Source of the DNA: Eukaryota sp. TZLM1-RC
Taxonomy: Eukaryota > Protista > Metamonada: BaSk clade
Direction: 5' to 3'
DNA length: 64,000 nucleotides
Assembly (NCBI GenBank): GCA_040285825.1
Contig: JAUPSS010000005.1
Location: forward strand, 1,240,001 to 1,304,000
Shown here: piece after piece, positions 1 to 64,000 of the stretch
Layout of the letters: the number at the start of each line of letters is the position of its first letter
How positions within the stretch are numbered: the stretch's first letter is position 1
The notes under the pieces: generated by a model
What the model saw: the letters and a program-made list of their open reading frames with translations, nothing else
What the model was told of the DNA's origin: nothing
Databases searched by the model: none
Program-made: the position numbers and the translations under genes

Positions 1-545
1 ATATTCCAGTTTAAGAAAAGAATGAATTATTAAATCTTCTGCGATGAATGTCAAATTTTCCACAAATTTTCACACCTTGGCAGATGAATTGATGCAGGAA
101 TAGGGAAAATGCTGAGGAAAAGCTACTATAGTGGTACCACAAGGACGAATGCAACTACTGATCATATGATTACTTACGAGTTTATGGATTCAATTCTTTA
201 TGCATACGAAGTGAAAACTGCGAGATTTTAAAATCACTTATTCGTTCAATGGGTGAAATGATTTAACACAATTCACGATGAAATAGAATGCGAATACCCA
301 AATCAATGACTTCATTGATGTAGTTTCTCGGTTTCTAATAACTTTCATTTGTTATCTTTAAAGCATTTGTTATCTTGGAGTGAAACCATCTTATGAATGT
401 CGGTTCCAAGGTTATGATCGCATATAGTGAGAAAAGGTGACAGAATTGTGGAAGTATGTGAGTCAAACAAAATCCTCCATTCTAGTGAAATTATATTTAT
501 TGAACTTGCACACTTAGATAAATTAATTCACAACTAATAACCTCC

Positions 546-2727
546 ATGATGGAGTTAGACCAATTGCTATTGGAGAGTCATTAACCAGATTGCTTTCTTC
601 GCTTATTTTTAACAGAATTTCTACTAAAGCAAGGGACTATTTGAAGCCTTTCCAATTTGGTATAAAAACCATTGAAGGTGCTTCTGTTGCTTCAATGACT
701 TCAGATGTTTTTTTCAATAGTCAACATCATCAATATATTTTCAATTTGGATTTCAAAAATGCTTTCAATTCTGTGAAACGTGATTGTATTTTTGATGTGC
801 TTCTTCATGATTTTCCTGAACTTTCTGCATATTTTTATTTATTTTATGGAAAAAAATCAGACTTAGTTTTTGACTCCTTTACCCTTGAATCTTCTTCTGG
901 TGTGAAACAAGGTGATCCTCTTGGCCCTTTGCTGTTTTGTTTGGCTATTCATAATATTATTAAAATGACACAACAAGATTTCCCTGATTTGCGTATTGTT
1001 GCCTATATGGATGACATTTCTATTATTGGCTCTTTTGAAAGCATTTCTAGGGTCTCTGAAGACATTGCGGCGAAATACAAAGAAATTGGTTTAGCTTCGA
1101 ACCCATCTAAATGTCTCTTGATTGGTAGAGAAAAACAATCTTTGATAATTGGAGGAGCTCAGATTCCTTTTATCAATTATAACCAACAAGCTTTTAAGTT
1201 TCTTGGATGTTGGCTTGACAATTTCGATGAAATTTATTCCCATTTAAACAATTTTTTGGAGAAGTTTGACAAGGATCTTAGTTTTATTGCTGAATGTGAC
1301 ATTGAGAAACACATCAAATTTTTTATTTTAAAAATTTGTTATTCTGGAAAATTCACTCATATTTTAAGGTCAACTCCCCCATCGGTATCTCTCAATTTTT
1401 GCAGATCTTTTAACAAACTTCGAGTCAAATTTTTTCTTCTTTATTAGAAGTAAATTAATCTTTAATTCGAAGTCATGTATTTTGTTTAGCAGATTTGGGT
1501 GGAATTGGATTCACCAAATCTTCGATTCTGTGTTAAGCAGCATTTTTGGGAGGTGGTAAAAATTTTGTTTTTGAATTTTTCCAAAGGTTCCCTTTTGATG
1601 TTCATCTGATCAATGGTGAATCAAATTTTTACTTGAATCAACTGCAATTTGAATTAGAAAATTTGCCTAGTGATATCTGGATTCAGTGTTTTCCTCAAAA
1701 TGTTCCAGAAATTCCCACCCGATCACTTCCAAATTTATGTTTTTGCCTGAAAAAGCTTCAGCACCATCTGGTTAAATTATATGAAGGCTTGGATTATGAA
1801 GTAAGACTTGGCTTGGCCAAAACTAAAAATCCCGCTTTCGGTAATTTTTTAAAGGATATTCGTGATAGTTCAGCTGCTGCTGTAGTAACTCAAGTTCCCT
1901 CTGTTGATGGGCTTTTGTTAAAAAACAATGAATGGCTTCTTAACATGCGTTTTCGTTGTTTTCTGTGGCCAAACAATTTTCCCAATCATTTAACTTGTAA
2001 ATGTGGTAAACCTCTTTTGTTTACTCATCTTTTGAACTGCAAACATTTCATTTCGTTTAGAAGCAAAGTGCATAATAACGTCAGGGATCAAATTTATGTA
2101 ATGTGCAAATCATATCGAGTAGATTCCTTTTTAGAACCGCTGTTATCAAAATTAATTCTTGATGATCCCAATATTGATAGTACGCGTTACAACAGAGCTT
2201 CTATGGGTCTGACTAGAGGTGATCTAGTTGTTCCTGGTTTAAATGGTAGTTTTACTATTTTGGACGCCATGTCTATTGACCCTTGTAATTCCTCTAACGA
2301 ACATCTCATTAACTCGGTTGTAAATAATCCTCTTCTTGCAGGCGAAAAATATAAATTGCTAAATATGCGAAACCCATTTCCTCGATTAATGAAAATTCTC
2401 ATGCACAATATAATTTATGTCCCTTTGTATTTTCTTTGCTTGGATCTTTTGGTAAGGCTGCTATGGCTTTCCTTGAAGATTTTGTTGTTGTTTTAAAGGA
2501 AAGAACTGGAAGAATTTTCAATCGTGTTTACTGGCAAAACAGGATTGTATTTTCTGTTTTTAAGGGAATGGTAAAACTGATTTCTGATTCACTGTCTTCT
2601 TTTGGGAAATTTTCTGAATCTTTGGCAATTAATTGTTTTGATGTAGGGGAGGCAGGTTTTGAGGATGTGGAGTTTTAATTGTGTATTTCATATTTGTTGT
2701 TGAATAAAAATAAATAAATGCAAAAAA
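546..2727 (+). mobile_element. 5'-truncated CRE/R2-type non-LTR retrotransposon (RT + RLE endonuclease), frameshifted
   Basis: RT motifs GVRPIAIGES, LDFKNAFNS, GVKQGDPLGP and YMDD; C-terminal CxC..HLLNC..H zinc knuckle and RGDL/D..K RLE motifs. A-rich tail. 10-bp TSD AATAACCTCC at 536-545 and 2728-2737. Confidence 0.93.
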
Positions 2728-3006
2728 AATAACCTCCGTTCACAAAATGAGGAACAATATTTCAAAATGATTTATTTCAATTTTATTAGTGTTCTCTTTT
2801 GCGCCCTATGCAGCCCATGACTCTACCCACAGCTTGGGGTCAAGTATGTAGTGATCAGGTTGGTAGCTCACCTTAGTCCCCAGTAAACCCCAATATCACA
2901 GTACCTGTTCATTCTGTCCAACCACAACCCGTAAGTTTCAATTTCAATGATTCACCTCAGGAAGTTCATTATCCTACACCTGTGAAGAAAAGAAAGCTAT
3001 GCAAGA

Positions 3007-3525
3007 TGCTTGCTATTATTGTCCTTGTCGTGTTTCTCCTAGTTGTTGCCATGATATTGATACAACTCTTTTCTTCAGTTGTTATGAAAAACTGCTGCAT
3101 TCAGTTTGGACGGCCACGAAAGAGTTTGGTATGATAATACTGACCTGCCTAAACCTTCTCACTCGGGTTTGGCATCGAATACCCTTCTGTGTCAGAATAA
3201 TAAGTTGTATGTTGGTAGCTGTTTCAGCACTCCCTTTGATGTCAACTGCCTTGATCATCGTCTTTTCCTACATCAACGTCATCATCCAGATTATCGTGCT
3301 GAAAAAACCTCAACAACTGACACTATCAATGGCGTATCTTGTACAATGTTGCAATACGAGCCCGAAAGTGGTGTACGACTCAATTGGTTTATTTCAGATG
3401 ACAGTTTTGTGATGAGGTTTCAACGCAGAGAACGCAGTTTCGGATTTTGGTCCACTGTTATCGAAGAAGACTACACTGATCACAAAAGATTGACTAGTTT
3501 TGATTTTAAGTCACAATTTTGTTAG
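3007..3525 (+). pseudogene. Frameshifted small secreted protein, possibly ependymin-related
   Basis: Signal-peptide-like MLAIIVLVVFLLVVA in one frame. A Cys-containing ERVWYD...FC body lies in another frame (ORF 3106-3525). The family guess is weak. Confidence 0.3.
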
Positions 3526-5449
3526 CTCGATTTGTCACATAAACATTAAGTTTCAACAATTTTGTCATATTCAAACCCATCAACAGAATCCAAAAGCAAT
3601 CCAGCTGAATTAAAAAATGCTTTTTGTCCATCTTTCCTGCAACACACATAATCCAAGTTTCTGCAACTTTTATAGTACATTTTAATTCATTGCACAATCA
3701 AAAGATTCAGCCGACGACATAGCAAAAGAAATTCAAAGTTCATAGGAAACCGTAAAATTCGATATTTACATGACATTTACATGACATTTGGAATTAAATA
3801 GCAAGCCCTCTGTTCAAAAGTCTAGATTTATTTGTGTTTCATGTACTACATTTGGAGCTGAATTCAATAAATAGTTCTATTCAGATCATCACGTGGCTGA
3901 ACTGCCTCATGAATAATCGGATTCATATAGACTCCATTGTGTTTCTGTCAAACAACCTAAGTATTTATTCACCATTACTGCCATTGTCTATCAACATAAT
4001 TCTTTTCATTCAGCGGTGCACTTATTTCATGAATTTGCAGTAAGCTAGAGTTATTTTTTTCAATTATATCTCGTTACTGATCAGAACTGAACCAGTTTTC
4101 TGGTAATTTGAAAATTTTGAGTTTGAAAAGCATGGCAAAAGTGGAAACAACCAAAAACGCCGTCAAAGATATGAGCACCGAATGAAGTAATCATAGATCT
4201 CAGTTTCACAATAAGTAAATATCATTCAGTTTTATTCAATATGTTTCTCATCCAGGTTTAGTTCAATTCAATTCAAATAAAATTTGAAAGAATGTCAAAC
4301 TCTTGATGTTCAAAAATTTATTACTATTGCACTGAGCATCAAGGACACACAAAGTTGAATTGGTCGAATTTGTGAAACATTCGATATCTATTCATTAAGG
4401 TGTAGTAGGTTCCATCCACCGATATGCAAAACAACAGACCTTTTCGTCCTATATAAAAGTTTCCCAAACCAGAGAGGGTGTGATGTGAGCAGAAATACAT
4501 TATATAAATAGTTTTTATTCCTAGTTTCAGTTTACCACGACAGTATGTATGACAGTTTTACTTTTAGTTTCAAACAAAAATTATATCCAAGACACTCATG
4601 AACTGACCATGTACTTCTGTTGTTATACTAATTGTAGACCATGGTAGTAAAATTATAGCACCTGGTTCTTGATCTACTATTGGAAATGGCCTACTTCTTC
4701 CAACAATATTGCAAGTCATGAGCATAACTTTAGTCACAGTATTCAGCATGCTTTACTATAGTAATTCTTTATCAGCGTTCAGCAATTCTGACTCAAACTC
4801 ATCTTCAACCGAAATAGTTGAGAATGTGACGCAGTGGTTTCTATTAATTTGATTTTATTAAATTCGAATTACTCATTGTGTTATTTAAAGCCAAAAGAAT
4901 TTGTATGACACCAGGCTACTCTATGAAAAGGTATTGCTATGAAAATACAGTATGACCCCTACATTTTCTACTATTCGACAGATGTAACAGTTGTTTATTG
5001 TTGTTATTGGAATAACTACAATATTAGAATAACTAAAAGAATTGCTTCACCTTAATTGTTATTGTTAAACATCATCCTTGAGAAATTATTGAAAAACCAA
5101 TGAAGTAAGAGCTCTTCAAACATCAGCATTCCTAAGATCCCAACCTGATACTTGAGTGCGAGGGTGAAGGGCGCGGAATTTAAATTTTTTGCCGTTTGAC
5201 ATTGGAATAACCATCACTAGTTTTACGATTTAAATTGTTTTTGTTACGCTTTTTTCTTGATACACAATCTATCGCCAAGGAAGAACTGTGGAAATTGGAT
5301 GCCTACTAACTGTTTTTAAAAAGGGGCCAAGGAGATTGTTGTCACAAAAAGATGAAGAAAAAAATAAAAATCAATAACTAAATTAATATTTAAATTTTTG
5401 TATATTTTAGCCTAATGTACTGAAACTGAGCATATCACTTCCTTCCTAT

Positions 5450-6200
5450 ATGAACTGGTTTTCAGGGAATATCGGTAATTTTTTTGAAAAACCATGCCCT
5501 GGCATCCTTCGTGTCTTAGGCATCGCTCATTTTGATGATAAGATCGACACTATCATGGAACATACCAATTCCTCCCTTCCAGGTCCTTCTCCTTTCTCAC
5601 GTGAAGTTCTCCACCTAGCCAAGCATCCATGCTCTGCAAAGATGTTACAAAAAAATCTCGTTGCTCGTGCAGAGAATCTTGTTGCTTGTGTTTGTCTTAA
5701 AGATAATCAGCATGTGAAAATGCTTGGCCTTATCAATAACTATATTATGATAAGTATGGAGTATGTGCATTTGCTCAAGCCTTTAAGACAAATTCAAAAT
5801 TGGAAGCACTTGGTTGTACCTCGAACAAATTCAACCATATTGGTTGTAAAGCAATAGCTGAGGCTTTGAAAGTTAATTTTGCGATAAAAGAGCTCAATTA
5901 TTTGATAGCCCAATTGGTGATGTTGGTATTCGATACCTTGCTAATGCGTTGCAATCAAATAGTTCATTGGTTGATCTTGACCTTCGTCGAAGTAAATGTA
6001 GTAATCAAAAGCTGCTGCTTTGAGTGAAGTTTTAGAGGTTAACAGTGGTATTGAAGTGCTTTGGTTACCCGATAATAATATTAGTTACCAAGGTGCTTTT
6101 GGCTCAAGTAATGTTGGCAAATTCAAAAGTTAAGTTGAAGCTTGTATTCGACCAAATAACTGAAAAAACAGGGAAAGCTTGGAAGAAGGTTTTGTGTTAG
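5450..6200 (+). pseudogene. Ribonuclease-inhibitor-type LRR protein, decayed
   Basis: NHIGCKAIAEALKVNFAIKELN-type repeats spread over several frames. Confidence 0.6.
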
Positions 6201-7079
6201 GATTAGTTTCTAATTGTAAATAAATCATTTTCTAGATATAATCAAATGACTTTTAATCTTGAATAAAAATCTTGTGGTATTTGAATAAAAAATACTTACT
6301 ACTGCCAACATTAAACAAATGACAAATGTGATAACCCTAAGTACGAATTAGCTACGCACTAACGGAACCGTTTTAAATATACGTATAATCAAAGTGTATC
6401 ACTTACAACATTGCCTTTTTCGACTGAATGAAAAGGAATTTATTGATTTTTTTTCAACTTTGGATTCAACAACGCATTAATCACCACAGTTAATGAAAAC
6501 TACAATTTCCTATCAATACCAGAGGTCGTTAGAGTTGCAGTCCTTTTTATTGCTAAGATGACCAATCCTCCTGTCAAAGAGTATGAAAGAGTTTGTTTAG
6601 AGTTTGGATAAGAATATTCTAGAAGTTTCCGAAAAGTGATTAAAAGGAGAGGTTTGTTTCTCCCTCCCTGGGTCAACCTACCGTTAACTCACTTTCTGTC
6701 ACGGATTCAAATTTCTTCTTTTCTTTGCCAAAGAGATGTCGCTAACCAACAGTGACTCTGATACGGACTAAAACGTCGCAGTAGAGATTCTACCCATCAG
6801 ATCTAGCTCATTTTTTTCACTTCCATCCCCCCCCTCAGTTATACTCGACATTTTTCTAAAAAAATGAATTCAAACAACGACCAATTTGCCGGAAAAACCA
6901 AAAAACTCGAACAATGCTCATCGTTGTTTGTCGTGTGATGAACAACTTGGTCACAAAATAATATAAACAAATGTGAAGACGGCAGTAAAACTGTTTCAAA
7001 TTCTGAGACTGCCACTATGTTCAAAAATATTTTTTATATTTCCAAAAATAATTTTAAATTAATAATCAATTCGCTGAAG

Positions 7080-9770
7080 GTACCATTAATTGATTATACC
7101 TCAACTAGTTTCTGATTACTTGGCTTTTAATAGGTTCTACTAAAATGACGTTTGATAGCCTTAAAAACTATTTGAATTCAATTAAGGAAGATCTTGAAGT
7201 TATTAAGACCCTTGAATTGGAGTTTTTTTATTTAAATATAATTTTATTCTAAACCTATAAATCAACATCTAAAAAATCCATCTCTCCCAAAACAAAAACA
7301 CTAGATGCAACTCTCTCATAGTGAGATCCAAGAGAAAGCAAAGCATCAGAAACCATCTTTAACATCCCCTTAAAAATAGAAAACACAATTCTATTTTGCC
7401 AAAAAAATCTGTTGAAATTTCTGCCAGTTCTTCTCCTTACAATCATTTCAAAATCATCCAAAAAACGTAAAGCAGTTGGTGCAAGTGAACCAAAAAGGGA
7501 AAATACAAATGGATACAAATTGTATTTTGCGTGCTGTAGACTGGCCAAAGATTAGATTAGATAGATTAGATAGATTGGACAAAGGTTCATTGTATTTTTT
7601 GAATTTAAAATTTTCAGCATTTGAAAGGGGATTATGAATTTCAGAATTAACAAGCCTTTCATTTGAGGCATTACAAGGATCAATAGACATTACATTCCAA
7701 TAAAATGAAACTTCCATCTAATCCAGGTAATATAACATCACCTCTATTATTCTTATGAAAATCATCTTCAGCATCAAACAGATTTGACAACAGAGGTTCC
7801 AAGAAGAATTCAATTCTATGAGATTTACACATACAATATAACTACTCTCTTACAGCATCATGAACCTTGCTTCTAAAAGTAATAAAATGTTTACAATTTA
7901 ACAGATGAGTAGTTGTAATTTCTCGAGAACATTTACAAATAAAATTATGAGGTAAATTATCAGGCCAGATAGAGGAACGAAATCTCATATTAAAATTCCA
8001 AGCAGAATCGGTTAAGAGAGTACCATAAACTTGGGGAATTGTTGTTGCTAAGGCGGAAGAAGTACTGTCACACATATCTTGTAAAAGATTTGCAAAAGCG
8101 GGATTCTATTTCTTGGCCAAGCCAAGTCTAACATCAAAATCCAAGCTTTCAAAAATCTTTGACAATTTTTGTTGAAGCTTTTTACAGCAAAACTGTAAAT
8201 TAAAAAGAGATCGGTTTGGAATTTCTTGAATTGATTGAGGAAAACATTTGGTCCAAATTTGTGGCGGCAATTTTTCAAGTTCACAAGATAACTCATACAA
8301 ATAAGGACTGCAATTGGGAACTAACAGATGAGAATCATCAGGAAATCTACGAGAAAATTCTTAAATAAAATTTTTGCCACCGCCCAAGAATGCTGATTGA
8401 CACAAAATTGAAGATTTAGTAAATCCAATACCCCCCAAATTTGCTGAAGAAAATAAGTGACTTTTCAACATTCCTGGTTCTACATCCAATAAATCAGCAA
8501 AAAATTCTGTTACCAATGAATTAAATGAGCGACAAAAATCTAATGCTGTGGAAGGAGCACAAGATCTCAAAATGTGGGTTATTCTCCCAGTGTAGCAAAT
8601 TTTAAGCATGATAAATTTAATATGCTTTTCTATATCTAAAGAAGAAATTGAATCGAGTTCAATTTTCATTTGTTCTAAAATAATTTGCAATTCATTATGA
8701 ATTTGAGGCACATTTCCTAACCAACAACCAAGGAACTTAAAAGCATCACTACTATAATTCGTAAAAGGGACAATAGAATGGTTTATCACGAGGTCTTGAG
8801 CAGAAGAGCCAATCAGAAGACATTTGCTGGCATTAAGATGAAGCCCAATATTTTCATATGAATCGGCGATTTCTTGAGCAACCAATTCTAGTAAATCAAA
8901 TGAACCAATCAAGGATATATCATCCATATAAGCAACTATTTTTATGGAAGGGTATTTTTGCTTAATGATATTTAAAGTTTTGTGAATAGCTAAACAAAAC
9001 AATAATGGACCTAAAGGATCACCTTGCTTCAAACCAGAAGATGATTTAAGATCAAATGAATTAAAAATTAAATCTGATTCTTTCCCATAAAAATGGTAAA
9101 AAAAACTCGATAGCTCAGGAAAATCAGATTTAATAACTTCAAAAATTGCTTCTCGCTTTACAGAATTGAAAGCATTTTTAAAGTCGAGATTAAAAATAAA
9201 ATTATTTTCCTCTGCATTAAAAAAGGTATCAGAGGCAATAGCAGCAACAGAAGCACCATCAATTGTTTTGATTCCAAATTGATGAGGATTTAAAAATGTA
9301 GAAGCTTTGTCTTTGACACGATCAAAGACAATTGATGCCAGCAAACGAGAAAGAGATTCACCAACAGCAATTGGGCGTATTCCATTAGGTTTGATTCCGT
9401 TTCCAGGCTTTACTAAAGCAATCAGACGTGCTGCGAGTAATTCAAATGGAGGATTCATTTTCAAAACAATTGAATTGGAGTAGCATCTTAAATTTGTTCT
9501 TTTGAAAACATATTATGCTAAAAAATACCCATTTAGTTCGATCGTTACCTCCATCAGTAACTTCCAATTTTTGTAGACAATTCAAAAAAATTACGTGTAG
9601 AATTTTTGGCTTTTTTAATGTATGTTGATCCAACAATTTTGAAGAATCAATTTTTTTATGATGTTCAACTTGGCGGTGTTGGTATTAATTCTTCAACGCA
9701 ATTGACAAAATCATTGATTGGTGGTGGGAAAAATTTTGTTTTTGAATTTTCTAGACAATATCATTTTGCC
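7080..9770 (+). mobile_element. Older decayed CRE-type RT copy (7080-7223 and 9482-9770), split by a younger element
   Basis: Removing 7224-9481 joins ...DLEVIKTLELE to xHLKFVLLK..., matching LDIEKHIKFIMLK of the other copies. LIGGGKNFVFEF follows at about 9715-9750. Confidence 0.7.
7224..9469 (-). mobile_element. 5'-truncated CRE/R2-type non-LTR retrotransposon
   Basis: RT ORF 8361-9464 (IRPIAVGES, KQGDPLGP, YMDD) followed by knuckle and RLE fragments. A-tail at about 7224-7250. 12-bp TSD TTGAATTGGAGT at 7212-7223 and 9470-9481. Confidence 0.93.
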
Positions 9771-9899
9771 GAAAATGTTGAAACCACAAATAGGCTAACT
9801 GACGGAAAAAGTGTCAACATTAGCTCCTGAATTAGGGCAATGATGTCTCCCTATAGTAATTCAAGAAATTCCAAAATGAAGTTGTTTTTTCATTTTTTT

Positions 9900-11150
9900 C
9901 TATTTTTTCTGTGTGTTGCTAAAGCAGGTTCAATAAAAAAGCAAAAAAGAATTTATTACCCTTTCAATATGGAATTTAAACAACTGATGAAGTCTATCAG
10001 CGATATTTGCTTCAAATGTATTATTTCAGCAAAAAATGAATCCAATGTTTGTATGTCATTGGATTTTAGTAATTCATTCAATTCACTCAGTCTTCGCAAT
10101 ATCCATGGTGTTTTATTGCAATATATGCCGGAATGAATATTGTATTTTCAATCAACATATTGCACATATTCTAATTTACATTTTGGTAATTCCATTTTGA
10201 GTTCATCAAGTGGTGTAAAGCAAGGAGTTTCGTTAGGACCTCTTTTGTTTTGTTTGGCCATTCATCCTATTTTATTGCAAATTCAAGAGATGTTTCCTTC
10301 GCTAAAAATGATTGCATATATGGATGATGTTGTTCTGATTGGTGATTTTGATATCGTGAAACAAGCAACTGTATGATTTAAAGGATTATTTACCAGAATT
10401 GGTCTCCGACTTAATTTATTCAAATGTGTTTCGTTTTCGAATTCTCCAGTTTCCACAATAGTTGATGGTATTGAAATTCAAGCCAAATTATATTCAATTG
10501 GTGACATTTGTTATTTGGGTTCGTTTTTAAGAAATAATGATGAAATTACCAACAAATTGTTTGAAAAGTTGGATCTCAATTTCCGACAAAATTGACCCAA
10601 TGATGCATTTAAATATACAAAAACACATCATATTTACCATTATAAGACTGTGTTTTAGTTCCAACTTCAATCATATATTTCGATCTACAAATCCCCTTGT
10701 CACTAGGCCTTTACCTCAAAAGTTTAATGAGTTAAGTGTAAAAGTTTTTTCACAATTACTGGGATGTAAAATGTTCCAAATTCTAGACCATGCTTATCTT
10801 AGTCCACATTATGGCGGTTTAGGTTGGACGAAGGCTTCTATTCTTACTTCGTGTGCTTTCATTGGTGAATGCAGAAATGAAATCTTTGAGTTTTCCGAAA
10901 TATTTGCAGATTGAGTAGATTTATTGATGACAACGCCGAATTCCACTGTTTTTGCATTAAATGAAGATATTCCAAAAATTGATGCAGAAAAATGGGGTCT
11001 ATGCTTTGCCAAATCATTCAATGGCAATTTTCCTGAAAAAAAATGTTTTAAATTTAAAATACACTCTTCGAACATTAAAAAACGATTGACTGGAATGTAT
11101 GAAGAAGATCTTTATAATAATATATATGCAGTTCGGTCATTTTAAATCAG
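9900..11150 (+). mobile_element. Decayed internal fragment of non-LTR family B (reference copy 34943-38278)
   Basis: Close nucleotide match to about 36170-37405 (SSSSGVKQG, YMDDVVLIG). Confidence 0.9.
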
Positions 11151-11172
11151 GATCTTTTTTTCAATTTATTTA

Positions 11173-11454
11173 TTTTTAAAACTGGAATAATTACTGAGAT
11201 AAAAAAACCCATCTAGAATCCAATATCCTCCAAACAAGCGTCACTGTTACTGAACCTACTCACAGTATTACGTTCATATTCTACACCAATAGACAAAAGT
11301 GCATTTGAAATCATTGTTGGAATAGACTTGAAAATGCAAAAAACAATTCCATTTAACCAGAAAGTGGAGTTCATTGTCTTCACCAGATCTATTCAGTAAC
11401 ATTTTTTTGAAATTTTCACAAAAGTGTAACCCTGAAGGTCCAATATTGCCAAAA
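11173..11454 (-). mobile_element. 3' fragment of non-LTR family C
   Basis: Matches the 3' end of 16167-16700 (...DACLEDI.F, AATATTCCAGTTTT tail). Confidence 0.85.
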
Positions 11455-11756
11455 TCAGGATCTTCACTCATTGTTGTTGGAAAAGGGTGTTTGTTAAAAC
11501 AAGTCGTCAGATTCTTCACTTTTTGTAACCATTGTACCACGAAGATTTGGATTGTGTGTTACTTATGAAGCATTTGTAACAAAAATAAGAAAACATTTGA
11601 ATATCCCCATTAATCAATTATCATCAAAAGAACAATGTATTTGTTCGAATTGACCTCAACTCATTTTGCTCCATGCTCTGAATTGTTCTAAATTGAAAAC
11701 TTATCGTTCTTCATCACATGATGCTGTTAGAGACACTGTTTTCAATATGGCACAAA
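11455..11756 (+). mobile_element. Fragment of non-LTR family B
   Basis: Matches about 37405-37705 (HALNCSKL..YRSS.HDAVRD). Confidence 0.85.
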
Positions 11757-12024
11757 GATATTGTTGTGCATCATATTGTTCCGTCTTGGTCCTCACTGCT
11801 GTTAGAAGCATAGTTGCACTAGGACACCTTGCTAGTTTATTTTCCTCTAGAACCAAAAGTTGAAAATGTCACTTTTATTTAAACCATCAGTTTGTGAACC
11901 CTGTTTGTCGTCATCGCCGTGGTTCGTATCCCTGTAAACGAGAAAGATTTTGAATCGTCACAACATCAAAATGGATTTCCACATCATTGAAAAGTTATTT
12001 TTATACTTCTCCACTTTTGAACCA

Positions 12025-12408
12025 ATGGATTCAGGGGACGGCCCGTTTTCCTCCGGCGAGGGCATGGGCTCGTGCGTGCCGACGGCTTCTCCTACATGTA
12101 ACTTTGTGGTATTTTTCAAATCCAAACCATACATCACCATGCACTACTTACCTCCAGATGTCCCTCTTAGTTGCATCTCTCTTCAACTCAATGAGGTCCT
12201 ATATTGCATAAGAGCAGGCGATGATCTACTTATCAGAGAAATGGAGCCTATCCCAACCGAATTTAAACCAACAAACACTAGACCCACTTACTTTAGTCAT
12301 TCTCAAGTTAAAGAAATTCTCGCATCCAACCCCACGGATTCCCTCTTCTTCATCTATCTTGATGAACAGATGTCCAGCAAGGGATACGCCGATGTGCACT
12401 GTTTATAA
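12025..12408 (+). CDS. Hypothetical protein
   Basis: Open frame with host-gene-like composition; no recognisable motif. Confidence 0.35.
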   Translation: MDSGDGPFSSGEGMGSCVPTASPTCNFVVFFKSKPYITMHYLPPDVPLSCISLQLNEVLYCIRAGDDLLIREMEPIPTEFKPTNTRPTYFSHSQVKEILASNPTDSLFFIYLDEQMSSKGYADVHCL

Positions 12409-13919
12409 GAGATAAAATAATCTTGATTGGTAAGTTTGGATAAGTTGTGAATCTGTTTGGTTGGTTTGAGTCCTCTCTAGTAAGTCTTCCAGGATCGGTT
12501 TAGTATACCATTAATTGTGTCTTTTAGATCGATATTGCATTCCATATTTTAGGTGTTTATTCTGAATACAGTCGCACAACTTGTTAAAATTTGAAAAACA
12601 CAACCATATATCCTTAAGGATCAGCAAAACCAACCATGTCACAACCAATCTTGCGGCTTCTCGACTATGGTGTCAACAGTGCGTAGATACTTCTGATGCA
12701 ACTATGGGCAGTGATTTGCTGATGGTGGCCTTGCTATTGCACTTTTTTTGTTTTTTTCTGTTTCTGAATACCGCGTTTCCTATATGGGCCCAATATATTA
12801 CGAAAGACGGTACGTAATTTCCAAACGTTTATGGTGAATTATAGAAATTACTGGGCCTGCACAAGCATTTGCACTCTTTTATTTGGGCTAATAGTGCTGC
12901 TTAAATTCTTGGTACCTTCATTGTTTTTTAGTCTTTTATTGTCTGGCACTTTGGGCACTGAAACAATAGCTTAGCTGGACTGATTCACTTCAATTGCTGA
13001 CAAAAAGGAATAGAAATCGACAATGTACCGCTTACCTCTACGGGGATGGTCACATTGACTAGTATTAGTAGCTGACGCACTGGCGAACCTTGATTGATTA
13101 GAAGGTTCCCAGCAGATTGTCCTACTATTTTGAACCAAACATACGTTTGTCTGGAGATTCATCAATCTGGATTTATTGGAAACACACTGCTACTTTGGTT
13201 TCTTTCCAAGATGATAAATTGAGTGTTTTCGTTTTTGTATCAGAGTGTCGTGTTCGTAAGAAAACTGCCTTGATATTTTTGTGAACTATCAATTGTTTTT
13301 GTGCAGTGTCATTTGTTTGGCAATTGAACCTTTTTATTTAAAATGAAGTAATTTTTGAAAAAGAAGACTAAAACTCCACCTCCTCAAAAGCCATATCTCT
13401 AATAAAAAATCCACTAGACACCTTCTGTTCATAGTATTTTCCCAGTGACAATAAGGGAGAGGATGTTAAAACAACCATGCACTTAAAAATGGAAAAGACT
13501 AGTCTGTTTTGCCAATAATTTTTGTCAAATATTCTTCTAGTTCTTTAATTCTTTATAGTTCTGTACAGTCATTCTATGGTTTTGTGTTGCTTGGATTCCC
13601 ACTGTTCCCATGGCTTCAGTAGCTTTGACTGCTACTGCCTCCTCTGAAGTGCGAGAAGACAAGACTGAAGACTGCATTGACTGAAATTTCAAACACAATT
13701 TCACCAATGGATGTAAAGACATTGTTTGATGGTTATTTCAATGTGAAAACTGAAAAGACAACAGATATTGAACATTTGCAAAATGTTTGTTTATTAATTT
13801 GTAACAAACTAATTTCCGACCATATTATATTATACATACATTTATTGGTTATATATATTATATAGAATAGATGAATATCATTGTGAATACATTTTTTTTG
13901 AATATATAATATATTCATA

Positions 13920-14700
13920 TTAGATTGTATGTCATTAAATTTACATCTTTCAATGATTTAAAAATAGAATCTTTCATCTCGGTCATCTTGGTTATTTAGT
14001 TAATAATTTTTTCAAAAATTCCACCAGGAACTTTGTAGATATCTTTTTCGGAATTATATTTCACTCCATAATGAGGATGATCGGTTGTCATTTTAAATAA
14101 ATAATTTTCATTTTTGTATTCGGTGAATCTCTGTGAATTCGTATTAATTTTTTTCAAATTATTCCAAAATTAAAAAAAAATTTATCAAACTAATGAGTTC
14201 AGGATATCATTCAACAATCTATCATAATCAATAGGAACAAACTTCATACCCATTATTTTACACATTACATAATCACGAACAGCTGTTGTGTCGTAAAGTT
14301 CATAATTGTAATTTACAAGTGCTGAATAGTATTTCATAACTTTTTTTTAAAAAAAACTGGAATATTTATTGAGATAAAAATAACCATCTAGAATTCAATA
14401 TCCTCCAAACAAGCGTCACTATTACTGAACCTACTCACAGCATTACGTTCATATTCTACACCAATAGCTAAAAGTGCCTTTGAAATCATTGTTGGAATAG
14501 ACTTGAAAATGCAAAAAACAATTCTATTTATTCAGAATATTTCATAACTTTGTTGAAAATTTCATCAACATGTTCATCAACTTCACTTGTTGGAATGTTT
14601 GAATTGATATTCTGCAATGTATGCATTGATAATGGAAAGAATATTTCCAAGTGAATTTTGATACGTTTGAATTAAATGTGTAAAATGCATTTTCCTAATA
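13920..14700 (-). pseudogene. Decayed unknown ORF in the virus-like island, split by a family C insertion
   Basis: Removing the insertion restores ...EVDEHVDEIFNKVMKYYSALVNYNYELYD... in frame. Confidence 0.5.
14344..14537 (-). mobile_element. Short 5'-truncated family C insertion
   Basis: Family C 3' end. 14-bp TSD TATTTCATAACTTT at 14330-14343 and 14538-14551. Confidence 0.9.
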
Positions 14701-14788
14701 ATATTTCACTTTTCTCCAAAAAAATATAAACGACGAATCGTTCACCACAATTCATCAACTGATTTGATGAAATACAAAAATAAAACAA

Positions 14789-15313
14789 TCACTTTTCTCC
14801 AATACTAAATGAGAGAATTTCATACCCCTCAGTTTCTAAGGAATGTAATACTTGACAGATTGCATCACAAAATTCAGATTCATGACCAGAATCAATGAAG
14901 TAAATTGCGGGTTTTACCTTCTTGTCAATAATTTTCGTAGTTAGTTCTTGTAATTCTAGAATAGCATCATATGATTCCTCATTCAATTGATTTTTTATTC
15001 GGAAATTTTCAACATGAATTAAAAAGTCAGTTAATGGGTGAGTTAGATAAACAACACATTTAAAGTCACCATTTTCAATTTGTTCAGAATAATGCCCATA
15101 CGCTTGAATAGTTAAATTGGATTGTATTTCACAAATAATATCACTAATTTGTTCAACCCCATTCTTTTTCAATGCCTCACGTAATCGTTCAACCAATATA
15201 TTAAGAATTTCAGGCTTGTGTACAATGTATGATTTTTCATATATTTTTACAAATTCTTGTGCAAAGCTTTCTTTAACATTTAGTGTGTCGAAAACAACGA
15301 TGTAAGATTTCAT
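14789..15313 (-). CDS. Hypothetical 174-aa protein in the virus-like island
   Basis: Intact ATG-initiated, intronless ORF directly downstream of the RecD2 gene on the same strand. Confidence 0.6.
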   Translation of the reverse strand: MKSYIVVFDTLNVKESFAQEFVKIYEKSYIVHKPEILNILVERLREALKKNGVEQISDIICEIQSNLTIQAYGHYSEQIENGDFKCVVYLTHPLTDFLIHVENFRIKNQLNEESYDAILELQELTTKIIDKKVKPAIYFIDSGHESEFCDAICQVLHSLETEGYEILSFSIGEK

Positions 15314-15359
15314 TTAGACTAAATTAAAACGATTTATAAAAAAAATTATCAATCAAAGT

Positions 15360-17505
15360 TCTTCCATTAATTTCTTCAATCGAGTTCTTCTCAAATGTAT
15401 TGTGCTATTTCTCACAAATTGTGAGATTATCATTTCATTCGTAATAATTTTCAATCTACATTTTGTACGAGTAAATCATGTAAATAAAATTGATCGTATT
15501 CTCATTGGTGGTGGAGTAGTACTATCCAATATTAACATAACAGAATCATATCCAGAACCTTGACTTTTATGTATAGTTATGGCATAACCTAATTCAACAA
15601 TGTTTAGTGTTTTTGGTATTGTAACCTTTTTTTCATCAATCTCAACGATAACATCATTTGGTTTGATTTCTGTTACCACACCAACATCACGATTAAAAAC
15701 ACTCAGGTCGTAATTATTTTGTGTAATGAATATTCTTTCACCAACACCAAATTTACCATTTGTCTCAATTCCTAAATGTGATTGTATACGTAAATTCAAT
15801 TCTTCAGTACCAACTTCACCTGCTTTTTTAGGAATAATAATTTGCCAATCTGTGTGTAACATGTCATTCAACATGTTTATATTAAAAGTTGAATAAATTT
15901 CAACACCATCTCCAGTGACAATGTGTGGAATAACTCCATCTTTAATTTGTGTAGCATAATGCAATATCTTTCCTTGGTTTTGGCGATGAACTTTTGTGAG
16001 GGCAATTTTATTCATCTTACCGATCATTTCCACAAATGATTTTCCAATCCCAATGGGTGGTAGTTGATTTTCGTCACCAACTATGAAAAGTCTACAATGT
16101 TTTATTGAGGAAAATAATTCTGCAAATAGAGGTAAATCAATCATTGATGATTCATCTATGATTATTTTTTTTTTAAAAAACTGGAATATTTATTGAGATA
16201 AAAATAACCATCTAGAATTCAATATCCTCCAAACAAGCGTCACTATTGCTGAACCTACTCACAGCATTACGTTCATATTCTACACCAATAGCTAAAAGTG
16301 CCTTTGAAATCATTGTTGGAATAGACTTGAAAATGCAAAAAACAATTCTATTTAACCAGAAAGTGGAGTTCATTGTTTTACCAGACCTATTCAGTAACAC
16401 TTTTTTAAAATTTTCCAAAAAGTGCAAGCCTGAAGGTCCAATATTGCCAAAAAGAGAAATTGCAAACGGCACAAACTGATATTTCACATGTTCCACTCTA
16501 CCTAACTGTGCCAAAGGTTCTTCATATTTTTTTATCTTCTTTTTTTCGGCGTTAGATAACGGCGAGTCAGCGGAATACACTAAACGAGCAGCAGAATTTT
16601 TGCAAACATCCACTGAGACAACGTCTACAACATTGAGAACACCATCGATCCCTGGAGCTACTAAATCTGCCCTTCTTTTACCAAAGGAATCATCAGTTTG
16701 ATCTATGATTATTGTGTCGTAGATCAATTTATCACACATTCCTAAAATCTATGGATTGTGTAAGCATCACGACATAAAACACTACCAATTCTCTTTGCAG
16801 CCTTTCCCGTAGGTGCCAAAAGAATTGTAACATTGGACAGAAATTCTCTACGTTTTGTAGTCTTTCCAGTCACAGTAGTTTCATTAATAATTGTGATTTC
16901 ATTAAAACGTTTTGTTAATTGATTGACAAAATATTCTTCAATGTTGCAAATTTTCTTACGCCAAATCCAAACGTCATTTGTAATTAAACTGTTTTGGATT
17001 TTTATATATACACCAAATTCCTCAATTTCACAATCATCAAATGTACAACAAAATTCATTCAAAATATTCTGTAAAAAAGTGTGGGATTGACCTTTAACTT
17101 CTTCTCGTTCAATAAAATAAGAAGCACCAGCAACAATACGTTCCGGGTTATTCAGTTGAAAACCAAATTTATGTATATCCAATTCATCAACTTTTGGAAA
17201 TGATAAAAAAATATGAACCAACACGTATGGTTTTTCTTTTTAAATAGTTAAAGATTTTTCCTTGTAACGTGCAAAGAAATCATTTTCAACAATCGGTTTG
17301 CAAATATATTTTGGTTTCATCTTCTAAAACACAATTTTTCAAATTTTCTTTTGCTTTTTCTAAAATATTTAATGGAGATAATACAGTTTCATTTTGAATT
17401 TTATATAATGCATCATTTCCAAGAGAATTGAAAACAGTTTGTGATGTTTTTGATCCAACACCTTTTACATTTTTAACTATTTTATTTTTTAACTGTTTTA
17501 CACAT
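15360..17505 (-). pseudogene. recD2: RecD2/TraA-like SF1B helicase, disrupted
   Basis: N-terminal HhH region (VKGVGSKT; KPYVL..SFPKVD..PERIVAG), then TGKTT, LLAPTGKAAKR, TIHR, IIIDESSMID (across the insertion), VGDENQLPPIG, LTKVHRQ and AITIHKSQGS. Confidence 0.88.
16167..16700 (-). mobile_element. 5'-truncated family C insertion in the RecD2 Walker B motif
   Basis: RLE-domain ORF (RRADLV..DVV..AEKKKIKKY). 13-bp TSD ATCTATGATTATT at 16154-16166 and 16701-16713. Confidence 0.93.
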
Positions 17506-17510
17506 ATGTT

Positions 17511-18470
17511 CCAAAAAAATGTTTCAAATTTGAAGTACACTCTTCGAACATTACAGAAATGATTGACTGGAATGTATGAAAAAGATCTTTATCATAATAT
17601 ATGCAGCTCGGCTGTTTTTAATCAAGATCTTCACTCATTGTTATTGGAAAAGGGTGTTTGTGAAAACAAGTTATCAGATTCTTCACTTTGTGGAACTATT
17701 GTACCACGAAGATTTGGATTGTGTGCCACTAATGAAGCAGTTGTGACAAAAATGAGATTATATTTGAACATCCTCATTAATCAATTATTATCAAAAGAAA
17801 AATGTATTTGTTCGAATTCACCTCAACTCACTTTGCGCCATGCTCTGAATTGCTCTAAATTGATAACTTATCGTTCTTCATTACATGATGCTGTTAGAGA
17901 CACTGTTTCCAATATGGCACAAACTGCAAGGATATCGTGTATCAAAGAGCCCCTGCTGAAGGAAACACTTGCTGAATAATTTTGGTTCTGATGATAGAGG
18001 TGATGTATACTGTGATTGGATTGATAATTCTGAAGCTATTGTTGACTTTGTCTCATGTAATGTTGCAAATGATACTTTGGTTCACAGAAGAAAACTTAAT
18101 CCTGTGGCTGCTCTTGATTTTAAAGCAAAAAAGAAACATAGAAAATATGATAATGATATTGAAGAGGCTAATGTCGATAGAAATACACAGCTGGTTTTTA
18201 TTGCTTTCCCATTTTCGATAAATGGAAGATCATCAGATGAAGCAGAAACTTTTTGGAATGACTTCCAAATAATGGTTAATGAAAAGATTTGATATTTTTT
18301 TGTGGCGTTCACGAATTCAATTCAATAGATTACCTCGTTTTTTCAATCGAATAAGAGAAGCTTTAGCTAGACAGCAAGCAGATCAAGATTTTGTAGAGGA
18401 ATTCTTGGTTCAATGATAGTCGTCCCATTAGTTATGAGTTAATTTAATTTAGTGTGCAAATTCAATAAAT
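17511..18470 (+). mobile_element. 3' fragment of non-LTR family B, truncating the RecD2 5' end
   Basis: Near-identical to 37291-38273. Confidence 0.9.
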
Positions 18471-18532
18471 ATTTCTGCCTATAATTCAACATGAATTGGA
18501 CTAATAATTTCTATTCGCTTTTTTTGCAGAGT

Positions 18533-19423
18533 ATGACTCAACATCCTCTGCTCTCTGTTGAGGGTCTTCCCTTTGAGATCCGCACCATTTCTTCTGGGGA
18601 TCAACATATGAAAGGTCTCTTTGCCACTCAAGCAATATCTGTCGGCGAACTTATCATCGCCGAAAAACCCCTTTTCTTATGCCGTGGCGATTTTTCCTCT
18701 GCTTTCAATAAGCTGACCGATACTGATAAGGAACTTTACATGTCGTATTCCGATGCTTACTCTACAAGTGAAGCAGACAAAACCATCAATGGCATCGGAA
18801 GGACAAATGGCTTGCCTTTACAAGATAGGGGTGGCGCAGTTGGATTCTTTCCTCTCTGCTCTTTATTCAATCACTCCTGCAAGCCTAATGTCACTCACCG
18901 GTTCCATCCCAAGCAACTAACTGAAAAGTTTTTCGCTGTTAGGGACATTGCTGCCGGTGAACAACTCACCACTTGTTACGCCGATGTTCACGATACTCTT
19001 AGCCGTCGTCGCGCCATGATTCATAGACGCTTTAGTTTCAATTGCGGCTGTGATTTCTGCTCTCATCTCGAAGGTGATGCTAAGGCTCAGGCCATTAGTG
19101 ATAAAAACAGAGCAACTTTATTACAACTAGATAATGGCTTCCCTAATCTATTATACAATTCCAAAGATGCCATTGCGCTCACTGACGAGCGTATAGAGTT
19201 AATGAAACAAGAGGGTTTGGAGTACCTCATTTCTTCTGCTTACTATGACACTTTCCAGATAACTGTGGCTTATGGAAGATTGACCAGATGTGCCAAGGAG
19301 TTTGTGCAGAAGGCCCATGAGTGGGCCGTTTTGCATTATGGCGACGACTCTGATTTGGCACAAAAGTATTTAGTCTATGTTAACAACCCAACTTCCCATA
19401 AAAACGCTGGGCTTTTGGGTTGA
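18533..19423 (+). CDS. SET-domain lysine methyltransferase (SMYD/SET5-like)
   Basis: KGLFATQAI..GELIIAE, FNHSCKPN, AVRDIAAGEQLTTCY and post-SET FNCGCDFC. The upstream in-frame ATG at 18491 is also possible. Confidence 0.9.
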   Translation: MTQHPLLSVEGLPFEIRTISSGDQHMKGLFATQAISVGELIIAEKPLFLCRGDFSSAFNKLTDTDKELYMSYSDAYSTSEADKTINGIGRTNGLPLQDRGGAVGFFPLCSLFNHSCKPNVTHRFHPKQLTEKFFAVRDIAAGEQLTTCYADVHDTLSRRRAMIHRRFSFNCGCDFCSHLEGDAKAQAISDKNRATLLQLDNGFPNLLYNSKDAIALTDERIELMKQEGLEYLISSAYYDTFQITVAYGRLTRCAKEFVQKAHEWAVLHYGDDSDLAQKYLVYVNNPTSHKNAGLLG

Positions 19424-19821
19424 AATTATTAATAAATTTCTTTTGATTATTGGTGGTTTTCAAGACTGGTTAATGATTTGACATTTTTTGCATGGTTGTG
19501 TAGATGTAGTTTGATCATCTTAGTTACATGAAAATAGTAGAAAAAGAGCTGATTGATGGTGGACATTTAGTAAATACTATTTACATAGACACAGGAATAC
19601 ATTTTTGTCCCTTTCTGTATTCTTTGCTTGGTTATTGGGTTAAGTCAGGTTTGGCCTTGCTTAAGGACCTTGATATTGTTGGCAGAGAAGGAAATGGAGG
19701 AAGTTTTGGTAGTGTTTCTTGCCCAAATAGATTTACTTTTTTGATTTTCCCATAAACGGGCGCAACTGATTATATTTTTCTGCAACTGATTTTGATCATA
19801 GTTTGATCTATTTGCAGAATT

Positions 19822-20097
19822 TTAATAACAAATTGTTTTGATGTCTTCACTAAAAAAGACTGCTGTTCCATTTAATAGACGATAAGCTTGACGAGAAAAA
19901 TCATGAGGGATTTCTCTGGTGAGGGTATTGTTGGTATCCCATATTCCAAGATTCATTCCACGGCAATTAAAGGTATTCTCAGGAATCTCACCGGTGAGTC
20001 TACGATTGTTTATAATGGTAAAGCGAATCAATGTATGCATGCACCAAATGTCGGGTGGTAACTGTCCTTGAAAGTTGTTGTCTTCTCTGAAGTCCAA
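19822..20097 (-). pseudogene. Plant-type (LxGxIP) LRR fragment
   Basis: NNFQGQLPPDI...NRRLTGEIP; further decayed LRR-like sequence near 20600-20900. Confidence 0.5.
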
Positions 20098-20168
20098 TAG
20101 TACGACAAAGAAAATTTTGATTTGTGATGGTGAATGATGATTTTACTGTTGTCTATTCATTGTATATA

Positions 20169-20240
20169 AGCCTAGTGTTGGCTACCAACACTAGGCTCGT
20201 CTAAGTGACAGGCTTAGAATATTGTTTGGCGAAACAAACA
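20169..20240. other. Three adjacent hairpins (candidate structured RNA or element terminus)
   Basis: AGCCTAGTGTTGG-cta-CCAACACTAGGCT (13 bp), TCTAAG-7nt-CTTAGA, and TGTTTG-gcgaaa-CAAACA. Confidence 0.5.
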
Positions 20241-21737
20241 CTAATTCAAAAATTACTGGCAATTTTGGCAAATTTCTGCAAATTGATGTGATTACTTGTA
20301 TAGAAATTATTATTATCTAAGTAGTTTTTATAAGGTGACCCACAAACAAGTTATTAAGAACGATTAACAAAGGCAAACCAGAGAAAAAGTAGACTATTTC
20401 TTGCTAAAAGCTGTCTCAAGTTTCAAGTAACTGGTACAAAAACTTCAATACTCAAATTTAAATGCTTCTGAGCTGAATACTGAATTCACCATGGAAAACA
20501 TGTTAATTAAAATAAGTAATCATAATTAATAGAACTTGTTAAACCAAACCTTGATTAATAAATTTTGTTAGAGATAGGGAAGAATATAATAAACTGTCTT
20601 CACTAGGTTTAATCAATTGAATCGATTTCAAAGGAAGGTTGTTTCAAAGGAAGGTTCCGCCCATTGATATTGGAAGGACCTATGTTATGATCTAAGAATT
20701 CCTCCAAGTTTGGTAATTGTACTGTAGAATGAATCCTAAGCCATTTGTGAAAGAAAATTTCCAACTTAATATTCTCAGTTTAATCTAACAATGGATTGAG
20801 GTAGAGTTGTTTCTCCTGTAAACGTGTCTTCTGAAACACCAACACGTGATTCCGACACCACCAACTCACTTTACCGGAAACAAGTTACTTTACCATTGCT
20901 GCCCAAATATGCGTTGGCAAATAATGCAAAAATCATCATTTGGTCCTTCTCCAGCAATAATTGAACCTTTTTCAAACAATAAGCTTATACATTTTCAGTT
21001 CCTCTATCTTTCACCTAATAATACCTGATCGAATCTTGAAGACCAATAATGAGTTCAAGTAATGTTTATTTTGTGTTGTACACGTTTTGTGTGTCATCGA
21101 TGTGCCTGAAGCATTGAATTTTTCTTGGTATCAAATATCACTTTTTTGAGCAAATTAATATGTCACAAACAAACTAACTACATTCACAGAACCCACGACT
21201 AACTACGAGGGAAAATCTTCCTCATAACCTGGATGTTCAACATAGGATCAGTGTGATACTAAGTATTTTAGAAAACGACTCAGGCATAAGTACATTTTGA
21301 AAACAAATGAGAACTTCGTAATTTGATATATTTTAAATTTAGAAAACCTTGTTCATGATACAAATACAGATATTTAATTTAGTAGTCCCCATTTTATCGG
21401 GAAGAATGAGTACTGCAAATATACATTTCTATTGAAATAAAACAAACAATTTAAAGTGAAAATAAAATAATGGAAAATTTTGAGATGTATTTGAAAAAAC
21501 ATCATTCAGAGGTTACAAAGTCAACTTTGAAAAAGCCACTACAATTTTAAAAAAAGAAAAAACAGAGCAAAGTACCTAAACAAGAGCTGTGTTAAAAAAA
21601 AGAAAAAACAAAATTTCCTGAATGGAAAGCTGATCAAGTAAACAACATTAGATTTGTGATAAAGAAACACTGTTAATACTACCTTTTACCACCTAACTGA
21701 TTGCCCATTGCTCCTAATATCAGATTACCAACATTAA

Positions 21738-22382
21738 TCACTTAATTATACTTCCACTCGCTATTTGATGTCGCCTCTCCTCTACTAACTTCCTCTCAGC
21801 TTCTGTTCCATGTCTAACACCAGAAGAATCCTGTTTCATCGCATATGATATCGACATTGGCCTACCACTAATAGCTTGGCCATTGAGTTCCTTCAAAGCA
21901 TTATCAGAGCTTTCAAAAGAATCAAAAGACACAAAAGCAAAACCTCTACTAATACCTGTATCAGGATCCCTCATTACTCTAGGCGGGATGGGCATGTAAC
22001 CAAAGTGGCTGAAAAGATTGTAGAGATGGACTTCATCGACTTGAGGGGCTAGATTAGACACATGAAGGTTGGCACCAATCTCAACATCAGCTTCCTCTCT
22101 ATGGGCCTTGTTCACTCTAAGAGGCTTTCCGTAGAGGCGGATCATGTTCATAACGCGGATGGCGTAATCAGCGTCTTCTTCTGTACGGAATTCCACAAAA
22201 CCAAAGCCTTGTTGAGCATTTGTGAGGGGATCTTTGGGCATGTGAACGTTAACGACAGGGCCAACTTGGAGGAAGAGTTCATAGAGGAGAGGTTCGTCGG
22301 CTTGTGGGTCAAGGTTACCCACGTATATGGTTGCTTCTTGATTTCGTGTGTCATAGTTGGCAGTATATTTGTTTGTGGACAT
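21738..22382 (-). CDS. SF3B4: Splicing factor 3B subunit 4 (SAP49), two RRMs
   Basis: RNQEATIYVGNLD, GFGFVEF..EEDADYAIRVMNMIRLYGKPLRVNKA, GANL, RHGTEAER. Confidence 0.97.
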   Translation of the reverse strand: MSTNKYTANYDTRNQEATIYVGNLDPQADEPLLYELFLQVGPVVNVHMPKDPLTNAQQGFGFVEFRTEEDADYAIRVMNMIRLYGKPLRVNKAHREEADVEIGANLHVSNLAPQVDEVHLYNLFSHFGYMPIPPRVMRDPDTGISRGFAFVSFDSFESSDNALKELNGQAISGRPMSISYAMKQDSSGVRHGTEAERKLVEERRHQIASGSIIK

Positions 22383-22540
22383 GGTATATAGTTAAGATAG
22401 GGTTGGGTAGTAGTAACTTTGGAGAGTGTAGGATAGAATCAATGTTGAAGAGTTGAATTCCCAAGAACATTTTCCAAATGAATCAGATTCAAAACACCTG
22501 AGAATTTCACACAAAGTGAATATTGAATAAATATCCCTAA

Positions 22541-22670
22541 TAATTGTGTAAACTTCTCAGCACCAAGGGTTAGTATACACTAAACACCTTGGAAATACGT
22601 TGATTAAAACAGCTACTGCTGTCTTCTTAGGCGTCTCACACGCCTTGGCCTTCTGAATGGTTCTGGCCTA
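22541..22670 (-). ncRNA. Candidate Fanzor omegaRNA scaffold
   Basis: Overlaps the ORF 3' end. Hairpin AGGCGU/ACGCCU at 22629-22645. Hairpin CCAAGG..UUAGU-GUAU-ACUAA..CCUUGG at 22563-22592. Apical GUGUA is complementary to downstream UACAC (22546-22550), a possible pseudoknot. Boundaries are inferred. Confidence 0.55.
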
Positions 22671-24478
22671 GTACCAGTGAAATACTCACTAATTGCAATC
22701 TCCAGCTGGTTTCTGGAGGCTGAGATGTCTCTAGACCAGTTGGTCTGACATCGAGGGCAATCGAACTTAGCGTTATTTACCCTTCCGTCATCATGATAGA
22801 TCTTTCTATGAAAGACCTTACAGCAATTCACATTTGCTGAGGTCATAAACTCGTCCCCGACTTTGACGTTTTCAAAGTGTTTTTTGATTTGTTTGAGAAA
22901 TCTCTTTCGGGGGGATTTCACAGATTGACGAGATGGACCACCACCGCCATTGCCGAACCAAACTATAGTGTTTCTTCCTTCAGACAAGCGTTTAATTTTG
23001 TTAATAAAACTAGTTAGTCTCTTTTGTCTTCGTATGAAGAAATCAAACTTATTTCTTCTCAGCTTTTTTCTTGCACCACGCTGCAAATTTCCAGACATAA
23101 TTGAAGCATATTCAGGCTCTTCCTCAGATTCAGGAACATAAGGTAAACTTATTTCAATCAGATACTCTTGGAAGCTCTGAGCGGAATAAGTGTTAGGAGT
23201 TGCTTGAGTCAGAGGAGGAGGGTGATTTAGTCTTCGTTCTTTTGGATTCAGTAGCAGTCCAGAACGTTCAAAAACAGTAGCAGAATTTCGGAAAGAACCA
23301 GCAGTCCAACCACAAAGATTGCTGTGGTTGGGATCAATGGCTACAAAAAACAAATTTTCATCAGGATCTCTGTAATTGGGCTGTTGTTCCACTGGTAACC
23401 GCGGTCTTCTCTGTGGATTTGCTGTTCTATGGACATTGGATTTTCGTTTCCTTTCAGAGTTATGAAAATCATAATTTCCAGAGGCTCGCCTGGGCTCAAA
23501 TTCCGCTTTATTTGGCCTATTATAAGTTTTTCTTTCCTTCTGGGTAAACGTAAACCGCAAGGAATCACCATTCGAAAAAATGGTATAGTTAATAAATTTC
23601 GATTTATTAAAAAACCGATAAGGGTTGTTCAGAAGCTCTTTGTTTGCATTTAGTTTTGTGAAATAAGCTTCTGCTTCTTTAGTCAAGCTGCAGAAGCACG
23701 GAGACCAACTGGACAGCGGAGAGAGAGTGCCTTTTCATCACATCAGGGCAGTTATCTTCTAAAAAGATAAAATGTTCAAGCCAGATTGAACGATTGTTGC
23801 AGCAGACTCCATATTGATGGGAAACCGTTCGTTTCTTATTGAATTTTCGAACAAATTTTGACCGCCATCAATATAGGCGTTGGCTGTCATATTGAGCCAA
23901 TGGACCAAGATATGCTGGTGTATTTCTTGATACCATTGTAAAATTGACTCATCTGGCTGAATCCCTTGAAGTACACAGTCGGCGTATTTCTTGGGCCAGG
24001 GGCAATTTAGAAACTGGGCACAGCTTTTGAAAAAATTGCGTTTCCAGACGACAGGGCCGTCAGCAAGCAACTGACAAAAGGCTTCTCGCAGTTGGATGGC
24101 TCGACTGCCAAGAAGAGTGGAAAGACACCAAAATCTACCACCGTCGGCTGAGGTGGTTTCATTCAGCGGTCGCCAGGGCCAAAAGTGCTGAACAAGGTGT
24201 TGCAGCGCTTGGTAAACCAAAGGATGGTTTTCAAATGGCCTCCTTTGTTTAGGCTCACTTTGGCAAACAAAGTCGAAACAGAGGCTCCAGAACTGGCTTT
24301 GAGTGAGCCACATTGAGTGTTCTGGGTATTGGAGCACAAAGAGTCGTGCTAGGTGAGTAGCATGAGCTCCAATACTAGCAAGAACTTGGAACTGGCGTTC
24401 CATAGCTTCTTGTGCCTCTGAGTCGAAGAACTGGTTGACAGACGCTCCCACAGTTGTAGTTTGTAGAACGTTATCCAT
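22613..24478 (-). CDS. Fanzor1 (eukaryotic TnpB-like RuvC nuclease), about 620 aa, with a short frame disruption at about 23715-23765
   Basis: RuvC-I VAIDPN, WFGNG...P, RuvC-II VGDEFMTS, zinc site CC...CPRC, RuvC-III WSRDISASRN and C-terminal GTRPEPF. ORFs 23759-24574 and 22613-23686 are in the same frame. Confidence 0.9.
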
Positions 24479-24779
24479 GGCAGTCAACACAGAACGGAAA
24501 CAGTCAGAAATGATTGAAAATTTGTTTCCTAAAATTGAAAATTTGTTGAAGTCAATCAATCTTATAGTTGTCAATTCAAAGTAAAGTTAGTTACAAGTGT
24601 TTATTAATGAGACATATCGTTCAAGATTACTTTCTGAATATTTTCCTTTCTTCAGACAAGAACTACATGTTACAAAAGTTGGTGAGTGGAGTTTGGTTGG
24701 GTTGTCATCATTGCCCAGATTCGTAATTGAATTTCATTTCATCACTTACAACATTTCATCACTTACTCTACTACGAACC

Positions 24780-25070
24780 TTCTCCTACGAATCCTTGCTT
24801 GCAGCTACTACCACTCTTTATGTCGGAAATTGAGAATCACTTTTATTTTAAGTAAAGTTTTTTTTTCTTCCTTCCTCGCTGTTACTACATTGTCATAGGT
24901 CCCTTCCCTCAAGTTCATGTTTTCATCCTCAGTTCCAAAACTTTTCCAAACACTGGTTTTCACTACTCAACACTGATTGTGACTTTTCCCATGCTTCGGC
25001 AATAGTAATCCTCCTTTGCTCAATTAAACCATCATTCATCACCCCATCATGGAATCATGATCGGCAACTA
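24780..25070 (+). pseudogene. Possible decayed RRM gene (CBP20/NCBP2-like)
   Basis: LLAATTTLYVGN, VFSSFLAVT.IVIG and FITPSWNHD across frames loosely resemble CBP20; heavily degraded. Confidence 0.25.
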
Positions 25071-27980
25071 ATTGTCTCCCTTTTGTACAAACTAACAACC
25101 TCAACCCTGCCCCACCCTTTCCTTCTTTCTCTTTATCAACGTCTCTCTACCCTCGTCACTTGCTTCCGTCCTTTTTCTGACCCCCCTCCCCCATACTGAA
25201 TATTAATAAAACACCAAGATTACAAAGGTGCCATACAAAAATGGGCTCGCTGAACAAAGGGAAGAGTAATTTTAACATGGCATTCACAAATACCATGGCC
25301 TGTCAATCATCGAACAACAAAAACAACTCAGATGACCACTTTTCTAAACAAAACTACCCTACAAATGCGTTTTTTTGTGAATGTAACGCTACATTTTTTC
25401 AACAAATACCGATGAATGTGTAAGAAGGTCAATCAGAGTCACGTTCTTTTTTATGAAGTTTTTTGTGCATCAAGTCAATGGCTGAACAAGGACTCCACTA
25501 TTATTCAAATATTTCATATTATACTATTCTTTTTGAATACATCACTGCAAATATGTTCAAGTTTATAAATGTGTTTTTTCTCGGTATCTAACCTCCATTT
25601 TGAATAACATTACGGTGTTCAATAACAAGGGAGTTGTTGTTCAAGTGAATGACAAGATTATTTTGTCATTGAATGGATAACGAATTGATGGGCGTTTTCG
25701 CAGGTAAAAGGATAAGTCAAATTCATTTTAAAAATCATCAGAAACAGAGTCGATTCGTGACTTTTTTAAAGAAAAAATGGTTCAAACTTGAGTTGTATAT
25801 CTCAAAATACAGTTAACATTTTTCAAACGGAGTGAACCTTTCTCAGCATTTGGCGAACATTTCATTTCTAATTTCAAATCAATATCATCTTTAACCTCTA
25901 CTTTGAATAATATACGATTTGAATGCCACAAATCTCCCATCCCTCTATCTGTAGTAAACAGATGTTGTTTCATTAGGTTATTGTTGATTTTAAAAGTGAA
26001 ATGTTGTGAATCTGTACAAACTGCTTGAACCTTACATACATCGTCTTTCCTCAACCTTGGTTTAGATCATGTACTTCATTCCCATTCCGTAAAACACCTA
26101 GAGTTTTGCTTTTTGACAGTATTGTTGAGTTTTCTTTCTGGGAATAGGATATACGCTCTCCTCTCACCTCCTGACAAATCCTCGTAGTTGTTTCCCACAC
26201 GGCTGCCTTTAGAACGAATTAGTTTTCCCTTGATTTCAAAATCAGCACGATCTGGTTGTCATCCTTCATTTTCTACATTCGCTTTTCCCCTTACAGTTGA
26301 TCGCCAGGGTTTGATTTCGCCTACATTTATCTCTTTGTTTTGTTCGATGTATTCCTCCCCTTTATCTGAATTAAGTTTTTTCGTTTTTGACTTCCAAAGT
26401 CAATTTCTTTGTAAAAATGATCCCTCACAGGATGTTTTTCTTTGATGGGAATCGAACTCGTGACCTTCATTTTGTTCTTTATTTGTCATTAATTTGCTTG
26501 ATTTATTACTAGTACACACATTTAGGTCAGGATCTATTTGGTTTTGTAATTTTTGAAGCCTTTTGGGTCAGTTTGTAGGTTTTCTTCATCCAATCTCATT
26601 TTTATTATTATTTCAAATGATATGTTTCTTGAAAAAGTTTTTGAGGCACCAATACTGGAATTTGTAAGGAATTAAAGGAGTTTTCAGTTTTTTCAACACA
26701 TTTTCTTTTAGGTTTTCTATATCATTTTTCTCGGCATCTTTAATTAAAATGGTATGTTGTTTTTAATCTTTTCAATTAATTTTTCATAGTACGGTTTTGT
26801 TCAACCTATTCCATTAAAGGGTTCATTTTGTGCAAAATGTGTGAACTATGAGGCTTTTTTCATTAAAGAGAGTAATTCTCCTTATTTTTAGTTTCTATCA
26901 ATAAATACATCAACGACTGGATAATCTTTGGGCAATCAGTTTTCTGACTGTTTGAAGTTGATTATGGTCATGAAAGTTCTGATTACGTGTGAGTCTATTC
27001 TCTACATGTTTTTGGATCTTTGTAGGTTTTTTTATTATGAGTTGTTTTTTTTACAACGATGACGTCCATGTTTATGTCAAAATATATTGGAGAACATACA
27101 TGGATTTTTCCCACCTGAATTTCACCATTTAGTTTCGTTTAAAATGGTGATGCATAGTTATGTGAATTTATTAATACCATCAGTACTCTTTGTGTTCTCT
27201 TATCAATCTGTTGTTCTCGTTTTTTGATTTGCTTAAAGCATTCATCTCCATGTAATCTGCTTGAACTCATTTTGAGAACAAAATGCTTTATGTTCTGTAT
27301 TTGTATTGCTATGTCTTGGGGGTGTTTGATTTGTGTATCAACTGTGATGGGAGGTTTCGATGATACAGATTGATAATGACCATAGTGCAATCTCATTTAT
27401 TGGAATAGAGATTCGTTGCCATTTCAATGTCCACGCAGAAAATCCTCATTTTCATTTGGCCAGAATTCAATCGGCACTGTCCCATTTTTATTTATCTCGA
27501 TCGTGAAATCATTTGTTTTTTTTGAAGGGACATTTTTTTCTTCACCATTCACTTCAAATCATAATTGTTTTTATAACACTATTCTAAATGATATGGAAAA
27601 TCGGCCGAACAATTTCTCTCTGAATTTAGATTTCTACTTTACTAGTTTTCATGCCTCTCTCCATTTAAAAGGCTTTCAGGATTTGCATCAACCAGTTCTC
27701 GCTTGTTTGTATTAGTTCTCTGCAAAGTTATCTTCTGGTCGCTTTATCAAAATTGAAATACATTTCCATCCGACTCGATAGGATTGGATCTCTACCGTGT
27801 ACAACATTGAAAAATTTCAACATCTGACAAGGTGAGTGACGACGAATCACAGTCAAGATTGACTCTATTGTAGCTTTTGTCTAATCCTATTTTCTCAATC
27901 AAAACAAGATGTTTTGTAATCAAATCAGCATTGGCGTTCTTTTTCGTAAGTGTTGTAGGTTTTCGACATGTATACGATGT

Positions 27981-28309
27981 TCAGGATACGAGTGGCTCTT
28001 CTTCATTGTCAGGGTCAGCGAATGGCTTTAGGAGGTAAATGCCTTCTAGCAGGGTATCAGGGATGCCGTCGCTCAGGGAGAGAGTATCATAGGCTCTGTT
28101 GGCGATTTTGAAGGCGTCGAGGTACTGTTGTACGTGGTCTGAGGTGAGCCCATTGAGGATGGGGATTGTTCTAGGTTGGTCCATGGTTCAATAGCTTCAG
28201 TGATCACTGTTGCTTCTACGCGTAGAAATGAGGGTAAAAGATGATTTATTCTAGGTACATTCTATCTAAAGCTATAGGTCATAATTATTGACACGATATT
28301 GACCTAACA
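27981..28309 (-). mobile_element. Relic of a second LTR retrotransposon: 102-bp LTR (28208-28309, TGTT...AACA) plus gag N-terminus
   Basis: PRTIPILNGLTSDHVQQYLDAF..LSLSDGIPDTLL aligns by eye with VRPVTLRSLSRTDVKYFLEKY..LPLKNFIPKRLL of the neighbouring gag. Palindrome CAGTGATCACTG at the LTR/internal junction. Confidence 0.65.
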
Positions 28310-28387
28310 TCTCCCACAGTTTTGTCCATGGTTTCTTGACTCTCTAAACGACCAAACAGTCACAAGGTAAAACCAAGTACGTAATAT

Positions 28388-28479
28388 TGTAGCTTAGAGA
28401 GATAAACGAATGTTTTATTATAACTAACACGAGTACTAAACGAGTGATGACGTGGCAATAACTAACTATTACGATTACA
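28388..28479 (-). repeat. 3' LTR
   Basis: Identical to 30676-30767. Confidence 0.95.
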
Positions 28480-28502
28480 CTACCCTTCATTTGAGAGTGA
28501 GG

Positions 28503-29150
28503 TCACCTATCTACCTTCTTTCTGTGGCGAGTAGGGAGTTTGATTCCATTTTTGTTGGCATAGTCGAGTAAGACGCTGTTGGTTCTAAAACCATCACGAA
28601 GGTTCTCTAATGGTTGCCACAAAGTAGGCCCGTTGAGAAATTTCACTAAGAAAGTAAACTGATTATCCTCAATACGATGATCAGTGATATTTTCTACGAT
28701 GAATTCGGAAGAGTCTAAGGCAGCAACTGTTCTAGCATTATCGTTGAGTTCGTTTGGTAGAAAAGGTAGAAGTTGATATTGAGAAACGTTGTAAGAGCTG
28801 TCGTTAACAATACTTCCAATCTTGTACCCGTTAGATCCAAGTATCTCAAGTACGACGAAGGGTCCAGTGTGCTTAATAAATTTGTTTTTGTTGTCAGATT
28901 TCCTAAGAACCAGGTCTCCAATCTTAAATAGTGGTTCATGTTTAAGATGAGGTTTGGTGAAACTGTCTTGCTGATTCTCGGCAGATAGCCATAAGCTAGT
29001 GAGTGTATTTTCAAGATCAAGCAGGAACGTTTTTGCCTTTGTGCGTGAATCTAGTTTGAAATTGGAAATGGGTGAAGATAAGATGTGATCGATGATATTT
29101 CGTCGTGGTGATGTATTATATGTCTGAGTATTCTTGTAGTAGGTTGGCAA
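28503..29150 (-). CDS. Integrase C-terminus (GPY/F) plus chromodomain fragment
   Basis: YNTSP, FKIGDLVL..HTGPFVVLE, EFIVENITDHR..FTFLVKF..TLWQPLENL. Confidence 0.85.
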   Translation of the reverse strand: MPTYYKNTQTYNTSPRRNIIDHILSSPISNFKLDSRTKAKTFLLDLENTLTSLWLSAENQQDSFTKPHLKHEPLFKIGDLVLRKSDNKNKFIKHTGPFVVLEILGSNGYKIGSIVNDSSYNVSQYQLLPFLPNELNDNARTVAALDSSEFIVENITDHRIEDNQFTFLVKFLNGPTLWQPLENLRDGFRTNSVLLDYANKNGIKLPTRHRKKVDR

Positions 29151-30648
29151 GAGTTTTATGTTCGGCGTCAGTGAGGCCTTGGATTGTGATGTCGTCTAGA
29201 TTGTTGGCTTTTTCGGATTCGACGTGAAAAAGCTCGAGTGGATTGGGATATAGGTCAGCAATAGGGTCTGGGTCTATATCAGGAGTGAAGTTGAAATCAA
29301 AATGAAAGGAAGAATTAGTGAGACAGCCAAGTTTCCTAAGAATGTCACAACCGAGAATGAGCTTGTCGGGAAGAGGGATGATCGCGAGGTTGTGGTTTAC
29401 GACGGATGGTTTTGAATTAATGAGAGAGATTTCGATACGGGCATCTTTAACCATTTTGTCTGGAGAAAAGGATCCAGAGATTGTTTTCAGTTCAATTTCA
29501 TTAGTCAAGGGTTGAATGTTAAGGTTCAATGTGGCACGTATGTTTTCGGAAATCAGGGAGATGCTTGAACCGGTATCGATGATTGCTTCTATGGAGGTAC
29601 CGTTGACTGTAACAGGGCTGCGAAGCACACCGTTGTCTGAGGATATGTGAAAAACTTCTTTTTTCTTGTATCGAGGGGGAGGTGGATTATTGGGGCAATT
29701 TTTTACGTAATGGTCATAAGAACCACAGTGTAAACAGCGGCCGGAGTCCTTAGAGTATTTAAAGCGTCTTTGAGTATGATGAGCGGATGTTTCATTTTCG
29801 TCGGGTCTTCCGTTCTGTGGGATCTCAGAAGTTTCGGAACCGTTATCGTTTTTTGAAGGATTATCGGAAGTGTTTAGGCGAGGATAATGATTACGTTTCT
29901 GTTGATTATACGTTCTTTTGATTAGTTTCTTTGCTTCTTTGTAGACTGTGTGGAGGGATTTCAAATAGCCTAGGTCAACGTTTTCTTCAATTTCGTTTGC
30001 GACATGTTTCGGATGGAGGTTTCTTAGGAAGTAGCGGATGACGGTCTTGTTTTTTGTGTTGAAGCGGCATTGTTCAACTATTTCGAGAAATCTGACGTAA
30101 TAATCAGCTAGCTGTTGTTCTTTGTTCTTGATTTTGATGTTCATACGGCATGCTTTCATCGCTTTTTTAGCTTCGTAGGGGTCGGTAATAATAGTCAATG
30201 AGTTCAAGTATCGATGGATTTTTTTGTCTTTGGTGGATCCAGTTTCGACAGTGATTACCTTGAGTAAACGTTTAGGAATGAAATTCTTTAAAGGTAGGGC
30301 AGTGTTAGAGTTTGTTTTATAGAGTTCGTACTTCTCGAGGAAGTATTTAACATCTGTTCTGCTGAGGGAACGCAGCGTGACGGGTCTTACCATGGAGCCG
30401 GTGATAAACAATTTTTTTAGCGTTTCGGATAGATCGGGTTGTATGGTTGGGTTCTTGTCTTCGACATCATTGTTGTCTTGGTGGTCTTCATTGGGGTTGC
30501 TTCGTTCTTCTTCGGATATTACTTCGGGTTCAGACTCGGACTCTGATTCGCTTAACTGGGCGGTACTCTCGGAGCTTTCGGAACTTGACGAGGTATCGGC
30601 AACGCGTTGTTCGGATTCAGACGGGGGTGGCGATTCGGTATCGGACAT
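29116..30648 (-). CDS. gag: Gag plus aspartic protease
   Basis: CCHC knuckle CLHCGSYDHYVKNC; protease AIIDTGSSISLI and LILGCDIL. Confidence 0.92.
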   Translation of the reverse strand: MSDTESPPPSESEQRVADTSSSSESSESTAQLSESESESEPEVISEEERSNPNEDHQDNNDVEDKNPTIQPDLSETLKKLFITGSMVRPVTLRSLSRTDVKYFLEKYELYKTNSNTALPLKNFIPKRLLKVITVETGSTKDKKIHRYLNSLTIITDPYEAKKAMKACRMNIKIKNKEQQLADYYVRFLEIVEQCRFNTKNKTVIRYFLRNLHPKHVANEIEENVDLGYLKSLHTVYKEAKKLIKRTYNQQKRNHYPRLNTSDNPSKNDNGSETSEIPQNGRPDENETSAHHTQRRFKYSKDSGRCLHCGSYDHYVKNCPNNPPPPRYKKKEVFHISSDNGVLRSPVTVNGTSIEAIIDTGSSISLISENIRATLNLNIQPLTNEIELKTISGSFSPDKMVKDARIEISLINSKPSVVNHNLAIIPLPDKLILGCDILRKLGCLTNSSFHFDFNFTPDIDPDPIADLYPNPLELFHVESEKANNLDDITIQGLTDAEHKTLANLLQEYSDI

Positions 30649-30675
30649 AAATCTCGAGGTCTAAAGTAACGTTAC

Positions 30676-30767
30676 TGTAGCTTAGAGAGATAAACGAATG
30701 TTTTATTATAACTAACACGAGTACTAAACGAGTGATGACGTGGCAATAACTAACTATTACGATTACA
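30676..30767 (-). repeat. 5' LTR
   Basis: Identical to 28388-28479; followed by palindrome AGTAACGTTACT. Confidence 0.95.
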
Positions 30768-31444
30768 ATATTTTCTAAAAATCAGCGAATTTTGGCATTT
30801 AGACTTTCCAAATCCAGTTGAAGAGGAGTGCCAACGTTGAGATCTTTTGATGGGAGGTGACCTGGTGCATAGATATCACCATTCTTCTACCATGTCCCCT
30901 TTCCACACTCTTATGTCAGAAAGATACTTGCTCAAAACCAATCGGCTCATAAAACCAGAAGATGAAGAACGATAGGTAGCCCCTTCAATATTGTCAGGAG
31001 TTCCACGAACAGAATAAGAACTACCAGAGTTAACAAAGATCAGCAATGGTCTGTCAACCTTAGCCGAGGTTCTACCAGTAGGTTTCACTACCATTGAATG
31101 CATATCCTCCCAACACGACATCTGCATACCGCATTTCTGGTTCCACTGAAGCCTACTGTCTTTCCGTTGCCAATGTTGATAACGAAATGAGTTTCATCAA
31201 GGTTCGTTATGAGTATCTCATAATCAATTAGGACGTGGACAATCACAAACTCTGTTCTACCTTGGCAATACCATTCAGATTTTTTGAGTTATTGTTGAAC
31301 CAGTCAATTGCCTTTTTGATGTTGGCATTGTGCGTTGCTCCAAAGCATTGAGGATACTTTGCAATAATGCTCGTCATGAGACCTCTTCTCGCTAGTTTGT
31401 TTGCTTTTTCAAACAGCAACTCATCGACTTGCTTCACGCCGTCT

Positions 31445-32870
31445 TGTTTTAAAAAATTGTTGAGAAAGGACCTAATGGATCACCTTGTTTGACACCAGAT
31501 GATGATATTAGATTGAATTCCACATATACAAGAGTCGACTGTGAGCCATAAAAATTGTGAAAGAACAACTCAGCTTCTGGAAAATGAGTTTGAAGCAATG
31601 GCATGATCGACGACCTCTTCACTGCATTGAAAGCGTTTTTAAAATCTAAATTAAAAATATAATTCAAAGTACTTGAATTAAAAAAGATATCAGAAGAGAG
31701 TGCTGCAGAAGATGCACCATCAACTGTTTTAATTCCAAATTGGAAAGGACTAAAAAAATCTTTAGCTTTTTTACCAATCCTGCCAAAAACAGCTGAAGCA
31801 AGAATACGAGACAAAGATTCACCAATTGCAATAGGCCTTATTTTTGATTCATTCCTTTTTTAAAGCAATTAAGCGTGAACTTGTCATTTCAGATGGAAGC
31901 TTGATTTTTTATGTTTAAATTTTGTTGAAAAAAAAACCAAATCATCAATGCATTCAGGACATTGGTTCCCCGTGGATTTCGACATGTCAAAAGTGATCAT
32001 TGATGGACCAGGCGCTTTTCCAGATGGAAAGTGGTTAATCAATTTAAATAGTTCATCATTAGTTAGGGGTTTTTGCTCCCAATAACTAACACTATTAGGT
32101 TTAGGGCACTTAAAATTTTCAACAGGATGGAGACTATTAAGTTGAGCAATAGTATTTTCATTACATCCAGCAAGTTCAGATGAAAACAGGCATTGCTTAG
32201 CGGAACCAAAGCGTCCCTTTAAAGCTAATTTTCGAACCATTTTTCTTTCTTCATGACTGAAGGACGAAATTTTGATTTCGATGATAGTAATTTTTATCTT
32301 TAAGCAAAAAATTTCCATAGCGGTGTTACATCCCATATGCCTTTTGTTAATTCGGTAGTAAATTTTCGAAAACTAATTGAAAAGGGTATGCAAGATAGAG
32401 GACTTACCTGTGATGGAACACGTATTGGAGGCCTCAAGGAATCAACAGCTTTACAGGATTCCCAAATACGTAATGGTCGTCCAGAAGAATTAATGCCCAA
32501 ATTTTTAGTACAAAAACTTCACTTATTATTCAGAGAATCAATGGATGAATTTATAGGTACTATTGCTGGTATTTCTTGATCAGCATTATCATTATTTATG
32601 GGTAACGAAGAGAGTGATTGTTCCAAATCAGCAGATACAACACGAGCTTTTAATTGTTCTTGTTTTATTTGGGGACATGTTTTAACGTTATGTCACGGTT
32701 GACGACATTTACCACAACTCTGAGAATGAACTTTTCCAGTTTTCAATGGTATTGGCTTCATTTTTTTCAGTCACTTCTATTTTGTCAACTGGTCAGTTAG
32801 AAGTAGGTGTTCTGAACATTTTTCTGTTATTCGAGCCATGATTGTCATTGACAGAAGTTTTTGCGGTTGT
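31445..32870 (-). mobile_element. 5' half of a CRE-type non-LTR element
   Basis: N-terminal CGKCRQP.HNVKTC knuckle at about 32670-32720, then LNSLHP, GKAPGPS, IRPIAIGES and KQGDPLGP. Confidence 0.85.
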
Positions 32871-32889
32871 TCGAATTTTAGAAGGTGAA

Positions 32890-33822
32890 AACAGTTTTGC
32901 AGAAACAGAGTTACTGACAGAACGTGCAGCAGTTCTGATTACCATTAATGAAACACTTGGGCATTTTAATATCTAACCCTATTTGTTTGGACACATCAAC
33001 GAAATGTTGTAAACCGTGTTGTAAAAGAGACAAAGGGCCAATAAGTGATAAATCATCTGCATAAGCACATATATGAATGTCAGGAAAATCCGACTTAAAT
33101 TTTACCAAAACTGATTGCAGTGCTAAGCAAAAGAAAAATGGACCCAATGGATCCCCTTGTTTGACGCCTCTTGACGAAACAATATTCTCAGAATGAAAAA
33201 TTAAGTTAGAGGGTGATCCATACATCAATTTGAAATAGGGCAAAAGTGGAGTATAATAAAATTCAAGTTCTTGCAAAATACTTGAGCGCAAAACCGAGTT
33301 GAAAGCATTTTTAAAATCAATATTCAGTAATTAATTTTCGCCTTCTTGATTGAAAAGTAAATCTTTCCACAACGCAGCACAGGTTGTGCCATCAGGAATT
33401 TCAATAGCAAACTGATAAGGACGGAAAAAATTAATTGCGGATGACTTAACTCTTTTAAAAGAAATAATTGCTAATAATCTCATTATGGACTCACCAACAG
33501 CAATAGGTCTGACACCACCACCTTGTTTACCTAAAGCAACTAAACGAGATGGCGTTAACGCTTGAGGTAACTTTAAAAGTCCCACGATAACACTATTAAA
33601 AAAGAATGCTCAATCATGAGCGATTTCTGGACATTTCTTGACGGCCGATTTCAATTGATCATAACTAAGTCCAGAAGGCCCAACTGAACGACCAGACGGA
33701 AGTCCTTTAATAGCCACACTAATTTCATCAGAAGTAACAATATTAGCAGTGAAGAAATCACGTGCAGCATCAGAAACAATGCGGTTTATGGTAAAATCTT
33801 GAGGAATGTCAAGAGATTTCAT
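32890..33822 (-). mobile_element. RT fragment of another CRE-type family (YADD)
   Basis: GRSVGPSG, VRPIAVGES, GVKQGDPLGP, AYADD. Confidence 0.85.
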
Positions 33823-34942
33823 AGTTAAATTATTATTTAATATTGTTATTTATTGGTTTAGAATTCGATTGAACAAAAACTTTATCTGTAGAACTGTTAA
33901 TCTTTTTGTTGATGAGGGGCTTCAACATTTAAAATTGAAGCAAAATCAAGTTCAGCTGTGGGGGATGTAAAGGCTTTTGAAGGTATTCGGAAATCCCAGT
34001 CAACAGATCGTAAGGCCACAATTTCTTGGTTTGTATTCCATAATTTTGAATTTCATGAAAAAGAAGTTCGCGTTCCAGTTCATCATATCGCCTCCTTTCA
34101 ATGTCGAGAGCTGTCAAACAAAATGAAATAAAGGACACCGGCTTTTTTGCAAGTTGCTGATTTTCACTCACTACAAGCAAAGGTTTTACTACTTTGGCTT
34201 CGCAATGCTTCCCGATACCGAAGGGGATGTAATTAAGAGTTGTTTTTCCTGCTTCGAACATACTCTTCCATGTTTTCAAACGACCTCAGGTGCTTTGATC
34301 TCATTATTGGCCTCTTTCAGTTGTACTATGATCACGGGATTCGTTTTGTCGAACTCCATACACTTCTTCTTGAACTCATCTCTGGTTATGGTTTTAGTAG
34401 CAATCAAAACGTAGAACTATGGGTGGGCAGATCGATCGAACTCAAGGTACTTCTTCAAAAGGTTTCGTCAAAAATTCTTTACTCCACTGTAGTTTGAAGT
34501 TATTTTTATATATACTGTATTTTTTATTGAAATAAAATTCTATCTTATATTCAATATCCTCCAAACAAGCGTCACTATCACTAAACCTACTCACAGCAAA
34601 TACCACAGCAAATAACCTACTCGAATACAAATAAAATTCTTTATTGCACCGCAGTTTGGTTTGGTGGCAAGACATCGTCTGTCCCAGTTGCTGACGTCAA
34701 AAACACTGAGGCATATCAATCGTATTTGCGTACCCTTGGTCCTCACACTACTAGGAAACGGAAGGAGAATTCCGATTCTAAATCTAGGACTAATTCCCCT
34801 GTAGTTGATTCTTATAGCTCTCGTACGAGATCTAAGAGAGAAAAGGAATTGTTGTACTGTGGACAATTAGTCAAGTACATTAATCATAGATTCTTTACTA
34901 GTGATGGCCTTTATAAGGGCCAACGATTTTAATAAACAAACT

Positions 34943-37900
34943 GTTTTTTTTCTTCCTCTACATAAAACCGTTTAACTTAAAACCTGGCTGAACTGCGATC
35001 ATTGCTTTTATTCTTTCTTGTTGATGCTGAATCAGTTTCTGATTCCAATGGAGTCAAAAGAAAGAACGATAGACAACAAGATGCTCATAACGTCCTTTTC
35101 ACCTCTCCTCCTTAACCTCTTCTCTCTTCATTTTTGGACAAAATAATTTCTGATCAAGAATTTTTAGAAAATCATGATGAAAACAAAGTTTGTTCAAAAA
35201 CAAAGCCACGCTCCTACAGATGCTCAAAGTGTCGACAACAGGGACATAATGCTCGAACATGCCCCAATGTTGGAAAAAATGATGCGGCAAATTCTGAAAC
35301 AAAATGTAAAAGAAAATTTATTAGAAGGAAAGAGTCTAAGGTAGAACCCATAAATAATGCTCCACAAATTGTTGCAAAACCAGTTTGCTACCGATTAAAG
35401 CACAAAACTTGCAACACTTGTGGTATTTCTTTTAGAAAAAATGCAAAAGGAAAAACTTCTGATCGCTGCTTGAAATGCCGCATAGTTGATAACTACCATC
35501 CTCCTATAAGAATACCTCAAGAAATTCATCCGACCAAATGCAATGAAGTTGCTTTCGTTTTTCAAAGATTTTTGGATCAATTATGTAAAGGAAAGTATGC
35601 TATCAATATTATTTGGGAATTTTTTGGTTCTTTTTGTCCTCCTTTTGAACAAAATTTCGTTAATATTTCCGAAGATTTAACTAATATAGCACCGAGAAAT
35701 CAGTCATCCGAGAAATTAAGTAAAATTTTTGAAGACAAATGCTTTGACAACAAATGGTCCAAGGCTTTGTCAGCTTTAAGTCCCGGAGTTAAAGCACCGA
35801 ACAATGAAAATACAATAGATAAACTGAAAATACTTCATCCTTATGAAGACCCTATAATGGATCAAAATTTTTAAGGCACATACTGGGAAAATTATCCATT
35901 GATGCCATCAGAAGTTTTTTCAGTTATCAAAAAGAGACCTCGTGGTAAGTCTGCCGGACTTTCTGGTATTACTATTGATCATGTAAAAGCCGCGATTATT
36001 TCTTCAGAAGATTGCCTTGGTTTATTGACCAAATTTTTCAACCAAATATTATCTGGTCAACGCAAATACCCAGAAGAATTAAGAAGTTCTCGTTTGAGTG
36101 CACTTGTCAAAAATTCAAAAATGGATGTTCGTCCTATTGCAGTCTCTGAGAGCTTACACAATATTTTTTCTGCGTGTTGCTTAAGCAGGTTCAATGAAAA
36201 AGCTAAAAAGATTTTATTACCCTTTCAATATGGTATAAATACTACAGATGGAGTCTCTTCAGCGATTTTTGCTACTGATGTCTTATTTCGTCAAAATGAA
36301 TCCAATGTTTGCATGTCATTGGATTTTAGTAATGCTTTCAATTCACTAGGTCGTCGCAGTATCCATGGTGCTCTATTGCAATATATGCCGGAATTAATAC
36401 CATATTTTCAATCAACATATTGCACATATTCTAATTTACATTTTGGTAACAGCATTTTGAGTTCATCAAGTGGCGTAAAGCAAGGAGATCCGTTAGGACC
36501 TCTTTTGTTTTGTTTGGCCATTCATCCTATTCTACTGCAAATTCAAGAGATGTTTCCTTCACTAAAAATGATTGCATATATGGATGATGTTGTGCTTATT
36601 GGTGATTTAAATATTGTGAAACAAGCAACTGTTTGATTTAAAGAATTATTTACCAAAATTGGTCTCCGACTTAATTTACTTAAATGTGTTTTGTTATCGA
36701 ATTCTCCAGTTTCCACAATAATTGATGATATTGAAATTCAAGCCAAATTATATTCAATTGATGCTATTCGTCATTTGGGTTCATTTTTAAGAAATAATGA
36801 TGAAATTACCAAAAAATTGTTTGAAAAGTTGAACTCAATTTCTGACAAAATTGACCGAATGATGAATTTAGATATAAAAAAACACATCAAATTTACCATT
36901 ATAAGACTGTGTTTTAGTTCCAATTTTAATCATATATTTCGATCTACAAATCCTCTCATCACCAGACCTTTGGCTCAAAAGTTTAATGAGTTACGTGCAA
37001 AAGTCCTGTCTCAATTACTGGGATGTAAAATGTTTCAAATTCCAGATCATGCTTACCTTAGTCCACAATATGGTGGTTTAGGGTGGACGAAGGCTTCTAT
37101 TCTTACCTCGTGTGCTTTTGTTGGTGGATGCAGAAATGCAATCTTTGAGTTCTCCGAAAGATTTGCAGATTGGGAAGATTTATTGATGACAACGCAAAGT
37201 TCTACTGTTTTTGCATTAAATGAAGAAATTTCAAGAATTGATGTAGAAAAATGGGGTCGATGTTTTCCCCAATCATTCAATGGAAATATTCCAGAAAAAA
37301 ATGTTTTAAATTTGAAGTACACTCTTCGAACATTACAGAAAAGATTGACTGGAATGTATGAAAAAGATCTTTACAATAATATTTGCAGCTCGGCTGTTTT
37401 AAATCAAGATCTTCACTCATTGTTATTGGAAAAGGGTGTTTGTGAAAACAAGGCGTCAGATTCTTCACTTTTTGTAACCATTGTACCACGAAGATTTGGA
37501 TTGTGTGCCACTAATGAAGCATTTGTAACAAAAATGAGATTATATTTGAACATCCCCATTAACCAATTATTATCAAAAGAAAAATGTATTTGTTCGAATT
37601 CACCTCAACTCACTTTGCGCCATGCTCTAAATTGCTCTAAATTGATAACTTATCGTTCTTCATTACATGATGCTGTTAGAGACACTGTTTTCAATATGGC
37701 ACAAACTGCAAGGATATCGTGTATCAAAGAGCCTCTGCTGAAGTAAACATTTTCTCTGAATAGTTTTGGTTCTGATGATAGAGGTGATGTATACTGTGAT
37801 TGGATTGATAATTCTGAAGCTATTGTTGACTTTGTCTCATGTAATGTTGCAAACGATACTTTGGTTCACAGAAGAAAACTTAATCCTGTGGCTGCTCTGG

Positions 37901-38278
37901 ATTTTAAAGCAAAAGAAAAACATAGAAAATATGATAAAGAAATTGAAGATGCAAATGTCGATAGAAATACACAGCTGGTTTTTATTGCTTTCCCATTTTC
38001 GATAAATGAAAGATTATCAGTTGAAGCAGAAACTTTTTTGGATGACTTCCAAAAAATGGTGAAAGAAAAAACAATGAAAAGATTTGATATTTTTTTATGG
38101 CGTTCACAAATTCAATTTGCCATTATTAATAGATTACCGCGGTTTTTCAATCGAATTAGAGAAGCTTTAGCTAGACAGCAAGCAAATCAAGAATTTGTAG
38201 AGGAAATCTTGGTTTAATAATAGTCGTCCCATTAGTTATGATTTAATTTAATCAAGTGTGCAAATTCAATAAATACGT
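34943..38278 (+). mobile_element. Near full-length CRE/R2-type non-LTR retrotransposon, family B
   Basis: One reading frame from 35134 to 38217 with three internal stops and no frameshift. Contains CSKCRQQGHNARTC knuckle, RT (YMDD), CxC..HALNC..H and RGDV..D..KEKHRKY RLE. Candidate TSD TAAACAAACT at 34933-34942 and 38279-38288; the 5' boundary is less sure. Confidence 0.92.
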
Positions 38279-39361
38279 TAAACAAACTTATCTCAATTAT
38301 GTTACTGTTCATGTCTCATTTTACAGCATCAATACAATTTCAACAGCAACTGTGTAAATTTGGGCATGTGATTCCAAAGCCGTTTTGGTTGCATAAAACG
38401 CCAAAAATTGATGCTACTGAAGCACAACCATTTTTGCTTCCACCTAACAACTGCTTCATTCGTTATTGCAGAAATATGATGCTTGAATTGATCCGTCTTT
38501 CGAAATTGTGTTCAAGCTTTGATAAGATCTTTAAGCCAATCGTTAATCTCAGGATCATCAGTTACTACTGGAAGAATGCTCACCGCTTTTTAAGGGAGTT
38601 TCAGTAGCAGGTGGATATTATTTTTATAGTAATTTCTACGCATTCGTAGCAAGAACACTATCTTATAAAGTAGATTCCACAAAATTTTATTGAATCATAG
38701 AGCAAATTTAAATCGTATGTCTTATTTTGAAAAGAATCATGTGAGCAAAAACCAGAAAAAAGAGATACACTATTTTCACTTCCCAATTTCAGTTTTTCTA
38801 ACTCCCCATTTAACGTTCAACCAATGTTCTTTTTTTTCATGCAGTTATACATAGTGTTTTATGTTGCTTGAGTTTTCTTATTTATTTTACTTATTTGATT
38901 AAAACTAATGGTGATTCGTTGGTTTTTGACAAGTTTTGCTCAAATAGTTCCACAGAAGAATATGCTCCCTTCCCATGTACCTGATTTCTTGCACAAACGG
39001 CATCCTTCGACAAGTGCACTTCTTTAGAATTTATGCTGACGTGATAACGAATTTATCTAGATCGTTGTTTATTATATAGTTCATTTTCTTAACTGTTTTC
39101 ATAAACGATCTGCATTAATTGTTTACAAGGAACTGTGTACGAAACCCAATCCCTGCAATTGCCGGATTCGGAAAATCTTTATAAGCAGCTTAAACAACTA
39201 GAACAATATAGTTCGTAGAGGCAAGCTTCGAGCTACAAGCAGCCAGGGTTACAATCAATGCGCTGACAGTGATCGACCCTTTAATGAATTTGGAGGCAGG
39301 GAAACCGAGAAGTATTCAAAATGAACACACCTCTGAATTGAACTTTTGGTGCGATACCACA

Positions 39362-41029
39362 ATGCATATCACCCTCCCTTCTGACCAAGATGGGCTCTTT
39401 ACAGAACAGTCTGACTCTTCTCTATTCACAGTTCAACAAAGTACCTCCTTTTCTTACTTCTCTAATCTCAAATTCGACTCATCTACTCCTAATTTACTTT
39501 TCCTCTTCTCCGATAATGATCCTGCTAACCTCAAAACTCCCCATGTTCTTCAATCCTTTCTATCCACTCACGAGTCTTCCTTCAACATATCACTCCTCTC
39601 CGTCACTTCCTCAACCATTCATGATCCTTTCCAGCCACTGTCGTCACACACCATCACCTACGACCCACATGCTTGCTTCGATATCAACCCTAAACCCTCA
39701 AAGTTCACACATACTAGGGACTCTTGCGAAGATTTTCTTGAAGGTTTTACTGAATTACTTGAAAATACTATCAGAACTACTGTTTTTCAGTGTTTAATTT
39801 CTTTAATTACATTCAATAATTCAAAGTTGTTTATTTTTGAATTCCCAATTATTAATCTATTTTACAATTTGGATAATGAGGATGAGTTTGAATTGCTCAA
39901 GTCTTTTTTAGTTTTATTTAAAGAAATGGAATCTGCTGAACATTTGAAAAATTCTGTATCTAGTAACAACTTTTTCAAATTTTTGGTACTTGTGCTCAAG
40001 TCGAGATCACGTGCGTCTACAGTGATCCATTCTTTTCCTTCCCAAAGATTTAGCGAAATTTTGCTTTTGTTTAAGGAAATTTCTACTTTTCCTTTGGATT
40101 TTGACGAAGATTATCACCAATTAATGAGAAAAAACAATTTTTTATTTGCAATTAGTCCAGAAATCTTTCAAAATTCATATAATTCAACAGTGAAGAAATT
40201 AAATTTTGTTCTTAATTATTCTCTTTTAATTAAAGAAAACATTGATCTTAGAAAACAATTAAGAAACATGAATTCACAAGCAGATAAAATTGATTTCAGT
40301 TCAATTAATCAATCAAATTTGATTGAATCAACACGTGTACGGTCAATGTCGACGTCACTTGGAGTGCAGACCAAGCAGGAAAGTGACAAGCCGAATATTT
40401 TAAACTTGGATGAGGTTGACACCGAAGTGAGCCCTTCACCTTGTAAAGAGCATGAAATTTTAGAAAAAGAAAATTTAACTCTCAAAACATTAGTTATTAA
40501 GCAAAAGGAAGCATATCAAGAAGAATTGGAGAAAATGGAAAGAATGTTGGAAGAAACCAGAAAAGCTGCTCAAAGTAATCACGTGCGAGTTGAAAATGAT
40601 GACATCATAGGTCAAAATAATGACGTGATAGCCGACAAAGTTGATGTCGCAACTGAGCCACAAGAGCCAGTCACCATGGAAGCTCAAAAACAAATGATTC
40701 ATCAAGAAGTCTCTGTAATTCCTGCCTTGGTTTCCGTTTCAATGATTACTGATTCATTGGATTTTAAACTGAAAGGAACCAATACCATTCCTTCCTTAGC
40801 CGCAAATGCTGCCGTTCAAACGACCAAAGTCAAAGGAAATCTTCATAATAACTCAATGGTAAAGTCAACACCTTTGGAGAAGAAGTTTGTAAATAATGAT
40901 TACAGTATGTTGAGCAAAGAAGAGCTTTTGGTTAAGTTGACTATTGCTGAACAACAGTTGTTAACTTTGGAACAAGCTTTTCAGCATGAATTGGAAAGAT
41001 ATGAGATGATGTTGGCTAATGAAGATTAG
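39362..41029 (+). CDS. Hypothetical coiled-coil protein
   Basis: Long uninterrupted ORF with heptad-rich C-terminal segments; start codon uncertain. Confidence 0.75.
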   Translation: MHITLPSDQDGLFTEQSDSSLFTVQQSTSFSYFSNLKFDSSTPNLLFLFSDNDPANLKTPHVLQSFLSTHESSFNISLLSVTSSTIHDPFQPLSSHTITYDPHACFDINPKPSKFTHTRDSCEDFLEGFTELLENTIRTTVFQCLISLITFNNSKLFIFEFPIINLFYNLDNEDEFELLKSFLVLFKEMESAEHLKNSVSSNNFFKFLVLVLKSRSRASTVIHSFPSQRFSEILLLFKEISTFPLDFDEDYHQLMRKNNFLFAISPEIFQNSYNSTVKKLNFVLNYSLLIKENIDLRKQLRNMNSQADKIDFSSINQSNLIESTRVRSMSTSLGVQTKQESDKPNILNLDEVDTEVSPSPCKEHEILEKENLTLKTLVIKQKEAYQEELEKMERMLEETRKAAQSNHVRVENDDIIGQNNDVIADKVDVATEPQEPVTMEAQKQMIHQEVSVIPALVSVSMITDSLDFKLKGTNTIPSLAANAAVQTTKVKGNLHNNSMVKSTPLEKKFVNNDYSMLSKEELLVKLTIAEQQLLTLEQAFQHELERYEMMLANED

Positions 41030-41690
41030 ATACAATATTGGATCAGATATCGGCGTGGGAAATGTTTCAAATGATCTTGTTTTATTAGTTTTGTGACCAA
41101 TATTCACCTTTATTTTTGTTTTCGCTTGGTATATTTTTGTGTAGATGCTTCAAATAATTTTTTGTTTAATTGCAGCGTCATTTACTTTTATTAATTTTAA
41201 TTCTTATTAATAATTTAATATTTTTCGTTTCTTTTCATTACATTACTCATTTGGTGATTCTTAAATCCGGATTTCTTAATGTAGATGAGCATTCCTGTAT
41301 GTGTAACGAAATTCAGTCTTTTTATCTTTTTTCTTTCTTATTTGTAAATTATGTATTTTAGTTTATCTCCAATAAATAACCATCTGCTTTATTATCTTAA
41401 ACACGTAGCTTTGATTTAAATCTGTTGTTTCTGTTAGTTTTCGAGATTAAGGTCTTCTTGACTGAACTTTCACTTATTTTTTGTTTTTACATAACTCTAT
41501 GAAAATTGATTTATTTGTAAATACATTCTTTGTTGTTGATTAACCAAACACGTAAAAAATTTCAATTTTCAAAACTTTAGTGACAACGTTCTTCACTACT
41601 GTCTGTGAGAAATTATCTTTCAATGTAGAAACCAACAAGGAGTAAAAGTCTTGGTGCATTGAACTTTATGGAATTGGTCAGGTTCCATAA

Positions 41691-44600
41691 TTATTCAACA
41701 ACTAATGTAAATGACTCGTCGACAACATTATTATTGTTCCGGTTTTGTACTTCTGCATTTCCTATATTATTGACGTCGAAAACAGGTATCTTTTCCTGTG
41801 TAGCAAATCTTGAATCCAGCATTGTGACAACATTGGTCTTCCTAGAAATCAATTTTGATGGCAACGTGTGATGACTTTCAATTACAGCTAGGATGGACAA
41901 AAATTTGTCCCTATTTTCTTTGGAATAACAACATTCAAGAAGTTTCAAAATTTTAGAAAAAATTTCAACAGCATCATCAAAGGATGATCCTGTCATATAT
42001 TGTTTTTTAATCATGCCAAGACCAAAATCATTCAAAACTTGGTTGTCATTATTTAAACAATCCAATGGTGATTTGTTGTATCTGAAAGCAGTCAAGACCG
42101 TCACAACTTGGGACATATTAGGTCTATCAATGTACCTAAATTTCAAACATTGCTGCAATAAAGGTAATAAAGAGTTTGGAATTGATGGGTGGTAAGGAAC
42201 ATCAGGGATATCGCCAGATCGAAGAGACTGTATAATCAACTGATCTCTATTGGGAGATCCTTCGAAATCTTGCCAAAGGGATTCCTCAGTAAATACATAG
42301 ATAACAATAAGAGCAAATGAAAAAACATCAATGGTGTCAGTATAAACAGTTTCATCAGCTACAAGCTCTGGACTTGCCCATGTTGGGGTTAAAATCCTAT
42401 TAGAATTGAGGGAAAGTGACATGTTTGAGTTTCCAATATTTTTACCACTACCCCAATCAATAATGACAGGACATCCACCTCTAAATAGAATGTTATCAGG
42501 CTTGAGATCACGATGCAAAAATTTCGATTCGTGACAAGCAGTTAGTGCATTAGCAATACTGATCAATAAATTAAGCTTCTCTGTTTCCTTTTTAATAGTA
42601 CCAATCTTGTCTTTTAAGGTCATATTTGACAATCTTTCCATCACCAAACCAAATCTGTCCTTACCATTCTTTGTGATAGCAACAAGACCATATACCCTAG
42701 GAAGAGAAGGCACATTTGGCAATGATTTTAATATTGAATACTCCCTTGATAATTCAGGACTGATTGTACCAGAACCATAATAAAGTTTCACCACAACATC
42801 GCTCATTTCATACTCAGCAAAAACAACCTCAGATTGACCACTATATGTGCTGGTTTCCCAAAGAATTTCCAGCTCACAACTTTGAATATTTGGTTCAAGT
42901 TCTTCGGTAGCTTGACTATCTAAAATTTGCTTTTGTAAAGCTTTTCTTTCTTCAGCATGTTGCATTTGTTGTTCTTCTAATGCAACTTTGACAGAATTTT
43001 CTGTAGATGAAGCTATTTGTTTTTGTAACTCGGAAAGTTCTATTCTTAACTGTCTTAGCAGCTCCCTGTTGTGTGAAGCTAGAGCTTCTTGGAAATCTTC
43101 TTGATCATAATCAACAATGGCGTCCATTTTTTGAGAGGAGAGAGGTGGTAATTTTCCATAAGTTTTTCCGACAAAACCTTTCAATAATTCTGATGAGAAG
43201 TCTTCCAGTAGCTTGTTACACATTTCAAACTCCCTTTTGAATTTGTCCCGTACAAAGGCCTTTTTAAACCATTTGGAATCATCATGTTGTTTTAATATTG
43301 AATTAACTTTACAACAAACATCCACAAAATTATCTAAAACCTCAGTAATGACTGGTGACTCAGTCAATTCTGGATGAGCTTCAATTGGGGTAAAAGTAAG
43401 TTTGGTTACTCTTAAAACTCTACCTCCGAGTACTGCAGCTTGGGTCTTATTGATCTTTACTTTCTTTATTGTTGAAAAGAGAGCTCCCAAAGCTGAACCG
43501 GCTGGACCAAATAAACTTGATTGACTGCTGAGTAAAGTTACTGTTGAAATGACTGGAGTAGTGACTGTATCAATGAACTGTTGAGGTTGCCATTCAGCAA
43601 GGTCTTCTTTTATGTTAGAAATGGTTTTACAAAGAGAAAAAATGAGAGATCGGGAAATTGAAATTACGTTGTCACCAATTGAAAGTTCGTGAGTGCTATT
43701 ATTAAGTTCGACTGGTTGTGAAGCACAATAATTACTGGAATTGTTACCTACATCTTGGTTCGATGAATTTCCATCAGAATCAGCAAAACAAGACTTTACA
43801 GAAAGTAAAATACCAGAAAAAGAGTCAATAGTTACTTTCTTCATTTTCAACAACCACCAAACAAATACAATAACAGCAAAAACAACAAACATTATGACCA
43901 AAACTATGAAAAAAGTAACATTAACTGACTCTGGTTCAGTTGTGGGCGAACTTGAAGGTGACAAAGTGGCTGTTATAAAGAAATGTTCATTTCCAGTATA
44001 AACATTGATGACATCATAATTAGAAGCATTGGTGGTGCGAGAAGCCGTTTCATCTCCACTTTCCCAACTAAATAAAACATTATTGAAATCCAAAGCAAAA
44101 ACAGTAGACCCTCCACCAACAATACTTCTAATCCTAGTCAAGCCTTCAACTTTACCAGGGGTATGTCGGGGTACTATGTCGGTGGATCTTCCTAGAAGTC
44201 TACCACAACTATAAACATCACCTTCTTCTGTAAAGAAAATCGTGTAAGAAGAACCACAACTTGCTTGGGTGACTCTGTACAACGAGATATCAACTACTGA
44301 TTGAGGGGTATTTCTATGGTTGGTATCTCCAAGGCATAGAGATCCATACCTATTGGAACCACTGACCATTAATTCATTTTGTGCAGTAATAAATAAAGAA
44401 TGACTAGGACAACCTAACACTTTCTTCACTTGGGTAGCGGTTGAAACATCATCGGGTAAAAACTGAATATAATTGAAACCTTGGGTAGTGTCGTCCTTAC
44501 CATTACCCAGTTGACCTATATTACCTTTACCCCAAGCCTTAACACTTCCATCAGACAATACTGCAAGTGAATGGTCACCTCCAGCAGATACAACAATAGC

Positions 44601-45470
44601 CTCGGACAATGATTCGATTCTTTTGGGCAGAGGTTGGTCACTTGTATCACCATGACCTAATTGTCCACTTTCCCCTTTTCCCCAAGACCAAACAGTATCA
44701 TCATCAAGTCTCGCTAGACTATGGTAAGCACCAGTGGTAATCTGAACCACGTTGGATAATGAACTTACTTGAGTGGGGAAATGTTTGACCTTATTGTGAC
44801 CCAAACCTAATTGACCAAAAGAATTACAACCCCAAGTAAAAAGGGTACCTTCACTAGTGATACCCACAGTATGAGACTCACCTCCATCAATAGAAGCAAA
44901 AACTTCATCAGTATTAACTGTTAATAAACCATGGGTAACACCAGCATGACCTGTAGTGAGTAACTCACACCAAGCGAGTAATTGGTCGTAAGTGTCAACA
45001 AACACATCAGTACGTTCAATTAAAACGATTGAGTTTGTTAAAAACAATTCTGTTTCAAGATGGTCAAATTCTGGAATTTCCAAATTCACATTGACCAATT
45101 CAGTGTTTCCTTCAACATCAAAACCAGTAACTGCAAGATTAACTTGACCATCAGTGAGAGATTTAATAAAACAATCTTTACATGTAAGGTTTCCTGATAT
45201 CTCTACATTTTCTACGTCAACGAGTAAGGTAACATTGGATAAGTGGAGGGAGTGCAAAAGAGGTGATGTATCAAGCACGAGGATCGGACTTCTTTTGCCA
45301 CCGTCTACAATGACGATGGAATCACTGGTAGGAGGGAAGGGATCCCAAATGGAGGCATTAGACCAAAGTATCGTTTTGCCATATGTTAGGGGAGTCACAA
45401 GATAAACTTCCTGGGAAAATGAGACAGTGAGCAGTATCAACAGAAAGAACCACATCATCGGATGACCCAT
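41691..45470 (-). CDS. Single-pass receptor kinase: signal peptide, RCC1 repeats, TM, MLKL-like helical bundle, coiled coil, protein kinase
   Basis: Signal MMWFFLLILLTVSFS; repeats such as WGCNSFGQLGLG and GAYHSL; TM FFIVLVIMFVVFAVIVFVWWLL; kinase VVVK, HRDLKPDN, DWG, WASPE and DVFSF. Confidence 0.9.
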   Translation of the reverse strand: MGHPMMWFFLLILLTVSFSQEVYLVTPLTYGKTILWSNASIWDPFPPTSDSIVIVDGGKRSPILVLDTSPLLHSLHLSNVTLLVDVENVEISGNLTCKDCFIKSLTDGQVNLAVTGFDVEGNTELVNVNLEIPEFDHLETELFLTNSIVLIERTDVFVDTYDQLLAWCELLTTGHAGVTHGLLTVNTDEVFASIDGGESHTVGITSEGTLFTWGCNSFGQLGLGHNKVKHFPTQVSSLSNVVQITTGAYHSLARLDDDTVWSWGKGESGQLGHGDTSDQPLPKRIESLSEAIVVSAGGDHSLAVLSDGSVKAWGKGNIGQLGNGKDDTTQGFNYIQFLPDDVSTATQVKKVLGCPSHSLFITAQNELMVSGSNRYGSLCLGDTNHRNTPQSVVDISLYRVTQASCGSSYTIFFTEEGDVYSCGRLLGRSTDIVPRHTPGKVEGLTRIRSIVGGGSTVFALDFNNVLFSWESGDETASRTTNASNYDVINVYTGNEHFFITATLSPSSSPTTEPESVNVTFFIVLVIMFVVFAVIVFVWWLLKMKKVTIDSFSGILLSVKSCFADSDGNSSNQDVGNNSSNYCASQPVELNNSTHELSIGDNVISISRSLIFSLCKTISNIKEDLAEWQPQQFIDTVTTPVISTVTLLSSQSSLFGPAGSALGALFSTIKKVKINKTQAAVLGGRVLRVTKLTFTPIEAHPELTESPVITEVLDNFVDVCCKVNSILKQHDDSKWFKKAFVRDKFKREFEMCNKLLEDFSSELLKGFVGKTYGKLPPLSSQKMDAIVDYDQEDFQEALASHNRELLRQLRIELSELQKQIASSTENSVKVALEEQQMQHAEERKALQKQILDSQATEELEPNIQSCELEILWETSTYSGQSEVVFAEYEMSDVVVKLYYGSGTISPELSREYSILKSLPNVPSLPRVYGLVAITKNGKDRFGLVMERLSNMTLKDKIGTIKKETEKLNLLISIANALTACHESKFLHRDLKPDNILFRGGCPVIIDWGSGKNIGNSNMSLSLNSNRILTPTWASPELVADETVYTDTIDVFSFALIVIYVFTEESLWQDFEGSPNRDQLIIQSLRSGDIPDVPYHPSIPNSLLPLLQQCLKFRYIDRPNMSQVVTVLTAFRYNKSPLDCLNNDNQVLNDFGLGMIKKQYMTGSSFDDAVEIFSKILKLLECCYSKENRDKFLSILAVIESHHTLPSKLISRKTNVVTMLDSRFATQEKIPVFDVNNIGNAEVQNRNNNNVVDESFTLVVE

Positions 45471-46039
45471 ATTGGTTGGAGGTAACAGTCCAATGGGTGT
45501 GTCACTGATGTGACAATACAAAGATGATTTGGAAAATTTTTGATTTAATCTAGATGAGCAACAGTGAAGAAAAGTTGAAATCATTTTATTGAAGGTCTAG
45601 ACAAGTAATCATCAATCAAATTCTAGGTTCTCTAGTTGAGGCTGTTGTGACATTTTCTGGAAGTGTCAGCATAATTGAAGAGGAAAAGACTTAAAGAATT
45701 TTCTATTGTATAAAATTGGTAAAATTGAATTTTGTTTTCAATTAATGAGGGAAGGATGGAGTTGATTCTTGATTCACGATCTTCTTTTGGTGGATTTTAA
45801 CAAACTTTGGTTTGTATATTGGAGAGGTAGGTTTTGATAATGTGAAGTTTTGGTCGTCTATTTGACCTTTGTAGTTTGATTTTTAGTTTAACCAAATTTT
45901 TATCAGAAAACAACGAACACGATGATCTCTTTAAAGAACAATATACCTCCCACAGTCAACATTGTTGAAATAATTCTGAACAACATGCTTCCAGACAGCC
46001 AGCTCAACATTGTTTAATCGATATGACATTAAGTTAAAT

Positions 46040-47425
46040 TAATTTTATTTTTATTTATTTATTAAATAATTATATATTATAAAGAATCAAATAAAAACAA
46101 AACAAACTAAAACACATAAGAAACTAAATTCTCCACGCCAACTCTTGATGAATCCTTATAAAGTTTAGACATCATTAAACTCAAGTATTTGGGAACACTT
46201 CTGTACAAAGCAAAAATGACACGATTTTTCCATAAATTCTCTGCAAAATTCTTACCACTTGAACGACATAAATTACCAAAATCATTGATGAAATTCATGG
46301 CGGATTGTCCAATGTTGCCAAAAATCGAAAAGGCAAAAGGAACAAACGAAAACTTCGAATAAAGGTTCTTATTTAAATCATTTAATATCTCAGTATATTT
46401 ATCTCTCTTACGATCTTCAGCCTTGTTTAAATGACCATTAGTACTAAGTAAAACATCATCACGATAAACAAAAGCAAAGGGATCAACTGTAGTGAAATCA
46501 ACAACAACTTGAGACGAATCCACAAAAGGAGCAATTAAATCACCTCGACGTGAATTAAAAAGATTATTATCACTATAATGCTTCAACAAAGGTTCTACTT
46601 TGCAACTAAAATTGTAACACTTGAACATCTCATATGTCACATCACGAACGGCATTATGAAGAACTGACCTATATTGGAGAAATTTCTTGCAGCTCACAAT
46701 ATGACGAAAATTGGCAGTAGGTTTTTTGTTACAAATACAATAAGAATTGTCCAAAAGACCACTTGGATACATCCCCAATCTCAACCGCATGTTTTGTTTC
46801 GAAGCTTCATTTGTTAAGTGAAGACCAAATGGCCTTGGTTGCTGAGATATTAAATTAGTACAGTTCTGAATGTCTGATAAAAAGGCAGCAAAGACGGGAT
46901 TATTAATCTTAGTCACACTAAGTCGTTTAGAAAAATCCAGGTCTTCAAAACCAATAAAAACAGACTTCTGTAATTTCACAACAGCAAGATGAAGGTTGGT
47001 GAAAGATCTCGAAGGCACAGCAGGCAAACGTGAAGGAAAACTCCTATTCCAAATATCAACAGGTAGTTCTTGCACCATTTTTTCAAGAGAAATTAATGAA
47101 GGATGTGATTCATTTAAAGGAATATGATCAAAACGAAGTTTCCATTCAAAAAGAAAATTTTTCATACCACCAATAAAAGCACTTTTGCATAAATACTCTG
47201 CTTTTGAAAAACCAACTCCACCAAATTTAGGACTAAAATATGCATGATAAAAAATTTTAGATGGACAAACTTCTACTAAATTTCCTAAGAAATTTGTTCT
47301 TAAAGTATTGAATTGACGTGCAAAATCATGAGAAATTGTGGGAGATAAAGAACGAAGAAGATGATTAATTTTTGATCCAAAACACACATTTAGAACCGAA
47401 AACGCTAAATGTTTGTCAATTTCTT
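46040..47425 (-). mobile_element. 3' half of a further CRE-type non-LTR family
   Basis: 426-aa ORF with FGGVGF, CICNK..HIVSC..H, RRGDL..VDFT..AEDRKRDKY; AT-rich tail. Confidence 0.9.
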
Positions 47426-47744
47426 TTTAAAATTTAATTTTTTATTAATTTTGTCATAGAAGTATGGAACATTCATGAAGATAAAAGACATTTGTGCTAC
47501 TGAATTTGCTCCAATTTATAAACCAAATTATTTCATATTGATATTGAAGAAGTTTCATCCATATACTATTGTTTGTCGATCACTCAGCTGTTAGAAGCAA
47601 AACAGAAGAACACGACCTGTTCATGAAATGCTACCAACAATTACAAAAAGAAATGGAACATTGAGGGACACCAGTGATTATTAAAATTTATAAATTGAAA
47701 AATGATATGCAATCATCAATTGTATCATAACTTTTGGGCAAAAT

Positions 47745-48118
47745 CTTAAAGCAAAAGAAAAACCTAGAAAAAGTGATACAGATATTGAAGAGGCTAATGC
47801 TGATAGAAATACACAGCTGGTTTTTATTGCTTTCCCATTTTCGACAAATGGAAGATTATCAGATGAAGCAGAAATTTTTTGAATGACTTCCAAAAAATGG
47901 TTCAAGAAAAAACAATGAAAAGATTTAAAATTTTTTATGGCGTTCACGGATTCAATTTGCCATTATTAAAAGATTACCTCGGTTTTTAAATCGTATAAGA
48001 GAAGCTTTATTTAGACAGCAAGCAGATCAAAATTTTGTAGAGGAAATCTTGGTTCAATGATAGTCGTCCCATTAGTTATAAATTAATTTAATTAAGTGTG
48101 CATGTTCAATAAATACTG
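47745..48118 (+). mobile_element. 5'-truncated family B insertion
   Basis: Matches the family B 3' end. 16-bp TSD AACTTTTGGG(C/T)AAAAT at 47729-47744 and 48119-48134, with one mismatch. Confidence 0.9.
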
Positions 48119-48244
48119 AACTTTTGGGTAAAATGCATATGTACTGAAGAGCATCTGCTGACTTTGGAATAACGTTTCATAAATGATTTAAACAGTCAAG
48201 ACTTGGTGACAACAATTGAAAATAAAACAAATAATAAAAACAAT

Positions 48245-48831
48245 AGTAAGATAAAACAATTGTTGACATGGATTGGAAATGAATTTTTCACTTTTCCGTT
48301 TGCGTGTAAAATATTTTCCTTGATCATGATTTTGACAATGCAGTTTTTGAATCAAGTTTTCTTCATTGGAATGATTGAATTTGTAAAGATGTTCCATAAA
48401 AATTGTTAGTTGCGTGAACAGTAAAAATTACTGCATCATTTTGTTTAATCAAATAGGAGAAAGTTCGTTGCTTCAAGACGCATCAAAGAGTCATCTGAAT
48501 TCAACAGGCAACGGATTTACTGTCGATGATGTGCTCAATTTATAACAACATTTTGAATCTAACTGATGACGCAATGTGTTGTTTTATTCATTTGAAGCAT
48601 AATACCCTACTGACAATTCAATCATGACATTTACTGCTGTTTAAATTTTTGATTGTCTTCATGATAACGTTCTTGCTTAAATGTATCTCTATCCACACTT
48701 CTAATATCTGATTACTTAAAAGATTATTTGACATTTACTAACATTTGGATAGTGAATACACATCATATTGGTCATATTTGAGAAACAGTAGTAAATGGTA
48801 ATTCTTTCACGATTTGAATATGGAACGCTGA
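48245..48831 (+). repeat. Dispersed direct repeat, copy 1 (unclassified)
   Basis: Highly similar to 53145-53713. Confidence 0.9.
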
Positions 48832-48844
48832 TCTCATTAATGTA

Positions 48845-51184
48845 TTGGGCTTAAGCCTTAACCTCAAGTCATTATCCTTAAGCCAAAATAAATCATTCAA
48901 TTTCAATTGTCAACAGTCTACATCCCTTGTACTCTCAGATATCACTCAATCATACACCTATCCTCCCCTTCAACACTTCCACAATTCTCTTACAATGTTT
49001 TCGCAACATCGACGCCTAACCCACATGTCCGAACCTTCGTGTGATCAAGAAGAAACACCTACACTGTGTAACCCTTGGCTAGGTCAAGATTATGTTGGGT
49101 ATCTGTCGAAAGCATCCCCTACAAATGAAGTTCTGATCAATCGGGAGGTTGGGATCAAGTCTATTTCCAGCAGTTATGGTCACATTCTTCTCCTTACCTA
49201 TTCTCATGAGGTTTATGGCTGGGGATGTAATGATAGGTGCCAAGTTTTGTATCAAGGACCCAAGACCATTAAATTACCAATCAAATTACCCTTTTGTGAT
49301 ATTGTTTCTATTTCAGCTGGCCGTAGTCACTCCCTTGCCTTATCTGCTGAAGGTAGGCTATATGGTTGGGGCTGTAATGAATTTAGCCAAATTAATAAAG
49401 ACAATTCTTTGATCCTTCCAATAACAAATCTGAAGTTTCCACATAATATTCAAAGTGAATTAGGCGTGGAAAATTTTCGAAAAGTTTTTACACATTCAGA
49501 TTTCTCTTTTGCCATCACTAGTGAAGGTCAAGTACTCTATTGGGGTCATTACAGAGAAGCTCAAATAATTAAACCTTTGAAAAATGTTGTTTCATTCTAC
49601 TCTTGTAGTAATAGTGTTTTAGTATTAACTGAATGTCACCAAATTTTCATGATTGTGATCAAATTTTCAGGTCCTGAGGTAAGTAGAGTTGATTTTACTG
49701 TTTTAAACCATTGTGAGAACATTTTCAAACAATCAATCATTTTTGATGGGAGTTCTGTCATTTCTCCTGATAATCATGGTTACTTACGAAAATCTCAAAT
49801 TATTTTTAACAAAAGACCATATCTGACGTCATCAATTAAGATGCAAGGTTTATCTAACATTAAATCTGCTTTTGGTGGCTTTAACATACAAGCTGCTATT
49901 GGTTATGATAATAAAGTCTTTGTGTGGGGTAATTTGAACACAATAAGTAATCTCTATGGTGAAGGAACTTTTCCAGTATGTGTAGAAGCTTTGACCGATA
50001 TAGAAGGCATTTCAGTAGGTCATGAATTCCTTTTTGCCTACAACAAAAACACTGTTTTGGCTTGGGGAAGGAACGATAAAGGTCAATTAGGTACAGGTGA
50101 TTTGATTGATCGACCACAACCTGTCAAAGTATTTGGTTCCGAATTACTTGGGACTTTTCAGCATTCAAAACAACCTTTAGATAGAATGTTTAGTGGTCTG
50201 ATCAAATTGGTTTTCTCTAATTACATTAATTTTTTAAATGAAATTCTTGACCATCACCCATATGCTAAGGCCAGATTTATTTGCAAATCCTTTATAAGTA
50301 AGAGATTGTCCCAACTTGCTTCTGAAGTATCGGAATCTACTATTTCACGCAAAATTTTAACTGATCCCATAGCAAATGAATTGAGCTATTCTGTTTCAAA
50401 GATGTCACTTTATCTACAACACGATGAGACAACAATCAATTTCTCAAACAATGCAGTTACTGATCTCAATTTCAAATGTTTTGATTTATTAAGGCATTTT
50501 GAAGTGTTAAGTTCAGTTCCTGATATAGAATCATTATCAATCACTGGTTTCAGTGGTAGCTCAATGGTGTACAATCATTTGAGATTAACACATTTGGTTA
50601 ATTTAAAGGTTTTGGAGCTTGATTACCATGTTAATAGTTTGCCTTTACTACCCACTTCCTTAGTGAAGCTCGTCTTGAAACAAGAAATACCCAGTATTTG
50701 TGATTTGGGGTATTTGAATTCATTGCAAATTTTGGAAGTTTATGATCATTACCTATCAAGTGGCATGTTAAGTGGACAAATTAAATTACCAAAGTCATTA
50801 ATATATTTGAAATCAATATCCTCAAACGCTAGTTCTATTAGCATTACTTTACCTTACCTTAAGGAGTTAGTTTTTCTAAGTGATGTGCCAAGAGAAATCT
50901 GTCAAACGAATTTTCCAAATGTAAGAATTGTCAAAATATTTGAATTTAATCGGTTCCATTCATCAAATTCTATCTTAAGTTCTCAATTATGTCCTGACAT
51001 ACTCAAACAAAGTGGAAAAATTAAATCTATAACACTTGTGAACCCTGTTACAATTTTGATTAATTTGAACTGTTTTCCATGGTGGATTCAGTTTCCTAGT
51101 AAATATTTTCCTGAAGACTGCTTAGATCAGGAAAGCACAGTTGAAGAACCTGATTGTTGTTCTTTTTTTGACTTGTTGTCTTAG
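48845..51184 (+). CDS. RCC1-repeat protein with LRR-like C-terminus
   Basis: YGWGCND, AGRSHSL, AWGRNDKGQLGTG; LVNLKVLELD..LPTSLVKL. The true start is probably an ATG near 48995-49025. Confidence 0.85.
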   Translation: MGLSLNLKSLSLSQNKSFNFNCQQSTSLVLSDITQSYTYPPLQHFHNSLTMFSQHRRLTHMSEPSCDQEETPTLCNPWLGQDYVGYLSKASPTNEVLINREVGIKSISSSYGHILLLTYSHEVYGWGCNDRCQVLYQGPKTIKLPIKLPFCDIVSISAGRSHSLALSAEGRLYGWGCNEFSQINKDNSLILPITNLKFPHNIQSELGVENFRKVFTHSDFSFAITSEGQVLYWGHYREAQIIKPLKNVVSFYSCSNSVLVLTECHQIFMIVIKFSGPEVSRVDFTVLNHCENIFKQSIIFDGSSVISPDNHGYLRKSQIIFNKRPYLTSSIKMQGLSNIKSAFGGFNIQAAIGYDNKVFVWGNLNTISNLYGEGTFPVCVEALTDIEGISVGHEFLFAYNKNTVLAWGRNDKGQLGTGDLIDRPQPVKVFGSELLGTFQHSKQPLDRMFSGLIKLVFSNYINFLNEILDHHPYAKARFICKSFISKRLSQLASEVSESTISRKILTDPIANELSYSVSKMSLYLQHDETTINFSNNAVTDLNFKCFDLLRHFEVLSSVPDIESLSITGFSGSSMVYNHLRLTHLVNLKVLELDYHVNSLPLLPTSLVKLVLKQEIPSICDLGYLNSLQILEVYDHYLSSGMLSGQIKLPKSLIYLKSISSNASSISITLPYLKELVFLSDVPREICQTNFPNVRIVKIFEFNRFHSSNSILSSQLCPDILKQSGKIKSITLVNPVTILINLNCFPWWIQFPSKYFPEDCLDQESTVEEPDCCSFFDLLS

Positions 51185-52259
51185 ATTTTCTAAAAGTAAC
51201 TTTTCTTAATCTTAATTTGTGCAGAAAGAGTATTTTACTCAGGTCAACACACTAGGCTTGAAACTATTGTTTTGTACATCACAACATCAAGAGCATTTTT
51301 AGATGTTCAAACAGCATTAAGCATTGAGGATTATTTACTCTGGTTCTCCTTGTCATCACAGTACTAATTGACACTGCGTGCGATACACCGTTCAAGTACC
51401 ATTTTTACTATGCAAGGTAATGAAGACCTTATTTTGTAAATGTAAGGTGTTGTAAATCGCTGAAGTATTTCAAAAACGCATTTTATTTATTCAATAATGA
51501 TTCTACCTTATTGTAGTCACTAGTAGAGACTTGATTTATTTAAAAATTTCACTAGGTTCAAAGAATTTTCATCATCGAAGAGCGGACAACATTCTAATCA
51601 TTCATTCTTGTTACACGAAACACATTAAGTAATTCAGATAAAAGTCTATCAAATAAATTGCACACTAATATCTCTAAATCAAGATCTAGAGAGGTTTGAA
51701 TGAAAGGACCTTATAGAATGATGTCTCAAGTGTGGTTGAAAGAGATCCTACTTCACCATTGAGCCATAGAACATGATATCTTGTGGGTCTTGAGCATTCT
51801 TCAGCATCTGAATTTAAGACATAGAACCTTCAATTTCGAAAAGATCTGCCTTACCTTTTTCGATTCAATTGTGTTAGTAAAAGTGTTACATATCCGGATA
51901 AACAGTTATTTGCAGGGAGAGTCAACGTAAAGTGTTGTACTTTTGAAAGTTGAACATTGATGTTTCTATTAGTTCATTAGTTCGTAAGTGTGCTTTTTAC
52001 TACAGTGAACCTGTAGCATTTTTGGATTTTTGCATTGTATCTGTGGGTATCTCACTAGTGAGTACATTAATATAGTACAGGTTAAAATAGAATTCTTTAT
52101 CATAATCCCATCTTACAGTGTATGCGTTATCTAACATACAGTTAGTAGGTATACCTTGTTGGACCACAATGAAACACAATGTAAAATAATAATATAATAA
52201 TATTATAATGTAAAATAAGTAAATAGCTGAATAAAAATATATGAGTGAAAAATTCATAA

Positions 52260-52790
52260 TTATTTTGAAGACCAGACAAAACTGTATGGGAAACCAAATT
52301 GTGTAACAATCATTTTCGATAATCCTATTTAATGAATCAATCTGTTTAGTCTTTGCCTCTCACCATTATGAAGTTATTTTCTCTCATGATCGTTCCAAGC
52401 AAGTATTTCCAAAACAAAGTGACATCGGTCAGCTTCATCACACTCTCACTCTCCCAGAAAGGTAGGGGTCAAGTGTATTTCTATTTCAAGAGACGGACCT
52501 TACCTAAAGAACCAATCAAAGAACAAACAAGGGGACATAAATTTTTCTGGACATGAATAATTCATTAACAGAATAAATAGGTTTCACGTATTGAGCAACA
52601 AGAGGATTATTCAAATCAGTACTAATTAAATGTTCATAAGAATAAATACCAGTGCAAGTGGAAATGTCATTTGATTTGCTTCTAGACCAGCTTTTTGAAC
52701 CATGAACAACCAAATCAACTCTTGCCAGATCATGAGAACGTCTATTGTGGCTAATATTATCAATGTAACGGTCTTCAAAATACAATTTTA
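52260..52790 (-). mobile_element. Decayed RLE/3' fragment of a CRE-type element
   Basis: LARVDLVVHG..EHLISTDLNNPL..YVPLF resembles the C-terminus of the 546-2727 element. Confidence 0.6.
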
Positions 52791-53144
52791 AATAACAATT
52801 TTAATTTTAAACATGTATAAAACATTAGCCATAAAAACTGAAGCATCTGAAAATTGTTGAAGCGTAATGATAACAAGGTTTGGGAAATGGGACTAAATTT
52901 GTTTGAAAAGGAATCTACTCAATCAGATTGTATCGTAGAGACAGAGGTGGAGGTGTTGAAGAACTTCTGTGACGAGAGGTCGGTTGAGAGCAATGAAGTG
53001 AAGAGTCTGTGGCTAGGAAAAGAAAGTCTTGATGAGAATCGTGACTTTCTGAAAAACCTAGAACATTGAATACGAAGTGAAAGTATTAAGAGCTCGTTTA
53101 ATAGAGTAGAGATCTGTTGAATAATTTGTGGATTTTGAATTAAA

Positions 53145-53713
53145 AGTAAGATAAAACAATTGTTGACATGAATGGGAAATGAATTTTTCACTTTTCCGTT
53201 TGCGTGTAAAATATTTTCCTTGATCATTATTTTGACAATACACTTTTTGAATCAAGTTTTCTTGATTGAAATGATTGAATTGGTAAAGATGTTCCATAAA
53301 AATTGTTAGTTGCGTGAAAAGTAAAAATTACTGTATCATTTTGTTTAATCAAATAGGAGAAAGTTCGTTGCTTCAAGACGCATCAAAGAGTCATCTGAAT
53401 TCAACAGGCAACGGATTTACTGTCGATGATGTGCTCAATTTATAACAACATTTTGAATCTAACTGTTGACGCAATGTGTTGTTTTATTCATTTGAAGCAT
53501 TACATCATATTGACAATTCAATCATGACATTTACTGCTGTTTAAATTTTTGATTGTCTTCATGATAACGTTCTGATTACTTGATAATATCTGATTACTTC
53601 AATGATTTTTTGACATTTACTAACATTTGGATAGTGAATACACATCATATTGGTCATATTTGAGAAACAGTAGTAAATGGGAATTCTGTCACGATTTGAA
53701 TATGGAACGCTGA
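53145..53713 (+). repeat. Dispersed direct repeat, copy 2 (unclassified)
   Basis: Highly similar to 48245-48831. Confidence 0.9.
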
Positions 53714-54110
53714 AAATGTTTTGATTTATGTGTTTTGGTTTATTTAATGTAAATTAAAAGTCTGAGACAATCCTTGAGATACTGTGTGCAGTGAAATGAT
53801 GAGAAACTCCTGTCGTCTATTGAAATAAACCACCTGAAACAATCATCTTTCATCATGAATAAAACACTTTGGAGTGTTTGAGTGGATAAGCATAATCAGA
53901 TTGTCTTTTGACAATAAAAAAGGAAAGAGAAAAGTGTTAAAACCTCCCAACACAAAGTTGAGGGTTAAAAACCTACCATAAAAGGTAACAAGAAGAAGTC
54001 GAGAATGGGTTGACAAGTGCAAAATTTGATATGGAAGCTCATAATTCACACTCCATGTCAGACACCTCCACCCTTGTGTTTCACCCACCATCTAAAGATA
54101 AATACTACAA

Positions 54111-54229
54111 TATTTCACCAAAAAAACCAAAAAAAAACTTGGAATTTATTTCACCAAAAAAACCAAAAAAAACTTGGAATTTATTTCACCAAAAAAAACC
54201 AAAAAAAACTTGGAATTTATTTCACCAAA
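54111..54229 (+). repeat. Tandem repeat, about 35-bp unit x3.3
   Basis: TATTTCACCAAAAAAACCAAAAAAAACTTGGAATT repeated. Confidence 0.9.
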
Positions 54230-55002
54230 TACAATGTCGAAAAGAAAGGTTCTCTCAACACAAGGGAAAACAAAAAGGTGACATGAAGTCGATTCGTAAA
54301 ATTAAACCAAAGTTTGGCAAACCTGGTGATTGTATGATAGTCATTGGTGATTGTAGTAAAGAGTCTGGATTTAAAAGGAAAGGGAAGTATCCATCTAAAG
54401 GAACACGTAAAAGAAAAGTATTGAGACAAGCCGGTTACCTTGTATATTTAGTCAATGAGGCATATATTTCAAAAAGATGCCATAATTGTGCCCGAAAGGG
54501 TACAATTGGAGAAAACACGGAAACTTCCTACAAATACGATGATCCCAACTTTACGAAAAAACTAAACTCACATAGATGGAATAATCATGTCAGAAAGAAA
54601 GATAAAATTTAAAGACTCAAATAATGCAAAAAAGGGAAAAAAAGAAAGTAAAAGTAAGAGAAAAGTTGGAAGAAGCAATGATAAGGGTACACACAGTGGC
54701 AGATACGAGGAAGAGTGAACACCGAAGTCTAGCAATTAGAGAATTAGTTGAAGAATTGAAAAATACCACCGAAAGAAAAAGAAAACGTATCAAAGCTTTT
54801 GGAAAAGGATGAATTAGCAACTATAAAGTTCGAAAAGTAGTTCCATTTGGTCTAAGGCAATGTAATCAATGCAAAACGCTCTGGAATCGAGATACTAATT
54901 CTGCACTAAATATTCATTTGTTGGCTGAAGACATTTTGGCTGGAAGAGAGAGAGAGATCAGAGGTGTTCAAGAGACAACAGTCTCAAACCAATGTTATTG
55001 AA
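54230..55002 (+). pseudogene. Fanzor1 C-terminal remnant (second, divergent family)
   Basis: FGKPGDCMIVIGD, GKYPSKG..RKVLRQAGYLVYLVNEAYISKRCHNC, then FGLRQCNQCKTLWNRDTNSALNI..LAGRER. RuvC-I is absent; one stop and a frameshift. Confidence 0.85.
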
Positions 55003-55145
55003 ACCACTGATGAAAGCAAGGGAGATGTTGATAATGATTCTGAAGGTGATGGTATACCAATGAGTCCGATTTAACAACCAAACCTCCATACATTATCACG
55101 AGTAGCGAATGCGAAGGTTAAGAAACAATGTATAGTATTGAAGTA

Positions 55146-55329
55146 TTTTTGTGGCGTTCACGGATTCAATTTGCCTTTATTAATAGATCACCTCGGTTTT
55201 TCGATCGAATAAGAGAAGCTTTATCTAGACAGCAAGCAGATCAAGATTTTGTAGAGGAAATCTTGGTTCAATGATAGTCGTCCCATTAGTTATGAATTAA
55301 TTTAATTAAGTGTGCATGTTCAATAAAAA
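55146..55329 (+). mobile_element. Short family B 3' insertion
   Basis: 10-bp TSD TATTGAAGTA at 55136-55145 and 55330-55339. Confidence 0.88.
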
Positions 55330-55346
55330 TATTGAAGTAACATAAA

Positions 55347-55829
55347 TTGGATTGATAATTCTGAAGCTATTGTTGACTTTGTCTCATGTAATGTTGCAAA
55401 CGATACTTTGGTTCACAGAAGAAAACTTAATCCTGTGGCTGCTCTGGATTTTAAAGCAAAAGAAAAACATAGAAAATATGATAAAGAAATTGAAGATGCA
55501 AATATCGATAGAAATACACAGCTGGTTTTTATTGCTTTTCCATTTTCGATAAATGGAAGATTATCAGTTGAAGCAGAAACTTTTTTGGATGACTTCCAAA
55601 AAATGGTGAAAGAAAAAACAATGAAAAGATTTGATATTTTTTTATGGCGTTCACGGATTCAATTTGCCATTATTAATAGATTACCGCGGTTTTTCAATCG
55701 AATTAGAGAAGCTTTAGCTAGACAGCAAGCAAATCAAGATTTTGTAGAGGAAATTTTGGTTTAATGATAGTCGTCCCATTAGTTATGATTTAATTTAATC
55801 AAGTGTGCAAATTCAATAAATTAATTGTT
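55347..55829 (+). mobile_element. Family B 3' insertion
   Basis: Near-identical to 37800-38273. 11-bp TSD AGTAACATAAA at 55336-55346 and 55830-55840. Confidence 0.9.
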
Positions 55830-55888
55830 AGTAACATAAACTTATCCACTTTAACTACTACTTAACCTAACAATCTTTTACACTTACA

Positions 55889-56993
55889 ATGGGTCAAAAA
55901 CCTTCACATCTTAACAATGGATCTATCTCTTTTGATGATACAGACGTAATCCGCACAAAAGACGATGTGTCTATCTCCCCTGAAGATTTTATAAAGCTCA
56001 AGGTCATTGGTAAAGGTAGCTTTGGCAAGGTATGCTCTGTCTTTCATATAACACCAGGTATTCCTCGTCAAGAAGAAAGACTCTGAAGAAATTTTCGCCA
56101 TGAAGGTCTTACACAAGGCCAAAGTAATAGAAAAACAACAAGTCGAGCACACAAGAACAGAACGAGAAGTACTTCAACGTATTAGACACCCCTTTATCGT
56201 TCCTCTCCATTATGCTTTTCAGACGAAGGAGAAGCTCTACATGGTGATGGACTACATAAGCGGGGGAGAACTCTTTTTCCACCTCAAAAATGAGGTAAGG
56301 TTCTCTGAAGACAGAGTTCGTCTTTATGCTGCTGAACTCGTCCTCGTTATTGAGTACCTCCACTCTCTTAACGTTATATACAGGGATCTCAAACCTGAAA
56401 ACATTCTTCTTGGCACAGATGGTCATATTTGCTTAACAGATTTTGGTCTCTCCAAAGCACATGTTATTGGTGATAAAGATGCTTCCACCTTTTGCGGAAC
56501 TCCCGAATACTTGGCCCCCGAAATCCTAAAAGACAGTGGTCATGGTAAGAATGTAGATTGGTGGTCTTTGGGCACGTTGTTGTACGAGATGCTGACGGGG
56601 TTACCACCGTTTTACTCACAGAACCAATCTTTAATGTATAAGAGAATCCTCCACTCGGAACTTACATTCCCCCATTTTCTATCTTCATCAGCAAAATCGT
56701 TATTGACTGGACTGTTGCAACGGGATGTGGCTAAAAGATTAGGCACGGGCGAGAATGGTGCTAGTAACATCAAAAATCACAGGTTTTTTGAAGGTGTTGA
56801 TTGGGATGGGTTGCTGAAAAAGGAGGTTAAAATGCCATTCATACCGGTCATAAAGGGGGCTGATGACGTCAGCAATTTTGATACTTGTTTCACTCAGGAA
56901 TTGCCCACAGAAACCCCAGTTGACCTGGAAGGTTTACCCAGTGGTCATGACCAGTTTAGCGGCTTTACATATGTTAATCAGGAAAGTAAATAA
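55889..56993 (+). CDS. AGC Ser/Thr kinase (Akt/SGK-like, no PH domain, probably N-myristoylated); intron 56030-56057
   Basis: Splicing the 28-nt GTATG...CAG intron gives GKGSFGK|VFLVKKK..FAMK. Also YRDLKPEN, DFG, TFCGTPEY and hydrophobic motif FSGFTY; MGQKPS N-terminus. Confidence 0.95.
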
Positions 56994-57597
56994 ATTAGTT
57001 TTTTTGAATTTGTATTGTTTTTAACATTAGACATTGGACTAAATCATTTATGAATATTGGACATTACGAGGCAACTGAGATGTGATCTTGACAATCTGAA
57101 CAATGAAGTACAGTGATAAGAGCGTGAGGACAACTTAAATAAAGCCATATATGAAGTCTATTGTGTCTAAGTTGTAATAATTTCTAGACAAATATCAACT
57201 AAATATGTTGATAACACATTCAACTTCTTTTAATTTAAGTTACTGGGCCAAGATCTTCGACTCCACAAATGAATAACAAAACAAATGAATGGTGAATTGA
57301 CTTGATTTTTAGTTGTTGAATTTTCCACGTTCTCTAACACTTCAGATATCAATTATGCTCATCCTCTGCGGAATATGAACATATTGTAGTTACCTTAATA
57401 AATCAAAATGAGCAAATTAAGTAAATTGCAATTTATTATTGTTTAAAAACAAAAGAAAAAATGAACAAATATTTTGGAAAGATAAATAAATAAAAATTGA
57501 TATACACATATACTAAATTTTAAAAAAAACCTAAACAACCAAAATCTTCCCAATAATAATAATAAAGACCATTAGAAAAACTATATTGACATTAAAT

Positions 57598-60486
57598 TCA
57601 AGAATTTGGTGGTTCAATCCAAGCATTTTTCAGTGGCAAAGACGGCAATTTAATCCTATCACGTGATCTGCTCGATTTTGGACCTGACTGACTTCCCAGA
57701 TAGGCAGGAGCTGACCTTTTGACACGTGTCCTTGGAGAAGGCGGGTCCAGTGACCAAGGTCGTGATCTGTCGGTAATTGCTTTAGTAGTAGAACTTCCAT
57801 TACCAATTGAAGCTTTTTTCTGAAATAATTCGAGTCTTTTAATAGGATCAGATAGTTTTGAATTAATTTGAGCCTTTCGTTGAAGTGATTTAAATCGCAA
57901 TTGGCGCCGCAGAAGAGATTTGGAAATATTGGAAGTTGAAATGCAATCAGATTTGATTGATTGAGTAATTTGTTGACTGTCAGATACATCAGAATCGTCA
58001 TTGTGGTTGTTGATTTGATTGAAATGTTCAGTTGTTAATGAACTACTAGAATCTGCAGATATTGGTCTTTCAGATTCTGGTTTTTGAACGGTCAATATTC
58101 TACTTTTGAGCGAGTTGATGACATCATGGGAAACGTGGACATCAGACACATCTACGTTGAAATCTTCAGTAAGATCGATAATTTCTTCAAAATCAGAAAG
58201 ATCAGATGAGCTCTGTTCTGAAAATTCTGATTTTTGAAATTTTTGATATCTTCGTCGAACAATAAATCCCCTAATTAGTGATCCAATCTTTGTGGCAGCA
58301 AAATTTTGACAACTAAAAACTTCGTGCTGGTTGTGCCAAAGTTTAAAAAATTTGTGCAAATCACAACTGTGACTAATCCTAAATTTTCGTGACCTCCAGT
58401 AATTCATGATAATTTTGACACTTTTGATCTCCTTTATCAGCGAATTGTAGGTTTTTGTTGTGAAAAAAACAACATTTTCATTTTGCGAAGGACCAAAAAT
58501 TCCACAACTTTGATTGAAATTTTGATTAATGGTGTTGATTGGTCGAGTGTGCTTAAACTCCTCAGAATTGAGCTCAGTAAGTGATGGAAAACTACGAGCC
58601 AAAATTTCATCTGAAAAAACCAAATCCGAACAATTATCTACAATATTCAAACTAATTAACGAAGGTACATATGAATTCAAAATTGATTCAAAATTAATTA
58701 ATCCAATTTGATTAAAAGAAATATCAAGAATTTTTAAATTAGGACAATTTAGTGAAATTTTGGAGATTTTGTTATGTGACAAGATCAAATTTTCAAGATG
58801 CGACAAGTGTAACTGAACATCAGAAAAGGCACAATTTCTTGCTTTCAAAACCTTCAGAAAACTGGGCATAACACTAGGAAGTGATGATAGCAGCTCACAG
58901 TTCGAAATATTCAAATATTGGAGAGTTGAAAACAAACAGATCGCATCAATCAAAGTTAACGGATTGAACGAAAAATCTAAATATTTCAAATTTTTGTGAT
59001 TTGAGCTAATGTTGATTGAAGAAAATCCACATGATTTCGCAATCAAAGTATGTAAAGTTTGAGGTAAAGCAAATGAATTTTTGACAGGATTATTTGAAAT
59101 ATCTAAATATTTTAAATATTCGAAACTAGAAACACCATCTAAACTAGATAAATTGTTATGATGAAGTATCAAAATTTGCAGAGAATAGCTCAAAAATGAA
59201 CCAGAAAGTCGTTGAAATTGATTGATTTTGTTGTACGAAAAATTTGCCATTCTGAGACAACAATTATGAAAATCTGAAAAACTACTAATCTTATTCATCG
59301 ATAAATCAAGAGCACAATCAATCATTTCTGATTGATTTAGTTTTACCGACGAAATTTTGGAGATTCCTGACAAGGAAAGATCAATCGAATAGGTGGGTGA
59401 TAAAAAATTCAAATCAGAATGGCTACAAAATTTTCGAAATAATGAATTCCAATTACAAAACTTGAGATAATTTCTGGTCAGGTCAATGGAATTCTGAGCC
59501 AATGACACGTCATGATTGCTATTCTGATTCGTGCCCTCAACTGCTTGTTTACATGTTAAAGTAATGACACACTCATTACTATTACCTTTGGAAATAGAGA
59601 ACCCTGGAGAAACAATGACGTCATTATTGACCTGCTGCGGGTCAGTGGGAGTTAAAAACTGAGTACAGGTGATTGATTCCATTATGGGAATATCATAGTT
59701 GTGTTCCTGACCGGATTGAATTTTTGGGACCAAATCAGATTGGGCAACCAAAATTTCGTCAGAAAGAAGCTCATCTCCTGAAACCGTAGCGTCACAAATG
59801 ACATCTGGACAAAAATATTCAAAAAACTCATCATAGACAGAATCCCAGCAATCATAATCAAATTTTGACATTATTGATCCTTCCTTTTTAGCTTGCAGGT
59901 CAATAATTGATTGCTTTTTGGGCTTTGTTTTGACTATTGTTGACTCTTGCTTGACTTGACCCGGCTCTGTTTTTACAAGTTTTTTAATTGAATTTAAAAT
60001 TGAGCTAAATACAGAACTTTTTGGTTTTAATGGTTGTTCAGAAGTGACTGATTGGTTGATTGATTGGTCCGGTAAAGAAGAAAAGGGGTCATTATTGTCA
60101 TCAGGCTCACTGACTTCGGGAGACCTTAAAATTTCATAATCAGACAAGGAGATTACACTTGGGCAAGGAGAAGGCTGTGGGGAGTGACTGGAATTGGGAT
60201 TATGGTTAGGAGTGCATATAGAGTTTGGTAATAAGAGATGAGCATCATAATCGTAATCTAGAAGTGATAGAGAGTAATCATATGGGTCAGTGTGTGTGGA
60301 GAAATCAGTGGAGAGCGAAAGATCTAAACAAGACCTATTGAGAAGAAGATTCATGCGTTGAAAAGAGTAGTTTGGGGAGCTATGCGGAGAGGAGTCTTCA
60401 TGTGGAGAATCTTCAAATTTGCCATAAGAATCAATGTCAACATCTAAGAGTGATAAGAGATCCGCAGAGATAAGTCCATCATCCAT
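57598..60486 (-). CDS. LRR plus IQ-motif protein (LRRIQ1-like architecture)
   Basis: Multiple LxxLDxSxN repeats; IQ-like AATKIGSLIRGFIVRRRY. Confidence 0.85.
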   Translation of the reverse strand: MDDGLISADLLSLLDVDIDSYGKFEDSPHEDSSPHSSPNYSFQRMNLLLNRSCLDLSLSTDFSTHTDPYDYSLSLLDYDYDAHLLLPNSICTPNHNPNSSHSPQPSPCPSVISLSDYEILRSPEVSEPDDNNDPFSSLPDQSINQSVTSEQPLKPKSSVFSSILNSIKKLVKTEPGQVKQESTIVKTKPKKQSIIDLQAKKEGSIMSKFDYDCWDSVYDEFFEYFCPDVICDATVSGDELLSDEILVAQSDLVPKIQSGQEHNYDIPIMESITCTQFLTPTDPQQVNNDVIVSPGFSISKGNSNECVITLTCKQAVEGTNQNSNHDVSLAQNSIDLTRNYLKFCNWNSLFRKFCSHSDLNFLSPTYSIDLSLSGISKISSVKLNQSEMIDCALDLSMNKISSFSDFHNCCLRMANFSYNKINQFQRLSGSFLSYSLQILILHHNNLSSLDGVSSFEYLKYLDISNNPVKNSFALPQTLHTLIAKSCGFSSINISSNHKNLKYLDFSFNPLTLIDAICLFSTLQYLNISNCELLSSLPSVMPSFLKVLKARNCAFSDVQLHLSHLENLILSHNKISKISLNCPNLKILDISFNQIGLINFESILNSYVPSLISLNIVDNCSDLVFSDEILARSFPSLTELNSEEFKHTRPINTINQNFNQSCGIFGPSQNENVVFFTTKTYNSLIKEIKSVKIIMNYWRSRKFRISHSCDLHKFFKLWHNQHEVFSCQNFAATKIGSLIRGFIVRRRYQKFQKSEFSEQSSSDLSDFEEIIDLTEDFNVDVSDVHVSHDVINSLKSRILTVQKPESERPISADSSSSLTTEHFNQINNHNDDSDVSDSQQITQSIKSDCISTSNISKSLLRRQLRFKSLQRKAQINSKLSDPIKRLELFQKKASIGNGSSTTKAITDRSRPWSLDPPSPRTRVKRSAPAYLGSQSGPKSSRSRDRIKLPSLPLKNAWIEPPNS

Positions 60487-61764
60487 TTCATTGAGACTGG
60501 AGTTGATACTGATTGAAGAAAAGTCTATTTGAAGATGGTGTTTTGATAGAAATTCTCAGTGTTTGAAGACAGAAAACAATCCATTTCAAATTCTCCAAAG
60601 TTGTTTGTTGACAAAATGCGTCTATTCAAAGTGTGAAACCACATCTCCACTAGTTTCATTTTAAACGTCTCAATCAACACTTGTCTACGAACGCTATTTA
60701 CGATTAGCATTTTGAAATAAATAACGAATGGTAATTCTCTCTGTATTTGTCATCATCACCTATTGTCAAACAAAGCGTTCTATTGAGTCTTATTTCTTTT
60801 TATCCTCTAATGTTTGAATTAAAAAAACAATACCCAGAAATTGAAACTACAGCTTACGTGGGATGGCATTTCAATATTTGGCCCGTTTGTAGCATTGAGA
60901 AGAATCGCCACAATTGTCCATCATCGATGTTTATGAATTGGACTTTTTTTGAACAGATATAATTGGTAGAGAGCCTACTGAAGTACGTATTGGTGAATTT
61001 AGTTTTTGTTGAATCACCAGGTTTGTGATTTTTAGGCTATCATTAAGGTAATATTTATGAAACACGAAAGCTACTTTCATCTTTTTCAGCAAATTTTGAA
61101 AAAAACAAACCTACAATTTTATCAGATTTTTGATCTAAAGAAACATGAACAATCATTTCCACTAAGAAAATACACCTAGAACAGAACATGAAGATTAATT
61201 GAATTAAATGGAAACAAACTTACATTTGCATATTGCTAGCAAATAGCTGGAACAGTTGACACAATTCGTTATTGATGCCTTGATGATTGTTAGCAGATGA
61301 GGACACGAAGTTAAAGATGATATCTGTACTTTGATGTTTTTTCATTCATTCGTTGCATTTGATTTTCATTCATCATTCAAACAATTTTCTAAAATCAAAG
61401 GTTATGTGTAATATTGTTGAGAAATAACTGCTGAAATTCGGAAACTGTAAAAGTTCAAAAAATACATACAAAATTATTCATGGTTAATTTTCCCATCCCT
61501 TTAAAACAGAAAATTTAACCAAAACCTTTGACAAGACCCTCAATGTCTTCAACGAATACCGTGTTTCCTAAAATGTTGGGCGATTTGGGAGAGCAGAAAA
61601 AAAATAGCTCATGAGGCGCCCAACTTTTTCGTTGTAGCTTTGAGCCTTGTTTTCAACAATAAAGATGGGCGATCAGAAAAAAATCGCCCAATCAATAGGC
61701 GCCCAATTTTTTTGGCAACATATAGAGAACAACAACACAATATTGCAGGAATGAATAGAAAATA

Positions 61765-61835
61765 TGCGTCCGCCGGGAATCGAACCCGGGTCACAACGAT
61801 GGCAACGTCGTATTCTACCACTAAACCACGAACGC
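61765..61835 (-). tRNA. tRNA-Gly (GCC)
   Basis: GCGTTCG..TTTAGTGGTAGAA..CGACGTTGCCATCGTTG..CCGGGTTCGATTCCCGG CGGACGCA forms a cloverleaf; TTTT terminator downstream. Confidence 0.96.
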
Positions 61836-62033
61836 ATATGCAAATCAGCAGCAGCGCAATCATCATGAAAAAATAATTGAAGTCAGAGAGATAAGAGATC
61901 AGAGGATACTCATCTAGTCAAGTCAAACCAGAACCTAATACTGATAGAAACAGTCAAACACGTTTTCATTGCTTTCCCACTTTCGACAAATGGAAGATTA
62001 TCAGCAGAATTTGGGAAAATTTTTGTTGAATGA

Positions 62034-63620
62034 TTTTTTTAAAACTGGAATATTTATTGAGATAAAAAAACCCATCTAGAATTCAATATCCTCCAAACAA
62101 GCGTCACTATTACTGAACCTACTCACAGCATTACGTTCATATTCTACACCAATAGCTAAAAGTGCCTTTGAAATCATTGTTGGAATAGACTTGAAAATGC
62201 AAAAAACAATTCTATTTAACCAGAAAGTGGTGTTCATTGTTTTACCAGACCTATTCAGTAACACTTTTTTAAAATTTTCAAAAAAGTGCAACCCTGAAGG
62301 TCCAATATCGCCAAATAGAGAAATTGCAACAGGCACAAACTGATATTTCGCATGTTCCACTCTACCTAACTGTGCCAAAGGCTCTTCATATTTTGTTATC
62401 TTCTTTTTTCGGCGTAAGATAACGGCGAATCAGCGGAATACACTAAACGAGCAGCAGAATTTTTGCAAACATCAACTGAGACAACATCTACAACATTGAG
62501 AACAGCATCGATCCCTGGAGCTACTAAATCTGCCCTTCTTTTACCAAAGGAATCATCAGTTTAATCTTTTTCAGTTTAAGAGAGCAAGCTTCTTGAAGGA
62601 AGTTCCACAATATCAGAGGGGAAACATTTAGCCCAAATATTGGCTGAAAGAGTTTCAATTTCTTGTTGCAAAGAAATAAGATAAGAGCTGCCACAATTTT
62701 CATTGAGATGAATTTTTGCAGGAAAACGATTCACAAATTCACAAATAAAATTCTTTCCACCTCCAATGAAGGCAGCTTTACAAAGGTAGCTTGATTTATG
62801 AAAATCAACACCACCAAATTTTGTACCAGAAAAAATGTGGCTTCGTAACTGAGATCAATTTCCAATAATTTTGCTAAAAAATTGGTTCTTTGTTCATTAA
62901 AAATGCGACAAAACTCCAAAGAAATTGATGGTGATGTTGATCTCAATATATGAGTAAATTTTGAAGAATAACAAAATTTTAGGAAAAAGAATTTCAAATG
63001 TTTCTCAATATTTAAATTTTCTATTGATTCTAATTCAGTTCCAAATTGAGTCAACAGAGTCGAAAGTTGGCCTTTGACTTCTTCAATATTTCCGAGATAA
63101 CAACCCAAAAAACGAAAACCAGACTGATCATAATTGATATAGGGGACATTGACATCATTAATGAAAAAATCAATTGGTTCATGGCCAATAATCAAACATT
63201 TGGAGATATTCAATGAGAGTCCAATATCTTCATAACGCTGTTGAATAAAAGTTGCTATTTGTTTCAGAATTGTAATAGGAGCAATTACAGAAATGTCATC
63301 CATATATGCTACAATATTTATTTCTGGGATTTTTTCTTTTAATTCGCACATTAATGGATGAACTGCCAGACAAAAGAAAAAAGGACCAAGTGGATCACCT
63401 TGTTTAACGCCTGAAAACGAAAGCAGGTCAAAGTTTTCATAGACCATTGTGGATGACTTTCCATAAAATGAATAGAAAAAAGGCTCAACTTCAGGAAAAT
63501 GCTTTCGCAGCAAAGGTAAAATGTAAGAACGAGATACAGAATTGAAAGCATTCTTAAAATCTAAATTGAAGATGTAATGAGAATCACTAGAATTAAAAAC
63601 ACTAGAATTGAATGATTTCC
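62034..63620 (-). mobile_element. CRE-type element: RT part (62563-63620) joined to a family C 3' end (62034-62562); internally deleted or chimeric
   Basis: RT motifs LDFKNAFNS, KQGDPLGP, YMDD. The 3' part is near-identical to 16167-16699. The zinc-knuckle region is missing. Confidence 0.88.
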
Positions 63621-64000
63621 AAACAATATTGGAAGAGAAAACAATGAAGAGATTTGGCACACTGCTTTTCACACGATCGGAATTTCAACGCAACTTCGCG
63701 CAAAGTTTTCTGAAATCAAGATCAGGACTGAATAGCATGTTATAGGTGAAGCCCATGATGTCTAATGGGGTCAAAACAGGGAACAATACAAGATTGTAAA
63801 CTAAAAATGATGTAAAAGTGATTTTGGAGGGGTATTCTGCCATTCTGAAATTCACTGCATGTTTTTTGGTGCACAATTCAATACACTAATAATTAGTGAC
63901 TAATTTGTAGATACCCTCAGTTTTTTCACCAAAAAGGACAACACAGATCACGATTTTGTAGAGGAAACCTTGGTTCACTTAATTTCATCCCATTAGTTTT

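Follow-up and report, generated by a model that had tools for sequence, protein, structure and literature searches.

Skoliomonas litria TZLM1-RC, a free-living anaerobic flagellate of the metamonads, carries a real, intact, single-exon gene whose product is predicted to be a type I membrane protein. Judged from its sequence, the gene is chimeric, one part deriving from a Skoliomonas family of RCC1 surface proteins and the other from a Skoliomonas family of MLKL-like active kinases. Taken as a whole, the gene is best explained as a fused type I receptor bearing an MLKL-type bundle, a brace and an active-looking kinase, with a putative role as membrane effector, an account that we favour with reservations. 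The architecture and the MLKL_N homology, considered jointly, are held with high confidence, and both halves are probably expressed as one protein. Work on MLKL-type death domains has dealt with animals, plants and fungi, in which separate proteins usually sense, activate and execute. Here, the MLKL-type cassette occurs in a metamonad flagellate, contains an apparently active kinase and is joined directly to a cell-surface ectodomain.

Reading frame and domain layout

The analysed window is a stretch of 64,000 nucleotides, in which the gene forms a single uninterrupted open reading frame of 1297 codons on the minus strand (Table 1). The deposited gene model, a single exon of 1254 aa, starts at Met44 (45455), while the start given in the first-pass annotation (45470) corresponds to Met39 in the ORF numbering used here. 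All of the elements listed in that annotation were recovered, either at the coordinates it gave or at most about 20 nt away. Its signal peptide, RCC1 repeats and membrane helix were borne out by hydropathy and by the Pfam RCC1 match (E 1e-49); its coiled coil between bundle and kinase corresponds to two predicted brace helices; and its kinase with catalytic Lys, HRD and DWG proved to contain Glu948 and SPE as well.

Table 1. Features of the gene and its predicted product, in ORF numbering and in positions of the window.
Feature	Residues (aa)	Positions (nt)	Strand	Basis or remark
Complete ORF	1297 codons + stop	41691..45584	(-)	Probable start Met39 (45468-45470) or Met44 (45453-45455)
Signal peptide	39-58	45411..45470	(-)	Inferred; hydrophobic core aa 44-58; aligns with signal peptides of P0028 and P0032
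N-terminal ectodomain module	59-223	44916..45410	(-)	Common to Skoliomonas surface proteins P0028, P0032 and P0131
RCC1-repeat beta-propeller	224 to about 540	43965..44915	(-)	Pfam and solved-structure matches
Ser/Pro/Thr-rich stalk	541-553	43926..43964	(-)	
Single membrane helix	556-579	43848..43919	(-)	Mean Kyte-Doolittle 3.35; followed by KMKK (aa 580-583)
Low-complexity juxtamembrane linker	580-634	43683..43847	(-)	Contains junction of the two parental gene families
Two family-specific helices before bundle	635-688	43521..43682	(-)	Conserved in paralogs
MLKL_N-type four-helix bundle	689-803	43176..43520	(-)	Profile and predicted fold
Two long brace helices	817-893	42906..43136	(-)	Predicted; collinear with MLKL brace
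Protein kinase domain	905-1172	42069..42872	(-)	All catalytic residues present
Conserved helical C-terminal domain	1173-1265	41790..42068	(-)	Present in 10/10 aligned paralogs
Poorly conserved tail	1266-1297	41694..41789	(-)	Predicted disordered

The RCC1 repeats also match the RCC1-like domain (E 9e-60) and, best among solved structures, UVR8 (E 6e-68). For the ectodomain module preceding them, no Pfam family was matched, and its Atlas neighbours were at chance level only. By hydropathy and the positive-inside rule, the protein has the make-up of a single-pass receptor kinase, in which a signal peptide and an ectodomain are followed by one membrane helix and a cytoplasmic kinase; the propeller therefore probably lies outside the cell. 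An identical topology is displayed by P0028, a surface protein with the same ectodomain, in which signal peptide, RCC1 repeats and membrane helix are followed by a short tail.

Relationship of the helical domain to MLKL

Sequence profile and predicted fold both identify the helical domain as genuinely homologous to the four-helix bundle at the N terminus of MLKL. Pfam MLKL_N (PF22215) matches aa 702-801 (nt 43182-43481) at E 4.8e-5, scoring 23.3 bits in the whole protein and 26.1 in the isolated piece, both short of the curated gathering cut-off of 27. This cut-off is exceeded by the paralogs P0145 (31.4 bits), P0144 (29.1) and P0008 (29.0), and the family is matched in nine of ten paralogs (E up to 1; best E 5.7e-10). 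When the isolated segment was compared with Pfam at E up to 10, MLKL_N was the sole match apart from a chance-level Pex24p.

A profile built from ten paralogs placed MLKL in the top seven positions among solved structures, at E 5e-6 to 6e-5, the next match being 100-fold weaker in E-value, and aligned across bundle and brace with MLKL residues 15-200. The sequence alignment extends through the MLKL brace, whose counterparts are predicted here as helices at aa 817-859 and 863-893, and mouse MLKL residues 150-461 align with ORF aa 862-1167. Against 1.84 billion proteins, the same profile found rotifer MLKL_N-kinase proteins as the first non-Skoliomonas relatives (E 1.6e-9), with MLKL_N scores of 60-75 bits for these first relatives.

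The first-pass annotation had proposed modelling and structural comparison of this region, and the outcome agrees with its MLKL assignment: AlphaFold modelled the helical region confidently as an MLKL-like bundle (pLDDT 86.6, pTM 0.79), and an exhaustive search of 48,161 solved chains ranked human MLKL first (Z 12.4, rmsd 3.0, 144/152 residues), mouse MLKL second and plant AtMLKL3 sixth. This structural ranking rests on VIA alignments, Foldseek E-values being weak, and a Z of 12.4 falls within the range reachable by unrelated helical bundles, CAMP-factor toxins attaining about 10. In Foldseek comparisons with the PDB, MLKL appeared at E 0.27-1.4 only, though with probability 0.93-0.98. The Atlas shape search returned weak rows with TM-scores < 0.5, two of ten being plant MLKL_N/MCAfunc clusters, and the Atlas language-model feature search of the bundle gave MLKL_N, MCAfunc and RPW8 clusters at 0.81-0.88, values below the 0.9 level that serve as a lead only. 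With the whole intracellular model as query, the list of solved structures was filled by kinase-only matches.

Helical bundles recur, and this recurrence, the borderline Z, the Foldseek E-values above 0.1 and the low Atlas TM-scores speak for an analogous four-helix bundle that shares no ancestry with MLKL. We consider this highly improbable in view of the profile results, which use sequence only and reach the same family, of the paralogs that surpass the curated cut-off, of the strong MLKL_N scores of the first non-Skoliomonas relatives, and of a match that runs collinearly across bundle, brace and kinase. The wider assignment made in the first-pass annotation, which also invoked MCAfunc and HeLo, is supported for the MLKL N-terminal bundle and unsupported for the other two, unmatched in Pfam. 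HeLo, HeLo-like, RPW8 and MCAfunc domains were all considered for the helical segment and rejected, with zero Pfam matches at E up to 10.

Animal MLKL, the effector of necroptosis (PDB 6ux8, 4btf and 6lk5), presents the same order of four-helix bundle, two-helix brace and C-terminal kinase fold, and the sequence match can be followed collinearly from residue 15 to residue 461 of MLKL. The first bundle helix of the Skoliomonas protein bears a small-residue motif and then a basic cluster; animal MLKL likewise has basic residues clustered where helix 1 turns into helix 2. Compared with animal MLKL, the present protein adds two N-terminal helices, longer brace helices and the C-terminal helical domain. 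Moreover, animal MLKL is a cytosolic pseudokinase activated by a separate RIPK3, whereas the bundle here comes after a signal peptide, ectodomain and membrane helix, and the kinase possesses all catalytic residues.

An MLKL-like kinase family and the origin of the chimera

The kinase looks catalytically competent by its residues. Its motifs comprise SGQSEVV (915-921), Lys933, Glu948, HRDLKPDN (1024-1031), DWG (1043-1045) and SPE (1071-1073), and the catalytic residues (Lys933, Glu948, HRD 1024-1026, Asn1031, DWG and SPE) are invariant in ten paralogs. The Gly-rich loop retains one of three glycines, and the activation loop carries invariant Ser and Thr residues. RAF-family (TKL-group) and tyrosine kinases are the closest solved folds (Z about 26), while the kinase profile scores PknB, LRRK2, ZAK, MLKL and JAK2 similarly (E 1e-18 to 1e-15), with no single group favoured. 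Because the kinase here looks active, its switch logic may differ from that of MLKL.

The first-pass annotation treated the gene as a one-off, a view that did not survive the paralog search. The gene belongs to an MLKL-like kinase family of at least 16 representative proteins from Skoliomonas and Barthelona (P0002-P0010, P0144-P0149 and P0165), with which it shares 35-62% identity over bundle, brace, kinase and tail, the invariant residues being identical. Bundle, brace and kinase are kept together in this order in all family members. The first-pass annotation had suggested searching paralogs for ectodomain swapping; family kinases proved to carry many different fused modules, including LRR, RCC1, B-box, Hsp70-fragment, Ras-like GTPase, Sel1 and WD40. 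All other members begin with the bundle or with a soluble N-terminal module (GTPase, Hsp70 fragment or WD40), and have their variable modules or membrane segments placed C-terminal to the kinase. Within the family, a signal peptide, ectodomain and membrane helix ahead of the bundle belong to this gene only. The first-pass annotation knew of no description of such an architecture, and in the limited literature searched, this layout was likewise found in no paper.

The two halves can be traced to their respective families. The ectodomain block shares 64% identity with P0028, and the kinase block 56-62% with P0002, P0003 and P0145; in the tree, the protein (P0001) is sister to P0145 with support 96/95. 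The sister species GEM-RC1 has the two gene types unfused: genes for RCC1 surface proteins stand immediately upstream of the P0145 gene and share its strand. An upstream RCC1 surface-protein gene has thus probably fused to a downstream MLKL-like kinase gene to produce the present one. Elsewhere in the family, no ectodomain was found hidden upstream of GEM-RC1 P0002, where a stop lies just before the ATG and no ORF of at least 100 aa occurs in 5.4 kb; no RCC1 surface gene was seen adjoining the family member at the P0003 locus; and at the P0005 locus, the RCC1 gene is distant and on the opposite strand.

A chimera of this kind could also be non-functional, either as an assembly artefact or as a recent accidental fusion that is unexpressed or decaying. 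The fusion is present in one genome only, the closest GEM-RC1 homologs being unfused; the assembly was built on Nanopore reads (PMC11316075); and the syntenic RCC1 genes of GEM-RC1 contain frame changes. These observations are outweighed by several others, and we regard a non-functional chimera as improbable. The composition of this AT-rich region predicts a stop about every 15 codons, so that the entire 1297-codon frame would be open by chance with P ~4e-40 and the 100-codon linker with P ~9e-4. Within the linker, a well-formed stalk, a membrane helix and a positive-inside motif follow one another in the correct order, the catalytic and family-invariant residues are all intact, and the two halves have diverged by 36-44% from their nearest relatives and have not acquired stops. 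A mis-assembly of two genes, which the first-pass annotation had named as grounds for abandoning its reading, is unlikely because GEM-RC1 independently carries the same two gene types adjacent to each other, in the same order and orientation. Even on a conservative view, two things are documented: a clear gene-fusion event, seen as neighbouring genes in GEM-RC1 and as one reading frame in S. litria, and a lineage-specific kinase family with shuffled sensor modules that is undescribed within the literature searched.

Proposed mechanism and comparison with known systems

Under the favoured account, binding of a ligand to the propeller would cluster the receptors, and the clustered kinases would phosphorylate one another's activation loops at the invariant Ser and Thr residues. 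Phosphorylation would then loosen the grip of brace and kinase on the bundle. A stretch of about 60-110 residues already links the bundle to the membrane, so that it could engage the inner leaflet and there disturb or permeabilise the membrane or build a signalling oligomer. One chain would in this way unite roles that are held separately by receptor, RIPK3 and MLKL in animals; the first-pass annotation had suggested a possible one-component sensor-executioner or channel-forming immune receptor. We infer this ligand-triggered release of the bundle from the domain layout, and the final step, in which the bundle acts as a membrane effector, is proposed only tentatively. Were it correct, the gene would offer a minimal, genetically simple system for the study of MLKL bundle release and membrane attack, as well as evidence for regulated necrosis-like responses in free-living unicellular eukaryotes.

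The protein could instead be a conventional receptor Ser/Thr kinase, in which bundle and brace, as a juxtamembrane module, do no more than provide autoinhibition, dimerisation or lipid docking, and whose output is substrate phosphorylation, with neither membrane damage nor death. Such a receptor would account for the retention of every catalytic residue, unlike in the MLKL pseudokinase, and would suit the everyday surface sensing needed by a free-living bacterivore; relatives bearing Ras-like GTPase, Sel1, LRR and B-box modules are also compatible with general signalling scaffolds. CRINKLY4/ACR4 are plant receptor-like kinases with RCC1-type propeller ectodomains. The resemblance to plant RCC1-RLKs is one of layout: they too lead from a signal peptide and an RCC1-like propeller through one membrane helix to a cytoplasmic Ser/Thr kinase, although these proteins have no MLKL-like bundle or brace between membrane and kinase. 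Receptor kinases with RCC1-type ectodomains are, in addition, a recognised class (RCC1-RLK) among plant receptor-like kinases (PMC9603095). On the other hand, the MLKL-type N-terminal domain is tied to cell death where tested, in animal and plant MLKLs, which are reviewed together with the wheat resistance protein Pm13 (PMC10951266), the bundle-brace-kinase order is conserved as a unit, as expected of a switch and effector, and the basic cluster that follows helix 1 has its aligned counterpart in MLKL. A conventional receptor kinase thus has an appreciable but lesser likelihood than the receptor with a putative membrane effector.

A broader proposal is that the Skoliomonas MLKL-like kinases form a self-defence or regulated-necrosis repertoire, in which an executioner cassette is combined with interchangeable sensors and the present gene provides ligand-triggered membrane damage in one chain. 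We judge this rather unlikely; if true, it would place MLKL-style death, and a shortcut from receptor to executioner, in a deep-branching free-living metamonad. In such a repertoire, bundle, brace and self-activating kinase would constitute the cassette, and the LRR, RCC1, B-box, WD40 and GTPase modules the sensors.

Among plant proteins, AtMLKLs (PDB 6ka4) and wheat Pm13 share bundle, brace and kinase with the Skoliomonas protein. Pm13, an MLKL_NTD-kinase fusion, retains all key catalytic residues. Proteins of its type are defined by a single chain that unites MLKL_NTD, brace and a kinase in which the key catalytic residues are kept (PMC10951266), a combination that the present gene, judged from its sequence, also encodes. 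Plant MLKL-type proteins differ in being soluble, with neither ectodomain nor membrane helix, and in having kinases of plant receptor-kinase lineages; the present analysis found the Skoliomonas protein to have no specific affinity to them in sequence. The fungal HeLo and HeLo-like domains (HET-S and NLR-associated) show a functional likeness, drawn from the literature (PMC10951266), in that a membrane-targeting helical death domain is combined with variable sensors, although these systems employ NLR or amyloid signalling in place of a fused kinase.

Gene structure and predicted domain layout

The gene under study is predicted to encode a kinase fusion protein of the MLKL type, built as a single-pass receptor. 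It lies at ~1.28 Mb on contig JAUPSS010000005.1 (assembly GCA_040285825.1) of Skoliomonas litria TZLM1-RC, a free-living anaerobic flagellate from a soda lake whose metamonad clade is sister to Fornicata (PMC11316075). The first-pass annotation had placed one gene at 41691-45470, an observation that was confirmed: a single uninterrupted ORF of 1297 codons spans window positions 41691-45584 on the minus strand, the ATG at 45470 being its Met39, and the public annotation of the contig gives a single exon of 1254 aa with its start at Met44. Given the base composition of the region, stops should occur roughly once per 15 codons; a 100-codon linker would stay open by chance with a probability of ~9e-4, and the entire frame with one of ~4e-40. 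Upstream of the probable start Met39, 38 further open codons (45471-45584, minus strand), the first of them another ATG, are probably a 5' leader rather than coding, since homologous surface proteins begin at the signal peptide.

The signal peptide, RCC1 repeats, and membrane helix read earlier from the sequence alone were all recovered (table below). The signal-peptide core, the hydrophobic helix with its KMKK, and the order of the domains suggest a type I topology, in which the propeller would lie outside the cell and the bundle and kinase inside.

Predicted features of the receptor (residues in ORF numbering)
Feature	Residues (aa)	Basis or property
Signal-peptide core, short, hydrophobic	39/44-58	Aligns with signal peptides of paralogous surface proteins
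N-terminal module	59-223	No known family
RCC1 repeats	224-540	Pfam RCC1 E 1e-49; best solved relative UVR8, E 6e-68
Ser/Pro/Thr stalk	541-553	
Very hydrophobic helix	556-579	Mean Kyte-Doolittle 3.35; KMKK next
Low-complexity linker	580-634	
Two extra helices	635-688	
Four-helix bundle	689-803	Predicted model
Two long brace helices	817-893	Predicted
Kinase	905-1172	
Conserved helical domain	1173-1265	
Disordered tail	1266-1297	

None of the residues that catalysis requires is missing from the kinase, and all are invariant across the ten paralogs: Lys933, Glu948, HRDLKPDN 1024-1031, DWG 1043-1045, SPE 1071-1073, Asp1086, and Arg1154. The catalytic Lys, HRD, and DWG described initially hold, and the enzyme is predicted to be active. 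The Gly-rich loop, SGQSEVV, retains a single glycine, and the activation loop, flexible by prediction, contains Ser and Thr residues that are invariant. The fold is nearest to RAF-family and tyrosine kinases (Z ~26), while the sequence gives no clear kinase family, with PknB, LRRK2, ZAK, MLKL, and JAK2 all scoring between E 1e-18 and 1e-15. Whereas MLKL has a pseudokinase, the receptor would carry an active kinase, in which it is like Pm13, a resistance protein of wheat (PMC10951266).

Relationship of the cytoplasmic bundle to MLKL

Pfam MLKL_N matched the receptor at aa 702-801 with 23.3 bits for the whole protein and 26.1 bits for the isolated piece, slightly below the family cut-off of 27 bits. 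A word search recovered nine relatives, all in the three Skoliomonas genomes, with 35-58% identity across the entire cytoplasmic part, and the bundle and brace of these ten proteins were combined into a profile (A1). Against solved structures, its seven best matches were MLKL (E 5e-6 to 6e-5; the next match was at 0.005), and the alignment was collinear across MLKL residues 15-200, which comprise bundle and brace. MLKL_N was matched in nine of the ten family members (best E 5.7e-10), exceeding the cut-off in P0145 (31.4 bits), P0144 (29.1), and P0008 (29.0). Among 1.84 billion representative proteins, A1 gave 16 matches at E <=1e-10, all examined ones from Skoliomonas; the nearest matches outside this genus were canonical MLKL_N-kinase proteins, such as one from a bdelloid rotifer (A1 E 1.6e-9; MLKL_N 75 bits).

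An AlphaFold2 model of aa 633-903 was confident (pLDDT 86.6, pTM 0.79) and was aligned exhaustively to 48,161 solved chains, with a Foldseek-seeded run in agreement. The human MLKL N-terminal domain ranked first (Z 12.4, rmsd 3.0 Å, 144/152 residues, 18% identity), followed by mouse MLKL (Z 10.8), bacterial CAMP-factor toxins at ranks 3-5 (Z ~10, 5-6% identity), and plant AtMLKL3 at rank 6 (Z 9.4); because unrelated helical bundles may also give Z values below ~13, and the E-values from Foldseek itself were weak, this fold match is insufficient by itself. Jointly with the sequence evidence it suffices for a confident assignment of the segment as MLKL-like, and the four-helix bundle proposed in the first-pass annotation is supported. 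Mouse MLKL residues 150-461 align with receptor aa 862-1167; together with the profile alignment, the whole MLKL chain is therefore collinear with aa 695-1167. The pore-forming CAMP-factor toxins (PDB 5h6i, 9kx0), the next structural neighbours of the bundle-region model (m4f8981dff2eb, residues 33-175), probably show a generic helical-bundle likeness.

A cassette family and the origin of the fusion

Members of the family share a cassette of bundle, brace, kinase, and tail, while the rest of the protein varies. P0003 has C-terminal RCC1; P0006, P0007, P0146, and P0149 carry LRR; P0004 and P0008 carry a B-box, with or without membrane segments; P0005 has a large C-terminal region behind a membrane helix, P0002 a multi-pass C-terminal region, P0009 a tail anchor, and P0010 a Ras-like GTPase at the N terminus and Sel1 repeats at the C terminus. 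P0144 (P9112_000245; 466 aa, with the bundle behind an Hsp70 fragment) and P0148 (GEMRC1_002364; bundle, B-box, LRR) have no kinase, which may mean that their models are truncated or that the cassette also exists in kinase-free variants. A more distant relative in Barthelona sp. PCE (P0165, PCE1_001345; 1736 aa) has WD40 repeats at the N terminus and, at the C terminus, an MLKL-like bundle (aa 1269-1454) and kinase, which shows that the cassette predates the split of Skoliomonas and Barthelona. Neither the other aligned paralogs among the ten nor the other 47 matches of the large search have a membrane helix preceding the bundle, so that the predicted receptor layout is unique among the proteins searched.

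As judged from sequence identity, the receptor ORF is chimeric and combines two Skoliomonas families. Its ectodomain half (nt 45461-43956) shares 64% identity with P0028, encoded ~650 kb distant on the same contig. P0028 is a plain surface protein, in which a signal peptide is followed by the N-terminal module of the receptor, RCC1, another extracellular region that lacks a Pfam match, a membrane helix, and a short tail. The kinase half (nt 43655-41766) shares 56-58% identity with P0002 and P0003 and 62% with P0145 of the sister species GEM-RC1, with which a maximum-likelihood tree of the cytoplasmic part groups it as sister (support 96/95), in a topology whose deeper branches are not resolved and whose outgroups sit on long branches.

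At the P0145 locus, an RCC1 surface-protein-like coding sequence lies directly upstream of the kinase gene on the same strand (L004:3400-8020, JAUFOQ010000013.1). Two units make up this sequence, with a signal peptide at the beginning. Its frame changes at ~4314 and ~7450, possibly through introns, Nanopore indel errors, or decay, and in the deposited models it is divided between genes of 489 and 795 aa. Its last open frame stops 18 nt inside the P0145 kinase ORF in a different frame, stop codons precede the kinase ATG, and the matching frame has no membrane helix ahead of the kinase gene. The initial reading had considered that two genes might have been mis-assembled into one; the same two gene types appear as neighbours in GEM-RC1 and as one ORF in S. 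litria, which argues for gene fusion and against mis-assembly. The difference may instead stem from fission in GEM-RC1; nothing was found upstream of the gene for P0002, the other close homolog.

Proposed mode of action and genomic surroundings

Beyond the domain order, homologies, intact catalytic residues, and fusion history that the comparisons establish, a mechanism may be proposed. Ligand-driven clustering of the propeller would bring the kinases together, and trans-phosphorylation of the activation loop would then free the bundle from brace and kinase; held beforehand at the inner face of the plasma membrane, the bundle could then act on the membrane. The extra helices at aa 635-688 may also help to restrain it. 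A basic cluster at the helix 1/2 turn, aligned with that of MLKL, and a conserved motif rich in small residues in the first helix are compatible with a membrane-acting role without proving it. The chief alternative reading is that of an ordinary receptor kinase whose bundle would serve only as a regulatory or docking module.

At window positions 43461-43508 (minus strand; aa 693-708), Gly/Ala/Ser residues spaced three to four apart form this small-residue motif, which is conserved in the family, and a Lys/Arg cluster follows it. The motif is missing from the aligned part of human MLKL helix 1 and resembles glycine-zipper membrane-insertion motifs.

In the full-text literature searched, neither a membrane-anchored MLKL-like receptor nor an MLKL-type protein in metamonads was found. 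Kinases are absent from the main text of the Skoliomonas genome paper (PMC11316075), a survey of MLKL evolution knows non-animal homologs only in plants and fungi (PMC11476962), and plants have a recognised class of receptor kinases whose ectodomains are of the RCC1 type (PMC9603095). The initial reading of the structure is supported, and the receptor's family appears to be new and lineage-specific.

The window holds a second RCC1-repeat gene on the opposite strand, 3.3 kb away from that of the receptor (48845-51184, plus strand; 779-aa ORF, 729 aa deposited); its identity to the paralogous RCC1 surface proteins is only 20-29%, and Pfam at E 0.001 did not confirm its LRR part. At the same threshold, the flanking ORFs at 39269-41029 (plus strand, 586 aa) and 46107-47387 (minus strand, 426 aa) matched no Pfam family. 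Reverse-transcriptase genes are annotated a few kb from these flanking ORFs, and the region is therefore rich in mobile elements.
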